The notes under the pieces were generated by a model. That model saw only the letters and a list, made by a program, of their open reading frames with translations. It had not been told where the DNA came from and ran no database searches. From a bacterium (GTDB lineage Bacteria > Hinthialibacterota > Hinthialibacteria > Hinthialibacterales > Hinthialibacteraceae), in the NCBI GenBank assembly GCA_963662285.2, contig CAXXMV010000001.1, positions 736,001 to 800,000 on the forward strand: a stretch of DNA of 64,000 nucleotides, read 5' to 3'. Position 1 is the stretch's first letter, and each line of letters begins with the position of its first letter. The translations under genes were made by a program, and so were the position numbers. Below are positions 1 through 64,000 of this stretch, piece by piece.

Positions 1-124
1 AACGCGTCGCAGCCAGTTTGGCCAGCAGCATGAAATATTCATCCCATGATGGCCGGTAATCACTAAGCGAAACTCCTAATTCGGACATATCGCCGTCGTG
101 TATAGTAGGAATATCTTCAGCCAT
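1..124 (-). CDS. dCMP/deoxycytidylate deaminase, 5' part (runs off window start)
   Basis: Manual translation MAEDIPTIHDGDMSELGVSLSDYRPSWDEYFMLLAKLAATR; RPSWDEYFM..A..AATR is the N-terminal signature of dCMP deaminases; GGGGAG RBS upstream. Confidence 0.8.
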   Translation of the reverse strand, partial: MAEDIPTIHDGDMSELGVSLSDYRPSWDEYFMLLAKLAATR

Positions 125-228
125 GGCGCCAACTCCCCTGATTTGATATATTATCACAATACACAATATATTGGATACGCACCATGTCAAGACCACAATA
201 TACGTTTTATATGTATTAAAATAGAAAA

Positions 229-265
229 CGAGTGGAAGGATCGCATAGAACGTCCCCTCCACTCG
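229..265 (-). terminator. Probable intrinsic terminator after the TIM-barrel gene
   Basis: CGAGTGGA..GGA / TCC..TCCACTCG stem followed by a T-run on the minus strand. Confidence 0.5.
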
Positions 266-309
266 CTAGTTTTTCTATTCAAGATAAACTATGTGCGAAT
301 CAATTCAAA

Positions 310-1194
310 CTACACATCGCATAGAAGCACGGCGTCCTTGAGTGATTGCATTCCGTGTTTCGGGACAAACTCATGGGCGACATAGCCGTTGTATTTGCCG
401 TTTTCCTGTAATTCAGCAATAGCATTCATAATTGCTGGATAGTTGAGTTCTTGAGTATCATCCAGGTCTTTACGTCCGGGATTGCCGCCAGTATGGAAGT
501 GACCGATATAATCGATGTTATCACGGATAACCCGAATCACGTCGCCTTCCATAATCTGCATGTGGTAGATGTCATATAGAAGTTTAAATCTTGGAGAATC
601 AACTCTTTTGCACAATTCTACTCCCCACAAGGTTTTGTCGCACTGATAGTCGCGATGATCCACTTTGCTGTTGAGCAGTTCCATGCAGATGGTGACGTCA
701 TTATCTTCAGCAATTTTAACTGCTTCTTTTAGGATGGCGGAGCAATTATCCCAGGCTTCGTAGTCGGTTCTACCCGCACGACTGCCGGAAAAGCAGATAA
801 CATTGGGCCATTTATATTTTGCAGCTGCAGAGATGTTATTTTTGAAGGCTTCCATCTGGTCTTTATGGAGTTTCTTATCATTCAAGCCTTGGCCAATGCT
901 TGAGGCGCCATTTGCCATTGTTGCGACCAAGCCGTAATTCTTGCATATATCCCATTGTTTGGGATCACTGATCAAATCGATGCCCCGCAGCCCCATCTCA
1001 GCGCATTGCTTGGCGAAGGCGTCGAAATCTTCGACAACGCCGCCATAGCACCATCGCGAAACGGATTGTTTGATGCGTCCTTTTAATTTGGTTTCATCAG
1101 CGCTGGCGATAGCGGTATTTCCAACCGACGCCGCAACAGCGCCCCCGGCGATAGAAGCAATTGCAGTCCGGCGATTAATTGTATTATCAGACAT
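310..1194 (-). CDS. Tat-exported hydroxypyruvate isomerase-like (xylose isomerase-like TIM barrel) protein
   Basis: NRRTAI twin-arginine leader; MELLNSKVDH, LLYDIYHMQIMEGD and HFHTGGNPGR motifs of the Hyi/AP_endonuc_2 family. Confidence 0.85.
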   Translation of the reverse strand: MSDNTINRRTAIASIAGGAVAASVGNTAIASADETKLKGRIKQSVSRWCYGGVVEDFDAFAKQCAEMGLRGIDLISDPKQWDICKNYGLVATMANGASSIGQGLNDKKLHKDQMEAFKNNISAAAKYKWPNVICFSGSRAGRTDYEAWDNCSAILKEAVKIAEDNDVTICMELLNSKVDHRDYQCDKTLWGVELCKRVDSPRFKLLYDIYHMQIMEGDVIRVIRDNIDYIGHFHTGGNPGRKDLDDTQELNYPAIMNAIAELQENGKYNGYVAHEFVPKHGMQSLKDAVLLCDV

Positions 1195-1460
1195 AATTAC
1201 ACTCCTCTCTTGATAAAGTCATACTTCATTATAGGGAAATAATGATTCTCTAGTATAGGAAAGCGCTGCAAAAAGTTTTTTTTAATGATTATATTTCAGG
1301 CTTTTTTATTTCTTCTTTTGAGATAACGTATAAATTAAAGATATTACGCTACTATATAAAGAATGGTGTTTGTTTATTCTTTACAATTAAGCGTAAACAT
1401 TCATTAATGACAATGCTCTTATCAGAATCAATTTAATTATATATATATTTTGGGGAAATA

Positions 1461-3395
1461 ATGAATTTTTTTGATGATCCAATGTCCTTAGACCATACTG
1501 GACATACCTATAGAGTAATCATATCCATCATTTTATCAGTATCAGTTCTATTGCTCATTCCTTTATGCTTTATATTGTTAAGCCCGGGTTGGACAGATGA
1601 ACGTTATGATCGCCAGGTGTTTAATCCAAATAAGATAACGACAATTGAAGGCGAACAGGGCTATATCGAAAAATGGGAGGGTGATGAACAAACTCCACCA
1701 ATTGATTTTTTCGAGACCGTATCTCAAAATGACAATCCTGATCAAAAACTATTCCAAATAAAACGTTCAGCTAAAATAGGATACGCCGGTTTTGATATCT
1801 GCTTAGATAGTCCAATGCAGGAAGATGATTCAATAATTCTAACCATATCTAATCAGGGTGAAGCATTTGAGATGGAGATAAGTCTGATCGAAAAAGAATC
1901 TCCAGGTTGCGCCATACCGGAAGATTGGCAGACAAAAATATACCTACCCTCAAATACATGGACTCGCCAACGGATTCTTTTATCAAATTTTAAATTGAAT
2001 GAAGATTATCAACCTCTTAATAAAGTTGGCAACCAGAAATTAGATATCAAATCACTGGATCATATAGCTTTCGTTTTACCTCCAGATAAGTCGATAAACA
2101 TTTTATTAGGATCAATATTTTTCAGAAGTAAACAGTCATCAATCCATACAATTGCGCTGGCCATTATTTTCCCTATATGGCTTTTTCTAGTTTTCCGGGA
2201 CAGCAAAAAAAATGCGTCACGCCAATCATCTCTTTTGAATTTTATAAATCTCATTACTTTACTGACTTACTTATTTGGTTCTTTGTCGATCTGCTTATTG
2301 ATAAATCAAACAGGAGAATTAATCGGGAATATTTATGGGCTATTAACCGTATTAAGCATAATATCATTGTTTCATGTGGAGATTCATCATCGAATAAATG
2401 CTGACATCACCAGGATATGCTCCTTTGTTTTTCCCATGATTATTGCTCTAATTATTTTTGTTTTCGATCATCAGTGTACTGTCACGCCCTTATTCTTCGC
2501 TGCCAGTTGCTTCTTGCTTATCGCCCATTTCGAAATTTCCGGATTGATGCTTGGCCTGGTTTATTTGGTTATCTTTCTTGCATTACAAGTGACTATTTTT
2601 TCTCAACCAGTTAATATCATCGGAATAAGCATTGCTTTCTTAATCCAGTTATTTTTCACCTTCTTCGTTATTTACATCAAGCATTACTCATCATCAAAAA
2701 CCGTGAAAATGTTAGAGCAGAAAAAAGAAGAAATTGAAAAAAAATACAAAGATTTGATGGAACATAAATCTCAACTGCAAAAAACGTTAGAGCAATTCCA
2801 GAAAAATTTATGGAAGGATGAATTAACTGACGTCGCTAATTATAGTTTTTTTGAAGATCATTACCAAAAATTGTGGCGTCATTCCCTTCGGCATAAGATT
2901 CCCGTATCAATCGCAATTTGCGACATAGATAATTTCTCGGATTTCAATCAATCCTTCAACAGTAAAGCTGGTGATGCTTGCCTGAAGTGGGTGGCGATGG
3001 TTTTGAATGCTTCCTACAACCGCCCCTTCGATATAGTGGCTCGCAAGGATAATGAGGATGTCTTCATCATGTTATCCTGTGGTGTTCCGGCCCAGGAAAC
3101 AGCCTATTATGTTGATACCGTGAGGCAAAAGATTGAGCGATTGGGAATCTCTAACCAACAAACCGACACGGATGAAGTAGTTACAGTGTCGATCGGAGTT
3201 TCCGGCGTGATTCCAAGTTACATGACCAGCCCGGAAAAATTGTTCTCTAACGCTTATGATGCGCTCAAAAAAGCCAAAGAAAAAGGCAAAAACCTCGTCA
3301 TGCTTCACATTCATATCGATGAAGATGAGAATAGCAATATCGCCTTTCGCAAAGAACCGGTGTTTCTTAAAATCGACAAGCAAGACGCTTCTTAA
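1461..3395 (+). CDS. Membrane protein with extracytoplasmic carbohydrate-binding-like domain, several TM helices, coiled coil and degenerate GGDEF domain
   Basis: DELTDVAN, DIDNF..FN, GDACL, TVSIGVS, AKEKGKN GGDEF-domain motifs; active site reads KDNED. Confidence 0.8.
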   Translation: MNFFDDPMSLDHTGHTYRVIISIILSVSVLLLIPLCFILLSPGWTDERYDRQVFNPNKITTIEGEQGYIEKWEGDEQTPPIDFFETVSQNDNPDQKLFQIKRSAKIGYAGFDICLDSPMQEDDSIILTISNQGEAFEMEISLIEKESPGCAIPEDWQTKIYLPSNTWTRQRILLSNFKLNEDYQPLNKVGNQKLDIKSLDHIAFVLPPDKSINILLGSIFFRSKQSSIHTIALAIIFPIWLFLVFRDSKKNASRQSSLLNFINLITLLTYLFGSLSICLLINQTGELIGNIYGLLTVLSIISLFHVEIHHRINADITRICSFVFPMIIALIIFVFDHQCTVTPLFFAASCFLLIAHFEISGLMLGLVYLVIFLALQVTIFSQPVNIIGISIAFLIQLFFTFFVIYIKHYSSSKTVKMLEQKKEEIEKKYKDLMEHKSQLQKTLEQFQKNLWKDELTDVANYSFFEDHYQKLWRHSLRHKIPVSIAICDIDNFSDFNQSFNSKAGDACLKWVAMVLNASYNRPFDIVARKDNEDVFIMLSCGVPAQETAYYVDTVRQKIERLGISNQQTDTDEVVTVSIGVSGVIPSYMTSPEKLFSNAYDALKKAKEKGKNLVMLHIHIDEDENSNIAFRKEPVFLKIDKQDAS

Positions 3396-3413
3396 CTATT
3401 TTCCTGAAGAACT

Positions 3414-6400
3414 TTAGAAATTCATCCACTCTCGAATGTAAGTCGAATCGCCCTCTTCGACATACTCACCCGGAGAACCTCCTGCTTGTTCACACACCTG
3501 CCAATTCTCAGGATCATTATAATCTCCGCTGGTTGATACTATTGCTAACGAATACCCCTCACCATCAGCCGATTCAGGCCAGGGGGCGTTATCATCGTAT
3601 TCAAACTCCTGGATAACTACATCGCCAATACTTTCTAACTTAATCTTCTCACCGCCATTATCCAAACGGCCTTCGTATTGACCAATGACGTTTAGTTCCG
3701 ATCCATAGCGCAATTGAAAAGCAGCCTGATTTCTGACCACTAGAACAACTTCACCAGGTTGCAGAATTATTTTTGATGCATCAGCGAAATCGAATTGGAT
3801 GCCGTTAGTAAAAGAAACTGTTGACAAATCCAACACATCATTCTGGCTGATATTCATGATTTCAATAAATTCAAATTCATCATTATCATATCCCGCCAGA
3901 ATTTCAGCATCGCTGGAAGCCGAGGGATTATAGTATAATTCTGTTATTCTCAGCGAATTTTCCAAAGACGATGGAATGTTAAACGCCGCTTCACTCAAAG
4001 CAGACCAGATATCACCACTGGCGCTGCGAACCATTACCTGTGCAGATTGATTCAGAACAACAGGTAGACCTTCATATTTTATGGCCGCCGAAGATATGGC
4101 GCCGCCGGGAAGGCGGGGATCTTCACCATCAAGCGTATAATAGATATCTTCAATATCTCCAGTGAATGTAAGTTGAAAACCGGGTTCAACCTCTCCACCA
4201 TGTTGATTTAACACCGGAGGATCGATATCAGGATACCACCCCTTACTTTTGATCTGACTGAAAACTACATCGGTGCGAGTCTTGGGAGAAGCCTGGATAT
4301 AGTCGTCTATAATCCGATTCACTATCGGCAGCCAGTGATCATTTTTGGTCATGGGGGCGTTGGGCGATAGATAGTCGCCCCAGCGGGCTGATTCAGCGAT
4401 TACCGCCATATCAATCTCGGCTTTACGACTGATAAATATCTCTGAAGATATTTCAGGCGTCAATACGCCGCTGTTAAAGAAATGCTTATAGACGCGGTCG
4501 GCGAAACGTAGACGGTACTCGGCGCTGTCTTCTAGAAGTTTATTGTTTAAGTACCAGGGATTACAATACTTTTGGGTTTTCAACGATGAAATCAATGTTG
4601 TGCTTAACCGGTTATAGTTCACTCCCTGGGTGAGATGTACGCCCAGAGTATGTTCATTATCATGAGTAATAAATTTCACGCCGTCAGGTTCGTTTCTATT
4701 AAATATTGCATACATGTTTCTCGGTTGCCTGTCGCTGTCTGGAGGACCAATGGGGCTATCCCTGTTACCGGTATAGAAAATCAGCAGCATGTAATCGATC
4801 AGGTTATTTACATCCAACAGTTTTTTATTCTCTTCAACCTCAGTAAGCCCATCAGACGCCAATCCCTGGAGGCGAAAGTAATCTTCTTTGTCAGAAAGGC
4901 CATTATTGACCTCCGTCCAGAGTTCATAATAATCATCCAGTTGACCATCGGCGGCGTATATGGTTCCGTCGGTATCATTATCAGATTTCAAGACATCGTA
5001 ATCTTCTTCATCGCCGCCCATATATGATGCAGAAAAACTGGATTCAGGGCGTTCTTCGGTCTGGTATAATCCCCAGTACTGCCCGTTAATATACAGGTGA
5101 TAATACCGGCTGCGCGTGTATGGATGCCCCATGCGCGCTTGAGAGTCGCGCGTATGGATATCGTACAGCCATGTGCTGTTCTCAGTGTTGCTGCCAGCAG
5201 ATAGATGCCAGGAGAAATTCTGTCCGGTGCGCAGATCAATTTTATCAAATTCAGAAACGCCCTCATCTTCAAAAAGGGGATAATTCAATTTTGCGTCGCC
5301 ATACTCTGAACGGAAAAACAGGCGAAACGAGTGTTTAGGATTATTGGCATTTCTACTCATCCCCCCGCGAATCCGTAATCCAGCATTCACCTGGAAACCT
5401 TCCCGTTGATCAGGATGAATCAATTCCAGAGATATTTTTCTCTCCCATTCCCGGCCATCTTGTAAAGCGTTTGCATAGATGCCGCTGGTTGAGTCGAACA
5501 GGTTATCCAAGTCAGTAACAATCGAAAGGGTGGATATGGATAACAAAGCCTCTTCCATTTGTTCTGCATATACCGGATCACCCGTCACATCGAGGTCCAT
5601 GCCATAATCTATAGCCTGCGAACTGCTGCCACCGCCAGGAAAATCCGGTCGACCAGGACGATTGGACTGGCCAGATTGCCCGCTTGGATCAGGCCATTGC
5701 TCACCAGGCGCCTCGCCTGTGGGCGATTGATTAATTACATCTTGCACGAAAATATAGGTATTGGTTTTGACCTTAGCTGGAATATAGCCTTCTTTGAAAG
5801 CAGCAGCTCGTAAGACAGTGGTTGAACTTATCGAGATCAAACCGGAATAAATTTCGCCATAATCTTCCGCCGGTTCACTGCCATCCAGGGTATATCGAAT
5901 CGTAACGTCTGGAGTATCAGAAGTAATTTCCAGATCAAACGGCTCATCATAAAAGCCGCGTTCTACGCTGAACTCTATTTTTTCGATGGCGCCTTCATAT
6001 ATGGTTCCATTGCCTTCTCCGGGAGTGGCGATATCGAAATATCCTTCTTGCGTCAGTGCGCTGTCGGTTCCATAAGAAATATCCTTTTTCTGTTCGGGAT
6101 AATCCTCATACTGATGGACTATTGTGGCGCCGTCATACATAACCAGCGCAATATCCTCACCGCTGCTGTCTAACTTAAAGTTGGTATGGATATAAGCCAG
6201 ATCGTCGATGTAATTATCTTCGTCACCCTTGCCGGAAGCGATTAGAACTAGATAAGCGCCGGGTTGTATGGTTAGATCGATGATATCAGCTGAAGGGAAA
6301 TTCCATTTTCTTAAATCTGTCAGATCGTCGGTTAGATACCATGAATTAATTTTGACTGCCTCAGATGTAGGGTTATAAATCTCGATCCAATCCGAATTTT

Positions 6401-6584
6401 CATCATTACCATCGGTGAATGAATCAGAATTATTAGCCATAAATTCACTGATAATTAGCCCCGGTAAATCAACCGCTATAGATGGTTGAGAGGCCAAAAC
6501 AAAAATGGCGCTTAAACAAATCATCATATATTTCATAGATAAAATATTCACATATTGTTTCTGAGGTTTACTTATTCGCAGCAT
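3414..6584 (-). CDS. Secreted CotH-kinase-family protein with lamin-tail and chitobiase/FN3-like domains
   Basis: Signal peptide; LTD motifs ISEFMANN..DWIEIYN and ITELYYNP..EFIEI; IRYTLDGSEP; CotH motifs RIRGG..R, HLYINGQYWGLY, HDNE. Confidence 0.85.
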   Translation of the reverse strand: MLRISKPQKQYVNILSMKYMMICLSAIFVLASQPSIAVDLPGLIISEFMANNSDSFTDGNDENSDWIEIYNPTSEAVKINSWYLTDDLTDLRKWNFPSADIIDLTIQPGAYLVLIASGKGDEDNYIDDLAYIHTNFKLDSSGEDIALVMYDGATIVHQYEDYPEQKKDISYGTDSALTQEGYFDIATPGEGNGTIYEGAIEKIEFSVERGFYDEPFDLEITSDTPDVTIRYTLDGSEPAEDYGEIYSGLISISSTTVLRAAAFKEGYIPAKVKTNTYIFVQDVINQSPTGEAPGEQWPDPSGQSGQSNRPGRPDFPGGGSSSQAIDYGMDLDVTGDPVYAEQMEEALLSISTLSIVTDLDNLFDSTSGIYANALQDGREWERKISLELIHPDQREGFQVNAGLRIRGGMSRNANNPKHSFRLFFRSEYGDAKLNYPLFEDEGVSEFDKIDLRTGQNFSWHLSAGSNTENSTWLYDIHTRDSQARMGHPYTRSRYYHLYINGQYWGLYQTEERPESSFSASYMGGDEEDYDVLKSDNDTDGTIYAADGQLDDYYELWTEVNNGLSDKEDYFRLQGLASDGLTEVEENKKLLDVNNLIDYMLLIFYTGNRDSPIGPPDSDRQPRNMYAIFNRNEPDGVKFITHDNEHTLGVHLTQGVNYNRLSTTLISSLKTQKYCNPWYLNNKLLEDSAEYRLRFADRVYKHFFNSGVLTPEISSEIFISRKAEIDMAVIAESARWGDYLSPNAPMTKNDHWLPIVNRIIDDYIQASPKTRTDVVFSQIKSKGWYPDIDPPVLNQHGGEVEPGFQLTFTGDIEDIYYTLDGEDPRLPGGAISSAAIKYEGLPVVLNQSAQVMVRSASGDIWSALSEAAFNIPSSLENSLRITELYYNPSASSDAEILAGYDNDEFEFIEIMNISQNDVLDLSTVSFTNGIQFDFADASKIILQPGEVVLVVRNQAAFQLRYGSELNVIGQYEGRLDNGGEKIKLESIGDVVIQEFEYDDNAPWPESADGEGYSLAIVSTSGDYNDPENWQVCEQAGGSPGEYVEEGDSTYIREWMNF

Positions 6585-6642
6585 TATGCATCTCCAATAA
6601 GTTTGATTCTATTTATGTACTGTTATTAAAAGCATATCTATT

Positions 6643-6658
6643 AGTAAGAAATATGCCA
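6643..6658 (-). promoter_or_regulatory. Possible sigma54 promoter (imperfect -12) for the CotH gene
   Basis: TGGCATATTTCTTACT on the minus strand; -24 element good, -12 reads AC instead of GC. Confidence 0.35.
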
Positions 6659-6708
6659 AACCTATATTTGGATTATTCCCTTATAAAAAAAGAACTTTCT
6701 GAAAGGAT

Positions 6709-6757
6709 TGCGCAAGAATTGCTCTAAGCCAAAAGTAGACATGAGCAATATATGCTC
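6709..6757. promoter_or_regulatory. Two related palindromic operator/enhancer sites
   Basis: TGCGCAAGAATTGCTC (6709-6724) and TGAGCAATATATGCTC (6742-6757), G(A/C)GCA-N6-TGCTC. Confidence 0.45.
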
Positions 6758-6875
6758 GATTTGCACTAACTATTTTCTGAACTACAATGGTTGACGCACA
6801 ATACTCTTTCATGAGAGGATCAACCGCTTACACAAGTTCATTCAATCGATGAAATCAGGCAGGAGGAGTAAATAA

Positions 6876-7613
6876 ATGGAACGACGTTCATTCGTAACAA
6901 TGTCAGGTATAGCAGTAGCCGCATCTTCAACGGGAACCGCAATGGCTTCAGAAAACAGCGCCGAGAAAATCAAGGTTGCTCTGCTCACAGGAGGGCATTC
7001 ATTTGATTTGCCCAATTTTTATAACATGCTCGAACAACTCAAGGGCGTGAAAGTTTATCCTCAACACCTGGAGAATTTCGCATCCAGCACCGAAGAGATT
7101 CGCGACTCCTATGATGTAGTGGGTTTTTATAATATGCATAATCCTATCCCTACAGATGAAGGCAGTACCTGGTGGTCGGGCAAGCCCAAGACCGCTCTAG
7201 AACGTTTATATAAGAATGGCCAAGGCATTGTTTTGATCCATCATGCCATCCTGGCATGGCGCGAATGGGATTTATGGAATGAAGCGGTCGGCTTCAAAAC
7301 GCGCAGTTTTAAGTACAAACCAAACATTAATATGTCAATCAAAATAGCAGACAAGAATCACCCGGTCACGAAAGGCCTGAACGATTTCGAAATCGTGGAC
7401 GAAGGTTACATCCTAAACAGCAAGCATGACGGCAAAGGCAAAGTGCTGCTGACAACACAGCACGAAAACGCCATGCAAGAAGTAGTCTGGACCCGTAAAT
7501 GCCAAAACAGCAATGTGTTCTGCATCGCCCTGGGCCACGATAACCTAGCCTGGTCTAATCCGGGCTTCCAGCGAGTCGTTAGCAATGGAATGCAATGGAG
7601 CGCGGGGAAGTAA
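6876..7613 (+). CDS. Tat-exported ThuA-like (class I glutamine amidotransferase-like) domain protein
   Basis: MERRSF Tat leader; TGGHSFD, GIVLIHHA, HPVTKGL.DF...DE, ALGHD motifs. Confidence 0.85.
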   Translation: MERRSFVTMSGIAVAASSTGTAMASENSAEKIKVALLTGGHSFDLPNFYNMLEQLKGVKVYPQHLENFASSTEEIRDSYDVVGFYNMHNPIPTDEGSTWWSGKPKTALERLYKNGQGIVLIHHAILAWREWDLWNEAVGFKTRSFKYKPNINMSIKIADKNHPVTKGLNDFEIVDEGYILNSKHDGKGKVLLTTQHENAMQEVVWTRKCQNSNVFCIALGHDNLAWSNPGFQRVVSNGMQWSAGK

Positions 7614-7637
7614 TATCGTAATAGATATAGAAAAAAA

Positions 7638-7676
7638 GTATGCTGCGATGGAATTACCAATTCCTTCACAGCATAC
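7638..7676 (-). terminator. Intrinsic terminator between convergent genes
   Basis: GTATGCTG...CAGCATAC stem with T7 tail on the minus strand. Confidence 0.6.
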
Positions 7677-7738
7677 ATACTTCTATAAATCACTCTAAAA
7701 TAAATTGCTATTCATTCAATCAGAGCACGCTGACATGC

Positions 7739-9583
7739 TCAATCATAAACCGACCAATTTTGCACATTCACAGGAATTGAATCGGCTAATTCGACTTTCA
7801 AATAAATCGTCCGCCCTCCGTGATAATTGGCTATTTCACTAAGCATGTAATCCGTTTCTGCATAACCAGTCGATGTATCCCACTGGAAAATTTCCGGATT
7901 TTCTCCGGAATCGTTTAACGGAATGCCTGCGTAACCAGCATACTCCCCATTAATCCAAGCCGCCGCAGTATCATCGCCCTCAAGTCTCAATGTCAATCCG
8001 GTTATAGAATCATAATTTGATATATCAAAAGTTGAACGTGTATAAACAGTTTCAACCGTAGGATCGAGCAACGTCTCTCCGACCTCTCCCAAAGCAGTGC
8101 CATACCCTATAGTAAAACCCGTTCCGGTTGATATTTCCCATCCAGAATCATCAAAATCTCTTGATTGCCACTGCGGCTCTTCTCCACCACTTCCATCTTC
8201 AAAGAAAACGCTTTTCCAACGGAAAATTGTATCTTCCGGCCACCCGCCAACCGCGCTCGAATCCTGCACATAGACGGCTCCATTATTATCAGTTAATTCT
8301 GCTGTAACCGCCAAGTCGCTGCTTTCGTTACTACCATTCCATGCTCCAACTGCTAAAACATTGTTCTCTTTATATAACTTGACCACGGGTAAATCTGATC
8401 CTTCGAGATAATCAAATGTGGATTTATGCGTATTAAACAGGTATTTACTCCAATATGTTTTAGCGTTATTCGCCATACCAACAATGGTTATCCCATTCTG
8501 CACATCATACAAAAACCACGTACAAAAACCAGGAACGCCTCCACTATGATGAATTAACCTATCAGTAATTTTAGTAGAATTAAGCGTATACACGCTTCCC
8601 CCCATCACTCCAGAATAAACTCCTAATCCATACCCACTTTCCGTTGTTCCATATTGCGGAGCTATCATCTGATTGACTGACTCAGAAGTTAAAAAATCTG
8701 CATCAAACAATTGAAGGAGAAAGCGAATATAATTATCGACTGTTGAAATCACATTCCCGCTGCAATACCGCCAAGATAAATCATATCCATCAATCATACT
8801 GGCATCATAGTATGTATAATAACCAGCTACGTCAGAAGCAGGCGGCTCTTCATATCCCCATCCCCCAAAGTATGTATCACTCAACTGCATAGGTTCTAGA
8901 ACAACTCGACGGAAAAGAGCACTCAGAGATTCTCCTGTCGCCTTTTCTAATATCATTCCTATAATCACATAATTAGTATTAGAATAGTGGAATTGAGCAT
9001 TTTCACCTGGAGTAAAATATGGGTCATAAACCTCCATTTCCCAAATTATATCTTCAGGCGTTACAGATACATCTTTCATGATATTATCAATATCTGGAAT
9101 ATCTTCAATATCAAAAACTCCACTAGTGTGGCTCAACAGATGCCTAATCGTAATTATGTCGATATTAGGGATTTGTGAATCCGGCAACCATTTCTCTATC
9201 GTATCATCAAGAGACAATTGCCCCTCTTCAACCAGTTTCAGAGTCAAAACGGATATCATAGCCTTGGTAAGGCTTCCAATCCTAAAAAGATCATCAGATT
9301 TCATGACAATAGGAGAAATATCACTATTGCCCTCAGATTGCAAATCACCAACATCGGCATACCCCGCCGCTCCTGTCCATAGCCCTTTACCACGGACATG
9401 GACAGCCATGGTCATGCCTCCTTGATAACCTAAGTTTTCAAAATCGAGAAAATTTGTCTCTATTTGCTTTTGAAGAACCTGCGCCAATCCTTCATCTTCC
9501 AAAGGCTGTAATTCCATTGACTGGACATAAATTACAGATACAAAAACAATGATGATTAATAATATTGCTCGCAAATATCTCAT
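7739..9583 (-). CDS. Secreted serine hydrolase (beta-lactamase class C / peptidase S12 family) with C-terminal jelly-roll-like domain
   Basis: FRIGSLTK (SxxK), LLSHTSG, YSNTNY (YxN), HSGGVPGF; signal peptide. Confidence 0.85.
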   Translation of the reverse strand: MRYLRAILLIIIVFVSVIYVQSMELQPLEDEGLAQVLQKQIETNFLDFENLGYQGGMTMAVHVRGKGLWTGAAGYADVGDLQSEGNSDISPIVMKSDDLFRIGSLTKAMISVLTLKLVEEGQLSLDDTIEKWLPDSQIPNIDIITIRHLLSHTSGVFDIEDIPDIDNIMKDVSVTPEDIIWEMEVYDPYFTPGENAQFHYSNTNYVIIGMILEKATGESLSALFRRVVLEPMQLSDTYFGGWGYEEPPASDVAGYYTYYDASMIDGYDLSWRYCSGNVISTVDNYIRFLLQLFDADFLTSESVNQMIAPQYGTTESGYGLGVYSGVMGGSVYTLNSTKITDRLIHHSGGVPGFCTWFLYDVQNGITIVGMANNAKTYWSKYLFNTHKSTFDYLEGSDLPVVKLYKENNVLAVGAWNGSNESSDLAVTAELTDNNGAVYVQDSSAVGGWPEDTIFRWKSVFFEDGSGGEEPQWQSRDFDDSGWEISTGTGFTIGYGTALGEVGETLLDPTVETVYTRSTFDISNYDSITGLTLRLEGDDTAAAWINGEYAGYAGIPLNDSGENPEIFQWDTSTGYAETDYMLSEIANYHGGRTIYLKVELADSIPVNVQNWSVYD

Positions 9584-9840
9584 ACATAATTCTCCTTTGA
9601 ACTGTTTTTTATAAATTAATAGTAATTGAGCGATTATAAAAACAAGCTACGTCAATGCGATTTCAATAAGCATATATTTTAATTAATCGCTATAACATTG
9701 AAACGAATGCTAATGATTAGAATTATTGCATATGCAAATCATCAAAAATAGGTATCCAATTAAACATTATACTATTTCCTCCCATTTTATTAATCTGATA
9801 ATCGATTTAATATTTCTTTGGTTTTCTATGATTAACCGCG

Positions 9841-9869
9841 TTGACTTGTAAAAATCCGTCCGATATACT
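9841..9869 (+). promoter_or_regulatory. Sigma70-type promoter of the GntR gene
   Basis: TTGACT-N17-TATACT. Confidence 0.65.
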
Positions 9870-9911
9870 CATCGGGAATCAATTCATAATATTATAATTT
9901 ATTGGGGCGTC

Positions 9912-10655
9912 ATGCGAATAATCGATAGGAAAAGCCAACGTAAACTATACTTGCAACTGGTTGATATATTAAAAGATGCAATCGATAAAGGCGAACTGGT
10001 AACCGGCAACCAATTACCGACCGAAGATAACCTTTGCATTCAGCAGGGAGTGAGCAAGGCCGTTGTGCGCGCTGCGCTGCAAGAATTAGCCAGAGACGGT
10101 TACGTGCGCCGCGTCCCCGGCAAAGGCACCTTTGTTGAAAGTCCGGTTGAAGTGCAGGGAGTGTGGTTGAGTTCTCAACTGACGGAAAATCTGCTTGATT
10201 TCGGGGCGCCCTGGAAAACGAAAGTCATTCAAAAGATGTTATCGGTGGCGCCTTCTGACCTCATCGAATTGTTTGCTATGGAATCAGGACATCAAGTGTT
10301 TAAGGTAAGCCGCCTGCGCTTCATCAAAGATGTTCCAGCCGTTTTGGAAACGGCCTATGTATCGCATGATCTATGCCCCGGATTGGCGTTGGAAGATTTC
10401 AGAGAAAGATCGTTGATAGAGATCATCAACAGCAACTACGGCATCCCCATCACCCGTTGCGCCGATTCAATCGAGATCACTTCCCTGGAAGACAGAGAAG
10501 CCGATTTACTTAACCAGAAGAAGGGTGAAATGGCTCTGCTGACGGATCGCATCCTATACACCAGCAATAACCGGGTCACCGCTTTTATTCGCTTCATCTC
10601 CATATCACAAGACCACCGCATCACCTTCGAGTCGGTGCGCACTCCTGGAGAATAA
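9912..10655 (+). CDS. GntR-family (HutC/UTRA) transcriptional regulator
   Basis: LYLQL...LPTE..L....GVS...VR.AL..L..DG...R..GKGTFV wHTH plus UTRA-like C-terminus. Confidence 0.9.
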   Translation: MRIIDRKSQRKLYLQLVDILKDAIDKGELVTGNQLPTEDNLCIQQGVSKAVVRAALQELARDGYVRRVPGKGTFVESPVEVQGVWLSSQLTENLLDFGAPWKTKVIQKMLSVAPSDLIELFAMESGHQVFKVSRLRFIKDVPAVLETAYVSHDLCPGLALEDFRERSLIEIINSNYGIPITRCADSIEITSLEDREADLLNQKKGEMALLTDRILYTSNNRVTAFIRFISISQDHRITFESVRTPGE

Positions 10656-10697
10656 GGTGATCTCTTTAGCCCCCTCACCCTAGCCCTCTCCCGGAGG

Positions 10698-11023
10698 TGT
10701 ACTGTCCGTACACAAATCTGGAGAGGAGAACGAAATGTGGGATATCATTGTGCGGGGAGCATCGGATTCTAGCCGGTGCATAAAAAAACCAATAAACCAG
10801 TCAACCAATTCCAAATATCTCGTAGAATTCTTCCTCACATGCAATATACTCCTGACGCCATTGGTAATTCAAAAAATTGGTTTAAGCAAATCGGTTAAGG
10901 AGATATTGCTTAAAAATATGGAAAAGTATACGTTTTTATAGAGAACCAAAGGGATTGGCATACCGGCTGGAAGCCGATGCTCCCCACTATCCACTATCAC
11001 ACAACAATATGTACGGAGAGTAG
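10698..11023. mobile_element. 326 bp non-autonomous IS-derived element (MITE) inserted in a REP-like repeat
   Basis: Terminal IRs TACTGTCCGTACA / TGTACGGAGAGTA (1 mismatch in 13); 8 bp flanking direct repeat CCCGGAGG at 10690-10697 and 11024-11031. Confidence 0.7.
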
Positions 11024-11075
11024 CCCGGAGGGAGAGGGGGATTTTGTTGCATATTATTTATTCATTGAATATCAT

Positions 11076-12425
11076 TTATTCAGCAGAATTCGCTTCCGCC
11101 CACTGATAGAGCATCTGCACGGATTTCCCCAACACGCCAGCCGAGCCGCGGAATGAGCCTGAGCCGCGAGGTTCATTTTTGACGCTATACCATTCATAGA
11201 ATCCATTATTTTTATGTACGCGCTCCATCATGGGGATCAACTGTTCGTAGGCTTCCTTGATGAAGCCATGCTGAATCAGGCCTTGAATCATGCGACCGCC
11301 GAACCAGGTCCAGTCGCCGCCATTCTGGTATGAGTACGGCCCCATGCCTTTATTCTTATAGAAGCCAGCGGGATATGGTGGGTAAACTGTTAACCCGATG
11401 GAACCAGCGCCTGATTTTTTCACATTATCAATCATCTTTTGCAGCGTTACGGCAATCTCCGGCTTGGTCATGAAACCGGCTTGAATGGCGACAGCGGAGC
11501 CGCCATGATAAAAGATTTCCAGCTCGTTGAAATCCTTGGGAAATGGTGAATCATCCAGGTAAATATGGGGAATGTATTTTTGACGTTTTGCATCCCACAG
11601 ATGCTGGCGGACATTGGCTTTGATATCTTTCAGGGTTTTCTTCCACTTCGCCGACTCGTCATTATCCGCTGGAAGCATAGAGATGTAATTGGAGATAGCA
11701 ATAGCGAACATGGCGTTATCGTATATATCAATGGCGCGATGGGTGTTCTCATCAATCACTACGCCCCAATCATGTTCGGGCTGCACATCGCCCCAATCAG
11801 AGGTGGTGGCGCCCCACAGTAAACCATATTTTTCTGAATAGCGTTTGGTCAATAGAAAATCCATAGCCCATGCCATGCGCTGCAAAACGGTTTTTCCATT
11901 GATATTATCTTCTAATATACTCTTGTCGCCGGTTTTGTTTACGTAAAGATAAACGGCCTGAATCAGAGAGGATTCCTGATCGGTCTCGACTGTGTTTTTG
12001 TGCGCTGCAAATGAACTTATATCGCCTTTCTTGATGTAATCGTATCCAACACCCGCTTTCTCTTTGGGGATGAAACCATCAATAATATTTCCATCATCAC
12101 CCTGAAAACGGAAAAACATCAACAGGTTATCTTTGATCTTCTGATGGTCGATAACATCGCAGGATAGTTCAATGAATGTATTAAAATCACGAATCCATAC
12201 TTCTCCATATCCATCACCAGCGTTAAATCCAGTTTTGACCAATGCATTGGATTTATCGAGCAATGATTTCAGCGACTTGTTCGACAGGATCGTTTTGGCA
12301 AGCGTCTGTTTCTCGACTTTAGACAAGGATTTAATGGCCGAACTCTCTGTTGAAAATGAATCAGCCGTCATAAATAATAAAATGAAGCTTGCCAGAAAAC
12401 GCGCGAGGCTTATTTTGTTTAACAT
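11076..12425 (-). CDS. Secreted six-hairpin (alpha/alpha)6 glycoside hydrolase (amylo-alpha-1,6-glucosidase-like)
   Basis: Signal peptide; YGEVWIRD, DWGD, YQNGGDW.W, FYEWY motifs. Confidence 0.7.
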   Translation of the reverse strand: MLNKISLARFLASFILLFMTADSFSTESSAIKSLSKVEKQTLAKTILSNKSLKSLLDKSNALVKTGFNAGDGYGEVWIRDFNTFIELSCDVIDHQKIKDNLLMFFRFQGDDGNIIDGFIPKEKAGVGYDYIKKGDISSFAAHKNTVETDQESSLIQAVYLYVNKTGDKSILEDNINGKTVLQRMAWAMDFLLTKRYSEKYGLLWGATTSDWGDVQPEHDWGVVIDENTHRAIDIYDNAMFAIAISNYISMLPADNDESAKWKKTLKDIKANVRQHLWDAKRQKYIPHIYLDDSPFPKDFNELEIFYHGGSAVAIQAGFMTKPEIAVTLQKMIDNVKKSGAGSIGLTVYPPYPAGFYKNKGMGPYSYQNGGDWTWFGGRMIQGLIQHGFIKEAYEQLIPMMERVHKNNGFYEWYSVKNEPRGSGSFRGSAGVLGKSVQMLYQWAEANSAE

Positions 12426-12433
12426 TATTTCTC

Positions 12434-13696
12434 CTATGTTTTCCGGGGTTTCTTTTTAGCTGCTGGAAATAGTACGTTGTTTAATATCAATCTATAGCCC
12501 GGCGAGTTGGGATGTTGCGACAAATCAGTATCCTGTTCGCCAACCAGGTGCTGAGGATCTTCAGGATCATGACCTCCCAGAAAAGTGAAGGTTCCTTTGT
12601 TCAACACTCCGTGAATATATTTGGTGACGCCCTCGCCAGGGAATTCTCCTAACACAACTATATTGGCCTTTAATTTTGACTTGCGGAATGCGGTGGTCTG
12701 ACCCCAAAAATCTTCGATTTTTTTGACATGGTTCTGATTAAGCATACAGGGCACCGGATCAAACTTGGCGGAGAAATCAAATAGTTGGAATTTGTTAGCC
12801 CGGTATCGCTCTCCAGGCGTGGATGGGCTGGGACTGGCGTCAATATCAGAAAATTCATAAATCATAGGATCAGGAACAAGGGTGAAATTCTGGAATGCGA
12901 AAGTCCGGGAAAAATCTATCCGCTCCTGCCATCCAGGCGTCATTCCATCACCGTCAATCAATTTCTCAACAATATCCACGCCATCAGCCGCCAGCGAAAT
13001 ATCCAGGGTGTCGCAGGCGGCGCACATGGCGAACAAAAAACCGCCCTGATTGACATACTCGCGAATGGTTTTGGCGACGGCGCTTTTATGCTGCTGAACT
13101 TTAACATAACCGGCGGCGTTGGCGGCGGCTTGAAACCGGCGTACTTTTTCTTGATACCAGGCCTGACCATGAAAATTACGATAAAACTTGCCAAACTGTC
13201 CGGTGAAATCCTCATGATGCAGGTGCAGCCAATCGTACTCCGCCAACCGCCCGGAAAGCACTTCTTTATCCCATATCGGATCATAAGGTATCTTGGCGTA
13301 TTTCAAGGCCAGCAGAACCGCATCATCCCAGAGGTCTCTATTGGGTGGAGTATAAACCGCAACTTTGGGCGCTTTTTCCAGTGGAACCACATCCATATTA
13401 TTCAGGTCAATTTCCTGGTGGATAGCGGCGATCTGCGCATCAGTCACCCTGAGGCAGGTTACGCCCATTAAATTGGCCTGACGTTGGGTATCTTCGGTCT
13501 CATATACCAGAAATGAACCATCCCGGTAATTCAAAAGCCACTCGCTCTTATAAACTCGCGGCGCCTGCAATACCCAATAGGTCAATCCATAAGCGCGCAG
13601 ATGATCGGTCTGAGTGGAATCCATAGGGATCAAGACCCCATCACACCAGGCATTAAGCGAAAAAACGAAGATAAAGATAAAACTGACAAGTCTCAT
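12434..13696 (-). CDS. Conserved secreted protein with class I GATase-like fold (family often mislabelled 'asparagine synthetase B')
   Basis: LIPMD..Q..HL.AYG..YW, DWLHLHHEDFTGQ.GKF, FAMC.A.D, GGHDPED, PNSPGYRLILNNVLFPAA. Confidence 0.65.
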   Translation of the reverse strand: MRLVSFIFIFVFSLNAWCDGVLIPMDSTQTDHLRAYGLTYWVLQAPRVYKSEWLLNYRDGSFLVYETEDTQRQANLMGVTCLRVTDAQIAAIHQEIDLNNMDVVPLEKAPKVAVYTPPNRDLWDDAVLLALKYAKIPYDPIWDKEVLSGRLAEYDWLHLHHEDFTGQFGKFYRNFHGQAWYQEKVRRFQAAANAAGYVKVQQHKSAVAKTIREYVNQGGFLFAMCAACDTLDISLAADGVDIVEKLIDGDGMTPGWQERIDFSRTFAFQNFTLVPDPMIYEFSDIDASPSPSTPGERYRANKFQLFDFSAKFDPVPCMLNQNHVKKIEDFWGQTTAFRKSKLKANIVVLGEFPGEGVTKYIHGVLNKGTFTFLGGHDPEDPQHLVGEQDTDLSQHPNSPGYRLILNNVLFPAAKKKPRKT

Positions 13697-13769
13697 TATT
13701 TTTTGTCTTTTTTAATTTAATTTTCAATTGAGCAGAACGCGTCAATCAACCTGAACCACGCCCGACGCT

Positions 13770-14366
13770 CTATGGCAGCATGAATCCCAATATCAACGCA
13801 ACGCCTTTGAACACCATCCATATTGTCACAATAGTAAGTATGGCGCCCGAAAAAAGAATCAGGAAGCCGGGAGCAATTAATAGCAAAGAGGCTTGCTGAG
13901 GCGTCAGTTCGTGCGATTCGCAAAGGGCGAAATAGAGCAAGGTACAAAAGGCGGCGCCGAACATCAGCAGGTTAACGAATGGCAGGGGAATCAGCCAGGT
14001 ATAAGCCGCCACGCTCGAATAGGCCACGCAGCGGAATGTAACCTCAAATTTCTCATTGCCGCCTAATAATCTGATAAGACCATGCAATATCACGGTCGAT
14101 AAAAAAAGCAGCGCTACGCCGTACACCATAGATGGCAAAACGAAGATAAGCGATAATCCCAATGTAAAAGGCGCAATCAACAATCCATAGAACAAAACCG
14201 GAATCAGTATATTAACTCCAGCAAACAGAGTTGGTTCGAGAAAGCCGGACTCTTCCCGGCTCTTGCGGAAGAAATCATTGGGAGTGGTAACAATGGCCTT
14301 GATTTCCTCGATATAGCGATGGATGAAATCAACCAGTCTTTTTTGAAATGTCTTATAATCGTTCAT
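13770..14366 (-). CDS. YIP1-family membrane protein
   Basis: P..FF N-terminal motif, ~5 TM helices, GG...F..TFR.VAYS. Confidence 0.75.
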   Translation of the reverse strand: MNDYKTFQKRLVDFIHRYIEEIKAIVTTPNDFFRKSREESGFLEPTLFAGVNILIPVLFYGLLIAPFTLGLSLIFVLPSMVYGVALLFLSTVILHGLIRLLGGNEKFEVTFRCVAYSSVAAYTWLIPLPFVNLLMFGAAFCTLLYFALCESHELTPQQASLLLIAPGFLILFSGAILTIVTIWMVFKGVALILGFMLP

Positions 14367-14503
14367 AATCTTCTAACATTTTTCCATTAATATAAAAAAA
14401 GCGCTTCAAGAAAACTCAAGAACACGTAACAACAATAATGGTTTCATCTTTGTATAGCATGAATCCATCATTAAAGATATCATACCTTATCTAAATCAAA
14501 TAT

Positions 14504-15910
14504 GTGAGTCGTGACAGTAAAACTATGCGTGATTATCCCGCTCAGGATACATTATTCCCCGGCGAATCCAAAGCGGAATTCGACGATGCCGGGGCGCTTG
14601 ATCCTTCATCCGTACCTCTGGCTGAACGTTGCCGTCCTGCCAGTTTGAGCGATTTCTTCGGCCAAGAGGAAATCGTGGGGATAGGACGACCTCTGCGAAA
14701 ATCCATCGAACGGGACCGTATTCCCTCTATGGTTCTATGGGGCCCACCCGGAAGCGGAAAAACAACCTTGGCGCGTCTGTTGGCCAGGTTGTCAAAATCT
14801 CAATTCCTCAAATTATCAGCCACCAGCAGCGGCATCAAAGATTTACGCGTAATCGTTGACCGCGCCCGTAGCATACGGCGCAGTAACAATATGGCCACTA
14901 TCCTTTTTATTGATGAAATCCATCGCTGGAATAAATCTCAACAGGACGCCCTGCTGCCTCATGTTGAATCCGGACTCATTACGCTGATCGGCGCAACCAC
15001 CGAGAATCCCTCTTTTGAAGTCAATGGGGCGCTCTTGTCGCGGGTGACGGTATATACCTTGCAAACGCTCGATACGCCCTATCTGGTAAAGATAATCCAG
15101 CGGGGCGTCGAAATCCTGATCAGCGAAGGACATGCCATAACCGCTGAACCGGACGCGCTGCAAGCCATTGCCTCGGTTTCACATGGCGACGCCCGCGTTG
15201 CCTTGAACGCCCTTGAACAGGTAGTAGAATTCATGAGCGCAGGGGCGGAAGCCGTTCTTTTAACCAAAGACGCCGTAGTGAAGACATTGCAGGAGAAGAG
15301 CATACTCTACGACAAGTCAGGCGAAGAACACTACAACCTTATCTCAGCCCTGCATAAAAGTATGCGCGACAGCGATCCTCAGGGAACGCTTTACTGGCTA
15401 GCCCGCATGTTGGAAGCGGGCGAAGATCCACTGTTTGTGGTTCGGCGCATCATACGATTCGCTTCAGAAGATATCGGGCTGGCCGATCCCAACGCCTTGC
15501 TGCTGGCTATCGCGGCGCGCGATTCTTACCATTTCCTCGGATCGCCGGAAGGTGAATTGGCAATAGCTCAAGCTGCCGCATATATGGCGGTAGCCCCCAA
15601 AAGCAACGCCATTTATTCAGCATACAGCCAGGCGGTTGAAGCGGTGAAAAAACATGGCTACCTGCCCGTACCCAAACATATCCGCAACGCTCCAACAAAA
15701 TTAATGAAAGATATGGGATATGGCAGTGGATATAAATACGCGCATGATTATGATGAAGCCTTCGTCATGCAGGAACATTTACCGGATGAGCTTAGCGGGA
15801 TGAAATTCTATCAACCCACGGATAGAGGACGTGAAGCCAATATCCAGGAACGTATGAAACAATGGGATGCCTTGGCATCGAAACATAAAGATAAAAAGAT
15901 CCAAAAATGA
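14504..15910 (+). CDS. rarA: Replication-associated recombination protein A (MgsA AAA+ ATPase)
   Basis: PLAERCRP, GPPGSGKTT, FIDEIHR, GATTENP, HYNLISALHKSMR.SD, GYKYAHD. Confidence 0.95.
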   Translation: MSRDSKTMRDYPAQDTLFPGESKAEFDDAGALDPSSVPLAERCRPASLSDFFGQEEIVGIGRPLRKSIERDRIPSMVLWGPPGSGKTTLARLLARLSKSQFLKLSATSSGIKDLRVIVDRARSIRRSNNMATILFIDEIHRWNKSQQDALLPHVESGLITLIGATTENPSFEVNGALLSRVTVYTLQTLDTPYLVKIIQRGVEILISEGHAITAEPDALQAIASVSHGDARVALNALEQVVEFMSAGAEAVLLTKDAVVKTLQEKSILYDKSGEEHYNLISALHKSMRDSDPQGTLYWLARMLEAGEDPLFVVRRIIRFASEDIGLADPNALLLAIAARDSYHFLGSPEGELAIAQAAAYMAVAPKSNAIYSAYSQAVEAVKKHGYLPVPKHIRNAPTKLMKDMGYGSGYKYAHDYDEAFVMQEHLPDELSGMKFYQPTDRGREANIQERMKQWDALASKHKDKKIQK

Positions 15911-16947
15911 ATCTAAACGATCCCCGTATTTTTGAAGAATTGCACTGCTATGTTAATCAATCCGAACAGACAGCGGTAATGCGCGTCTTCCGTCGGCGTC
16001 CATTGAATTATCTGCATTTTAATGACATCGCCCGCGAAGCCCGGTTAACCGCCGACGCCGCCATCCGCGCCATCGCTTCGCTTAAAACAGAAGGCGTGCG
16101 CATCGGATCACGGCAGCCATCCGAGTATTTCTACGAACCACGCGATGAGATTTTACACCCGGATATTATCGCATCTCAACTAAATACACGCTGGTGGGGC
16201 AAGCGCATTCTGGCCAGCGATGAAATTCCATCTACCATAGATATCGCTAAATCCTGCCTGGCTATTCTTGACGATCCACATGGCCTGGTAGTCATCGCCA
16301 ACATGCAAACCCAGGGACGCGGTAGGCAAGGCAACACCTGGTTGTCGCCGCAAGGCAAAGATATCTTATTGACTTTTATTATTAGCAACAGCGATTGGAC
16401 TCCAACCCCTTCCCTGCTATCGCTATATACCGCAACAGCTGCCGCCCGCGTATTGGATACCGCATACGGCATTCCAATATCGATTAAATGGCCCAACGAC
16501 CTGATGGTGGATGGACGCAAACTGGGCGGTGTTATGGTCGAACGGGATGACCAACATGGCGTGGTTTTGGCGAGTATGGGATTAAATATACAAAGCCAGC
16601 CAGCCGACTGGCCTATGGCGCTGCGCACGCAAAGCACATCCTTAGCCATGCTCGATACAGATGAAGAACTACACCGCGATACGATCATCGCCCAATGCGG
16701 AACCACCTGGGAAGCGCTGTGGCAATCAATGATGACTGACCGGGGCGAAACGGTTCTGGGCTATTGGAAGCAGTATTCATCAACCATAGGTAAGCGCGTG
16801 AACCTGCAACACCGGGGAGCTAACATGACCGGCGCCGCCCTGGATATCGATGAAGTTGGGCGCCTCATCTTCCGCGCGGATGATGGTCAGGTGCTGGCTT
16901 TGATCGCCGAAGAAGTACAGCATCTGCGTATGGAAGAGAGTCTTTGA
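15907..16947 (+). CDS. birA: Biotin--[acetyl-CoA carboxylase] ligase with N-terminal HTH
   Basis: QTQGRGRQGNTW, KWPNDL, RKLGG; overlaps rarA stop. Confidence 0.9.
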   Translation: MNLNDPRIFEELHCYVNQSEQTAVMRVFRRRPLNYLHFNDIAREARLTADAAIRAIASLKTEGVRIGSRQPSEYFYEPRDEILHPDIIASQLNTRWWGKRILASDEIPSTIDIAKSCLAILDDPHGLVVIANMQTQGRGRQGNTWLSPQGKDILLTFIISNSDWTPTPSLLSLYTATAAARVLDTAYGIPISIKWPNDLMVDGRKLGGVMVERDDQHGVVLASMGLNIQSQPADWPMALRTQSTSLAMLDTDEELHRDTIIAQCGTTWEALWQSMMTDRGETVLGYWKQYSSTIGKRVNLQHRGANMTGAALDIDEVGRLIFRADDGQVLALIAEEVQHLRMEESL

Positions 16948-16990
16948 TAGAGCAGTTCAGAATCAGATAAAACTCAAGAGTGGTTACTAT

Positions 16991-17185
16991 CAACCCTCTC
17001 CTAACCTCTCCCAATCTTGGGAGAGGGATTTTGGCCCACCTCTGCGTAGGATGGGTCACGCCTTATCGACTCATCAAAAGACCACTTGCGAAATCCAAAA
17101 CCCTTACTAATTTTTATCAAATACCAAGCGATATTTCCAAAATCCCTCTCCCCCAACTTGGGGTAGAATTCTCAAGAGGGGGTTG
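16991..17185. repeat. Inverted pair of CCCTCTCCC/GGGAGAGGG REP-like repeats enclosing a GTAG-type REP
   Basis: 16991-17034 and 17137-17185 are approximate inverted copies; GTAGGATGGGTC..GACTCATC at 17046-17075. Confidence 0.7.
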
Positions 17186-17244
17186 TTTGCATAAACCTAA
17201 TATTTCCCAATTGAAGTAATAATAATCGAATTGTTATTTCAGTG

Positions 17245-18288
17245 TTACCTTGCTTTCAACCCATCAACGATCTCTTCAAAGATGTTGTCCAGGCTTTTGG
17301 TTATATCCCAGTCAGGGTAATGGCTTTTTAGTTTTGCCAGGTCGCTGATATAACAGATATGGTCGCCGCTGCGGTTTTCTTCGACGTACTGGCTATTCAT
17401 TTTCTGACCACTGATCGATTCAACCCGCGTAAATGCTTCAATAATCGAACAGGAGTTGCCGCGTCCACCACCGATGTTATAGACTTCGCCGCACCGGGGA
17501 TTCTTGTATATCTCTTCAATGGCGCGTGCCACATCGAATGAATGAATATTATCGCGCACCTGCTTGCCTTTGTATCCAAAAATATTGTAAACTCCACCCT
17601 CCAGGTTGACTTTCACTAGGTAGTTGAGAAATCCATGCAGTTCCACGCCGCTATGTTTTGGACCGGTCAGGCATCCACCGCGCAGACAGGTGGTCTTCAT
17701 ATCAAAATATTTACCATATTCCTGAACCATAACGTCAGCGGCGGCTTTGGATGCGCCGAAGATGCTATGTTTGCAGCGGTCGATGCGCATGGTTTCATCG
17801 ATGCCGTCGACATAAGCCTCGTCAGCGTATTCCCACCTCGTTTCCTGTTCTTTCATCGGTAATTCGTTGGGAGCGTCGCCGTATACTTTATTGGTGCTCA
17901 TGTGAACAAATACGGTTTCCGGTTGATAGCGACGGGCAGCTTCGAGCAAGTTCAATGTGCCGACAGCGTTGACATCGAAATCATCGAAAGGGCGGTCTTT
18001 AGCCAGATCGTGCGACGGTTGGGCCGCGCAGTGCACAATTAAATCAAAAGGATTATTTTCGAGCAAACTCAGCACGTCATCCCTGTTGCGGATATCCAAG
18101 TTGGCATGCAGGAAATTCTTGGTAGAAGCCTTAAGACGTTCCAGATTCCATTTAGTGTCGCCTTTGGGTCCGAAAAAATCAGCCCGCATATTATTATCCA
18201 CGCCGATAATTTTAGACGCTTTGGCATCGAAATATTCAACCACTTCCGATCCAATCAATCCACTTGAGCCGGTTACCAGAATTTTCAT
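17245..18288 (-). CDS. NAD-dependent epimerase/dehydratase (CDP-paratose 2-epimerase-like SDR)
   Basis: [37 protein letters not shown]. Confidence 0.9.
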
Positions 18289-18744
18289 ATTATTAATGTC
18301 TTCCGTGATTCCCCCGATAAAAGGGCGAGAATATTATTATATCAAAAACATCTGCCAAAATTATGCGCACATTGCACATTTGTATAATACACGCATAATT
18401 CCTAAAATCGAACTAAACGTGAACCGTTATCGTATCATATTAAAATATAGATGTTTTCGGATGCATCTTCTAGGTATGATTAGTCGACAAAAAGTGGATA
18501 CAAGAAGAAACTTACGGTATATCTTGCATAAATCATTCTTTATATCCACAAAGTATTGTGGCCATAAAATACGTTTTAGACTTTTTACCGTTTCGTCAGG
18601 TATATTTTTTCACGCAGAGTAAAACACATAAGGTTTATCAAACTTAGAACTATTTTTTTGATAAACAATATGATTCTTAAGATGATTAATACACTCGCCA
18701 ATTATCAAATAAATAAATACATTTTATATATAATATATTCAATC

Positions 18745-19122
18745 CTAATGCCTGCTTGTTGCAAGGTTTTGAAGAGCAAAGTCGAGGCGTTCTAATTCAG
18801 ATTTTAATTCCTGGAACAAACTTCTGGCCCGGATAAAATCGCAGGATTCACCTGCTAATTCCAACGCATTCGCAGCCTTAACCGCCGCCGGCGCCGCGAA
18901 ATTACTTATCATTCCTTTAAGATTATGTGAAACATTCTTAATGATTTCGCCATTATTGCTTTCAATACCTGTTTCTATTCGTTCTACAAAACCGGGGATT
19001 GCCTTATTGTATAATTGCACAATTTTACTTAATAGATCGAGATTGCCATCCACTCTTTGCATTATCTCTTCTCTATCGATAAAGGCGCAATCAATAGAGT
19101 TAGAATTTTCTCCAAACATCAT
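18745..19122 (-). CDS. Stand-alone Hpt (histidine phosphotransfer) protein
   Basis: HNLKGMISNF.A motif; GNLDLL..IV.LY helix pattern. Confidence 0.85.
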   Translation of the reverse strand: MMFGENSNSIDCAFIDREEIMQRVDGNLDLLSKIVQLYNKAIPGFVERIETGIESNNGEIIKNVSHNLKGMISNFAAPAAVKAANALELAGESCDFIRARSLFQELKSELERLDFALQNLATSRH

Positions 19123-19180
19123 AAATACTCCTTAATTTAACTTCATCCAATGAAATGCATTGCAGACATGCTTGGTGTAA

Positions 19181-19196
19181 AGCAATTTTTTGACCA
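19181..19196 (-). promoter_or_regulatory. Sigma54 promoter candidate for the Hpt gene
   Basis: TGGTCAAAAAATTGCT, GG-N10-GC spacing, ~60 bp upstream of the start. Confidence 0.5.
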
Positions 19197-19383
19197 AATA
19201 CGCGATTATTTTATATTTCTGTATTCCCGCAAATTCGCCTAAAGCGGATGCATTACGACAAACTTATTATCAAGAACTGCTATGGTGATTGCGGTAGGGG
19301 TGGATTTTTATCTGTGCAAGGTTCAACATATCTGGGTCAGTCGGTTCTAACATCACTCCGATTGCCCGAGAAAAGAAAAGGCT

Positions 19384-19890
19384 ATGACTGCAAAAACTAA
19401 TTCATTTCGCAAGATATTGCTTCATCCGGTTATGGTGTTGGCGCTACGCTTTATATTGGGCGGGACATTGATTTATGCTGGTTGGCTTAAACTGATCGAC
19501 ATGCCTGGGCTGGCTGAAGCGATAGGGAATTATCGCCTGCTGCCCTATTCGCTATCCAATCTTCCCGCCATGATTCTTCCAGCGGTTGAAGTGATAGTGG
19601 GAATCTGTCTCATTTCTGGAATCTGGTTTGATGGCGCCTTATTTTTGACATCGGCTATGTTTGCGGCTTTTGTAATCGCGATAGAATCGGCCATCTGGCG
19701 TGACCTGAATATTGATTGCGGGTGTTTTAGCACATCTGACGGCGAAATAGTAGGCGTTAAAATCCTGCTGCGGGCGGGCTTTTTGTTTCTATTTACCATT
19801 CCGATATGGATAGCCCGATACAAAATTGGTGAACCAAAAGTAGATGCAAACCCGGTTGAGATGACGGTCGATTCAGGCCCGCAGGTTTAA
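19384..19890 (+). CDS. MauE/DoxX-family membrane protein
   Basis: R..LG...IYAG..K, P.VE...G..L..G, IDCGCF. Confidence 0.85.
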   Translation: MTAKTNSFRKILLHPVMVLALRFILGGTLIYAGWLKLIDMPGLAEAIGNYRLLPYSLSNLPAMILPAVEVIVGICLISGIWFDGALFLTSAMFAAFVIAIESAIWRDLNIDCGCFSTSDGEIVGVKILLRAGFLFLFTIPIWIARYKIGEPKVDANPVEMTVDSGPQV

Positions 19891-20364
19891 TCCGCCACGA
19901 CGCGCAGCTGATTGATTAAGGGCGCCCTTCCTGGTATATACGCCGCTCTCTTCTACTGGAGCAAACTGATCCAACTCATGGCGGATGCTTTCCACTGACT
20001 GCCGCAAGAGTTGGTGATTGGAAAAATTAGCAGAACGAATGGTTTCCAGCGTTTTTTTCAGGGAATCGCCAGCTCGCTCAAGTTCTTCACGGTTGGCTGA
20101 TGGCAATTTCTCTAGAATATCTTTCAAGGTGACCTCTTTTTTGGTTATATCCAGTTTCAAAGCAATCTCATAGGTCATTTCCATCCGCCTGGATTCCAAA
20201 AACCGCGCTTGCTCAACCAGATCGCTTAATGATTCGGTGTTTTTCAACAGCTGCGCCGCATCCATAGCAGCCAGCAGTTTGCGTTCTTGCCGCTTGGCCA
20301 GTAATAGTTTTTCATGGACTTTTTGCTCTTCAGTCAGTGTATTGATCAATGGTTTCAGGTTCAT
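19873..20364 (-). CDS. flgN: Flagellar export chaperone FlgN
   Basis: Helical LE..R / N..LL..S pattern, C-terminal Y...G motif; last gene of flg operon. Confidence 0.75.
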   Translation of the reverse strand: MNLKPLINTLTEEQKVHEKLLLAKRQERKLLAAMDAAQLLKNTESLSDLVEQARFLESRRMEMTYEIALKLDITKKEVTLKDILEKLPSANREELERAGDSLKKTLETIRSANFSNHQLLRQSVESIRHELDQFAPVEESGVYTRKGALNQSAARRGGLNLRA

Positions 20365-20376
20365 GATTTTTATATC

Positions 20377-20943
20377 CTATAAATTCGTTATCCGGTCGCT
20401 CGCTACTTTCAACTTTCGATCTATCGGCATATAAGGATCTTTGGATTGCGGCAGGTCGATCATCCTTTTTTCATTATGTAGTTTCATGAAGGGATCGGTC
20501 TGCGATTCGAGCGGTATAAAACCTTCTGTTATATCAGTATTTACTTTTTTATCCCCATTCAGATTGATGAAATTATCCGATTCATTAATCTCGTCAGGAT
20601 TAACTATCGAATCGTTCTTTTGCTTCATTTCATCATAAATTATATCGCCGATGCCTATTGCGTTAGCATCCGCTAACTGCTTGGACATGTGGTCATCCAC
20701 CATCTCCATATACATTTCGGTAGCATGCGAGCGTTCAATAAAGCCATTATTGGGAACAGTTTTGCGCATCTCTTTAAGTAATTGGCGAATGATGACCTCT
20801 TCGAATTGATTGGCGGTATCGCGCAACTGCTTATCGGACTTTTTTTCTTTTGCGCCGAGAGTCATCGACGTAAGCGATTCTAGTCCACCGTCGATGCGCT
20901 TGGCCGCCATAGCGTTGCTTGATAATGACATAAGGTCGTTCAT
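20377..20943 (-). CDS. flgJ: Flagellar rod-binding protein FlgJ (no muramidase domain)
   Basis: LRDTANQFEE.II..LLKEMRKTV...Y.EM.D...IGIGD rod-binding domain. Confidence 0.85.
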   Translation of the reverse strand: MNDLMSLSSNAMAAKRIDGGLESLTSMTLGAKEKKSDKQLRDTANQFEEVIIRQLLKEMRKTVPNNGFIERSHATEMYMEMVDDHMSKQLADANAIGIGDIIYDEMKQKNDSIVNPDEINESDNFINLNGDKKVNTDITEGFIPLESQTDPFMKLHNEKRMIDLPQSKDPYMPIDRKLKVASDRITNL

Positions 20944-20958
20944 AATTATTCTCCAACG

Positions 20959-22173
20959 TTACTGCATTACTATTTCCGCTTTGATATAACCAGCGGCGGC
21001 CATGTTTTGTAGAATGGCGATCAGGTCGCGCGGCGTGTAACCCAGTTGATTAAGGTTAGTGATTACATCACCAATAGTCGTCCCGGCCACCAGCGCAATC
21101 TTCTCATCTTCTGTGGCGGTAACATTAGTATTTTGATTTGGTGTTGTCTGCCCGCCAGTTCCTAATCCCGGTTGAGATATCTCCTGCGTTGTCTGGATAG
21201 TGATGCGTAGCGGGCCATTGACTATGACGGCGTCTCTTACCCGTATATTTTGTCCGGCGATTATGGTTCCAGTTCTTTCGTTGATTATGATTTTGGCGAC
21301 TTCATCTACTTCAATTTCAGTTTCATCTATAAAAGCAATGGCGTTAACCAACGAATCGAATGCATTGTTGCCCAACCGGACTTTTTTGGAATCGCCCAAG
21401 TCGATCACATCGAACCTGACTAAAATTGAACTGGCGTCTTCAGCGATGGCTATGTTTTCCTGGCAGATAGAGTTGATCTTGCGTTCCAGATTGGCGGCGG
21501 TTTTGAAATCCGGCGTGTGAAGCATCCATCGCAGATTGGTTCCTTCTTGAATAATATCATGAGTAACCTTATCGCCTTCCACGATTACTCCATTGGGAAT
21601 GCTAGCAACCAGAGTATGGTTTTTCTGTACTGATGCGCCTCCGCCTGCTCCACCGCCGCCAGCGACTACGAAGCCGCCCAGCGAAAGTCCGCCATAAGCT
21701 AATCCATGAGGCTTGCCGTCGGCGCCCATCAACGCGGTTGGCAGCAAGGTTCCACCCTGAAGACTTTTAGCTCGACCAATGCTGATCACCGAACAATTGA
21801 CGCGGGAACCGGGACGGGAGAATGGTGGAAGATCAGCCAGCACGACAACCGCCGCAACATTATCAGGGATAACTTCAGTAGATACCAAATCGGGTTGAAG
21901 AACATTGATGCCCAAACCGGATAACAGGTTAGATAAGGTATGCGCAGTAAAACCACGGCGCCCATCTCCGGTTCCTTCAAGACCGCCGACCAGGCCATAT
22001 CCGATCAACGGGTTATCCTGGATACCGTCTAACTGAGCAATATCTTTTACCCGCGCCACAATGGGCTGAGCTACTGCATCAATGCAGATAAATCCGATCA
22101 GAAGCGCAATTGGAATAATGCGGATCATGACGCTTCTTAGATTTAAGTTATATTTGGTAAATCGATTCATCAC
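20959..22173 (-). CDS. flgI: Flagellar P-ring protein
   Basis: RVKDI...G...N.LIGYGLV.GL.GTGD, AKSLQGGTL, INERTGTII.G, TPRDLIAILQ. Confidence 0.95.
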   Translation of the reverse strand: MMNRFTKYNLNLRSVMIRIIPIALLIGFICIDAVAQPIVARVKDIAQLDGIQDNPLIGYGLVGGLEGTGDGRRGFTAHTLSNLLSGLGINVLQPDLVSTEVIPDNVAAVVVLADLPPFSRPGSRVNCSVISIGRAKSLQGGTLLPTALMGADGKPHGLAYGGLSLGGFVVAGGGGAGGGASVQKNHTLVASIPNGVIVEGDKVTHDIIQEGTNLRWMLHTPDFKTAANLERKINSICQENIAIAEDASSILVRFDVIDLGDSKKVRLGNNAFDSLVNAIAFIDETEIEVDEVAKIIINERTGTIIAGQNIRVRDAVIVNGPLRITIQTTQEISQPGLGTGGQTTPNQNTNVTATEDEKIALVAGTTIGDVITNLNQLGYTPRDLIAILQNMAAAGYIKAEIVMQ

Positions 22174-22203
22174 TCAAGCCCTTTCACGATTACATACATC
22201 AAT

Positions 22204-22884
22204 TTAAAAGAGAACGCCAAATATTTTTTGGAAGAAAGTCGGATTGCTCATTTTGCCCAGCGTGCCGCTGCCGATATAACTGATCTCTGCATCAGCGACC
22301 TGCCATGATAAAATACTGTTCCTGACAATATCACGTGGACGAATTTTGCCGGAAAGAACGATAGTTTTTCGTTCTTCTCCAATGTGGATAGTTTTCCGGG
22401 CTTCAATCAGGTAGTTGCCGGTAGGATCAATCCGTACAATGGTTGCTGCGATGCGTGATGTAAAAGTATTGGCTCTATCAACCGCCGCTTCACCGGAAAA
22501 TTCATTATTGGAATCCCATTTAACTTGTGGAGCGTTGGCGGCGCCGCCAAAGACTTTCTGCATAAATGGATTATTCCACAGCATACCCAGAATTCCATTA
22601 ACTTTATGCTCGCGTTTGCCTTCGCCATTGGCGCTTTCATTGGCGCGGTTATCTTCCTGGATGACGATCATTAAAATGTCGCCGACTTTAGTGGCGTTTG
22701 CTTCCGTCATCATAAAATTCATCGGAGAATCCTGCGTCCACAAAGAACGCGCCGTCGCAGATTCAGTTGTTAGTAATATTGCGCTGACAAGTAATAGTCC
22801 AATGATTGATAATTTTTTCATGATATTTTCACCGTTTAATAATATTATATTTTGTTTCATCAACATACATTCAGGAAGATACAA
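22204..22884 (-). CDS. flgH: Flagellar L-ring protein (likely start MKKLS at 22821)
   Basis: VGDIL.I.I.E, GNYLIE, LSGKIRP.DI..NSI.S..VADAEI.Y.G. Confidence 0.9.
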   Translation of the reverse strand: MYLPECMLMKQNIILLNGENIMKKLSIIGLLLVSAILLTTESATARSLWTQDSPMNFMMTEANATKVGDILMIVIQEDNRANESANGEGKREHKVNGILGMLWNNPFMQKVFGGAANAPQVKWDSNNEFSGEAAVDRANTFTSRIAATIVRIDPTGNYLIEARKTIHIGEERKTIVLSGKIRPRDIVRNSILSWQVADAEISYIGSGTLGKMSNPTFFQKIFGVLF

Positions 22885-23899
22885 GTTCTACCACTCCCCG
22901 TTGAATAATCCGTGCTTTGACTACCTGATTGGTTTGAACCGTTTTTATGGGCACGATATCGCCGACTGCGCCGCGATTTAACGCTTTGCCGCTGGTCTGC
23001 ATGCTCATACCGCCATTGCGGATAACCATCTTGACGTTATCTCCCCGGTTCACCACATAATTCACATCAAGGTTATTCCATTTGATCAAGTCGCCTTTAT
23101 GGATTTGAGTTTTGCTTTTGGCGCCAATAATCTCCTTGATGTCATCCACCGCCATGCGGTCAGTCAGTTCCTTATCGAAATACTGAACCACTTCGCGTAT
23201 ATCTTTTGGACCAATCACATCACCCCGTTTAAGATTACGCGTCGGCATATAAGCAATACGCCGATGGGTTGAAGTAACAACTACCGGAAAACTCTTATAA
23301 AGGACATTGTCGGTAAAAATTCTGACTTCATAACGCACGGTTCCATAAACCATTGGAGAAGTACGGGATAAAACAATTTCATTCTCTGTTTTTGGAACCC
23401 ACAAGTCTCCGGTAGGTGTACTTAGCACGCGCAGAATCAACTCATCTTCTTTCCAGCCGGTTTCCATTAAAACTTCTTCTTGAATTTGGGCAATGACTGT
23501 TTTGAGATTGATAGATTTACCATAACCGTACACTTCAACCATCCGTTCGCCTTTGAATCGAACATTGGCGAAATCCAGCATCGCTTTACGGATGGATCGT
23601 ATTATGTAGTGATTAGGCAGACGAACTATTTCCCCGGGCTGCGGCGCATCGAGAACCTCTAAAGATTCAAATTTCTTTTGCGTCTCCTGATCCGGAGCCA
23701 TTATGGATACAGATAAATCGCCCAATAGGATTGTTTTGGCTTCTTGGCTTGTAACTGTATATGATTCAGGCAACTCGATATAGATATATTGTTGAGTTGT
23801 CTCAGCCGATAATTCCCCCGACCAGGTCACAGTTAAGAGAAGAACCAGCAAAGAAAGCATGGATTTTTTTATTGATAATGTCATTAACGAATGATTCAT
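22871..23899 (-). CDS. flgA: Flagellar P-ring formation chaperone
   Basis: SAF domain plus VNRGD.V.......MQ..GKAL..GAVGD.V C-terminus; operon position. Confidence 0.85.
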   Translation of the reverse strand: MNHSLMTLSIKKSMLSLLVLLLTVTWSGELSAETTQQYIYIELPESYTVTSQEAKTILLGDLSVSIMAPDQETQKKFESLEVLDAPQPGEIVRLPNHYIIRSIRKAMLDFANVRFKGERMVEVYGYGKSINLKTVIAQIQEEVLMETGWKEDELILRVLSTPTGDLWVPKTENEIVLSRTSPMVYGTVRYEVRIFTDNVLYKSFPVVVTSTHRRIAYMPTRNLKRGDVIGPKDIREVVQYFDKELTDRMAVDDIKEIIGAKSKTQIHKGDLIKWNNLDVNYVVNRGDNVKMVIRNGGMSMQTSGKALNRGAVGDIVPIKTVQTNQVVKARIIQRGVVELVSS

Positions 23900-23956
23900 C
23901 TTTCTCTCTCCTGATTAGCGGTCAATATTTACCTTAAATACTGCTGTTTGATATGA

Positions 23957-24745
23957 TTATTGTTTCAGGTTAACCGAAGTCTGGATCATTTCATCGCCAG
24001 TTCGAACGGCGCGTGAATTAACCTCGAAGGCCCGTTGGGCGGTGATCAGATTGACCAGTTCTTCCGCCACGCTAACGTTTGAATTCTCTAAAAATCCTTG
24101 CTGCAATAATCCTAATCCATCCTGTCCGGGAGTGTTGGGGACTGGAGGGCCGGAAGCTTCAGATTCCGCAAACAGGTTTTTACCCAAAGCGGTAAGACCA
24201 GCCGGATTAACAAAACCGGCTAGTTGCAGTTGCCCGACCTGTGAAATCTGGTTACCGGGTTGTACAACCGAAACAAATCCTTCATCGCTGATATTCAGCG
24301 CGGATGCATCCTGTGGAATCTGGATATTCGGTTCAATAACAAATCCATCGGAAGTGACCAGATTACCAGTCTCATCCAGGTTGAAAGCGCCATCACGGGT
24401 ATAGCCTATAGTTCCATCCGGCATGGTTACCTGAAAGAATCCATTACGGCCAAGAATCGCCACATCTAATGGATTTTCGGTATTCCGCACAGAACCTTCA
24501 TTAAATACGCGGCGCGTTCCTGCAACGCGGACGCCATGACCGATCTGGATGCCGGTTGGAAGCCGTATACCTTGATAAGCTGACGATCCAGCGGGTTTTA
24601 TGGTTTGATAAAGTAAATCCTGAAAATCAACCCGGGTTCGTTTGTATCCAAACGTATTCGCGTTGGCCAGGTTATTGGCGATGTTATCCACCATGAACGA
24701 CATTCCGTGCATACCGGCTGCCGCTGTAAAGAGTCCTCGCATCAT
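23957..24745 (-). CDS. flgG: Flagellar basal-body distal rod protein
   Basis: IANNLANANT.GYK...F.DL.YQ, YTRDG.F, LE.SNV....E...LI.AQRAFE.NS. Confidence 0.95.
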   Translation of the reverse strand: MMRGLFTAAAGMHGMSFMVDNIANNLANANTFGYKRTRVDFQDLLYQTIKPAGSSAYQGIRLPTGIQIGHGVRVAGTRRVFNEGSVRNTENPLDVAILGRNGFFQVTMPDGTIGYTRDGAFNLDETGNLVTSDGFVIEPNIQIPQDASALNISDEGFVSVVQPGNQISQVGQLQLAGFVNPAGLTALGKNLFAESEASGPPVPNTPGQDGLGLLQQGFLENSNVSVAEELVNLITAQRAFEVNSRAVRTGDEMIQTSVNLKQ

Positions 24746-24805
24746 GGCCTTGTTCTCCTAACTTATATCCTCAATATCTTCAATTATTTATAATTTTTTA
24801 TTCTA

Positions 24806-25639
24806 TTATCGGGCTATTTCATTTACTGCTTTGCCCAATGTTTGATCTAATGCTCTGAGCACCCGCGCGCTGGCTTCGTGGATACGGTACGAATCGATTA
24901 ATTTCACCATTTCCGTGGTGGGAAGCGAGTTAGACGTCTCGAAATATCCCTGCGTAACCCGAAATTTTTCGGGAATCTTGAAATTTTCTAGATCATCTTC
25001 TTCGACGCGGAAAATATTGCCGGGTTCACGAAATAACTTATCTTTATCTTCAAAGTCGATAACGCGCAATTGATCGATCTCATATTCCTGATTAACCAAA
25101 TTGCCATTAACATCCTGAACTTTATTTGTAGCATATATATGCCCGAATCCACCAATCCTGAAATCCTCTTTACCGACATTTATCGGACCAGGTTGGCGGT
25201 TGTTTTTCGTCCCATGACCCATCACGTAATAACCCTGGTTATTAACCAGGAAGCCTTCTTTATCCACATGAAAATCACCGGAACGGGAAAATCTCATTCC
25301 ATCGGGAGTGATAAGAGTAAAAAATCCATCGCCATCAATAGCAATATCATTAGGTTCACCAGTATATTTAAGCCCCGCGCTGGAGTGATCTGTGTAAATC
25401 CAGTCGATTCCAGCGCCAGTACCAACCCGGCCAATGGCATGGTTATAACGGTTCTTGTTGGTTGTATTGGTTAATCCATCATAAGAAGCTTTAAGCATGA
25501 CGTCGGGGAAAGAGCGAATCACTACCTCTTCACGACGAAATCCGGGCATATGAGAATTGGCCAGATTCTGGGCGATCACATCTTGCACCTGTTCTTGAAT
25601 GATCATGCCGGAAGCGGCGGAATATAAACCTGTAAGCAT
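24806..25639 (-). CDS. flgF: Flagellar basal-body rod protein FlgF
   Basis: GLYSAASGM...IAQNLAN...PGF, DIAIDGDGFF, FSRSGDF, E.SN...EMV; precedes flgG. Confidence 0.85.
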   Translation of the reverse strand: MLTGLYSAASGMIIQEQVQDVIAQNLANSHMPGFRREEVVIRSFPDVMLKASYDGLTNTTNKNRYNHAIGRVGTGAGIDWIYTDHSSAGLKYTGEPNDIAIDGDGFFTLITPDGMRFSRSGDFHVDKEGFLVNNQGYYVMGHGTKNNRQPGPINVGKEDFRIGGFGHIYATNKVQDVNGNLVNQEYEIDQLRVIDFEDKDKLFREPGNIFRVEEDDLENFKIPEKFRVTQGYFETSNSLPTTEMVKLIDSYRIHEASARVLRALDQTLGKAVNEIAR

Positions 25640-25692
25640 GCTTGACTCCTGCCTGAAAATAATTCACTCTTATGTATCATCAATTATGAAAG

Positions 25693-25708
25693 AGCAACCC
25701 CTGTACCA
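25693..25708 (-). promoter_or_regulatory. Sigma54 promoter of the flgF operon
   Basis: TGGTACAGGGGTTGCT, near-consensus -24/-12; palindrome ATGCCT-N8-AGGCAT at 25816-25835 may be the enhancer. Confidence 0.7.
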
Positions 25709-25846
25709 AAGCGGATAATCTCTTTTCATATCATGAAACTAATTACGTAAGATAAAGATACAAAGGGAGATACAACATTATTTGTTTTTGATGTAAACTA
25801 TTTCAAAAAAAGGAGATGCCTCGACTAATAGGCATTTTTTTCCAGT

Positions 25847-26269
25847 ATGACAAATTCTCGCATTATCTCTTTAGGTATCAACGATTTACACGCCATCAAT
25901 GACGGATGGTATGGCTTGGAAAAATCTCCGGAACGCGTTTATTTTCGAGCTTCCGCTCCATTAGCCGAATTGACTCTGCCGATTGAGGGGATAAGAGTTG
26001 ATTTGTCATTATACTTAGCCGCCAGACCGGAACATGCAGGTGAACCTCTTGAAGCATCGGTGTTTAATAGTACAGCTGATTCAGGTTTTACATTTATTTT
26101 AGAGACCAATGGATGGAGTATTCGTTCTGGTTCTGTAATAATAAATCAAGATAAAAAAATCCAGATTATTATCAAAAATCCCTGGTCGCCGGACCGGCTT
26201 TATAACAACGGCGATAGCCGGTCTCTGGGCGTCCTTTTGAGCGCCGTTCGTATCAATACATTAGATTGA
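25847..26269 (+). CDS. Hypothetical beta-sandwich protein
   Basis: GWYGLE...FR and D.R.LGV motifs resemble accessory domains of glycan-modifying proteins; 9 bp upstream of the next gene. Confidence 0.6.
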   Translation: MTNSRIISLGINDLHAINDGWYGLEKSPERVYFRASAPLAELTLPIEGIRVDLSLYLAARPEHAGEPLEASVFNSTADSGFTFILETNGWSIRSGSVIINQDKKIQIIIKNPWSPDRLYNNGDSRSLGVLLSAVRINTLD

Positions 26270-26278
26270 GAAAACATC

Positions 26279-27265
26279 ATGACATTTATTCACCCCATCA
26301 CGCAGAAAAACATCCCTGATAGCATTGTCGGTATAATTGCCCCTATGTTCACCCCGGTGGACTCGGAAAAGCGTATAGATCATCAAAAATTACGCGCATA
26401 TACCAAATGGCTGGTAAACGATCCCAATATCACATCTCTCTTTTGGCGCAGCGGCGTAGGAAGAATGTTCACTTTTTCCGTTCAGGAAGTTAAAGATGGC
26501 CTGGACGTCATCCTCGAAGCAGCCGATGGCAAGAAGCCTGTTTTTTGCGGGACGGCTGGAGAATTCAATGGCGATTTCTCCACCAAAGCCGATCCTCAAT
26601 GCTACCTGGATCAGTCCATTGAATTATCGCTATACGCTCAGAAAAGCGGCGCCGAGGGAAGCGTCCTGGTTATGCCCGCTGCGTTACCGGTTAAGCCTGG
26701 TTCATCGGCTGAAGAAACCTCTTTTGAATATTTCAAGTCGGTTCACGATAAAACCGATGGGCCGATTCTGATATACAATCCCCAGAATATGGCTGATGAT
26801 TTTCATGCGACGCCTTCGTTGATCAGCAAGGTATCAGCGCTGCCCCGCATCATTGGCATGAAACTATCAACCACCGATATGTACCTGATGAGCAATCTGG
26901 TTGACGCCGCAGGCCAGAACGATTTCGCCATGATCGCCGGGTCTGAATGCACCTACTACCAAGCCTTAGCCACTGGCGCGGCTGGCATCGTGGGCCAGGG
27001 TTGCAGCATATACCCCAACATCCTGCGTCATATTCTGGATTCATTCGTATCTGGCGATTGGGCTTCTGCATTTCAAGCCCAACTGGACGTCAACCGCGCT
27101 CTGGATGGATTTCAGGGACTTGCAGCTGATACAAGCGGATTCGCATATCTAAAAAAAGCGGGCATGGATGCATCCCCATACTGCCGCGATGGATCAGCGC
27201 CGCTATCGCAGGACACAGTGGATCAAATCTATAACGCGATTAAACCTTACTGCGATAAATACTGA
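26279..27265 (+). CDS. Dihydrodipicolinate synthase / N-acetylneuraminate lyase family protein
   Basis: PMFTP, ILIYNP, IIGMKLS (Schiff-base Lys), GA.G. Confidence 0.85.
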   Translation: MTFIHPITQKNIPDSIVGIIAPMFTPVDSEKRIDHQKLRAYTKWLVNDPNITSLFWRSGVGRMFTFSVQEVKDGLDVILEAADGKKPVFCGTAGEFNGDFSTKADPQCYLDQSIELSLYAQKSGAEGSVLVMPAALPVKPGSSAEETSFEYFKSVHDKTDGPILIYNPQNMADDFHATPSLISKVSALPRIIGMKLSTTDMYLMSNLVDAAGQNDFAMIAGSECTYYQALATGAAGIVGQGCSIYPNILRHILDSFVSGDWASAFQAQLDVNRALDGFQGLAADTSGFAYLKKAGMDASPYCRDGSAPLSQDTVDQIYNAIKPYCDKY

Positions 27266-27280
27266 TAACTGGTTATATTC

Positions 27281-27321
27281 AAAAAGCCTCTTTCCTGAAA
27301 ACTTGGGAAGAGGCTTTTTTT
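27281..27321. terminator. Bidirectional intrinsic terminator
   Basis: AAAAAGCCTCTTTCC...GGGAAGAGGCTTTTTTT between convergent genes. Confidence 0.8.
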
Positions 27322-27345
27322 GTATGAACCTGGATGAGTAAAAAC

Positions 27346-27377
27346 GATGGGACACGCTTCGCTTTGTCCCATCTTAC
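27346..27377 (-). repeat. GTAG-type REP
   Basis: GTAAGATGGGAC-AAAGCGAAGCGT-GTCCCATC on the minus strand. Confidence 0.55.
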
Positions 27378-29236
27378 TTCTCAAATTGTTCAGAATAGGG
27401 CGTAACGATGCGGTAGGTGCTGCTTAAGAAGCGGATTTGTTCGAGGAACTCGGGCTGTTCTCCTTCATCCACCATTCTTCCCACGATGTGATAAATTTTG
27501 TGGAAAGCCCATTGCCGGGCGATTTCGTATGTTCCATTGTCGCGTTCAGGAACCTTTAGTTCCAACACGACTTCTTTCTGCTCATCGAAGGCTTCGCCGA
27601 CCAGACGCAGGGTGAAACTCTTTTCATCGCGCAGCCGACCCCAAACGCGAATTTCACCTTTTTGATATAGATGAGGCAATCTCTTGGGATAAACTTCCGT
27701 CTTATCCACTCCAAGAAAATCTGCTGATACTTGCAGCAAAAGAGGGTCTTCGATATATCGAAACATCGACTCAAGCACCGGAGGAAGATCGGAACGGTTT
27801 TGCTCGAAAGCCACCAATCCTCGATTTCTGAAGGCGAGCATGTCCAGTAAATAGCGGTTAATGACGTCTCCGGTTCCAACGCAGAATATGGAGGTGCTGG
27901 GTCCCTGATTTTGGGTCAAACTATTGATAATCTTACGGCTGTTAACCACGCCGACCGTCGGTCTTCCATCGCTTACCAGAAACAGGGTCAGCGGACGGGC
28001 GCGTTCGGTTCCCAGGCGGACCAGCGGTTGCAGCGATGTATAAATATCCGTCTTACCCGACGCTTCGAGGGGACGGATGAAGCGTTTGGCTAATTGCATA
28101 TTATCACTGGTCACAGGCGCCAGGGTATCCGTAAATTTTTTGACGCTGCGCTTGAATCCCACAATATTGAAACGGTCATCAGGCCGCAATTGGAGCATCA
28201 AAGCTTCCAGTTCATCAATGATAACCTTCATGCGTCTCTGCCCCATGCTGGAAGAGGCGTCAACCACAAAAACCACATCCTTAGGCAAAACGCGCAACCG
28301 TTCATCAGCGGCGAGAGGCCGTATGCGAACCATGAAATATCCATCGCCGCCGACATGGTGATAGGTTTGTAAATCCACCCATAGCAGATCATCAAGATTA
28401 ACGAACCTATCTTTGATCTCTTCTTTGGCGTCTTCAATAGTTTTCAAGTCAGCAGTTTGCGGATTTGATCCCATTAGATCAGTTATTGGAAAAAATTCAG
28501 TAACCGGCGGCAATTCAATTGGCGGCTCAGAAATCTCCAGATCGGGAATTGGCGGTGGAAGATTCCGGTCCAATACCATTTGCAAAGAACGCGCCGCCAC
28601 CGGATTACTCTGTAAAACCGGAGCGGGCAATCCCTCCAATATACGGCGTTGTCCACCGCCGCGTCCAGTTAGAGGAATGTAATCAGGATTAATATCATCA
28701 ACCACGGCCTCGCGCCCGCCTTGCGCATCAAAACGCTGGATGCTTTTTTGACTGAATTTTGAAGAAATAAGCCGATTGGCCGCCTGATCATCTTCAAACA
28801 AATGATCCACTTCTTCATCATCCCAAGCTGGAATAACATTAGAGATGGAAGGCGGCATGATATCATTGATTCCCGACTGCACAGAACGGGGAATCTGATT
28901 ATTTAATTGATCAATTTCCTCTTGCAGAACTCTTTCCCGTTCACGAATCAAATTTTCTTGAGTAGGGCGGGATGTGAAATTGCGTGATTCTAATTTTTGC
29001 AGACGAACATTAAAGAGAGTTTCCACCGATTCTTCAGCAACGCCGATATCAGCCACTTGCCAGGAAGTAGACATATAAATAAACGCAAAATGCGCAATTA
29101 ACGATACGCACAATGAGGCGATCAGCCATTGATCCCGCCTGTGGCGTTTTGGATAATAAATATGTGATGGCGATATGTCGTGGCTATTAAACATCAGTAT
29201 CTCGTATCTCGTATCCCAACTGGGATTGGGTGGCAA
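27374..29236 (-). CDS. Membrane-anchored vWA-domain protein (true start probably a few codons inside the ORF)
   Basis: N-terminal TM S..VSLIAH; Pro-rich linker; MIDAS DASSSM, GKTD, LVSDGRPT. Confidence 0.85.
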   Translation of the reverse strand: MPPNPSWDTRYEILMFNSHDISPSHIYYPKRHRRDQWLIASLCVSLIAHFAFIYMSTSWQVADIGVAEESVETLFNVRLQKLESRNFTSRPTQENLIRERERVLQEEIDQLNNQIPRSVQSGINDIMPPSISNVIPAWDDEEVDHLFEDDQAANRLISSKFSQKSIQRFDAQGGREAVVDDINPDYIPLTGRGGGQRRILEGLPAPVLQSNPVAARSLQMVLDRNLPPPIPDLEISEPPIELPPVTEFFPITDLMGSNPQTADLKTIEDAKEEIKDRFVNLDDLLWVDLQTYHHVGGDGYFMVRIRPLAADERLRVLPKDVVFVVDASSSMGQRRMKVIIDELEALMLQLRPDDRFNIVGFKRSVKKFTDTLAPVTSDNMQLAKRFIRPLEASGKTDIYTSLQPLVRLGTERARPLTLFLVSDGRPTVGVVNSRKIINSLTQNQGPSTSIFCVGTGDVINRYLLDMLAFRNRGLVAFEQNRSDLPPVLESMFRYIEDPLLLQVSADFLGVDKTEVYPKRLPHLYQKGEIRVWGRLRDEKSFTLRLVGEAFDEQKEVVLELKVPERDNGTYEIARQWAFHKIYHIVGRMVDEGEQPEFLEQIRFLSSTYRIVTPYSEQFEK

Positions 29237-29428
29237 GGGCAGTGTATTTTCTGCCCTTGATTGAGTTCAATTCATTTATTTCCATAGTTTTTATCAACAA
29301 TCCATGTTGAAGAAAAAATAAAATCCAATCTATTTTGCCTGTAATTGGATTATAAAAAAATCAAAGGTTTATTACGTTTTTCTAAGGTTTTCAGTCAAGG
29401 GCAGAAAGGACGCTGCCCTTGGCACCCT
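29228..29428. repeat. Inverted pair of CAAGGGCAG/CTGCCCTTG palindromic repeats (REPIN-like)
   Basis: GGGTGGCAAGGGCAG..CTGCCCTTGA (29228-29260) and TCAAGGGCAG..CTGCCCTTGGCACCC (29395-29427). Confidence 0.65.
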
Positions 29429-29483
29429 TATTGCAGTATTCATCGTAATGAATACTGATCAAGCATCTTCTTCATCAATCGCT

Positions 29484-31988
29484 CTATGAACCAGACGGTT
29501 TATCCTTGGTTTTCTGATCCACATCATTAATAGGCGCAGGCGCAGTATCCGGGCTATTAAATTCCGCCTGCGCTTTAACGGTCCAGGGAGAATCAGGATA
29601 ACGTTTCTGTAATTCAGCATACAGGGTTTTTATTTCTTCTGGTTCGTTCAAAACCCGGTGACACTTGATGCTGCGGTATAACGCTTCCGGCGTCAATTCA
29701 GGATGATCATAAATAATGGCCACACGCAGGAAGCATTCCAACGCATCGCCGGTCCGGTTTAGTTTATCAAACAACCGCCCACGATCCATAAAAAGAACCG
29801 CTTCGAATGATGTATCTGGATTGCCTAACTTTTGCAGTTCAACCAGGCTTTTTTCATACCACTCCATAGCTTTGGTTAAATCGCCCTGCCCTTCAAACGC
29901 CCTGCCGCGGGTGTGGAATATCTCCGCCTGAAACAGGCTTTTCGGGAACCTGGTCAAAAAGGTCTCTGCGTTCGCCAAAACATCTTTCCACTCGCCTAAA
30001 GCAACTAGCTGGTTGCCCAAGCCGATGTAGGCTCTTTCCTGAATCTGTGGTTCATCAAAAATATCCAGTATCCTCTTGGCAATCTCGAGCGCTTCAGTAT
30101 GGTCGCCTCTTTCATCAGCCGTGATAACCATCCAGAAGATGATTTCAGTCGGCAGCCGGATTCCGCGATCAGTAAAGAGGACGCCGTAGAAACCTTCGTA
30201 GGCCGCGCTGAACTGCTTGGTTTGATAATCGCAAAGCGCCTTGCGCAGCCGCACTTCCTCTTTATCCTTAAATAGTGGATAAACCTTTAGCAATTGGCCA
30301 TAAGCAGCAGAAGCCTCTTGCTTCTTCCCCTGGATTTCATAAATATAGGCCCGCCAGTAAAGAGCTTCCGGTTTACGTGATTGATCATCTTCTGATTGCA
30401 GAATGGCGTTTAAGTCAACCAGCGCACCATCGTATTGTTTGATTTGATATTGCGCCAACGCTTTGCGGTAAAGCACGTCATGCTTGTTTTGCAAGTCGGG
30501 ATATTCTTTCAACAAGCGCTCAGCAACCTCAACTGCGCGTTGATATTCTTTGCCGGCGAAGCGTGAATTGGCCGCCCAACTCAATGCTTCCTGAGCGCGG
30601 GCGGATGTGGGATAAGCATCATAATATTTTTCGAAAGCGTCTCCCGCCTCGCTATAGGTTTGGGATCGGTAAAGCAGATCGGCCAACAAGTAGAGAGATT
30701 CCTCTGCATATTCACTTGTAGTACTGATCTCTAAAGAGACGCGCAATTCATCGATAGCTAATTTATAATCCAGTTTCTGCGCATAGGACTGACCGGCCAG
30801 GAAATGAACATTACTGCTCATTTCCGGAGCAAGCCCTTGCTTCAAAAGGTTCTGACATTCTCTCAGCGCCGCGTCATATTTTTTCGATAGATAATTCGAC
30901 CACGCCAATTGATACCACGCACGCTCGCGGTATTCTCCAGCGCCTGGATCGGCGATAACTTCCCGGAAAAAGAGAATAGCGTCTTCATAAGATTTCTGTT
31001 GATAAGAGCATGTACCTTTGAGAAACAGAATCCCGGCGCGCAGGTCGTCAGGTAAAGATTCACGTTGTAAGGCGCGGGAGAGTTCCAACGCTTTTGCGTA
31101 ATTCTTACGCTGGTATTCCGCCCAGGCGGCGCCATATAAGGCTTTGGAGGATGCTTCGCCCGATGGATGAGCCGCCGCATAGGCTTGATAAGCCTGAGAG
31201 GCTTCTTCAAATTTATCCAGTTTATAAAGTATTTGAGCCGACCGTAGTTGCGCTTCGGAAATCAAATCAGAATCTTTGGGGATTTTGTATTTCGATGGAT
31301 TCTTCCATATATCGTCAAGTTGCTTTACTGCGTCAGCAGGCTTGCCTTGCCGGGCCAGGATTTCCGCTTGCAGCATAATGGCGAAAGCCGAAAATTCACC
31401 ATTCGGATAAGTTGAGCGAATCTGGCGATACCGCGTCATCGCATTTTCGTCATCGCCCAGACTTTCATAGCATCGAGCTGAATAGAACAAAGCGGCTTCC
31501 AGCACAGAAGCGTCTTTGCTCTGCTTCACCACTTTCTGTAATGTTTCAAGTCCAGTCTTTGTGTCATCAAGTTTATAGCAAACCTCGCCATACCTGAGCA
31601 ATGCCTCATGCAACCGTTCACCAGCGGGATACAACCTGAGCCACTCTTGAAACAAGCCGCGCGTTTTCAAAAGAGCCACTTTGTAGGCGACGGGATCATC
31701 AGTCAGATTTTTCGATGCCTGTTGATATTGCGATTCGCCCTGACGAAACAACGCCAGGCTGCTCAATGCACTTACCGGATGTTTTTTCAAAAAGGCGGTG
31801 TATTGCTTTGCAGCGTTGTCATACATGCCTCTCTGATATAATCCATCAGCAAAATCCAGATCGGTCTTTTCTTGAGCGGAAACAGCCGCCGCATCCTCAG
31901 AAAAAGCATTTATGACGGATAATGGCGAAAATAAAATCATGACCGCCAGAACAATACACGTTATATTTACAATCAATCTAATTCTCAT
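29484..31988 (-). CDS. Large periplasmic tetratricopeptide-repeat protein (CpoB/BamD-like TPRs)
   Basis: Signal peptide; many A.Y..A / YP.S TPR units. Confidence 0.85.
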   Translation of the reverse strand: MRIRLIVNITCIVLAVMILFSPLSVINAFSEDAAAVSAQEKTDLDFADGLYQRGMYDNAAKQYTAFLKKHPVSALSSLALFRQGESQYQQASKNLTDDPVAYKVALLKTRGLFQEWLRLYPAGERLHEALLRYGEVCYKLDDTKTGLETLQKVVKQSKDASVLEAALFYSARCYESLGDDENAMTRYRQIRSTYPNGEFSAFAIMLQAEILARQGKPADAVKQLDDIWKNPSKYKIPKDSDLISEAQLRSAQILYKLDKFEEASQAYQAYAAAHPSGEASSKALYGAAWAEYQRKNYAKALELSRALQRESLPDDLRAGILFLKGTCSYQQKSYEDAILFFREVIADPGAGEYRERAWYQLAWSNYLSKKYDAALRECQNLLKQGLAPEMSSNVHFLAGQSYAQKLDYKLAIDELRVSLEISTTSEYAEESLYLLADLLYRSQTYSEAGDAFEKYYDAYPTSARAQEALSWAANSRFAGKEYQRAVEVAERLLKEYPDLQNKHDVLYRKALAQYQIKQYDGALVDLNAILQSEDDQSRKPEALYWRAYIYEIQGKKQEASAAYGQLLKVYPLFKDKEEVRLRKALCDYQTKQFSAAYEGFYGVLFTDRGIRLPTEIIFWMVITADERGDHTEALEIAKRILDIFDEPQIQERAYIGLGNQLVALGEWKDVLANAETFLTRFPKSLFQAEIFHTRGRAFEGQGDLTKAMEWYEKSLVELQKLGNPDTSFEAVLFMDRGRLFDKLNRTGDALECFLRVAIIYDHPELTPEALYRSIKCHRVLNEPEEIKTLYAELQKRYPDSPWTVKAQAEFNSPDTAPAPINDVDQKTKDKPSGS

Positions 31989-32073
31989 ATTCGTTGCTCT
32001 CTAAATCCATGTATCAGTTCAGTTATACGCATTGATAAGATAAAAACTATGTTTTACACAAAATATAGATATT

Positions 32074-32167
32074 AGAATTCTCCCCCCAAGCCTGGGGGGA
32101 GTTAGAGGGGGGTTGAGTTTCAACCTATCAACCCCCTCCTAACCTCCCCCAGGCTTGGGGGAGGGAT
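32074..32167. repeat. Inverted pair of CCCCCTCCTAACCTCCCCC-type REP-like repeats
   Basis: TCCCCCCAAGCCTGGGGGGAGTTAGAGGGGGGTTG followed by its near reverse complement. Confidence 0.75.
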
Positions 32168-32198
32168 AAGACTTTTCATTCAACAAACCATTGCTAAA

Positions 32199-32627
32199 TC
32201 ATGGTCCCTCAGGTTCCTCTGTGGGAAGCGCTGCGAAAGATACATTCCACACGCCGGATTTGGCGCAGACGTCCAGGATGCCGATGGCGTACTCTAAAGC
32301 AGCTTCACGGTCGCCCCGGATAATAACCGACTGATCAGGGTATTGTTTAGCGATGCGAACCAGAAGCATTTGCAGTTGGTTCATAGAAACGCTTTTCTGA
32401 TTCACCAGTAATGTTCCATCAGAGCGTAAATTCACAATCAATTCGCCCAAATCCCGCTTGGGAGTTGTCGCCGAATCCGCTGTTGGAACCGTGATTGACA
32501 GTTCGTTTTCTAACCGTGCGAAAACTGATGTGGTAATAAAAAATATCAATAACAGAAAGATGATGTCAATCATCGGCATCATGGGGATGATCGGATCTTC
32601 CTGGGCTGTACGGGACATAAAATTCAT
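32199..32627 (-). CDS. exbD: Biopolymer transporter ExbD/TolR
   Basis: PMIDIIFLLLIFF, VIIRGD. Confidence 0.9.
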   Translation of the reverse strand: MNFMSRTAQEDPIIPMMPMIDIIFLLLIFFITTSVFARLENELSITVPTADSATTPKRDLGELIVNLRSDGTLLVNQKSVSMNQLQMLLVRIAKQYPDQSVIIRGDREAALEYAIGILDVCAKSGVWNVSFAALPTEEPEGP

Positions 32628-32677
32628 TTGACAGACTCCCGGTCAAATCTTAAAAAAGTTTATTCTTCAAACTGACT

Positions 32678-33529
32678 CTACTCTTTGGTTTCCTTGGCGG
32701 TCGTCTTACGCTTGGTGCGCCGCACTGGCATTTTCGGTTCGACTAATGTCATTTGATCGGAAATTTCAACCGCAATCTCTTCCATCTCGCCAATATGAGA
32801 TTGTAATTTGCCGCGAAAATAGAAGAAAAATCCCATGCATGGTATGGCCACAATCAATCCCGCAGCAGTAGTGACCAGAGCTTGCGCCACCGCGCTGGCC
32901 AAAGCCACCGGTTTGACAGCGCTGATATCGAACGCGATGAAATTGAAGGCCTGGATCATTCCCAATACTGTTCCCAGAATGCCCAGCATGGGCGCAACCG
33001 TTGCTATATCAGATAGATATCTAACCTTACGCATCAGTGCATCGGCCTCACGTCGGCCAATGGCTTCCATAGAAGCGGCCGCCGATGCGGGATCATCCAA
33101 TCCGCGAGTCAAACCCGCCAGGATCACTTTGGAAAACATCCCCGAAGACCGTCGGCACAACCGGGCGATATCTTCATAACGCTTGTCTCTAAGATAATGA
33201 CGTATTTGAACCACCATATCGCGTGGAACAAGATTCTTTTGCCGAAGAGTTAAACAAAAATAGAGCACTAAAGCCAGCGCTAAAATTGACAGACCCGCCA
33301 GGATATACATCACCCAACCACCGGCAATCAGCAAATCGTAGAGCGTCATGCCCTCTTGGGAATCCATTATATCCGCCACAATCTCGCTGGTAGCCTGTTC
33401 TATAGCCGGGTTGCCAGTTTTAGCCGGATTCTCCTGCGAAAATGCAGGAATGGCGGTTGCCATTAAGGCCGCAAATAAAAGCCATCTCATTCGCATCTTA
33501 TAAGTTACGCAACTTTTCACAGTAAACAT
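32678..33529 (-). CDS. exbB: MotA/TolQ/ExbB proton-channel protein
   Basis: GGWVM, APMLGILGTVLGMIQAF, ALVTTAAGLIVAIP. Confidence 0.9.
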   Translation of the reverse strand: MFTVKSCVTYKMRMRWLLFAALMATAIPAFSQENPAKTGNPAIEQATSEIVADIMDSQEGMTLYDLLIAGGWVMYILAGLSILALALVLYFCLTLRQKNLVPRDMVVQIRHYLRDKRYEDIARLCRRSSGMFSKVILAGLTRGLDDPASAAASMEAIGRREADALMRKVRYLSDIATVAPMLGILGTVLGMIQAFNFIAFDISAVKPVALASAVAQALVTTAAGLIVAIPCMGFFFYFRGKLQSHIGEMEEIAVEISDQMTLVEPKMPVRRTKRKTTAKETKE

Positions 33530-34043
33530 TCAATACGTTCCTCCACGCTTGCCATAATCAGTACTCACTCTGTAAACGGCACAATACTCTTATCCGGAAT
33601 TAACTCTAATATAAAGAACAGCATTCGGCAACGTCGGATGCATATAATCGCTTTATTCATTTACAAGACGAGTATAATGAAAGACTTATTCAAATCATCC
33701 TAAAATAAGTTGTATATAGATAATAGATCATATCTGTTCAATAAAAAATGTTGAATAAGTGATTAAGACCGTATTCATATAATTAATAACAATTTTCAAG
33801 AGATCACCCAAGCCTAGCCTAACATAAACGATTAATAATACTTACGAGATAAACAGCATAAACGCCAACTTATAGTGTTCATTATCTTATACGATTCATT
33901 ATAAATGATAGTTGAGATTCTTTCCCGAAAAGAATAGAATAATCCCTGCTTGAATAATATGAGATACGATATATTAGTTTGAGTAGTATTATCTTGATAT
34001 TTTCCTAATATTTTCATAATATTTTCTATAAAGAGTACTCCGA

Positions 34044-35444
34044 ATGGCTAAAGTTCAACATCTTACTCCGTCTGACAAAAGCCTTCCTAACAATTTGGAA
34101 GCGGAGAAACACGTCCTGGGCGCAATGATCCGCGACACGGATGCCATATATAAATCACAGGGCATCCTGGGTAAAGAAGCATTTTATCAGCCGGGACACC
34201 AGAAAATCTACGACGCATTGGTCGAATTAGTCTCCAGCGGTACAGCTATCGACCTGATGACCTTATCTGATTTGCTGGAAAAAAGAGGAGAAATTGAACA
34301 GGTCGGAGGAGCATTCTATCTCGCCGATTTAGTAAGCAAAGTCGCCACCACTGTCAATATTGAGTATCACGCCGCCATCGTCCGCGAAAAAGCAGTGCGA
34401 CGCCGCCTGATCCGCCAATGCACTGAAATCATTCAGGATTCTTATGATAGCGGAGATCAAGCGACTGAAATTCTATCCCGCGCAGAATCCAGCATATTCA
34501 ATATATCTCAACAACGCACCGACCGCGCTTTCGACGCCATCGGCAAACATCTGGATGCGGCTATCGAGAAAGTCCAAAATGCTCACGCCCAGCAAGGCTC
34601 GTTGACAGGTTTGGCCAGCGGATTTACTGATTTCGATCAAATGACCGCTGGTCTGCAACCATCCGACTTGATCATCCTGGCGGCGCGTCCTTCAGTCGGT
34701 AAAACCAGCCTGGTTTTGAATATCGCCGAAAACGCGGCATTAACCGGAGCTCCGGTCGGGGTATTTTCGCTTGAAATGAGCAGTGAACAGATCGCCGAAC
34801 GCGTATTATGCTCTCAAGCGCGGGTCAATCTAAAACACTTGCGTTCCGGTTTTTTCACCAAAAGAGACGCGGCTCAATTATTGCAAACCGCCAGCCGTCT
34901 CCATAGCATGCCCCTGTATATCGACGATACGCCGAACCTGACGCCCACCGAAGTATTCAGCCGTGCGCGTCGATTGAAATCCCAACAACCCAAACTGGGA
35001 TTACTCGTAATCGACTACCTTCAATTGATGTCGGGTGGAGGGCGAACCGAGAGTCGTCAGCAGGAAGTTTCTGAAATTTCACGTTCGCTTAAAATTTTAG
35101 CCCGTGACCTCAATATTCCCATAATCGCCTGTTCGCAGCTCTCCCGTGCGGTGGAAAAGCGGGACGACCACATGCCCCGGCTATCTGATCTACGCGAATC
35201 AGGCTCCATCGAACAGGATGCCGATCTGGTGGTATTTCTACACCGCGATACGCTTAAATCCGATTTTGACGAGGGCGGAGATGATGATTTAGAGGCTGGC
35301 CGGCAAATCCATTATTCATATAAACTTATTATCGGAAAACACCGAAATGGACCTATTGGAGAAATGGATATCTATTTCGCGCGTGAATACACCCGCTTCT
35401 ACGACGCCGCCCGTGAAGCCCCCGACGAAGATGTGCCGTTTTAG
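34044..35444 (+). CDS. dnaB: Replicative DNA helicase
   Basis: AARPSVGKT, FSLEMS, IDYLQL, SQLSR, SDLRESGSIEQDAD, KHRNGP. Confidence 0.97.
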   Translation: MAKVQHLTPSDKSLPNNLEAEKHVLGAMIRDTDAIYKSQGILGKEAFYQPGHQKIYDALVELVSSGTAIDLMTLSDLLEKRGEIEQVGGAFYLADLVSKVATTVNIEYHAAIVREKAVRRRLIRQCTEIIQDSYDSGDQATEILSRAESSIFNISQQRTDRAFDAIGKHLDAAIEKVQNAHAQQGSLTGLASGFTDFDQMTAGLQPSDLIILAARPSVGKTSLVLNIAENAALTGAPVGVFSLEMSSEQIAERVLCSQARVNLKHLRSGFFTKRDAAQLLQTASRLHSMPLYIDDTPNLTPTEVFSRARRLKSQQPKLGLLVIDYLQLMSGGGRTESRQQEVSEISRSLKILARDLNIPIIACSQLSRAVEKRDDHMPRLSDLRESGSIEQDADLVVFLHRDTLKSDFDEGGDDDLEAGRQIHYSYKLIIGKHRNGPIGEMDIYFAREYTRFYDAAREAPDEDVPF

Positions 35445-35456
35445 GTTTTGGATTTG

Positions 35457-35516
35457 AATTATTTCTTCCCGCCCCGTGGGTGATATTTCACATGCAGTTC
35501 CTTGAACTGGCGTTCG
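35457..35516. repeat. 60 bp direct repeat of the xerD 3' end (copy 1)
   Basis: Identical to 37060-37119. Confidence 0.95.
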
Positions 35517-35806
35517 CCTTTTGATTCGAGCCACTTGCGAAATGATTTTTGGCTCTCACCAGAACGTCTTCCTGCAATAATACCTTCAATACTGATATCT
35601 TCATCAAGATCGGGCCAATGAATACCTTCTCCATCTCCGATCAGCTCATAATTCTGTAATTCTTTTTCTGTGGCGTGCAGCAAGCGTGGATACCAGGCAA
35701 GGGGAACCGAAATGCTTCGGCCATCATCAAGTAGAACACGGAAGGCATTTTCAGTGAATGTGACCTCTTGGGCGTTGCATGGGTGCTCAATCGGCAAAGT
35801 ACTCAT
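35459..35806 (-). CDS. DUF2442 protein (TA-associated) with C-terminus derived from xerD
   Basis: L.DGR.ISVPLAWYPRL..AT, G.GIHWPDLDEDIS; ends ERQFKELHVKYHPRGGKK like XerD. Confidence 0.85.
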   Translation of the reverse strand: MSTLPIEHPCNAQEVTFTENAFRVLLDDGRSISVPLAWYPRLLHATEKELQNYELIGDGEGIHWPDLDEDISIEGIIAGRRSGESQKSFRKWLESKGERQFKELHVKYHPRGGKK

Positions 35807-36023
35807 TCCATAACTCCAAAAATCTTATTTTGTTAAATTCTACAATTTTTTGTATCTCGCGCAACTCGTGATCTCGAAAGTGCTTTGAACGCTGCAATCT
35901 TACCGGGTCCAACCAAAATTTGGCGGTTGCCCTTTCTTTTCTGATGTGAACGTGAGGAGGTTCTTCGTGATCCGAAGCATAAAAGAAAATACGATAAGGG
36001 CCAATGTCATCGATTTTTGGCAT
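35787..36023 (-). CDS. DUF4160 protein (partner of DUF2442, TA-like)
   Basis: GPYRIFFY..DH.EPPHVH, AKFWL.P, W.EYF. Confidence 0.85.
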   Translation of the reverse strand: MPKIDDIGPYRIFFYASDHEEPPHVHIRKERATAKFWLDPVRLQRSKHFRDHELREIQKIVEFNKIRFLELWNEYFAD

Positions 36024-36066
36024 TTCACCATGTTCTCTGAGTTGGGAAGATTATCAAATCTATAAT

Positions 36067-36141
36067 TTACATCGCTCCGCATAACTGGCTGGCAATGGAG
36101 CGCAGCGGAATTGCCAGTCCGAGTTGATGCGGTTGTTAGAC
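36067..36141 (-). other. Integron attC recombination site with non-canonical R' end
   Basis: GTCTAAC-AACCGCATCAACTCGGACTGGCAATTCCGCTGCGCTCCATTGCCAGCCAGTTATGCGGAGC-GATGTAA: R'' matches RYYYAAC; imperfect palindrome with extrahelical bases. Confidence 0.75.
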
Positions 36142-36276
36142 AATTTCATGTTTAATTGATTATTTCAAGGTCTAGTACCCTAAATTTGACTTTGGTTCGG
36201 GGACTCATTGTGTATAGCGCCGTTGTCAACTTCTGTACGCTACCATCAACCTTGCTTGTCACCCTCAAATCAAGAA

Positions 36277-36480
36277 GGAAAACAAATCAAAGGAAACGGT
36301 AACGTATGAACACAACGGCAAAGAATACACAGACGAATATATCATAGAGGATGGCACGGTAAAAGTATTTTTAAGGGGAAGAAAAAATCGGCTCAAGTCG
36401 GCAGTCACCGTGGTAATAAAAAAGTGTTAGATCACACGCTTTTATATGAGTTGGTGATGGCGGAAGAGTCCACCGTCTAA
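36277..36480 (+). pseudogene. Possible frameshifted small gene remnant
   Basis: ..KETVTYEHNGKEYTDEYIIEDGTVKVFLRG, then a shift in an A-run to KSAQVGSHRGNKKVLDHTLLYELVMAEESTV*. Confidence 0.3.
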
Positions 36481-36968
36481 AGATTTTTCAAGATGATAAC
36501 GATTATAATGAACACCACCACGGCAACGATGCAACCAACGTTTGAGTCTTCCGATTGATACGCCTCAACACTCTCTTTAATGCCGTCCGTTTTCGGGTCA
36601 AAAATCAAATTGACTTTGTGCTCATTAAGTTCAATCCGTTGCGTGATGGATTGCGTAATGGTGTCACGGTCTCTAATCTCTCTGAAGATAGTTGGCAAAC
36701 GCATTCTCAAGCCATCCGCCACCAATTTCTTTTCGCGGCCCAAGAAATAGTTGAGTAGTTTTTGATAGGCCACAGAGTCACCCGCCGCCAACCAACGGAA
36801 ACGATTTTCCAACGGGCCGGGCACGGTGTACTCAACCACCTTCTCATTGAGCAAATCGGTCAAACGGCTCATAACCTCTTCCTCCGGCACATCCGGGCCT
36901 ATTCTATAGGTGGTGACAGACTTGTCCCCCACGCATTGATCAATAATATATAAATATTTAAGGATCAT
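36477..36968 (-). CDS. Hypothetical protein with C-terminal TM anchor
   Basis: 163 aa ORF, hydrophobic tail GCIVAVVVFIIIVIILK. Confidence 0.55.
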   Translation of the reverse strand: MILKYLYIIDQCVGDKSVTTYRIGPDVPEEEVMSRLTDLLNEKVVEYTVPGPLENRFRWLAAGDSVAYQKLLNYFLGREKKLVADGLRMRLPTIFREIRDRDTITQSITQRIELNEHKVNLIFDPKTDGIKESVEAYQSEDSNVGCIVAVVVFIIIVIILKNL

Positions 36969-37059
36969 AGATTATCATATCATTAATGCCATCTTTTGTA
37001 TTACCAGCACTTTAACGTCCAAGTGCCCATTTATTAGTACGGAGCGCCATGTCTTTCCA

Positions 37060-37119
37060 AATTATTTCTTCCCGCCCCGTGGGTGATATTTCACATGCAG
37101 TTCCTTGAACTGGCGTTCG
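37060..37119. repeat. 60 bp direct repeat of the xerD 3' end (copy 2)
   Basis: Identical to 35457-35516. Confidence 0.95.
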
Positions 37120-38009
37120 TCGAAATGGGTGTAAATCTCAGTGGTATTGATGCTGGCATGCCCCAGTAGTTGTTGTAAAACCCGGAGGTCCACCCCATTG
37201 GCCAGCAGGTGAGTGGCGAATGAGTGGCGTAGAGTATGAGGCGATAGTTTAGAATTAATTCCAGCCAACAAACCATATTTACGCAAAATTTTCCAAAATC
37301 CCATACGGCTTAATGAACGACCGAACCGGTTGACGAACAGGAAATCGCAATTGCATTTGGTGGTTAATGAAGGACGGCCCTGCTCAATATATTCCATTAC
37401 CGCTTGTTCCGCCTGATCGTGGAAAGGAACCAGGCGCTCTTTGTCGCCCTTACCAACGGTGCGCAGATACTTGAATTGAAAATTAAAATCACCCGGTCTT
37501 AAGCCCAAAAGTTCAGAGACGCGCAATCCGGTTGCATATAGTAGTTCCAACATGGCGCGGTCACGCAAGCGGAAAGCGGTATTCTCTTCACTGCTGGTCG
37601 CCTCGATCAGACGCTCCACTTCATCAATTTTCAGCGCTCCCTTAAAACGCTTGGGTGGAGAGGGAGTTCGCATCAACCTCGCCGGATCGACCTCAATATA
37701 CCCCTCCTGAGAAAGATAATTATAAAAGCGCCTGAGCGAGGAGGATTTTCTGGCTAACGAATTCTGATGCAAGCCTTTATTGCGCAGTTCTTCAAAAAAT
37801 TCCAATAGCACATTGCCCGTCACATCTTTGGGGAAAATAACCGACTGCTCTTCCAGGTAATCAATATGCTGGGCTATATCCCGCCGGTAAGCGTCAAGCG
37901 TAGCGCGGGCTGCTCCCCGTTCTAGAGATAGATAATCCAGAAACTCACGCGCATATTGATGCGCCAGAGTCGGGGTCAAGTTCTTAGCGGGTGACCGGGT
38001 ATCAGCCAT
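37062..38009 (-). CDS. xerD: Site-specific tyrosine recombinase XerD
   Basis: RDRAMLELLYATGLRVSEL, GKGDKERLVP, LSRMGFW, SPHTLRHSFATHLL, LLGHASINTTEIYTH, YHPRG. Confidence 0.93.
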   Translation of the reverse strand: MADTRSPAKNLTPTLAHQYAREFLDYLSLERGAARATLDAYRRDIAQHIDYLEEQSVIFPKDVTGNVLLEFFEELRNKGLHQNSLARKSSSLRRFYNYLSQEGYIEVDPARLMRTPSPPKRFKGALKIDEVERLIEATSSEENTAFRLRDRAMLELLYATGLRVSELLGLRPGDFNFQFKYLRTVGKGDKERLVPFHDQAEQAVMEYIEQGRPSLTTKCNCDFLFVNRFGRSLSRMGFWKILRKYGLLAGINSKLSPHTLRHSFATHLLANGVDLRVLQQLLGHASINTTEIYTHFDERQFKELHVKYHPRGGKK

Positions 38010-38659
38010 TACGCCATGATTTCCTGTAAATAGGGATTATTGCGCCGTTCTTCTCCAACCGTAGTAGTCGGTCCATGTCCGGGATAAACAATAATATCAT
38101 CATTCAACACCAGTATTTTATCGCGGATCGACTGAGTTAATTTAACATGCGAACCGCCGGGTAAATCGGTTCGCCCGACCGTATCCTTAAATAAGGCGTC
38201 ACCGGTAAAAAGATGGTTATCGAGTAAAAAAGATACGCTTCCGGGACTATGTCCGGGGGTATGTAGAACTTTTATGGTTAAACCTTCAAAATCAATCTCA
38301 TCGCCATCATCGAGCAATTTATCGGCAGGCGGCGCCAAAACCGGCTCCCCGAAAATGCCTGACAGATTGGCTCGCGCATCAGAGAGCATAAGTTCTTCAT
38401 CCCGGTGAATAGCGATTTTCAAGTCAAATTGATCCTTCATGAATCCAATTGCTCCAATATGATCGCCATGCCCATGAGTCAGGATAATCCATGAAGGTTT
38501 TAAATTAAGTTCCTTTATAGTTTTAACAATAGTCGGCCCTTGCTCTCCCGGATCGATAATCAGGGCTTTTTTACTCTCCTTGAGATATATGATATAACAG
38601 TTGGATTGCAGCTTTCCAACTGGAATTTGGATAATTTCTATTTGCGCGGCTTGTGACAT
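38009..38659 (-). CDS. MBL-fold metallo-hydrolase (glyoxalase II-like)
   Basis: THGHGDHIG, HTPGHSPG, TGDALF, PGHG. Confidence 0.9.
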   Translation of the reverse strand: MSQAAQIEIIQIPVGKLQSNCYIIYLKESKKALIIDPGEQGPTIVKTIKELNLKPSWIILTHGHGDHIGAIGFMKDQFDLKIAIHRDEELMLSDARANLSGIFGEPVLAPPADKLLDDGDEIDFEGLTIKVLHTPGHSPGSVSFLLDNHLFTGDALFKDTVGRTDLPGGSHVKLTQSIRDKILVLNDDIIVYPGHGPTTTVGEERRNNPYLQEIMA

Positions 38660-38722
38660 TTAATTGATTACCTTTCAATAAAATAAATTGATGTTTGAAG
38701 TTGGTAAATACACTATAAAAAA

Positions 38723-38746
38723 CGCCGCTCTAAAATTAAAGCGGCG
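38723..38746 (-). terminator. Intrinsic terminator after the pilin-like gene
   Basis: CGCCGCT/AGCGGCG stem with T6 tail on the minus strand. Confidence 0.6.
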
Positions 38747-38778
38747 CTTGAAATATTATTAAATTAAATTCGGTTAGA

Positions 38779-39414
38779 TTACAGACTGCCATACCGGATA
38801 ATTTCACCCAGACTGAACACGCCGTTTGTAGGATCATACTCGACCATTCCCAGCCGGTTTTTCTTATTGGAATTTCTTTCACCGCCTTCATCATTCCAAT
38901 CAGTTTGATCTGGGCCAATGCTTTTTACATACCAATAACGATTCACTGAAACGTATCCGGTGTTACTGCCGGAGGAGGCTATCCCTATATCTTGGTTAAT
39001 TCGGTTGAGGGTCGGTTGAAATTCTTCCCGATCAGGAGTGAGGTGTCCATAACCTAAATATTGATCAGCATAATAACCGCCATATCCTCTTAAACCATCC
39101 TTAAAACGATCTACAGGATCAAAGTTTACCAGTTGAGTATTTACCAATCGTCTTAGAGGATTAGGAGAAACCGGAGAATAAGGAGGATCAAGGAAATGGT
39201 TATAATCAACTTTATATTGGACAAGCCCCATCTCGACCTGGCGCAGTAAAGAGGCTACGTCGGCTGTTTCAGCGCGTGCTTTAGCTTCCATATAGCCGGG
39301 CACAGCTATAGCTACAAGAATTGAAGCAATCCCAGCAACTAATAATAATTCCACAGCAGAAAATGCAGGTTTAATGGGCATACCTCCCCTCCCCGGGAAA
39401 GCTGATAAAAACAC
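38779..39414 (-). CDS. Prepilin/pseudopilin-like (GspG-like) protein
   Basis: AFSAVELLLVAGIASILVAIAVP class III signal; Y.VD.N, SIGPD, YDPTNG..S.GEI. Confidence 0.8.
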   Translation of the reverse strand: MFLSAFPGRGGMPIKPAFSAVELLLVAGIASILVAIAVPGYMEAKARAETADVASLLRQVEMGLVQYKVDYNHFLDPPYSPVSPNPLRRLVNTQLVNFDPVDRFKDGLRGYGGYYADQYLGYGHLTPDREEFQPTLNRINQDIGIASSGSNTGYVSVNRYWYVKSIGPDQTDWNDEGGERNSNKKNRLGMVEYDPTNGVFSLGEIIRYGSL

Positions 39415-39738
39415 CTACAGCTAACCTACAGGGTTTAGCTTATAGAAAAAAACGCTGATGTCAAGAGTATTTTTTTCTATCCATTTACACAACCTACAGA
39501 AACATTATAGCAGATGATTGAATCATTTGGAATACATATCATAAAAATATCCAATCACTTATATCTATATAATGGTTTATATAATAATATTATGCATCCC
39601 TTAAAATCCGGAAAAAACGTTATTTCAGATTACAAAACATGATACTAAACTAACATAGTTTTAAGGACTACTCAAGTTTTTTCTTGAAATTTTCTTAAAT
39701 TTATTTAATTCTTCTTAAATTCAATACACTCATGTTCA

Positions 39739-40644
39739 CTATTCTTCTATAAAGCCAAAGTCGCGAAGACGATCTTTATGTTTTCTCCATTGGTCGCTAA
39801 CCTTAACCCATAATTTCAAAAACACCTTACTATCAAGTAATTTTTCAATTTCCAGCCGTGAATTAGTACTAATGGTTTTTATCATTTCTCCTTTTTTGCC
39901 AATGATAATTCTTTTCTGAGTCTCCCGCTCAACATGCAATACGGCTTCTATGGCATGCAGACCATCAGGGCGCTCTTTCATGCTTTCAATTTGAACGGCA
40001 AGCGAATAGGGGATTTCCTGCTTCAATTGGAGGAAGGCCTGTTCCCGGATGATCTCTTCGACAAAAAAGCGTTGCGTTCTATCACTTAGCTGATTGGATG
40101 GATAAAATTTAGGACCTTCTGAGAGTGAATCAATGATTTGTTCCAACAGGTGATCAACGCCGCCGCCGTCTAATGCAGAGATATAAAATAATTGTGAAAT
40201 GGCTGGTAAATCGATTCCCTCAAGCCCCTTATCCAAATCAGCGCGTAAATCGAGGGGAACGGCGTCCATTTTATTGAAAAGAACAAATAGCGGAACAGGT
40301 AAATCGTTAAGCACCTTCGAAGCGATTACCCGTTCTCTCTTGGTAACGCCTTTTATGCCATCAATTAACCAAACCACTACATCCGAATCAGCCAGCGCCC
40401 TTCCAGCTTCACGCATCATAAATTCATGCATAGCGTCATCGGGTTCAAGCAAACCGGGAGTATCTTGAAACACAATTTGCACATCATCCCGGTCATAGAT
40501 GCCGAAAATACGGTGCCGAGTGGTTTGAGGTCTTGGAGTGACCGCCACTAGTTTTGTTTCAAGTATCTTGTTTAAGAGAGTAGATTTACCCGCATTGGGT
40601 CTACCGATAAGCGCTACGTATCCTGATTTATGTCCTGGATTCAT
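39739..40644 (-). CDS. era: GTPase Era
   Basis: GRPNAGKSTL, PQTTR, DTPG, NKMD, EIPYS, IIIGKKG KH domain. Confidence 0.96.
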   Translation of the reverse strand: MNPGHKSGYVALIGRPNAGKSTLLNKILETKLVAVTPRPQTTRHRIFGIYDRDDVQIVFQDTPGLLEPDDAMHEFMMREAGRALADSDVVVWLIDGIKGVTKRERVIASKVLNDLPVPLFVLFNKMDAVPLDLRADLDKGLEGIDLPAISQLFYISALDGGGVDHLLEQIIDSLSEGPKFYPSNQLSDRTQRFFVEEIIREQAFLQLKQEIPYSLAVQIESMKERPDGLHAIEAVLHVERETQKRIIIGKKGEMIKTISTNSRLEIEKLLDSKVFLKLWVKVSDQWRKHKDRLRDFGFIEE

Positions 40645-40662
40645 TTGGTTTAATGGCCTTAA

Positions 40663-43600
40663 TTATCTTTCTGGTTTAGTAGATGGCGTTCTTCTTAATT
40701 GTACTTGAACCGATTCGCTTGACGCGGGAGATTCAAGACTTTGGTTGATAAAGAACATTATCTGATTTTTCACATTGTCCGATATTACCAGATCATCAAG
40801 GGAATCATTGTTTAAGTTAACAGTTGAAATTGAAAAACTCTGATTCAATGGAAAACTATCGGCTATCGGATTCACTACTGCATCATCATACCTCCCCGCA
40901 TCAGAACTGCAAACCATAAGCAGACTAGGTTTCTCTGATTCAATATCCTGCCCGGCCAATATAAATTCCCATTTACCATCTCCATCATAATCACCTCCGG
41001 TTATACCGCGCATTATAAAGTCAGGCGTAGAATAATGATCCCACATGATTTTTTGATCCACCAAACCATATCCAATAAACAATTCCCGGAAAAATGTATA
41101 TACCGCGATACAGGAAGGATATCCATCAACAAACCGTCCTTTCATCAATCCCAGAGGAATATTTCCTGAAACAGCCAAATCCATTTCTTTTGCCATAATT
41201 ATCCGTGGAATATTATTCTTGATTGAGCATACATAGATCATGTTTGGATTAACGCTGGTAAATACCATTTCATCAATACTATCTTCATCAATATCAACCG
41301 CAATAACATGAACCGGATTACCTTCAATATCTAATGAATTGCGCATTTCAATTGATCGATCTTTACCAATCGCCAAAACGCCAATTTCTTCATATCCAAG
41401 GCAAACCAGAGAACTTTCATGGAAATTCAGAAAATACCCTGGCGCCATATATTTATATTTTGCCGAGTGTCCTTGCTCCAAAGGCAGAGATACCCGAAAT
41501 GGTAAATCTATATCAGAATAATCATCCAGAGTTCCATCGCCGCATCCCCAATAAATGCGGATATGTGAATTGAAACCTGCCAAAAGCGCAATATCTTCAA
41601 AACCATCTACATCCAGGTCTCCCACACACGCCTCAAAACAACCTTCTCCACCGGCATCCAGCGATATCTTTTGATATTCTTCATGGGTAATACTCAACAA
41701 CAATGTCGCGGCATCGCCATCCCAATCCGCTGTCAGTAAATCGGTAATCCCATCTCCATTCAAATCCTCTGAGACCAGATCAATCGGAGACGATCCAGTA
41801 TGCTCAACTCTGGTTAATTTGAAGGACATTCTTTTTTCTTTGGATAAAATCAACAGATCCGACATGGGTGTTGGAGTTGGATTTGGCGTTTTTATTTCAA
41901 TTGGCGTAAATGTCGGGATTCTATTTGGAGAAATCTCTCGTGGTTCCACTGTTGGCTTTGGAACCGGAGTTAATCTACTTCCAGGCTCAACAACCAGCGG
42001 GAATGTAAGCGTAGGCGTTGCAGTAGACTTAATCCCAGGAGTACTACTTGGCGTATTAGTCGGTTCCGGCGTAGGTTCGATATATTTAGCAATCACAGGC
42101 AACTGAAAAAACTTATTCAACTGGAGTTCATTTGGTTTCATCCAAACCCGACCATCCGGCAATACCCTCGCTTCCTGGATATTCTCCGGCAAGGATTCCA
42201 GAATATCAAATACAATCCAGTTGCGAGGAATATCTTGCGGGATCACTTTGTCATACAAAGAAAATTCAGTAACTTTTCCATCATTCTCAGAAACCAAACT
42301 TACCGGATCGTAAAACACCTGTTCCAAAATTAAATGCGAAACTTTTATGAATATTCTTCGCGCTACTGATAAATAACCATCCGATGCGCGAATGACTGCT
42401 GAATAAAGGCCTACTGATTTTGGATTCTTGATGGACAATCGCGCATTTTCATCAATTACCAAGTCTGGAGAATCAATATTTGATTTATCGACTGTCCAAA
42501 CAAGATATTTTCTGGATTTTTCACTAGCGATCAAATAATCGTTTAAGTTCAATACTCCCTCTATAGACTGATTAATAATTACGCGAAGATCGGGAATTCT
42601 GTTCAACTGAATAAATGATGGGATATCTTCAAATCGTATCTGTGTTGGAGTTCTTGTTGGAGTTGCAGTAACTGTGGGCGTCTTTGTGGCCGTTATTGTT
42701 GGAGTATTGGTTGGCGTAAAACTTGGCTCTACTATTGGCGTCATGCTTGGCGTTGGACTGAATGTACTGGTCAGCGTCGCTGTACTGGTTGCTGTTCTGG
42801 TTGGAGAATTGATTGGTTCTAACGTTGGCGTCGCGCTTGGAGTTACATTAAATACGCTGGTCACTGTCGCTGTATTGGTTGCTGTACTCGTTGGAGACTT
42901 GGTAGGCGTAAATGTTGGTAAAGGGGTATAAGAAGGCGCTGGCGTGAAGGTTGGCGCAGACGTAAACGTTGGCTCAGGCGTGAAGGTTGATACGGGCGTA
43001 TAGGTTGGCGCAGGAGTAAAAGTGGGAACTGGCGTCGCCGTGTTTGTTGGTGTTCCGGTTGGTGTTCCGGTTGGTGTTCCGGTTGGTGTTCCGGTTTGCG
43101 TGTTGATTGGCGCCGCCGTCGGCGTTGCGCTTGGCGTTGGACTGAAGGTGCTGGTAACCGTCGCCGTGTTGGTTGGCGTATTGGTTGGTTCTACCGTCGG
43201 CGTTGCGCTTGGCGTTGGGCTGAAAGTGCTGGTGGCTGTCGCCGTGTTGGATGGCGTGTTGATTGGCTCTACCGTTGGCGTCGCGCTTGGCGTTGGACTG
43301 GAGGCGCTTGTCGCTGTTGCCGTATTTGTTGGCGTATTGGTTGGCTCCGCCGTTGGCGTCGCGCTTGGCGTTGGACTGGAGGCGCTTGTCGCTGTTGCCG
43401 TATTTGTTGGCGTATTGGTTGGCTCCGCCGTCGGCGTTGCGCTTGGCGTTGGGCTGAAAGTGCTTGTCGCTGTTGCCGTATTTGTTGGCGTATGGGTTGG
43501 CTCTACCGTCGGCGTTGCGCTTGGCATTGGACTGAAAGTGCTGGTGGCTGTTGCCGTATTTGTTGGCTTATTGGTTAGCGTCGCCGTCGGCGTTGCGCTT

Positions 43601-44589
43601 GGCTTTGGACTGAAAGTGCTGGTGGCTGTTGCCGTATTTGTTGGCTTATTGGTTAGCGTCGCCGTCGGCGTTGCGCTTGGCGTTGGGCTGAAAGTGCTGG
43701 TGGCTGTCGCCGTGTTGGATGGCGTGTTGATTGGCTCTACCGTTGGCGTCGCGCTTGGCGTTGGACTGGAGGCGCTTGTCGCTGTTGCCGTATTTGTTGG
43801 CGTATTGGTTGGCTCCGCCGTCGGCGTTGCGCTTGGCGTTGGGCTGAAAGTGCTGGTGGCTGTCGCCGTATTGGATGGCGTATGGGTTGGCTCTACCGTT
43901 GGCGTTGCGCTTGACGTTGGACTAAAGGTGCTGGTGGCTGTTGCCATGTTGGTTGGAGTATTGGTTAGAGCCGCCGTCGGCGTTGCGCTTGGCTTTGGAC
44001 TGAAAGTGCTGGTGGCTGTTGCCGTATTTGTTGGCTTATTGGTTAGCGTCGCCGTCGGCGTTGCGCTTGGCTTTGGACTGAAAGTGCTGGTGGCTGTTGC
44101 CGTATTTGTTGGCTTATTGGTTAGCGTCGCCGTCGGCGTTGCGCTTGGCGTTGGGCTGAAAGTGCTGGTGGCTGTTGCCGTGTTTGATGGCGTGTTGGTT
44201 AGCTCTACCGATGGTGTTGCGCTTGGCTTTGGACTGGAGGTGCTTGTCGCTGTTGCCGTATTTGTTGGCGTATTGGTTAGCGTCGCCGTCGGCGTTGCGC
44301 TTGGCGTTGGACTGAAAGTGCTGGTGGCTGTCGCCGTGTTGGTTGGCGTGCTGGTGGAAGTATTGGTTGGCGTAAAGGTTGGAGTTGCGCTTGGTGTTGG
44401 AGAAGAGGTTGGTGTTAGAGTATTAACCGGCGTTTTAATAACAGTTGGGGTTGGCGTATCTGTTGCTGTTGGAGTAAAAGTCATTGTGGGCGTTGCGTTT
44501 GGAGAAACGGCAAAGCTCTTAGTGACAAGAAAAACCAACCATAAAGTTAGAAGAACCTTTTGAAGATTCATTTTCCAAAAGTTTTTCAT
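40663..44589 (-). CDS. Secreted mucin-like Thr/Pro-rich repeat protein with C-terminal FG-GAP/VCBS repeats
   Basis: Signal peptide; ~620 aa T/P/S/A region; [39 protein letters not shown]. Confidence 0.85.
43102..44350. repeat. Coding tandem repeat, ~16 x 78 bp (26 aa)
   Basis: Unit [23 protein letters not shown](A/V)(EP/TL), counted from the translation; boundaries approximate. Confidence 0.9.
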
Positions 44590-44881
44590 CAGAGAACCTG
44601 AAAAAAAAGATGACTCTTCTACTATTTAATCTCACTAGAGCGATTAGAGCGATTCTCAAAATAACGTGCGTTAATCTCGAAAAAGTACGCTATTTCTCAA
44701 ACCAGTGCATCTTACTTGCAGTAATAATACAAAATATCGTACAGATTATAATGGGACTCCATAATATATACCATATAATGCATCACGCCTAGCATATATA
44801 AATACATGTACTATTTCACAACTTATATATTAGTATTTATTAATGGTAAATTACATCGAAAGGTTTACGGGCACGGATAAT

Positions 44882-45640
44882 TCAATCCTGACCGAACCGT
44901 GACCGGCTGACCAATTCCAGCCCACGGAGATTGAGGTGAGTGTCGTGGATATCGAAGATATTTTCATCTGCGAAGATATTGCTTACGCCGCCTGTACCTA
45001 TAACGGTTGCCTTGCCTCCCAGTTTTTGCTTAATTCGTCGAATCATACCTTCAATCATGCTTAATGAACCGTAATAGATTCCCGATTTCATGTGATCAAG
45101 AGTATTTTTGGCGATTAGTTCTTTAGGTTTATCCCAAACGACGGGCGGTAGGAGGGCTGTGCGTTGAGTTAAGGCTTCGAGAGATATTTTGACGCCGGGC
45201 GCAATTGCGCCTCCCAGGTATTCTCCATCAGCGGATATGGCTTCAAAAGTGGTTGCCGTACCAAGGCTTACTACAATGGCGGGTAAATCATATAAACGGC
45301 TGACAGCAAAACAGTTAACAATTCGATCTACTCCCACGCTTTTAGGACGATCCACCAGTAACGGTAAAAGTTCAGTCTTAAAATCATCGACCATAAGTGG
45401 AGCAATATTACGCCGTTCAAAGATCAAGGTTTCAAGCAGGTCGCCTAAGGCGGGAACCACAGATCCAATCACTACGTGATCCAGGTTGGGAGTTAATGAT
45501 TCTACAATCCCATATATCTTCTCACTGTATTCAGAAGCGGAAGGAAGAAAATCATGTTGGAGGAGTGTGGAGTCCTCAAATAAACCGACATCGGTGGAAC
45601 TGTTGCCAATATCAATAGCAACGATGCGAATGGGATCCAT
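44882..45640 (-). CDS. coaX: Type III pantothenate kinase
   Basis: IDIGNS, GSVVP, GVDR, LGTATT, GGAIAPG, IGTGG. Confidence 0.93.
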   Translation of the reverse strand: MDPIRIVAIDIGNSSTDVGLFEDSTLLQHDFLPSASEYSEKIYGIVESLTPNLDHVVIGSVVPALGDLLETLIFERRNIAPLMVDDFKTELLPLLVDRPKSVGVDRIVNCFAVSRLYDLPAIVVSLGTATTFEAISADGEYLGGAIAPGVKISLEALTQRTALLPPVVWDKPKELIAKNTLDHMKSGIYYGSLSMIEGMIRRIKQKLGGKATVIGTGGVSNIFADENIFDIHDTHLNLRGLELVSRSRFGQD

Positions 45641-45643
45641 AAT

Positions 45644-46357
45644 TTATCGCGGTTCAGCGGCTTGGGCGTTAGAAGGAGAAAAACTGGAAGATGGCTTTTT
45701 ATTGGCGATATTTCTTCTTACCGATGGTGGAGGAACATCATTAATGAAGCCCATACGGGTTATTGGCCAATAGCGGAATACGGCTTTGCCCATAATATTC
45801 TCGACCGGAACACCGCCCCAGGCGCGGCTATCCCAGCTATTTCCACTATTATCGCCGAACACGTAAACCTGATCATCGGGAACATGAAAGCGGTTAGGCG
45901 AATTTCTACGCAATTTATAATACTCGTTCTCTACAAAGAAATGCGGATCATCCAGCAATTCACCATTACGGTAAATATTATTGTTGCGTACTTCTAATTC
46001 ATCACCGGGTAATCCTACTACCCGTTTGATGTAATAGGGTTTTTCCTCATAATCCAAACCCTCTATATTCTCTGTCTTGAATACAATAATATCACCTACC
46101 TCAACATCATGCAGTTGATAGGTGAACTTGCTGACAAATATCCGGTCGTTGATCTGCAAGGTATCCAACATGGATTCAGAAGGTATTTTATAGGCTTCTA
46201 TAATAAATGATTTTATTATCAGAGCCAAAATCAATGCGGTATAGAGCGCTTCGAAATTCTCATAAAAACGATAATGGTAACTGATATGGTCTACCAGCGC
46301 CCGTCCCCATGAGAAATAGCGTAATTTTGAAGCGACGTGAAAGTAAAATTTTCTCAT
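45644..46357 (-). CDS. lepB: Signal peptidase I
   Basis: IPSESMLDTL, YIKRVVGLPGD, GDN..NS.DSR.WG. Confidence 0.93.
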   Translation of the reverse strand: MRKFYFHVASKLRYFSWGRALVDHISYHYRFYENFEALYTALILALIIKSFIIEAYKIPSESMLDTLQINDRIFVSKFTYQLHDVEVGDIIVFKTENIEGLDYEEKPYYIKRVVGLPGDELEVRNNNIYRNGELLDDPHFFVENEYYKLRRNSPNRFHVPDDQVYVFGDNSGNSWDSRAWGGVPVENIMGKAVFRYWPITRMGFINDVPPPSVRRNIANKKPSSSFSPSNAQAAEPR

Positions 46358-46528
46358 ACTACCTCTTACGAAAACAATTCGACGATTATTTAAAATTCTT
46401 ACACAATATTCTAGCGTATTTAGACTGATTTGTATAATAACGTTCGTTTAAGCGTTTTATAAGAAGCCAAAAAACAAGGATTTTTTTACAATGTTTTTCA
46501 GAAAATGAACACTATTATGAGAACTACT

Positions 46529-47767
46529 CTAATCTAAAAAATTGACAAAAACCTCATTACTTACAGTGACTGCTCGATATGTAAGTCGGAGATAATCTCC
46601 ATTTTGTTCCAGTAAACCATTATCTTCAAGGCGGCTAATTGCTTTTCCCCATTTGTCAAAGGGACTGTAACCGAACCTTCTCTTGAAGCAAGAGGCGGAG
46701 ATTCCCTCCATCAGACGCAAGCCGAAAATCATGGCGTCAGATGCCATCTCATCATTTGATAATTCAACGCGCTCTTCGAGAAGTCCCGCAGTCCAGAAAT
46801 CATGGTTAAAACATTCACTGCGCAGAATCCCGACATAAGTTTCCGGATCACTGATCATAGCATAACTTAGGCGATTAATCATACCGTGAGAGGATGCTCC
46901 AACCGCCAGATAATCATTGCGCCGCCAATAAAGTTGGTTATGGAGGCTCTCTTTGCCAGAACGGCTCCAGTTCGATATTTCATACTGGTTCCAGCCATAA
47001 TCAGCCAGAAAATCCCTACTCCAATCATACATCTTAAGATACGTTTCATCCAGCACAGAGGTTATATCGCCTTGATCAATCAGCAGTTTTAACGGCGTAC
47101 CATCCTCATAGGTCAATCCATAGGCTGAGAGATGATCGGGTTGGCATTCCAGCGCTTTTTTTAATGTATCCTGCCAACTATACAACGTCTGTCCCGGAAG
47201 GGCGAAGATCAGGTCAAGCGAGATATTATCTAATCCCGCAGAGCGGGCGTAATCGATTGCTGTTCTGATATCATTGGACTTATGCACCCGTCCCAGTATT
47301 GCCAACTGGTCATCATCAAAAGATTGCGCTCCAAGACTTACCCGGTTCAATCCATAAGGGAGCAAGGCGGTAAACAGTTCTTCCGATGAACTTTCCGGAT
47401 TGGCTTCAAGGGTAATTTCTGCATCTGCATTTAGTTTAAAATTATTATTTATAGTATCAAAAATCCTGGATAAGCGTGCTATTCCTAAAAGACTGGGAGT
47501 TCCTCCGCCAAGATAGATCGAACATAACTTACGATCTGCAATTTCATTGGCGCCGCACTCAAGATGCTGGCATATTGCATCGACATAGTAATCCATTTGT
47601 TGATCATTATTTGGAACAGAAGAGACAAAGGTGCAGTAATTACATTTGCTGCGGCAAAAGGGAATATGCAGATATAGACCAAGATCAGCATCCGGTGGTG
47701 AAGATGAGTAACTCTCTACACTGTCAGAATTACAGGAATTTGGAAAATTTTTTGCTGATTCTGCCAT
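46529..47767 (-). CDS. hemW: Radical SAM heme chaperone HemW (HemN-like)
   Basis: YLHIPFCRSKCNYC, GGGTPS, EANP, YEISN, HNQLYW. Confidence 0.9.
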   Translation of the reverse strand: MAESAKNFPNSCNSDSVESYSSSPPDADLGLYLHIPFCRSKCNYCTFVSSVPNNDQQMDYYVDAICQHLECGANEIADRKLCSIYLGGGTPSLLGIARLSRIFDTINNNFKLNADAEITLEANPESSSEELFTALLPYGLNRVSLGAQSFDDDQLAILGRVHKSNDIRTAIDYARSAGLDNISLDLIFALPGQTLYSWQDTLKKALECQPDHLSAYGLTYEDGTPLKLLIDQGDITSVLDETYLKMYDWSRDFLADYGWNQYEISNWSRSGKESLHNQLYWRRNDYLAVGASSHGMINRLSYAMISDPETYVGILRSECFNHDFWTAGLLEERVELSNDEMASDAMIFGLRLMEGISASCFKRRFGYSPFDKWGKAISRLEDNGLLEQNGDYLRLTYRAVTVSNEVFVNFLD

Positions 47768-47885
47768 TTCGGGGAAAAAAATTCCTGTTTCAGATTTGCA
47801 TATACAGATATGCAGCGCACTTTTAATCCTAGCAAGTATCGAAGATTAGGCAAGTTAGCAAGAGAATAGGTCACTCTTTTCAAAT

Positions 47886-47901
47886 TGGTACGGCGGTTGC
47901 A
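47886..47901 (+). promoter_or_regulatory. Sigma54 promoter divergent from hemW
   Basis: TGGTACGGCGGTTGCA, near-consensus TGGCACG-N4-TTGCW. Confidence 0.65.
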
Positions 47902-48323
47902 ATTGCCATTGATTGTATACGATTCTGGAAATCGCTTCAAACTAACGGATTTCAGATAGAACTGGCTCTGCACCATAAAATCGGTTAAAGCGCAAGTGCG
48001 GGTGTGGATCAAGCGCAAGTTGGGATTTATGCGAAAACGCAATATCTCTGTCTGAATGAAAAAACTTAATCTCAATTCAGCATCTTTCTGAATGAAAGGA
48101 GCACTGATATTTGAATAGATTTGGTTATTATCAGCCCCAATGGGGCAACGTTATTAAAAACCGTGGCATAGTCCTGGATAGGGACAAGTCTGACTCAATA
48201 TCATTTGTCTAATTTGGATATTTATGATTTTTAATGATTAGATTTATGTTATAAAACGAACTTAATTTAATTATCCGGGGAATTGTCCCGGGGTAAATAT
48301 ATTTGAATATCGCCGGCGATAAA

Positions 48324-48627
48324 TGCCGGAGAAGACACGGAGGTTTTCTCCGGCGTATAAACCGTATTACGCAACATGGGTTGAGGGAATCCATAGACGC
48401 CGACTACGGATTGTAATCGCCTCAGGCGCTTTATATTATCGCGATTGTCAGAATAGTGCGTTTAAACACAGTCTTTTGGCAACCGCATTAAGAGGGCGAA
48501 ACCCAAGTGGGATAGCTATGTCTGCGTAAATGCAACCAAATGATGAATGCGTGACGACGCATCAGCTTTTACATCATTTTTCGCTTATTTTCCACGGAGG
48601 GAAAATCCGGATTGATGAGGAGAAATC
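48324..48627 (+). ncRNA. Candidate structured RNA / 5' leader with CsrA-type GGA loops
   Basis: Hairpins 48324-48355 and 48587-48606 both have loop ACGGAG; long-range helix 48367-48379 with 48516-48529; GGGC-GAAA-CCC element. Confidence 0.45.
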
Positions 48628-49029
48628 ATGAGTAACATTCACAACCAGTTTTATGAGGAAGACCGGCTCAAAAGAAAAGAAGCCTATTTAATGGCCAAGG
48701 GGAATCCATGGCTATTATGGCGCTTACAGGCATTTCGCGCGGGGTATATTCCACCGTTATTGCCGGGAAGCATTCCAGCCGATATGATCGGAATTCCACT
48801 CGGTCCGCAGGATGATTACAATGCGGAACAGTTAGTTAAACACGCCAATAATGTTCGTGTTCGTGAGAAGAGTTATCTGGCCAAGATGTTCACCGTTCTG
48901 GTTATAACCGCGACGCTATTGTTCAGTTTGAGTTTCTTTTTGCATTATAAAACCGGCAGCAAATTCCGCATCCCTATGCTGGATTCCATGTCGCCGCTCA
49001 TGCAGACAAACCAAACATATTCACGTTAA
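48628..49029 (+). CDS. Hypothetical single-pass membrane protein
   Basis: GAGGAG RBS; one TM segment MFTVLVITATLLFSLSFFL; own terminator. Confidence 0.7.
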   Translation: MSNIHNQFYEEDRLKRKEAYLMAKGNPWLLWRLQAFRAGYIPPLLPGSIPADMIGIPLGPQDDYNAEQLVKHANNVRVREKSYLAKMFTVLVITATLLFSLSFFLHYKTGSKFRIPMLDSMSPLMQTNQTYSR

Positions 49030-49054
49030 ACCAAGTACTTTCAATTAAAACATT

Positions 49055-49090
49055 AAATCCCCTGCTTTTTCACATGCGGGGGATTTTTTT
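49055..49090 (+). terminator. Intrinsic terminator
   Basis: AAATCCCCTGC...GCGGGGGATTTTTTT. Confidence 0.8.
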
Positions 49091-49134
49091 ATCAAACTGT
49101 TTTATGTACGACAGGATCGAATTATACCTGGGCC

Positions 49135-49467
49135 TTAACGATTGGCTGCTTTCAATGGTTTGAAGGTTATAGAATAACCAAATGTCTCCAGGATACGCTG
49201 AAGGTTCCTAAAACGAGGATTTCCTGATGAAGAAAGCGTCTTATACAAACTTTCCCGTGAAAGGTTGGTTTTTTTTGCCAATTCCGTCATCCCGCCATTG
49301 GCTTTGGCCACTTGGCGTAACGCCGAAAGCAATGCGCCTTCATCCGGGTCTTTTTCGTACTCTTCAAGGACTGTTTGCAGAAATCCTTCCACTTCTTCCG
49401 GGTGTTCTTTGAAGCGTTCTTCTACAACCTCGTCAAAAGTTCTGTATCTAATCTTCTTTTTGCTCAT
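49135..49467 (-). CDS. Addiction module antidote protein (HI1420-like HTH antitoxin)
   Basis: ALRQVAKA.GGMTELA.KT.LSRESLYKTLS..GNP. Confidence 0.9.
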   Translation of the reverse strand: MSKKKIRYRTFDEVVEERFKEHPEEVEGFLQTVLEEYEKDPDEGALLSALRQVAKANGGMTELAKKTNLSRESLYKTLSSSGNPRFRNLQRILETFGYSITFKPLKAANR

Positions 49468-49771
49468 GATACTGTCTCCAATATATTAACGCCTTTTCAA
49501 TGTCCCGTTTCTGACTGCTTTTGTCACCACCGCACAGTAAAATAACGATCTCGCCACCATCTCTACCAAAGTATACTCGTAATCCCCCATCAAAGAAAAA
49601 ACGTAGTTCAAAAACACCTGCTCCAACACGTTTATAATCACCGAAATTCCCTTTTTCAATACGATAAATTCGGTCGAAAACACGATCTTTCGTCTTTGGC
49701 GCAAGAGAGTTCAACCATTCTGTAAATGGTTCCTTTTTCCTTTCATCTTCAAAAACGCGAATATGAAACAT
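49448..49771 (-). CDS. RelE/ParE-superfamily addiction module killer protein (HI1419-like)
   Basis: PF.EWL..L, RI.RI..GNFGD.K.VG.GV.ELR, G.RVYFG, ILLCGGDKSSQ.RDI..A. Confidence 0.9.
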   Translation of the reverse strand: MFHIRVFEDERKKEPFTEWLNSLAPKTKDRVFDRIYRIEKGNFGDYKRVGAGVFELRFFFDGGLRVYFGRDGGEIVILLCGGDKSSQKRDIEKALIYWRQYHEQKED

Positions 49772-49776
49772 TCTAT

Positions 49777-49805
49777 AACGTAATCTATAAGATACGCGGT
49801 GTCAA
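49777..49805 (-). promoter_or_regulatory. Sigma70 promoter of the TA operon with palindromic spacer (likely leaderless mRNA)
   Basis: TTGACA-N17-TACGTT; ATG 5 nt after the -10; imperfect palindrome GTATCTTATAGATTAC. Confidence 0.6.
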
Positions 49806-49849
49806 GTAAATTCTTTTGCGGTCTCAGTAATCTCAACGCGGTAGGTCAT
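49802..49849 (-). pseudogene. N-terminal remnant of a ParE/RelE toxin
   Basis: MTYRVEITETAKEFT*, overlapping the Phd stop as in Phd-ParE operons. Confidence 0.55.
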
Positions 49850-50128
49850 TTTGATCCAACAATTCGTTGAACACGGATTCGATAGATTGGATTTTTCCTT
49901 CTTGGATATCTTTAAGACTAGCTCTTAAACTCTTTACTGCCCTGGCAAATTCTATAGAATCCAAAATTTCTTGATAAGATTTAACATCTTGTAGAACAAT
50001 CGCAGATTTACCTTTTACGGTTAAAACCACCGGTGCAGTCTGCCGGTTTCTTTAATTTTTTCCATAAACTCCGCTGTATAGCGCTTGAAATTTGATAAAG
50101 AATCTATGTCATCAGACAAGTTAATCAT
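49833..50128 (-). pseudogene. Frameshifted Phd/YefM antitoxin
   Basis: MINLSDDIDSLSNFKRYTAEFMEKLK, frameshift around ACCGG-CAGACTGC-ACCGG, then PVVLTVKGKSAIVLQD..SYQ. Confidence 0.75.
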
Positions 50129-50551
50129 GGGGATGCCTTGCATTAAATTTGATTCATATTTAACGCTATATGGTTTTCATAGATAAAGCAAGATTTATTT
50201 TTAATGGGCGTAATGCAATTCATCCATATTCTGTACTATAGGATTTATACATATTCAATTTTATCCAACGACTTGGCTAGAACATTTATTAAATAATAAG
50301 ATATGATTATTCAACTAAAAGGATATTAGGCGTATAGTATGATGAGCAGGTAAAAAGTGGATGAAAGACGAAACTCAGATTACATCTTGTATCCAATTCT
50401 TATAAATTTCCACGAGTATTGTGATCATGAAAACAGTTTTTGACTTTTCACCGTTTCGTCATAGTATATGTAGCGGTTGAACTGTGTGATTCGTTGGTTA
50501 AAAGAAGCCATTTAGTGAATAGCTCTAAATGCCAGGATTTTTTGGATAAAT

Positions 50552-52690
50552 ATGAAAAACCAAATATTAAGCCGGTATGCTGTATTCTCAATCATAGGAC
50601 TGTGCGCTTTCGCCTTGTTTTTCTCTGCATCTTGCTCGAGAAATCAAACGGGAGAGTTATCCGGCGTTGTGCAATTGAGTAAACTGACCAATTCAGAAGG
50701 CGTACTGGTTTTTATCCCCGGTACGGAATATCGCGCTTTGACTGATTCCAACGGAGCTTTTTTAATCACCAACATCCCGCCAGGCGAGTATGTCATGACG
50801 GCGCAATCTGATGGTTACACCGAAATTCGTGAAGACGTTATCATCACTGCCGGAAGCCGGGCATCCATAGGTCCGTTTATCCTGACCAAACCGCATCAAC
50901 CTGAGGGAACCCTATCTGGATTTGTTACTCTGGAGGGCGAAAGAACCCATGAAGATGTACTGCTGATTCTGGTTGGCGACAAATATACCACCACCAGCAA
51001 CACCACTGGTTATTATCAAATAACAGGAATAGAACCCGGCGAGTATCTATTACTGGCCTTGAAAGAGAATTGGCTGCCGGTTTATAAAAGTGATATCAAA
51101 ATTAACGACGGCCTTGAAACTCAGGTCGAAAAATTTGAATTAAAGAAGCCGATTCTTGGTCCTACTCCAACCCCGGCGCCGCCAACTTTGGGCGACAAAA
51201 TTCTCCAGGGAATGGTCTTTCTGGAAGATGAAACCGATCATACCGGCATCAGCGTCGTGTTGGAGGATACGCCAGGCATATTTGCTATCACCGACGCCAG
51301 CGGAGCTTTTCGTATAACCGGACTGGATGAAGAAAAGCATAATCTGGTTTTGTCACATAACGGCTTCCTTGATGAAGTAATCTCTAACGCTATCCCAGTT
51401 GCCGCCGATTCTACTCAATCATGCGGTTTTGTCACGCTCCAGAAAGAATACAGACCGGAAGGCGTTGGCGTGCTGCAAGGGCATGTATATTTGGATGACC
51501 AACTGCAACATGGCAACACCACGGTTCAATTGGAGGGAATTTTTCCTTCGGTTTGGACTGACGCTGAGGGACGCTACAAAATCGTCGGCGTTCCCGCAGG
51601 CGTATATAGATTAATAGCCGGGCATCCAGGTTATGCCACCGGAACTCTGAGCGATATCATTATCAGAGGAAACTATGTTGAACAAGCGCCGGAACTTACT
51701 CTTAATCCTTCAGAAGATAATAATTCCGACGCTAAAGGTGAAATTGTCGGCCTGGCTTTATTGGAAGGAAAAGACGATCAGGGCGGAATCCTAGTCGCCA
51801 TTGAAGGAACTTCATTAATTTCGGTAACCGGGCCGGAAGGGAACTTTGCTTTTCCGGAAGTCCCGGTCGGCGCATATACTTTGATTTATACCAAAGGTGA
51901 ATACAAAACCCAATACCTTGTTGGCGTTCCGGTCAATGCCAACCAGACCACTCCCTTGCAACCGATGATGCTTCCACGGGATATCGAGCCGCCTTATGTA
52001 ATTGAAACTTATCCCCGCAATGGCGCCCGTAGAATCCCCATCAATGAATTTATCGACCTGATAATCCGTTTTAGTGAACGGATGGATGGCGGTTCAGTAA
52101 AAAGAGCCGTAAATATTGATCCTCCCGCCGCATTCGAGGCGTTTTTTGACCGGGAAAGTCAACTTTCTGATATGGATGCTCTCCATATACGCTTATTCAA
52201 CACGCCTGATATGCCGCTTAATTTTGAAACGCGCTATCGCGTGGTTATTGATACCCGCGCCAAAACTCCAACCGGAGTTCCAATGGCTGAACCTTTCGCA
52301 TTCCTGTTTACTACTGATGGGGCGTTGATCGTTAATAGCATACCGCAAAGAAATGATTCTCAATTCACGCTCAATTTAACTCAACAACTGGTGATCGAAA
52401 CCAATGCCGCAGTTGATCAGAAGGTTTTTGAACGATCCATCCGTTTTCGTCCAATGCCGGATTCAAAGCCCGAATATCAATTTATTCCCATCGGCGCGGG
52501 AACCAGAATATTGATTAACGCCAATCTTCGACCAAATACCCGTTATCGCATTCAAATTACCAACTCGCTACGGACTTTAGATGGACATAAATTCACCAAC
52601 ACCCCTTATACGCTTAACTTCAGTACTGTAGACGCCCCGGATTTCGATGACCAACAGTCTTCGAGGCGCTCTTCACGAAGAAGGCGGTAA
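50552..52690 (+). CDS. Lipoprotein with four carboxypeptidase-regulatory-like repeats and C-terminal Ig-like (Big_5) domains
   Basis: FSASC lipobox; repeated G.V.L.....H.G..V...G.....TD..G.F; PPYVIETYP.NG..I.I.FSE.MD. Confidence 0.8.
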   Translation: MKNQILSRYAVFSIIGLCAFALFFSASCSRNQTGELSGVVQLSKLTNSEGVLVFIPGTEYRALTDSNGAFLITNIPPGEYVMTAQSDGYTEIREDVIITAGSRASIGPFILTKPHQPEGTLSGFVTLEGERTHEDVLLILVGDKYTTTSNTTGYYQITGIEPGEYLLLALKENWLPVYKSDIKINDGLETQVEKFELKKPILGPTPTPAPPTLGDKILQGMVFLEDETDHTGISVVLEDTPGIFAITDASGAFRITGLDEEKHNLVLSHNGFLDEVISNAIPVAADSTQSCGFVTLQKEYRPEGVGVLQGHVYLDDQLQHGNTTVQLEGIFPSVWTDAEGRYKIVGVPAGVYRLIAGHPGYATGTLSDIIIRGNYVEQAPELTLNPSEDNNSDAKGEIVGLALLEGKDDQGGILVAIEGTSLISVTGPEGNFAFPEVPVGAYTLIYTKGEYKTQYLVGVPVNANQTTPLQPMMLPRDIEPPYVIETYPRNGARRIPINEFIDLIIRFSERMDGGSVKRAVNIDPPAAFEAFFDRESQLSDMDALHIRLFNTPDMPLNFETRYRVVIDTRAKTPTGVPMAEPFAFLFTTDGALIVNSIPQRNDSQFTLNLTQQLVIETNAAVDQKVFERSIRFRPMPDSKPEYQFIPIGAGTRILINANLRPNTRYRIQITNSLRTLDGHKFTNTPYTLNFSTVDAPDFDDQQSSRRSSRRRR

Positions 52691-52735
52691 ATTTCAAATA
52701 ATTGATTCAACTTACATCATCCTATTATCTGTATA

Positions 52736-52764
52736 TTGACGTCCCAATTCGATTCGGCTACTAT
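52736..52764 (+). promoter_or_regulatory. Sigma70-type promoter of rpsU
   Basis: TTGACG-N17-TACTAT. Confidence 0.6.
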
Positions 52765-52854
52765 TTTAGATCACTCGACAGGGCGAATATCTTTTCACGT
52801 CTTAATTATCCCTGGCTATATGCCAGCATCTTATAAGTAAAGGTTGTGATATAA

Positions 52855-53046
52855 TTGGTCGCAGTTGATGTCAAAGACGATGAGGATATTCAGATTGCGT
52901 TAAAGCGGTTCAAACGGAAATGCATCAAAGAAAGCATCCCGCAAGATATCCGTAAAAATGCATATTACGAAAAGCCAAGTGTCCGTAAACGTAAAAAACA
53001 CCTTAAAGCTGTCAAACGACAAAAGAAAAATCGAAGAGATCGATAA
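52855..53046 (+). CDS. rpsU: 30S ribosomal protein S21 (TTG start)
   Basis: ALKRFKRK, YYEKPSVRKRKK. Confidence 0.95.
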   Translation: MVAVDVKDDEDIQIALKRFKRKCIKESIPQDIRKNAYYEKPSVRKRKKHLKAVKRQKKNRRDR

Positions 53047-53102
53047 AATCCTTCGCCCATTAAAGTGTCGAGTATAAATAGGGAGCGTTTGCTCTCGTTA
53101 AA

Positions 53103-53129
53103 AAGAGGGAGGTATTTAACCTCCCTCTT
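53103..53129 (+). terminator. Hairpin downstream of rpsU
   Basis: AAGAGGGAGG / CCTCCCTCTT perfect stem. Confidence 0.6.
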
Positions 53130-53319
53130 CCTATGTTTATGATTATTTCGAATATTTGGCGTTTCAACCCACTTTGTCATAACTGATCGTCTTTCTATAC
53201 TTATATAGGTTGCCAATCTCTTTTGATGCGTCTACCGCTTTATTGTATATAAATTATCCTGAAAATGACTGATCGATTATGATTTGAATGTCAATTGAGA
53301 AAAAAGAGGTTATTGATAA

Positions 53320-53362
53320 CAACCCCCTCTTGAATTCTCCCCCAACTTGGGGGAGAGGGTTG
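53320..53362. repeat. REP-like repeat, same family as 17137-17185
   Basis: CAACCCCCTCTTGAATTCTCCCCCAACTTGGGGGAGAGGG. Confidence 0.7.
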
Positions 53363-53517
53363 ATGTCGGCAATCTTCGTAGAAGAATAAACAACAATATC
53401 AAATTCACTTTTTAGATTATGAATGAATTAGGACAGATATAACTCAACTGCTGTTAGTAGAATTATGTAAACCACTATAGATTATTTATATCGAAGATCA
53501 CTGAGGAAAGAATACTT

Positions 53518-56175
53518 ATGGATATTGCAAAACGTTACGACCCCGCCGGATCACGCGAAAAATGGTATGATTTCTGGCAGGACAACAACCTGTTTCACGC
53601 CGATGAGAGTAATGACAAACCCGCTTATTCTATCGTAATCCCTCCACCCAATGTTACTGGAAAACTACACATTGGACACGCGCTCAATAATACCCTGCAA
53701 GATATTCTGTGCCGCTGGAAGCGTATGGAGGGCGAAGAAGTACTTTGGATGCCGGGTACCGATCATGCGGGCATCGCCACCCAGAACGTCGTTGAAAAAC
53801 AACTGGCTCAAGAAGGCCTGACCCGCCATGACCTGGGTCGGGATAAGATGCTGGAACGCATCTGGACATGGAAGAAGGAATACGGCGACGCCATTATCCA
53901 TCAGTTAAAATACCTCGGCTCTTCCTGCGACTGGGATCGTACGCGCTTTACTCTGGATGAAGGTTTATCTCATGCGGTGCGAGAAGTTTTCGTTCGTTTA
54001 TATGAAGACGGCAGCCTTTACCGAGGCAATTATCTGGTCAATTGGTGCCCGCGCTGCCACACCACGCTTTCGGACGATGAAGTGGAATACACCGACTCAA
54101 ATGGCTCATTTTACTATATAAAATATCCATTCGCCGACGGTTCGGGCGATATGACTATCGCTACCACCCGACCGGAAACCATGCTGGGCGACACGGCTGT
54201 GGCGGTGCATCCTGAAGACGAACGCTATCAACACCTGGTCGGCAAAGAGATTCTGCTGCCCCTAATGAACCGTAAAATCCCTATTATTGCGGATTCCTAC
54301 GTTGATCCTGAATTCGGCGTCGGCGCCCTCAAGATCACCCCGGCTCATGATATCAACGACTTCGAAGTGGGCAAACGTCATAACCTGGAACAGATCAACA
54401 TCTTCAACGAAGACGCCACCATCAATGGAAACGGCGGCGTCTATGAGGGAATGGAGCGTTACCAAGCCCGTAAAAAAATTGTTGCAGACCTTAAAGAGCA
54501 AGGCTTGCTGATCAAGGTTGAAGATCACCAGAACAGGATTGGCGGCTGCTACCGTTGTAATACTAACGTTGAACCTTATCTTTCCCTACAATGGTTCATC
54601 AAAATGAAACCGTTGATGGAAGAGCCTATCAAGGCGGTGCGCGACGGGCGGGTTAAATTTATCCCCAAACAATGGGAAAACACTTATTTCTCCTGGGTCG
54701 AAAACGTGCGCGACTGGCCTGTCTCCCGACAAATCTGGTGGGGACACCGCATCCCGGTCTGGTATTGCGACGACTGCGGCGAGATGACTGTTCCCCGCGA
54801 AGACCCTGACTGCTGCGCTCATTGCCAGAGCAAGAACATCCGTCAGGATGAAGACGTACTCGATACCTGGTTCTCTTCAGCGCTATGGCCTTTCTCTACA
54901 ATGGGATGGCCTGATAAAACCAAGGAATTGGCTAAATTTTATCCCACCACTACGCTGGTCACCGGACATGACATCATCTATTTCTGGGTGGCGCGTATGA
55001 TTATGATGGGATTGTACATCATGGATGAAGTTCCCTTCAGCGACGTCTATATCACAGCTTTGGTGCGTGATGCGCAGGGACGCAAGATGTCCAAATCCCT
55101 GGGAAACGCGATTAACCCCATAGATGTGATCGATAAATACGGCTGCGATTCGGTGCGCTTCACCCTGGCTATCATGGCCGCCCAGGGACGCAGCATTAAC
55201 CTGGATGAAGAACGCATTGAGGGATACCGCAACTTCACCAATAAAATATGGAACGCCACCCGCCTGATCCTGGCATCCATCGAAGAAGGCGAAGTTCTCT
55301 CCGGCGAGGCGCCGCAGGATAAACTGGAGTGGGCGGACCGCTGGATTCTATCGCGGCTGCAACACGCCATAGACGCCGTGCGCAAGGGGATGGAAGAATA
55401 TAAGTTCAACGATGCATCCGAAGCGCTCTATCATTTCGTGTGGCATGAGTACTGCGACTGGTATCTGGAACTGATTAAACCGCGCTTGTACGGCGATGAT
55501 CTGGAAGCCCGGCTGGTGGTGAAGAAAGTGGCCTTCCAGGTGCTGGAATGCGCCCTGCGTATGCTGCATCCCTTCATTCCATTTATAACCGAAGAATTAT
55601 GGCAGATACTCAAAACCCTGGGCATCCCCCATGAAGACGCTATCAGCATCATGAAGACCAGTTACCCCAAATCGGATCAATCGGCCATTGATGATGCGCT
55701 GGAAGCGGATGTCGAGAAATTCCAGAAGTTCATCTACGTAATCCGAAATATCCGCGGCGAGTTGAATATCGCTCCCGGACTGGAGACCAAGGTTGAATTC
55801 AAAATCTCTGATAGTGCTGATGAGGAATTTTTGAAGAGATACTATCCCCTCATCGCAACCCTGTGCAAAATAAACCAGGACCTCAGCGCCAGCGCCGATC
55901 TGGAACCCAATCCTGCATCATCAGTGGGTATGGTGGATGGCTGCGAACTGCGCGTGCTGTGGCCCGCCGAAGTGGAAGAGAAAGAGATCCAACGCCTGCA
56001 AAAACAGGTCGAGCAACTCAACAAAGTCATCATGGGACGCGAGAAGAAATTATCCAACAAAAATTACGTCGACCGCGCTCCCGAAAAAGTCGTGCAGATA
56101 GAACGCGACAAATGCCAAAGCGAAATGCAGGAATGCGAACGATTGAAGAAGCAACTGGAGATTTTGGCGAAGTGA
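53518..56175 (+). CDS. valS: Valine--tRNA ligase
   Basis: PPPNVTGKLHIGH, GTDHAGIATQ, SRQIWWGHRIP, DTWFSS, KMSKS, C-terminal coiled coil. Confidence 0.98.
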   Translation: MDIAKRYDPAGSREKWYDFWQDNNLFHADESNDKPAYSIVIPPPNVTGKLHIGHALNNTLQDILCRWKRMEGEEVLWMPGTDHAGIATQNVVEKQLAQEGLTRHDLGRDKMLERIWTWKKEYGDAIIHQLKYLGSSCDWDRTRFTLDEGLSHAVREVFVRLYEDGSLYRGNYLVNWCPRCHTTLSDDEVEYTDSNGSFYYIKYPFADGSGDMTIATTRPETMLGDTAVAVHPEDERYQHLVGKEILLPLMNRKIPIIADSYVDPEFGVGALKITPAHDINDFEVGKRHNLEQINIFNEDATINGNGGVYEGMERYQARKKIVADLKEQGLLIKVEDHQNRIGGCYRCNTNVEPYLSLQWFIKMKPLMEEPIKAVRDGRVKFIPKQWENTYFSWVENVRDWPVSRQIWWGHRIPVWYCDDCGEMTVPREDPDCCAHCQSKNIRQDEDVLDTWFSSALWPFSTMGWPDKTKELAKFYPTTTLVTGHDIIYFWVARMIMMGLYIMDEVPFSDVYITALVRDAQGRKMSKSLGNAINPIDVIDKYGCDSVRFTLAIMAAQGRSINLDEERIEGYRNFTNKIWNATRLILASIEEGEVLSGEAPQDKLEWADRWILSRLQHAIDAVRKGMEEYKFNDASEALYHFVWHEYCDWYLELIKPRLYGDDLEARLVVKKVAFQVLECALRMLHPFIPFITEELWQILKTLGIPHEDAISIMKTSYPKSDQSAIDDALEADVEKFQKFIYVIRNIRGELNIAPGLETKVEFKISDSADEEFLKRYYPLIATLCKINQDLSASADLEPNPASSVGMVDGCELRVLWPAEVEEKEIQRLQKQVEQLNKVIMGREKKLSNKNYVDRAPEKVVQIERDKCQSEMQECERLKKQLEILAK

Positions 56176-56216
56176 TGGATTGATTAAAGTGGAGAGATAT
56201 TAAAGGCGCGATGGGA

Positions 56217-56912
56217 TTAATCCTGTTGCGCTCTTTTTTCTAAAGTACTTTCCACTTTGTTTATGAGTTCACAACAAAAAGTGTTACAAGCAAGAACTAA
56301 TTCATTTATCGGAATTCTTGAATAATCAATTTCAACATTTCTCGCATCAATATACCATTTCTCACATAATTCTTCATTGATATTGTCACAAGGATTTTTT
56401 TTATTCAACTCATAACTCCCATTATTATGTTTAAAGGCATTGTTGAGTATCCGAATCGCGTTAACCGTATTAAGTTCTTTGATTTCATCCAGTTTGATAC
56501 CGACTTTTTTAAAATAATCTTTAATAACACAGGCTTTATGAAGTTTATCGTCACTTACTCCGTTTTTTAAATATTCTGAACATATTCTAATCAAACCTTT
56601 AAAAAAGAATTCTAATTCCGCCCACATGGATACAATAAGGGCAGCATACATGCTCTTCGTGATACGGGATAAACGATAATAATCTTCAGAATACCAATCA
56701 TCTGGGAAATTTTCATTTTTTGATTTCTCAATGAATTCAGATAGAATTTTTTCTTCATTATCGCGTCCCTTTTTAATTCGGTTTTCCCAAGCAGCCCATA
56801 TTGATCCATTGTATGAATTTGGGAAGGTGTTATCGATACTTATAATCTCCATGCCCTTCAAGTGATGTTTCCATCCAGTATGGAAAACCTTACTTCTTGA
56901 ATCATTTCCCAT
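56217..56912 (-). CDS. AT-rich hypothetical protein, HEPN-like
   Basis: LIVSMWAELE and R.LNNAFKHNNG resemble HEPN motifs; GGAGG RBS. Confidence 0.55.
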   Translation of the reverse strand: MGNDSRSKVFHTGWKHHLKGMEIISIDNTFPNSYNGSIWAAWENRIKKGRDNEEKILSEFIEKSKNENFPDDWYSEDYYRLSRITKSMYAALIVSMWAELEFFFKGLIRICSEYLKNGVSDDKLHKACVIKDYFKKVGIKLDEIKELNTVNAIRILNNAFKHNNGSYELNKKNPCDNINEELCEKWYIDARNVEIDYSRIPINELVLACNTFCCELINKVESTLEKRAQQD

Positions 56913-57118
56913 GCCACACCTCCATAATCTATATTAATTTGACATCTTAAGAATTAATTGTACTCCAGTGTTCGATTAAATAATAAAAACACTCTTTGAT
57001 TTTTTTAATTTAAACATGTATCATAATAGTAGCGACTAGATGCTCGTTCCAAAAAGCGAGTTTCTCTTTTTGAGACTAGTCGTTCCGAATTTTATGTCCT
57101 CGCTAACCGTTAAGCCAT

Positions 57119-57195
57119 GTAGTGTGGTCACGTTTTACCGATCCACTAGTAATAAATTGTTGATTCGGTGGGTCATAAAACGCGACCCACCCTAC
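57119..57195. repeat. Inverted pair of GTAG-type REPs
   Basis: GTAGTGTGGTC..GATCCAC and GGTGGGTC..GACCCACCCTAC. Confidence 0.6.
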
Positions 57196-57215
57196 GAGGC
57201 TGCAACTTTAATACA

Positions 57216-58001
57216 TCACAAAGGACGAATCCACACGCTGTAGTAGCGTACCGGATTGCCGTGATCCTGTAGGTATAGAGGTCCCTTGTCGGCGGCGCCT
57301 TTTAGTGGGGCGGCGGTGGTTGGTTCGATTCCAACGGGGATGTGATCCTGGATTAGTACGCCGTTATGCAGCACGGTGAATGATCCGGGGATGACTTTAC
57401 CATCGGCCTGTTGCTTGGGCGCGTGGAAGATGATGTCGTAGGTCTGTTTCTCTCCCGGTTTGCGGCATACGTTTACCAGTGGGGGATAGTGTCCATAGAA
57501 AGCGCCGCACTGGCCGTCCGGATAGGTTTTGTTATTGTAGTTATCGAGTATCTGGATTTCGTAGCGCCCCATAAGATAGACGCCGCTGTTGCCGCGTCCC
57601 TGATCCTTGCCTTCTACTTTTGAGGGAGACGACCATTCGACGTGCAATTGGCAATCGGTAAATTCCTCTTTAGAGAAAAGCCCTCCGTGGGGGGTGGTTT
57701 CCATAAAACCGTTGCCCAGATTCCATTTAGGTTCAGGGCTGTTTTGTCCACGGAACTTGGACATGTCCTTGCCGTCAAACAACACGATGGCATCCGCTGG
57801 CGGACCGCCGATTGGACCGGGATCAACCACGGTAGGCTCTGGCGCCTTGTCGGTTTCTGCGGCAAACGAGACTCCGGAGAAAAGTAATCCCATGAAAACG
57901 ACTGTACTTATTAATACTGTTAAACCAAATACTTTTTTCATATCCCAAACCTCAATTTCTATTAGATAAATACTCAGATTAATGTTAACATGTATTATCA
58001 T
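57216..58001 (-). CDS. DUF1080 / 3-keto-disaccharide hydrolase family secreted protein
   Basis: PADAIVLFDG, LHVEW, GNSGVY..GRYEIQILD, LQDHGNPVRY. Confidence 0.9.
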   Translation of the reverse strand: MIIHVNINLSIYLIEIEVWDMKKVFGLTVLISTVVFMGLLFSGVSFAAETDKAPEPTVVDPGPIGGPPADAIVLFDGKDMSKFRGQNSPEPKWNLGNGFMETTPHGGLFSKEEFTDCQLHVEWSSPSKVEGKDQGRGNSGVYLMGRYEIQILDNYNNKTYPDGQCGAFYGHYPPLVNVCRKPGEKQTYDIIFHAPKQQADGKVIPGSFTVLHNGVLIQDHIPVGIEPTTAAPLKGAADKGPLYLQDHGNPVRYYSVWIRPL

Positions 58002-58216
58002 TACATCAATATCAAACCAAGTTATTTGGAGTTTCCTAAAATACTAATCTGGGCGCCAAGGTGAAGTCAAAGCCAATATACAAAATCATAAGTAATAAAA
58101 TCAAAGGCTGACCTCTTAACGGTCTTGCCATTGGTGTACACGCTGCATAGCACTGGTATACCTATTACATGTGAAATTAATATGTTATTTACTTTAATTT
58201 CACCTATTAAACATTT

Positions 58217-58489
58217 TCAATCTCCACCATCCCCTCCATCCCCTCCGAAATCAAACCAATCTACACCACCATCACCTCTATTGCTTTTATCTATTTTTTT
58301 TAATACTATAAGAACAGGTGCACAAACAACTACGATTAGAATTACGAATGCATAGAATGGGATATTATTATACAATAAAAGGTAATAATACCGATTATAA
58401 TAAAAACGATCATATATCCCGAAAATAAACACTATAAAAGCAACGGCAATATAGATTTGTAAGATTAGGTTAAATATAAAAGTTTTCAT
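58217..58489 (-). CDS. Small two-TM membrane protein with Gly/Asp-rich tail
   Basis: Two hydrophobic segments, GDGGDGGD C-terminus, very AT-rich. Confidence 0.55.
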   Translation of the reverse strand: MKTFIFNLILQIYIAVAFIVFIFGIYDRFYYNRYYYLLLYNNIPFYAFVILIVVVCAPVLIVLKKIDKSNRGDGGVDWFDFGGDGGDGGD

Positions 58490-58860
58490 TTTTCAATATC
58501 CGTGGCGCTCACGCTCCGCATATACGTAACATTCAAAATTTATTATCAAAATCATGATTTGTTATAAGACTATTCATCTCATAGACCATCTACTATCTCA
58601 TATCTGACCAATCAAATCAATTAAAAATTGGCTATAATTATCCACTTATACATATAAAATTCCAGATCACGAATTTCATCATTAGAATTTTTGCACTACG
58701 CGACGCGCCTTGTTGAAACGCTTTGCTTTTAGACCGTCTACCTAACTGAATTTATTGTTTTTTCTAGACTAAAAAAAACTAATTCAAATAATTTTAAATA
58801 TTTTAAGCGGATGCCTCGTAATAGTATCGGCTAATTGCGTAAAATCGATTACTTAAGATA

Positions 58861-60639
58861 GTGGAATGGAGAAGTGTGATGCTACGTAGATTTATTACTC
58901 TTTTGTGCTTTGGATTTATTGCTGCCCTTCAAACAGCGAATGCTGACGAACCGCTTCCACCTGTTGCGCAATGGTTTCCCCAGGATGCGATTCTCACGCT
59001 TGAAATATCTAAAACCACGGATTTGCTGGACTTGGTTCTCAGCCCCATATTGATTAAGGCGGTTACATCTACGCCTGCTTATCAAAATGCGGCTTCTCAA
59101 ACAGGCTTTAAGGAATTCCAGGGAGTAATTCAATATTTAGAGACAATCCTGGGGATTGACTGGAAGTCGGCAGTACAAAAACTGCTGGGCAAAGGGGTGA
59201 CTTTAGCCTTTCTTCCAGATGAGGCTTTCTTGTTGGCAATAGATGCGGAAGACGAGGATTTACTAAAACAACTGCATGATACATTGCTTGGTTTTGCTAA
59301 GGATGATGCTATTAAAAAAGGGGAACCGGATAAAGTCGAATCCAAAGAGTATCAAGGAGTAACAGGTTGGACCTTGGATGGGAAAGAAGCCCACGTCATC
59401 ATTGGCAACCGCCTCCTGTATTCTAATAAATCGAAAGTTCTCAAAGATGTACTTGATAGACGTGCGGGACTGATTAACCAAAACCTTACAGAAAACCAGG
59501 TATATCAATCAGCAAAAAAAACCGTTAACGCCGATGCCGCGCTCTCGATTTTCCTTCGCCTGGATATCCTGAATAAACTGCCTCAAATGCAGAAGGCCTT
59601 AGCACAGAATATGAATCCTTTGTTAGCCTTGCTTCTTGCTGAAATACCTGAGGCCATACAAAAATCAAACTGGTTATCGCTTGCTTTGGATGTTAGTGAG
59701 GAGACATTATCTCTGAACGCTAGCATGGATGGTATGCTTAGCGATACTGCGGGGCCAATGACGTTCGCACGGCCAGATAAATCCAATAATGGAGCGCCGC
59801 CTATTCTAACAGTTCCCCGGCAGATCGCCGGCATCAGTTTCTACCGTGATTTATATAAATTCTATGCTGCTAAAGATGATTTATTCCCCGAGCGGACATC
59901 CGGCCTGATATTCTTTGAAAACATGATGGGGATATTCTTTACTGGCAGAGATTTGACTGAAGAAGTCTGGAAAGAAACAAAACCCGAAATCAGGATTGTC
60001 GCCGCCAAGCAGGAATATGATCCATCCATCGGGATCCCTGGTACTCAGTTTCCTGCATTCGCCGTCATCTTCAAACTCCATAATCCCCAAAAATTTGGCG
60101 AAGTCGTCGAAGAAGCATGGCAAAAAGCGATTGGTTTGATCAATTTTACCAGGGGACAGCAAGCACAACCCGGATTACTGATTGACAGACCGGTTTACAA
60201 TGATATAAAAATAACCTCGACCTATTTCTCCTCAGTTCAAGAGGAAAAGAAAACCAACCTGGACACGCGTTACAATTTTCAGCCCACGCTGGCGAGGATT
60301 GATGATAATTTGATCTTTAGTTCTACAGACCAGCTGGCGAAAGATTTGATCGACAGCCTGAAAAAGGAAAAAGAACAATCTGTGGAGTCATTAAAAAATA
60401 CTCATAGCGTCGTTGAACTTGATGCGGTTCAAATATCCTCGATCTTGAAAACCAACCGCGAGACTATGGTTCGTCAGAATATGGTTGAAAAAGGAATTTC
60501 AAGGGAAGACGCTGAAACGGAATTTGACTTGTTGACGTATGTAATAAATTACCTGGGACACGCCAGTCTAAATGTAGGAACCCAAAAGGCTCATACAAAT
60601 GCAAAATTGGAAATCAAACTTAATCTTCCTAACCAATAA
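58861..60639 (+). CDS. Secreted hypothetical protein preceding DUF1800/DUF1501
   Basis: Signal peptide; 592 aa ORF co-oriented with the DUF1800-DUF1501 pair. Confidence 0.7.
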   Translation: MEWRSVMLRRFITLLCFGFIAALQTANADEPLPPVAQWFPQDAILTLEISKTTDLLDLVLSPILIKAVTSTPAYQNAASQTGFKEFQGVIQYLETILGIDWKSAVQKLLGKGVTLAFLPDEAFLLAIDAEDEDLLKQLHDTLLGFAKDDAIKKGEPDKVESKEYQGVTGWTLDGKEAHVIIGNRLLYSNKSKVLKDVLDRRAGLINQNLTENQVYQSAKKTVNADAALSIFLRLDILNKLPQMQKALAQNMNPLLALLLAEIPEAIQKSNWLSLALDVSEETLSLNASMDGMLSDTAGPMTFARPDKSNNGAPPILTVPRQIAGISFYRDLYKFYAAKDDLFPERTSGLIFFENMMGIFFTGRDLTEEVWKETKPEIRIVAAKQEYDPSIGIPGTQFPAFAVIFKLHNPQKFGEVVEEAWQKAIGLINFTRGQQAQPGLLIDRPVYNDIKITSTYFSSVQEEKKTNLDTRYNFQPTLARIDDNLIFSSTDQLAKDLIDSLKKEKEQSVESLKNTHSVVELDAVQISSILKTNRETMVRQNMVEKGISREDAETEFDLLTYVINYLGHASLNVGTQKAHTNAKLEIKLNLPNQ

Positions 60640-60734
60640 ATTTGTTAGTTTCAGCGGAGTAATTGAATTGCATGCAGTATATCAAGAGATCAGAACATTA
60701 TTATGAAAAACAATCTAGATAATGAGGTTAAGTA

Positions 60735-62162
60735 ATGCCTGTTCCTACTGCTGCACTAGTCAGTAATTCACAAATGGGAAAAAAATCTCCTACTGAATCA
60801 CATATTCAGGTAGATCCCCAATGGGCCTGGAAACCATATGAACCTTGTGCGGAGCAGCCCTGGAATTTGCGGTGGGCGGGGCACCTATACCGGCGAGCCG
60901 CTTTTGGCGCAACGTGGAAGCAACTGCAACAAGCATTAGCCGATGGACCACAGAAAACAGCAGACCACCTCCTACGTCCTCAGGTCGATATCAATGGTTT
61001 TGATCAAGAATTGGGCGAATACGAATCTTCGGCGGCCAAGTCAGAATCCGCCGAAGGGATACGGGCGTGGTGGTTACGCCGGATGATTCAGACTCCTCAC
61101 CCACTGTTGGAAAAGATGACTTTGTTCTGGCATGGCCATTTTGCCTTGAGTAATACCAGCGTAAAAAACGCCCAATTAATGTATCAATACATTTGCTTAT
61201 TACGCCAAAACGCAATGGGCAGTTATGAATCATTATTCGATGGAATTGCACACAATCCGGCGATGCTTATTGCTCTCGATTCTGAAAAGAATCGTAAAGC
61301 CCAACCCAATGAGAACTTCGCCCTCGAACTGCTTCAAGCATTTGGTCTGGGGCCATCCCATTTCACCGAAAATGACGTCAGGGAAACTGCCCGCGCTTTT
61401 ACCGGATGGTTCGTGATGAAGAATCAAAGCCGATTTATTCCCAGGGAACACGACGCAGGATCAAAAAAGATTCTCGGCGAAGAAGGAAATTTCACCAGTA
61501 AGGATGCTATACAAACCGTGCTCAGGCAACCAGCCGCTTCCCGGTTTGTGATTCGGAAACTCTACCGCTGGTTTATATCTGAAATTGAGTATCCACCTGA
61601 TCCTCTTATGGCGCCATTAGAGGAGTCATTCGCAAAAGATTATGATATTGAAAAACTGGTAAGCACGATGCTCCGTTCGAATATTTTCTTTTCACAAACC
61701 GCTTACCGGAAACGTATAAAAAGCCCTGTGGAATTTGCTTTAGGGATTATTCAGGGAATGGAAGCAAATGTATCAACCACCAAACTAGGTCAGGATTTGG
61801 CAGCGCTAGGCCAGAATTTATACCATCCTCCCACTATCAAAGGATGGCCGGGAGGACGTCATTGGATCAATAGCGCAACATTACTGAGCCGTTGCAATCT
61901 AGCCAATGCGCTGCTTTCGGATAAAAGTCTTTATGGCGGCAAACTCTCCCCGTTGGCGATTGCAAAGAAACATGGTTTTTCTAAACCTGATTCGACATGT
62001 AAATTCTTACTGGATTTGTACTTGCAGGGAGATTTGGATTCAGAGGCTCGCGAGAGTCTGCTGAAAAGAGTACCGCAATCGACGGAAGCGAACGATTATT
62101 CGTTGGAATTGAACCAGTATGCTCAGCAGATTTTTTCATTGCCCGAATATCAGTTAGTTTAA
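60735..62162 (+). CDS. DUF1800 family protein
   Basis: HLYRRAAFG, LLEKMTLFWHGHF, PNENFA.ELL, ARAFTGW, KSPVE, PP..KGW, PEYQL. Confidence 0.92.
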   Translation: MPVPTAALVSNSQMGKKSPTESHIQVDPQWAWKPYEPCAEQPWNLRWAGHLYRRAAFGATWKQLQQALADGPQKTADHLLRPQVDINGFDQELGEYESSAAKSESAEGIRAWWLRRMIQTPHPLLEKMTLFWHGHFALSNTSVKNAQLMYQYICLLRQNAMGSYESLFDGIAHNPAMLIALDSEKNRKAQPNENFALELLQAFGLGPSHFTENDVRETARAFTGWFVMKNQSRFIPREHDAGSKKILGEEGNFTSKDAIQTVLRQPAASRFVIRKLYRWFISEIEYPPDPLMAPLEESFAKDYDIEKLVSTMLRSNIFFSQTAYRKRIKSPVEFALGIIQGMEANVSTTKLGQDLAALGQNLYHPPTIKGWPGGRHWINSATLLSRCNLANALLSDKSLYGGKLSPLAIAKKHGFSKPDSTCKFLLDLYLQGDLDSEARESLLKRVPQSTEANDYSLELNQYAQQIFSLPEYQLV

Positions 62163-62181
62163 CAATAGACTGGAGGACGCC

Positions 62182-63429
62182 ATGTCCAGTACAAGACGTA
62201 CATTTTTAAAATCATCCCTCGGCGCCGCAACGTTATTTTCACTTCATCCGTTTGTTCCAGCGTTTCTCAGCGGAACAGCCAATGCAGCGGTAAATCAAAA
62301 AACAAACTCAGATAAAGTTATGGTCGTGCTGCAACTTTCGGGGGGGAACGATGGATTGAACACAGTGGTTCCTTATGCCGACGATGAATATGCGCGTAGC
62401 CGGACAACGTTGCGCCTTTCTTCGACTGATGTTCACAAAATAGATTCTTACCTGGGCTTCCATCCTGAAATGAAAGCCCTTTCACAGCTTTATCAAGATG
62501 GTTTGCTGAGCATCATTCAGGGGGTGGGGTATCTCAATTCCAATCGTGATCATGCCATCGCCATAAGAGATTGGCATACTGGCCGACCTCATCAGGCCTC
62601 TTGTCAGACCGGATGGTTCGGGAGAGCGATTGATCATGCTTGCCATCGGGATGGTATTGATCTTCCTGGGATTTTAGTAGGAAATATCTCGCCGCCCCTG
62701 GGGATCAATGCGGAAAAAGCAATTGTTCCTTCGATCCGCTCTATCGATGAATTGACGCTCCATTTATCTAACAATGTAGATCAGCAATCATCTGTTAATG
62801 GCAGTATTTCTAATAGCGAAACAGATAATCCAATTTTAGATTTTTTAAGGCAAAGCAAGGTAAATGCTTTTAATAAAAGTAAAAAAATCGCGGCGATGGC
62901 CCAATCCCAAAAAATGAATGTGGAATATCCACCTTTTCAACTAGCTCATTCGTTACGAACCGTTGCTCAACTAATCCGTGCAGATGTTGGCATCAAAATG
63001 TATTACACTGAACTCGGTGGAGATGGATTTGGCGGCTTTGATAATCACGCCAGCCAACGCGATAACCATGCCGCTTTGCTTCGCCAGTTATCTGAATCGG
63101 TTGCTGCGTTTATGAAAGATCTACAATACGATAATATTCTTGATAACGTTTTATTAATCACTTTTTCCGAATTTGGACGGACTGTTAAAGAAAACGGAAG
63201 GCGTGGTACCGGACATGGAATAGCAGCACCTATGCTTATGGCAGGAGGAAATGTCAAAGGTGGGCTGATCGGTTCACATCCCAGCCTTACTGATCTTGAT
63301 AATGATGCATTAAAATTCCACACTGACTTTCGTCAAGTTTATGCATCAATTCTAGATCAATGGCTCGGTTTGGATTCTCAAGTAGTTTTAGGTGGTCAAT
63401 ATGAACCTCTGAATATCTTGAAAGCATAA
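62182..63429 (+). CDS. Tat-exported DUF1501 family protein
   Basis: TRRTFLK; LSGGNDGLNTVVP, GFDNH..Q, SEFGR, DFRQVY. Confidence 0.92.
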   Translation: MSSTRRTFLKSSLGAATLFSLHPFVPAFLSGTANAAVNQKTNSDKVMVVLQLSGGNDGLNTVVPYADDEYARSRTTLRLSSTDVHKIDSYLGFHPEMKALSQLYQDGLLSIIQGVGYLNSNRDHAIAIRDWHTGRPHQASCQTGWFGRAIDHACHRDGIDLPGILVGNISPPLGINAEKAIVPSIRSIDELTLHLSNNVDQQSSVNGSISNSETDNPILDFLRQSKVNAFNKSKKIAAMAQSQKMNVEYPPFQLAHSLRTVAQLIRADVGIKMYYTELGGDGFGGFDNHASQRDNHAALLRQLSESVAAFMKDLQYDNILDNVLLITFSEFGRTVKENGRRGTGHGIAAPMLMAGGNVKGGLIGSHPSLTDLDNDALKFHTDFRQVYASILDQWLGLDSQVVLGGQYEPLNILKA

Positions 63430-63459
63430 ATGTATTTTCATCAATGGAGTTAATCAGAT

Positions 63460-64000
63460 ATGAAAGATCAAGACCGGCCTTTGGTCGCCGCCCATCTCTC
63501 TTTCCGAAAGTCACGCAATTCGTTTAAGGATTTAGATTTACGCCAGCGTTTCGAGAAGATTCACCAGACCAACTTATGGCAAGCGGAAACGTCGCGCTCC
63601 GGACCTGGATCGGAAGAAGAAACTACCGCCAAAATCCGTCAGGAACTGCCTCTTCTGCTTAAGAGCCTGGACGTTAAATCACTACTCGACGCGCCTTGCG
63701 GCGATGCTTCGTGGATCATGAAATGCAACCTCGGCATTGAATATACCGGATTGGATATCGTACCCGATTTGATTAACGATCTTAAACAGAAATCATCAGC
63801 GGATTTGATCAAAGGACGCTTTGATCTGGCCGACCTGACGGTTGATCCGCTCCCCAAAGCGGATGCTATTTTGTGCCGTGATTGTTTAGTGCATTTCTGT
63901 TTTTCTAACATCAAAAAAGCCATAACCAATTTCAAGCGATCCGGCGCGCAGTTTTTGATCACTACAACATTTACTGAATGGAATACCAACCATGAGATCG
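63460..64000 (+). CDS. Class I SAM-dependent methyltransferase (runs off window end)
   Basis: Manual translation: F..I...NLW....SRSGPGS, LLDAPCGD..W, YTGLDIV, LCRDCLVH. Confidence 0.85.
   Translation, partial: MKDQDRPLVAAHLSFRKSRNSFKDLDLRQRFEKIHQTNLWQAETSRSGPGSEEETTAKIRQELPLLLKSLDVKSLLDAPCGDASWIMKCNLGIEYTGLDIVPDLINDLKQKSSADLIKGRFDLADLTVDPLPKADAILCRDCLVHFCFSNIKKAITNFKRSGAQFLITTTFTEWNTNHEI

Follow-up and report, generated by a model that had tools for sequence, protein, structure and literature searches.

The leader of a small gene in a member of Candidatus Hinthialibacterota, a phylum formerly placed within Omnitrophota (PMC9324843), displays the identical 8-mer CACGGAGG twice, 256 nt apart, at the top of two hairpins resembling CsrA sites: do these hairpins belong to a regulatory element and, if so, to what kind? 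The original prediction had described a structured RNA of about 300 nt, bracketed by the two hairpins, and had proposed that it acts in cis on a membrane-protein gene or as a CsrA sponge. In this work, we analyzed the region within the window, i.e. the whole 64,000 nt stretch of DNA under study, and compared it with the corresponding loci of other genomes of the family and the phylum. The features discussed are collected in Table 1.

Table 1. Features of the leader and of the downstream gene, in window coordinates
Feature	Position	Strand	Description
Sigma-54 type promoter	47885-47901	+	TTGGTACGGCGGTTGCA; GG 47887-8, GC 47899-900; TTGGTAC-N5-TTGC
5' pseudoknot domain	47913-48015	+	conserved single-stranded UUCUGGAAA, then P1 and P2
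Pseudoknot P1	47932-47942 with 47983-47993	+
Pseudoknot P2	47964-47972 with 48003-48011	+
Leader spacer	48016-48307	+	poorly conserved
Perfect palindrome	48308-48321	.	TATCGCCGGCGATA; directly 5' of hairpin 1
Hairpin 1	48323-48356	+	ACANGGAGGU; 14 bp stem, ACGGAG hexaloop, C-G closure; candidate high-affinity CsrA site
Hairpin 1, parts	5' arm 48323-48336; loop ACGGAG 48337-48342; 3' arm 48343-48356	+
Middle domain	48357-48586	+	lineage-specific; predicted multi-branch fold, weakly supported
Hairpin 2	48587-48606	+	7 bp stem, ACGGAG loop, C-G closure; candidate CsrA site, with the ribosome-binding site as its counterpart
Hairpin 2, parts	48587-48593; loop 48594-48599; 48600-48606	+	7 pairs
Ribosome-binding site	48617-48623	+	GAGGAGA; GGA at 48619-48621, 23 nt past the GGA of the hairpin 2 loop
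Gene for 133 aa protein	48628-49029	+	one predicted C-terminal membrane helix; codon-position conservation
Terminator-like hairpin	49057-49091	+	ATCCCCTGC / GCGGGGGAT, then T7; 10 nt loop

The frame downstream of the two hairpins is a real gene, as judged from its pattern of conservation: relative to L076, the homologous locus of a close relative from a metagenome, identity is 95.5, 94.7 and 69.9% at first, second and third codon positions, respectively, and the encoded proteins are 90% identical. Of the 19 other genomes of the family, 18 contain an orthologue, as do all 6 genomes available for two more families of the same taxonomic order, while none was detected in 9 genomes from the other three families of the phylum. 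The protein matches no Pfam family, and comparison with NCBIfam produced only scattered single-member matches, with E values of 0.012 or worse; the best score in a protein atlas search, 0.78, lies below the usable range, and the AlphaFold model is helical, with a pLDDT of 71 and a pTM of 0.36. Because of the terminator-like hairpin and the T7 run which follow it, the gene looks monocistronic; the loop of this hairpin is longer than the limit of the scanner used, and noise-level Rfam matches to terminator-bearing families fall at the same place.

In sigma-54 promoters the -24 element contains GG and the -12 element GC, with the spacing of TGGCAC-N5-TTGC. A sequence with this spacing is located 440 nt upstream of the point where the original prediction set the start of the element, and rpoN is present in the genome (199.5 bits). 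The same arrangement recurs in the relatives: the pattern [CT]TGG[ACT]A[ACT]-N5-TTGC precedes the orthologue in 17 of the 18 family loci with enough upstream DNA, and can be recognized by eye in 6 out of 6 loci of two sister families. Transcription would probably start near 47911-47913, about 415 nt upstream of hairpin 1.

A conserved domain begins about 14 nt past the promoter in 14 of 18 loci, featuring two helices, P1 and P2, whose strands follow each other in the order P1-5', P2-5', P1-3', P2-3', as in a pseudoknot. Over 14 sequences, 97.1% of the cells are paired and changes on both sides are found at 11 of the 20 pairs, a result equalled by none of 500 shuffles. The corresponding model, R2, finds a single match per genome, at the present locus only, in 13 of the 19 other family genomes, and no match in 15 genomes elsewhere in the phylum; the copy in the window is the lowest-scoring one (67.8 bits) and contains mismatches, that of G010 being better conserved. 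On the strength of this covariation, the 5' pseudoknot is a well-supported structured RNA, outside any Rfam family. At gathering thresholds, no family of Rfam 15 matches the window; the original prediction had likewise been unable to assign the central domain to a riboswitch. A permissive scan of 47700-49150 returned only noise (E 0.75-10), no relevant match was found in 13 related loci, and the compact L023 leader gave none at E up to 1.

Strong covariation, together with conserved unpaired bases, would suit a ligand-sensing riboswitch, in which the pseudoknot acts as an aptamer controlling the sequestration of the ribosome-binding site, and the GGA hairpins are merely structural; a pairing able to sequester this site is in fact predicted (see below). 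We regard this reading as quite unlikely, not only for the lack of Rfam matches in the window and in its relatives, but also because 4 of the 18 family loci, as well as the metagenome stretch L073, lack the pseudoknot, though gene and hairpin 1 remain there; moreover, the sequence separating pseudoknot and hairpin 1 is unconserved and variable in length, and thus provides no fixed expression platform. In the loci devoid of the pseudoknot, the promoter lies 63-90 nt before hairpin 1, which argues that one transcript carries all the elements.

The leader is far from homogeneous in its conservation. Compared with L076, identity is only 77% in the stretch containing promoter and pseudoknot (47886-48060), falls to 43%, with large indels, in the spacer (48061-48300), and rises to 92-100% in the portion from 48308 to 48627, against 69.9% at the third codon positions of the gene. 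The same profile is seen in a second pair of relatives, where identity is 95.7% in the pseudoknot, 62.8% in the spacer, 98.4% in palindrome and hairpin 1, 85.2% in the rest of the leader and 74.6% at third codon positions. No intrinsic terminator was detected by the scanner between pseudoknot and hairpin 1; a hairpin at 48275-48293 is followed only by a weak U tract. Taken as a whole, the arrangement of these elements is best explained if the region 48308-48627 forms the 3' portion of a 5' untranslated leader, predicted to be about 715 nt long, of a monocistronic, sigma-54-dependent gene of a flagellated bacterium.

Two further observations concern the same region. A 68 aa frame (48323-48529) was considered as a possible leader peptide and discarded: it matches no family, and its start codon drifts in the relatives (ATG, TTG, GTG, CTG, ATA). 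Three read-length contigs of a relative, of uncertain kind, fall on 48312-48469, 48607-48755 and 48781-48921; the run they derive from is labelled metatranscriptomic, and has been flagged as probably DNA.

Both ACGGAG hairpins are present as described in the original prediction, the stem of the first one comprising 14 pairs, G-U included, rather than the 13 initially reported; folded in isolation, it reaches -23.6 kcal/mol. When the entire genome (7.3 Mb) was scanned for hexaloop hairpins of the C-ANGGAN-G type, with at least 6 pairs, 41 instances were identified, as compared to 12 in reversed-sequence controls. The longest one is hairpin 1, and apart from hairpins 1 and 2 the genome contains no ACGGAG hexaloop on a stem of at least 6 bp. 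This excess over controls, along with the restriction of the ACGGAG loop to the two hairpins, indicates that the observation is real and not produced by chance. Intergenic matches of the scan are mostly contributed by flagellin leaders and by the present locus. Further GGA triplets are found at 48386, at 48408 and in the ribosome-binding site, but the small hairpins originally proposed to display the first two (48376-48394 and 48401-48419) are absent from the minimum-energy fold.

Within the stretch 48308-48627, palindrome and hairpin 1 are the part shared beyond the closest relatives. A BLAST search with the sequence 48300-48640 matched 12 of the 19 other family genomes, only over palindrome and hairpin 1 (81-97% identity), and none of 21 genomes outside the family. 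R1, a covariance model of hairpin 1 built from 17 sequences, was more sensitive: in the genome of the window it finds one strong match (E 2e-16), the next one (E 0.6) being the reverse strand of the same place, and in 16 of the 19 other family genomes it finds exactly one match; none was found in 15 genomes elsewhere in the phylum. All 16 matches are single-copy, and each of them precedes, on the same strand, the orthologue of the 133 aa gene. As for the three remaining genomes, the contig of G017 ends 178 nt upstream of the gene, and no copy of the gene was found in G001; G007 has both the gene and the 5' domain, and, instead of hairpin 1, 7 GGA in 62 nt, including CAUGGAGGAUG. A search blind to the gene, performed with a hairpin pattern containing 24 exact-pattern bases, retrieved five metagenome stretches, in all of which the hairpin lies upstream of an orthologue.

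In the 17-sequence alignment the stem is 93.7% paired, with compensatory changes at three pairs (four according to RNAalifold), including at its base. Around the loop, the A-C-A, G-G-A and G-T columns are invariant in all sequences, while the second loop base may be C, G or A. Identity with L076 is 95.9% over the hairpin, and about 90% of its sequence is kept across genera whose proteins are 34-69% identical; conservation of both arms beyond what pairing needs suggests that hairpin 1 is subject to an additional constraint. Covariation among homologous leaders, a check suggested in the original prediction, was found for hairpin 1, which is conserved and covarying; the middle domain is present only in the closest relatives. 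These results identify the region as a real cis-regulatory leader element, and its conserved core, hairpin 1, looks like a near-ideal candidate CsrA site.

Conservation of sequence in both arms might also be produced at the DNA level, if the palindrome and the inverted repeat forming hairpin 1 were operators for a dimeric transcription factor, acting on the divergent pair formed by the membrane-protein gene and the adjacent HemN-like radical-SAM gene, which is kept in 8 of the 9 related loci examined. The palindrome would fit such a role, since TCGCCGGCGA remains palindromic when changed. The CGCCGGCG core or another palindrome is found at the equivalent place in all 17 aligned genomes; as an RNA hairpin it would form only 3-5 pairs, with 84% pairing, and is left unfolded by RNAalifold. 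We nevertheless consider operators very unlikely. Exchanges between G-U and A-U pairs are frequent in the stem of hairpin 1, and are compatible with folding of the + strand only; one pair is G-U in 9 of 17 sequences and another is U-G in 7 of 17, which would be mismatches in a DNA repeat. R1 scores 71.5 bits on the + strand and 16.7 on the - strand, and the element may lie anywhere between about 60 and 470 nt from the promoter.

The genome encodes the proteins which a CsrA site would require. As the original prediction had asked to be verified, fliW (76993-77349) and csrA (77513-77770, with the PF02599 match at 77521-77679, 89.8 bits) are both present, and adjacent, in the genome (coordinates of G000:C1, not of the window). 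The csrA product is C-terminally extended, as in FliW-CsrA partner switches, and its best solved relative is chain 5dmb_D of a FliW complex (E 8e-19, alignment of residues 2-74). Since csrA is found in 35 out of 35 genomes of the phylum, its presence is by itself non-discriminating. The accessible text of the phylum description (PMC9324843) mentions flagella, and contains no occurrence of CsrA or sigma.

RNA ligands selected in vitro offer a more direct comparison. According to the accessible text of a 2020 review on CsrA (PMC7652899), the SELEX consensus is RUACARGGAUGU, mostly in hexaloops closed by AC/GU pairing, with ACA and GGA conserved in 100% of the ligands and GU in all but one. SELEX ligands typically have short helices, with at most 4 contiguous pairs in the majority of them (PMC7652899); the 14 bp stem of hairpin 1 is far more stable, which counts against CsrA recognition. 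In the sequence of hairpin 1, on the other hand, ACA, GGA and GU are invariant, with a hexaloop closed by C-G. The consensus of the hairpins bound by RsmE, as in hcnA, is (A/U)CANGGANG(U/A), and hairpin 1 (ACANGGAGGU, a C-G-closed hexaloop) fits every specified position of it, as a candidate site in an unrelated organism.

Flagellin leaders of the family are organized in the classic CsrA layout. All 30 leaders examined carry CANGGAGG at the ribosome-binding site, 29 have a second GGA 15-26 nt upstream, most often 22, and in 23 of them the upstream GGA is held by a strict C-ANGGAN-G hairpin. The 8-mer CANGGAGG by itself is not rare in the genome (338 occurrences vs 312 in the control). Hairpin 2 and the ribosome-binding site, 23 nt apart, repeat this layout in the window. 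The regulated mRNA does not encode a flagellin: the 133 aa gene is distinct from the flagellin genes, which are located elsewhere and have two-site leaders of their own. A transcriptional programme common to the two is not supported either, an idea which was dropped when both the sigma-54 motif and a simple sigma-28 motif were found upstream of none of 7 flagellin genes. Of the connection to sigma-54 and flagella originally suggested, the sigma-54 part was supported by the promoter sequence, while the flagellar link consists only of the CsrA-type sites.

The loop of hairpin 1 lends itself to a further interpretation, in which CsrA plays no part, and the hairpin is a decoy ribosome-binding site, a 30S standby site or an mRNA stabilizer. 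From the loop into the stem, the sequence is GGAGGU, which matches the anti-Shine-Dalgarno sequence in full, and GGAGG is kept in 16 of 17 loops; the 3' arm contains UUUCUCC, able to pair with GGAGAAA of the ribosome-binding site of the window. The STAB-SD element of cryIIIA protects its mRNA from 5' decay, and a hairpin as stable as this one, early in the leader, could provide the same kind of shield, a function for which a variable distance from the start codon would be suitable. We judge this interpretation unlikely. A mere mimic of a ribosome-binding site needs neither the invariant ACA nor the C-G closure, both of which are CsrA determinants (PMC7652899). Hairpin 1 is not at the 5' end, lying 150-430 nt from the predicted transcript start in most genomes, and loops of the same type occur, in the classic CsrA layout, in the flagellin leaders.

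CsrA recognition of hairpin 1 being the reading we favor, the question becomes how the site could act on translation. In Escherichia coli, CsrA binds GGA sites in hairpin loops of the glgC, cstA and flhDC leaders, and one dimer can bridge sites 10-63 nt apart (PMC7652899). Hairpin 2 and the ribosome-binding site of the window fall within this range, while the distance of hairpin 1 from the start codon varies, across genera, from 30 to 434 nt. Only 8 of the 17 leaders carrying hairpin 1 have a GGA between -18 and +6 of the start. The variable distance and the scarcity of such GGA indicate that no single mechanism, based on bridging of hairpin and ribosome-binding site, applies to the whole family.

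Hairpin 2 is in turn restricted in distribution, having been seen only in the window and in L076, between which positions 48587-48627 are 100% identical. Of the elements of the SELEX consensus, CA, GGA and the C-G closure are found in it, and GU is missing. Folding predictions qualify it as a non-dominant local conformer: in the local optimum near the start codon (-17.1 kcal/mol) the ribosome-binding site and the AUG pair with a U-rich tract at 48572-48589, a structure nearly isoenergetic with the best local fold retaining hairpin 2 (-16.8 kcal/mol), and in the predicted ensemble the GGA of the loop is mostly paired (probability of being unpaired 0.13-0.15).

The middle domain, located between the two hairpins, had been viewed in the original prediction as the center of a structured RNA of about 300 nt. 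Its structural potential turned out to be limited: the region 48300-48640 has a z-score of -4.54, mostly owed to the two hairpins, while the middle domain alone scores -2.10, with 4 of 200 shuffles folding equally well, and its reverse strand -1.92 (5 of 200). The predicted multi-branch fold does contain, in the minimum-energy structure, the closing helix and the GGGCGAAACCC element originally indicated. Of the 19 differences from L076, the one close relative available for testing the fold, two make up one compensatory pair, three keep pairing by wobble, four are pair-breaking, two of which in the proposed closing helix, and ten occur at unpaired positions, so that the fold is weakly supported.

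Outside of the window and L076, partial similarity to the middle domain was found only in G017; in other genera the domain is absent, and unrelated sequences of 30-430 nt take its place. Selection does act on it, given that its identity with L076 is 91.8%, against 69.9% at third codon positions and 43% in the spacer. We conclude that the middle domain is, on these comparisons, a lineage-specific, selected addition, i.e. a local rather than a widespread RNA; being confined to the closest relatives, it does not bear out the idea of a new conserved RNA, or riboswitch, of about 300 nt. The variant of the riboswitch reading in which this domain, rather than the pseudoknot, is the aptamer is the less likely of the two: the stretch 48357-48438 has no substitutions relative to L076, as a ligand-binding RNA might, but the occurrence in close relatives only, a z-score barely distinguishable from that of the reverse strand and the pair-breaking substitutions all speak against it.

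A sponge, the other role originally envisaged, would make the mRNA a trans-acting decoy as well, titrating CsrA off flagellin mRNAs. There is some ground for the idea in the two loops of high-affinity type, in the GGA-rich leaders of some relatives (15 GGA in 271 nt in G010, 20 in 428 nt in G006, besides the short G007 leader mentioned above) and in the flaA mRNA of Campylobacter jejuni, called dual-function in the title of a paper (PMC4894983). Summed over 17 leaders, however, GGA triplets downstream of hairpin 1 are not enriched: 73 were observed vs 69.5 expected, a number reached by 150 of 500 shuffles, and ANGGA gave a similar result (21 vs 17.8). Each molecule would offer one or two strong sites only, and the leader fronts a protein gene under purifying selection, with no independent terminator in between. 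Sponges of the CsrB/RsmY type likewise present GGA in hairpin loops; in contrast to them, the window leader has two sites and not many, is attached to a coding gene, matches no Rfam family and lacks GGA enrichment. We regard a sponge function as the most improbable of the alternatives considered.

Among the known systems close to the present locus is the hag leader of Bacillus subtilis, where CsrA, bound to a GGA hairpin and to a second site overlying the ribosome-binding site, represses translation by blocking the ribosome, and is antagonized by FliW (PMC7652899). Shared with it are the fliW-csrA pair, a CsrA whose nearest structure is that of a FliW complex, and the two sites spaced by 23 nt. 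Unlike hag, the gene in the window codes for a membrane protein and has a promoter of the sigma-54 type; moreover, hairpin 1 has a 14 bp stem, may lie up to 434 nt from the start and is preceded by a pseudoknot domain. With the Escherichia coli leaders the locus has in common the location of GGA sites in hairpin loops, while the antagonist would be FliW, and not RNAs of the CsrB type. In those leaders, 5'-proximal CsrA sites can act on mRNA stability, and not on the ribosome-binding site (PMC7652899).

Altogether, the most likely reading of the locus is that of a leader, transcribed with sigma-54 and controlled by CsrA, in front of a gene for a small membrane protein. We hold it with no more than even confidence, since CsrA binding, the transcript ends and regulation are all inferred. 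In the scheme we propose, a CsrA dimer, antagonized by FliW, would bind hairpin 2 and the ribosome-binding site, hairpin 1 serving as a high-affinity entry site, and bound CsrA would keep ribosomes away; the membrane protein would then be made under the flagellin/FliW/CsrA checkpoint, with sigma-54 setting its transcription. Given its variable distance from the start codon, the lack of GGA enrichment downstream, the stability of its stem and the restriction of hairpin 2 to the window and one relative, hairpin 1 may serve for CsrA entry, or else affect mRNA stability or termination, as sites in other CsrA targets do.

A more elaborate version of the CsrA reading, to which we would assign a slim chance, is that of a two-input post-transcriptional gate of a new kind, made of a new sigma-54-transcribed pseudoknot RNA, which would sense a ligand or a protein, and of the high-affinity CsrA hairpin; the mRNA would be subject to the FliW-CsrA checkpoint and, by titrating CsrA, would also feed back on it. 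If true, an RNA antagonist would operate beside FliW in one organism, an occurrence indicated as an open question in the accessible text of the 2020 review (PMC7652899).

The wider impact of these findings is limited by their narrow range, one family of Candidatus Hinthialibacterota. Within it, CsrA control of this leader, if true, would extend the FliW-CsrA checkpoint beyond flagellin, in an uncultured phylum, and would make the 133 aa protein a candidate motility- or envelope-related factor.

The predicted leader of the 133 aa membrane-protein gene opens with a pseudoknot RNA domain (Table), present in a single copy per genome and found in 13 of the 19 other Hinthialibacteraceae genomes; no Rfam family matches it. 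The motif CUGGAAA, on the 5' side of its helix P1, is invariant and single-stranded.

Features of the leader and of the neighbouring genes
Feature	Position	Strand	Remarks
HemN-like radical-SAM gene	46529-47767	-	divergent from the leader
Sigma-54 promoter	47885-47901	+	precedes the pseudoknot domain
Pseudoknot RNA domain	47913-48015	+	covarying; immediately 3' of the sigma-54 promoter
Perfect 14 nt palindrome, TATCGCCGGCGATA	48308-48321		hairpin 1 follows within a few bases
HTH antidote-like protein	49135-49467	-	after the Gp49/DUF891-like gene
Gp49/DUF891-like protein	49448-49771	-	first of the toxin-antitoxin-like pair

All 17 genomes bearing hairpin 1, the candidate CsrA site whose loop reads ACGGAG in the window, carry a palindrome within a few bases of its 5' side, and the variants CGTCGCGACG, CCGCCGGCGG and CGCGCGCG are still palindromic; as an RNA hairpin, the element is not convincing. 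The family genome G007 is without hairpin 1; in its leader (locus L025), some 250-310 nt before the start of the orthologue, a cluster of 7 GGA, which includes CAUGGAGGAUG, spans 62 nt. A second hairpin resembling hairpin 1, with an AGGGAA loop and C-G closure, was seen in G019 (L026:1166-1237, -), where it precedes the main hairpin by some 245 nt and lies ahead of the sigma-54 promoter; loci L072 and L075 have the same sequence.

Folding of the interval 48562-48630 (+) predicts that a U-rich tract, 48572-48589, pairs with the ribosome-binding site and AUG, the predicted probability of being unpaired being 0.01-0.13 for the ribosome-binding site of the window. Hairpin 2 would compete with this predicted pairing.

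The divergent arrangement of radical-SAM gene and leader recurs in 8 of the 9 family loci examined, and is seen in the two sister families too. Downstream lie two small genes that together resemble a toxin-antitoxin module (49135-49771, -). The orthologue in G003 has a group II intron D1-D4 fragment (RF02005, 68.9 bits; L101:2028-2186, +) close to its 3' end.

Elsewhere in the window's own genome, two long hairpins of 11 and 13 pairs (G000:C8:33346 and G000:C8:1294008, both +), in or near intergenic DNA, present ANGGAU hexaloops with C-G closure and may be further CsrA targets.

Flagellin genes, 2-8 per genome and with products of 800-950 aa, were surveyed at L050, L051, L052 and 27 more loci (L109-L136), all outside the window. 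Across the family, they are preceded by a strongly conserved two-site leader, in which a GGC-ANGGAN-GCC hairpin is followed, after about 22 nt, by UUCANGGAGGA at the ribosome-binding site.
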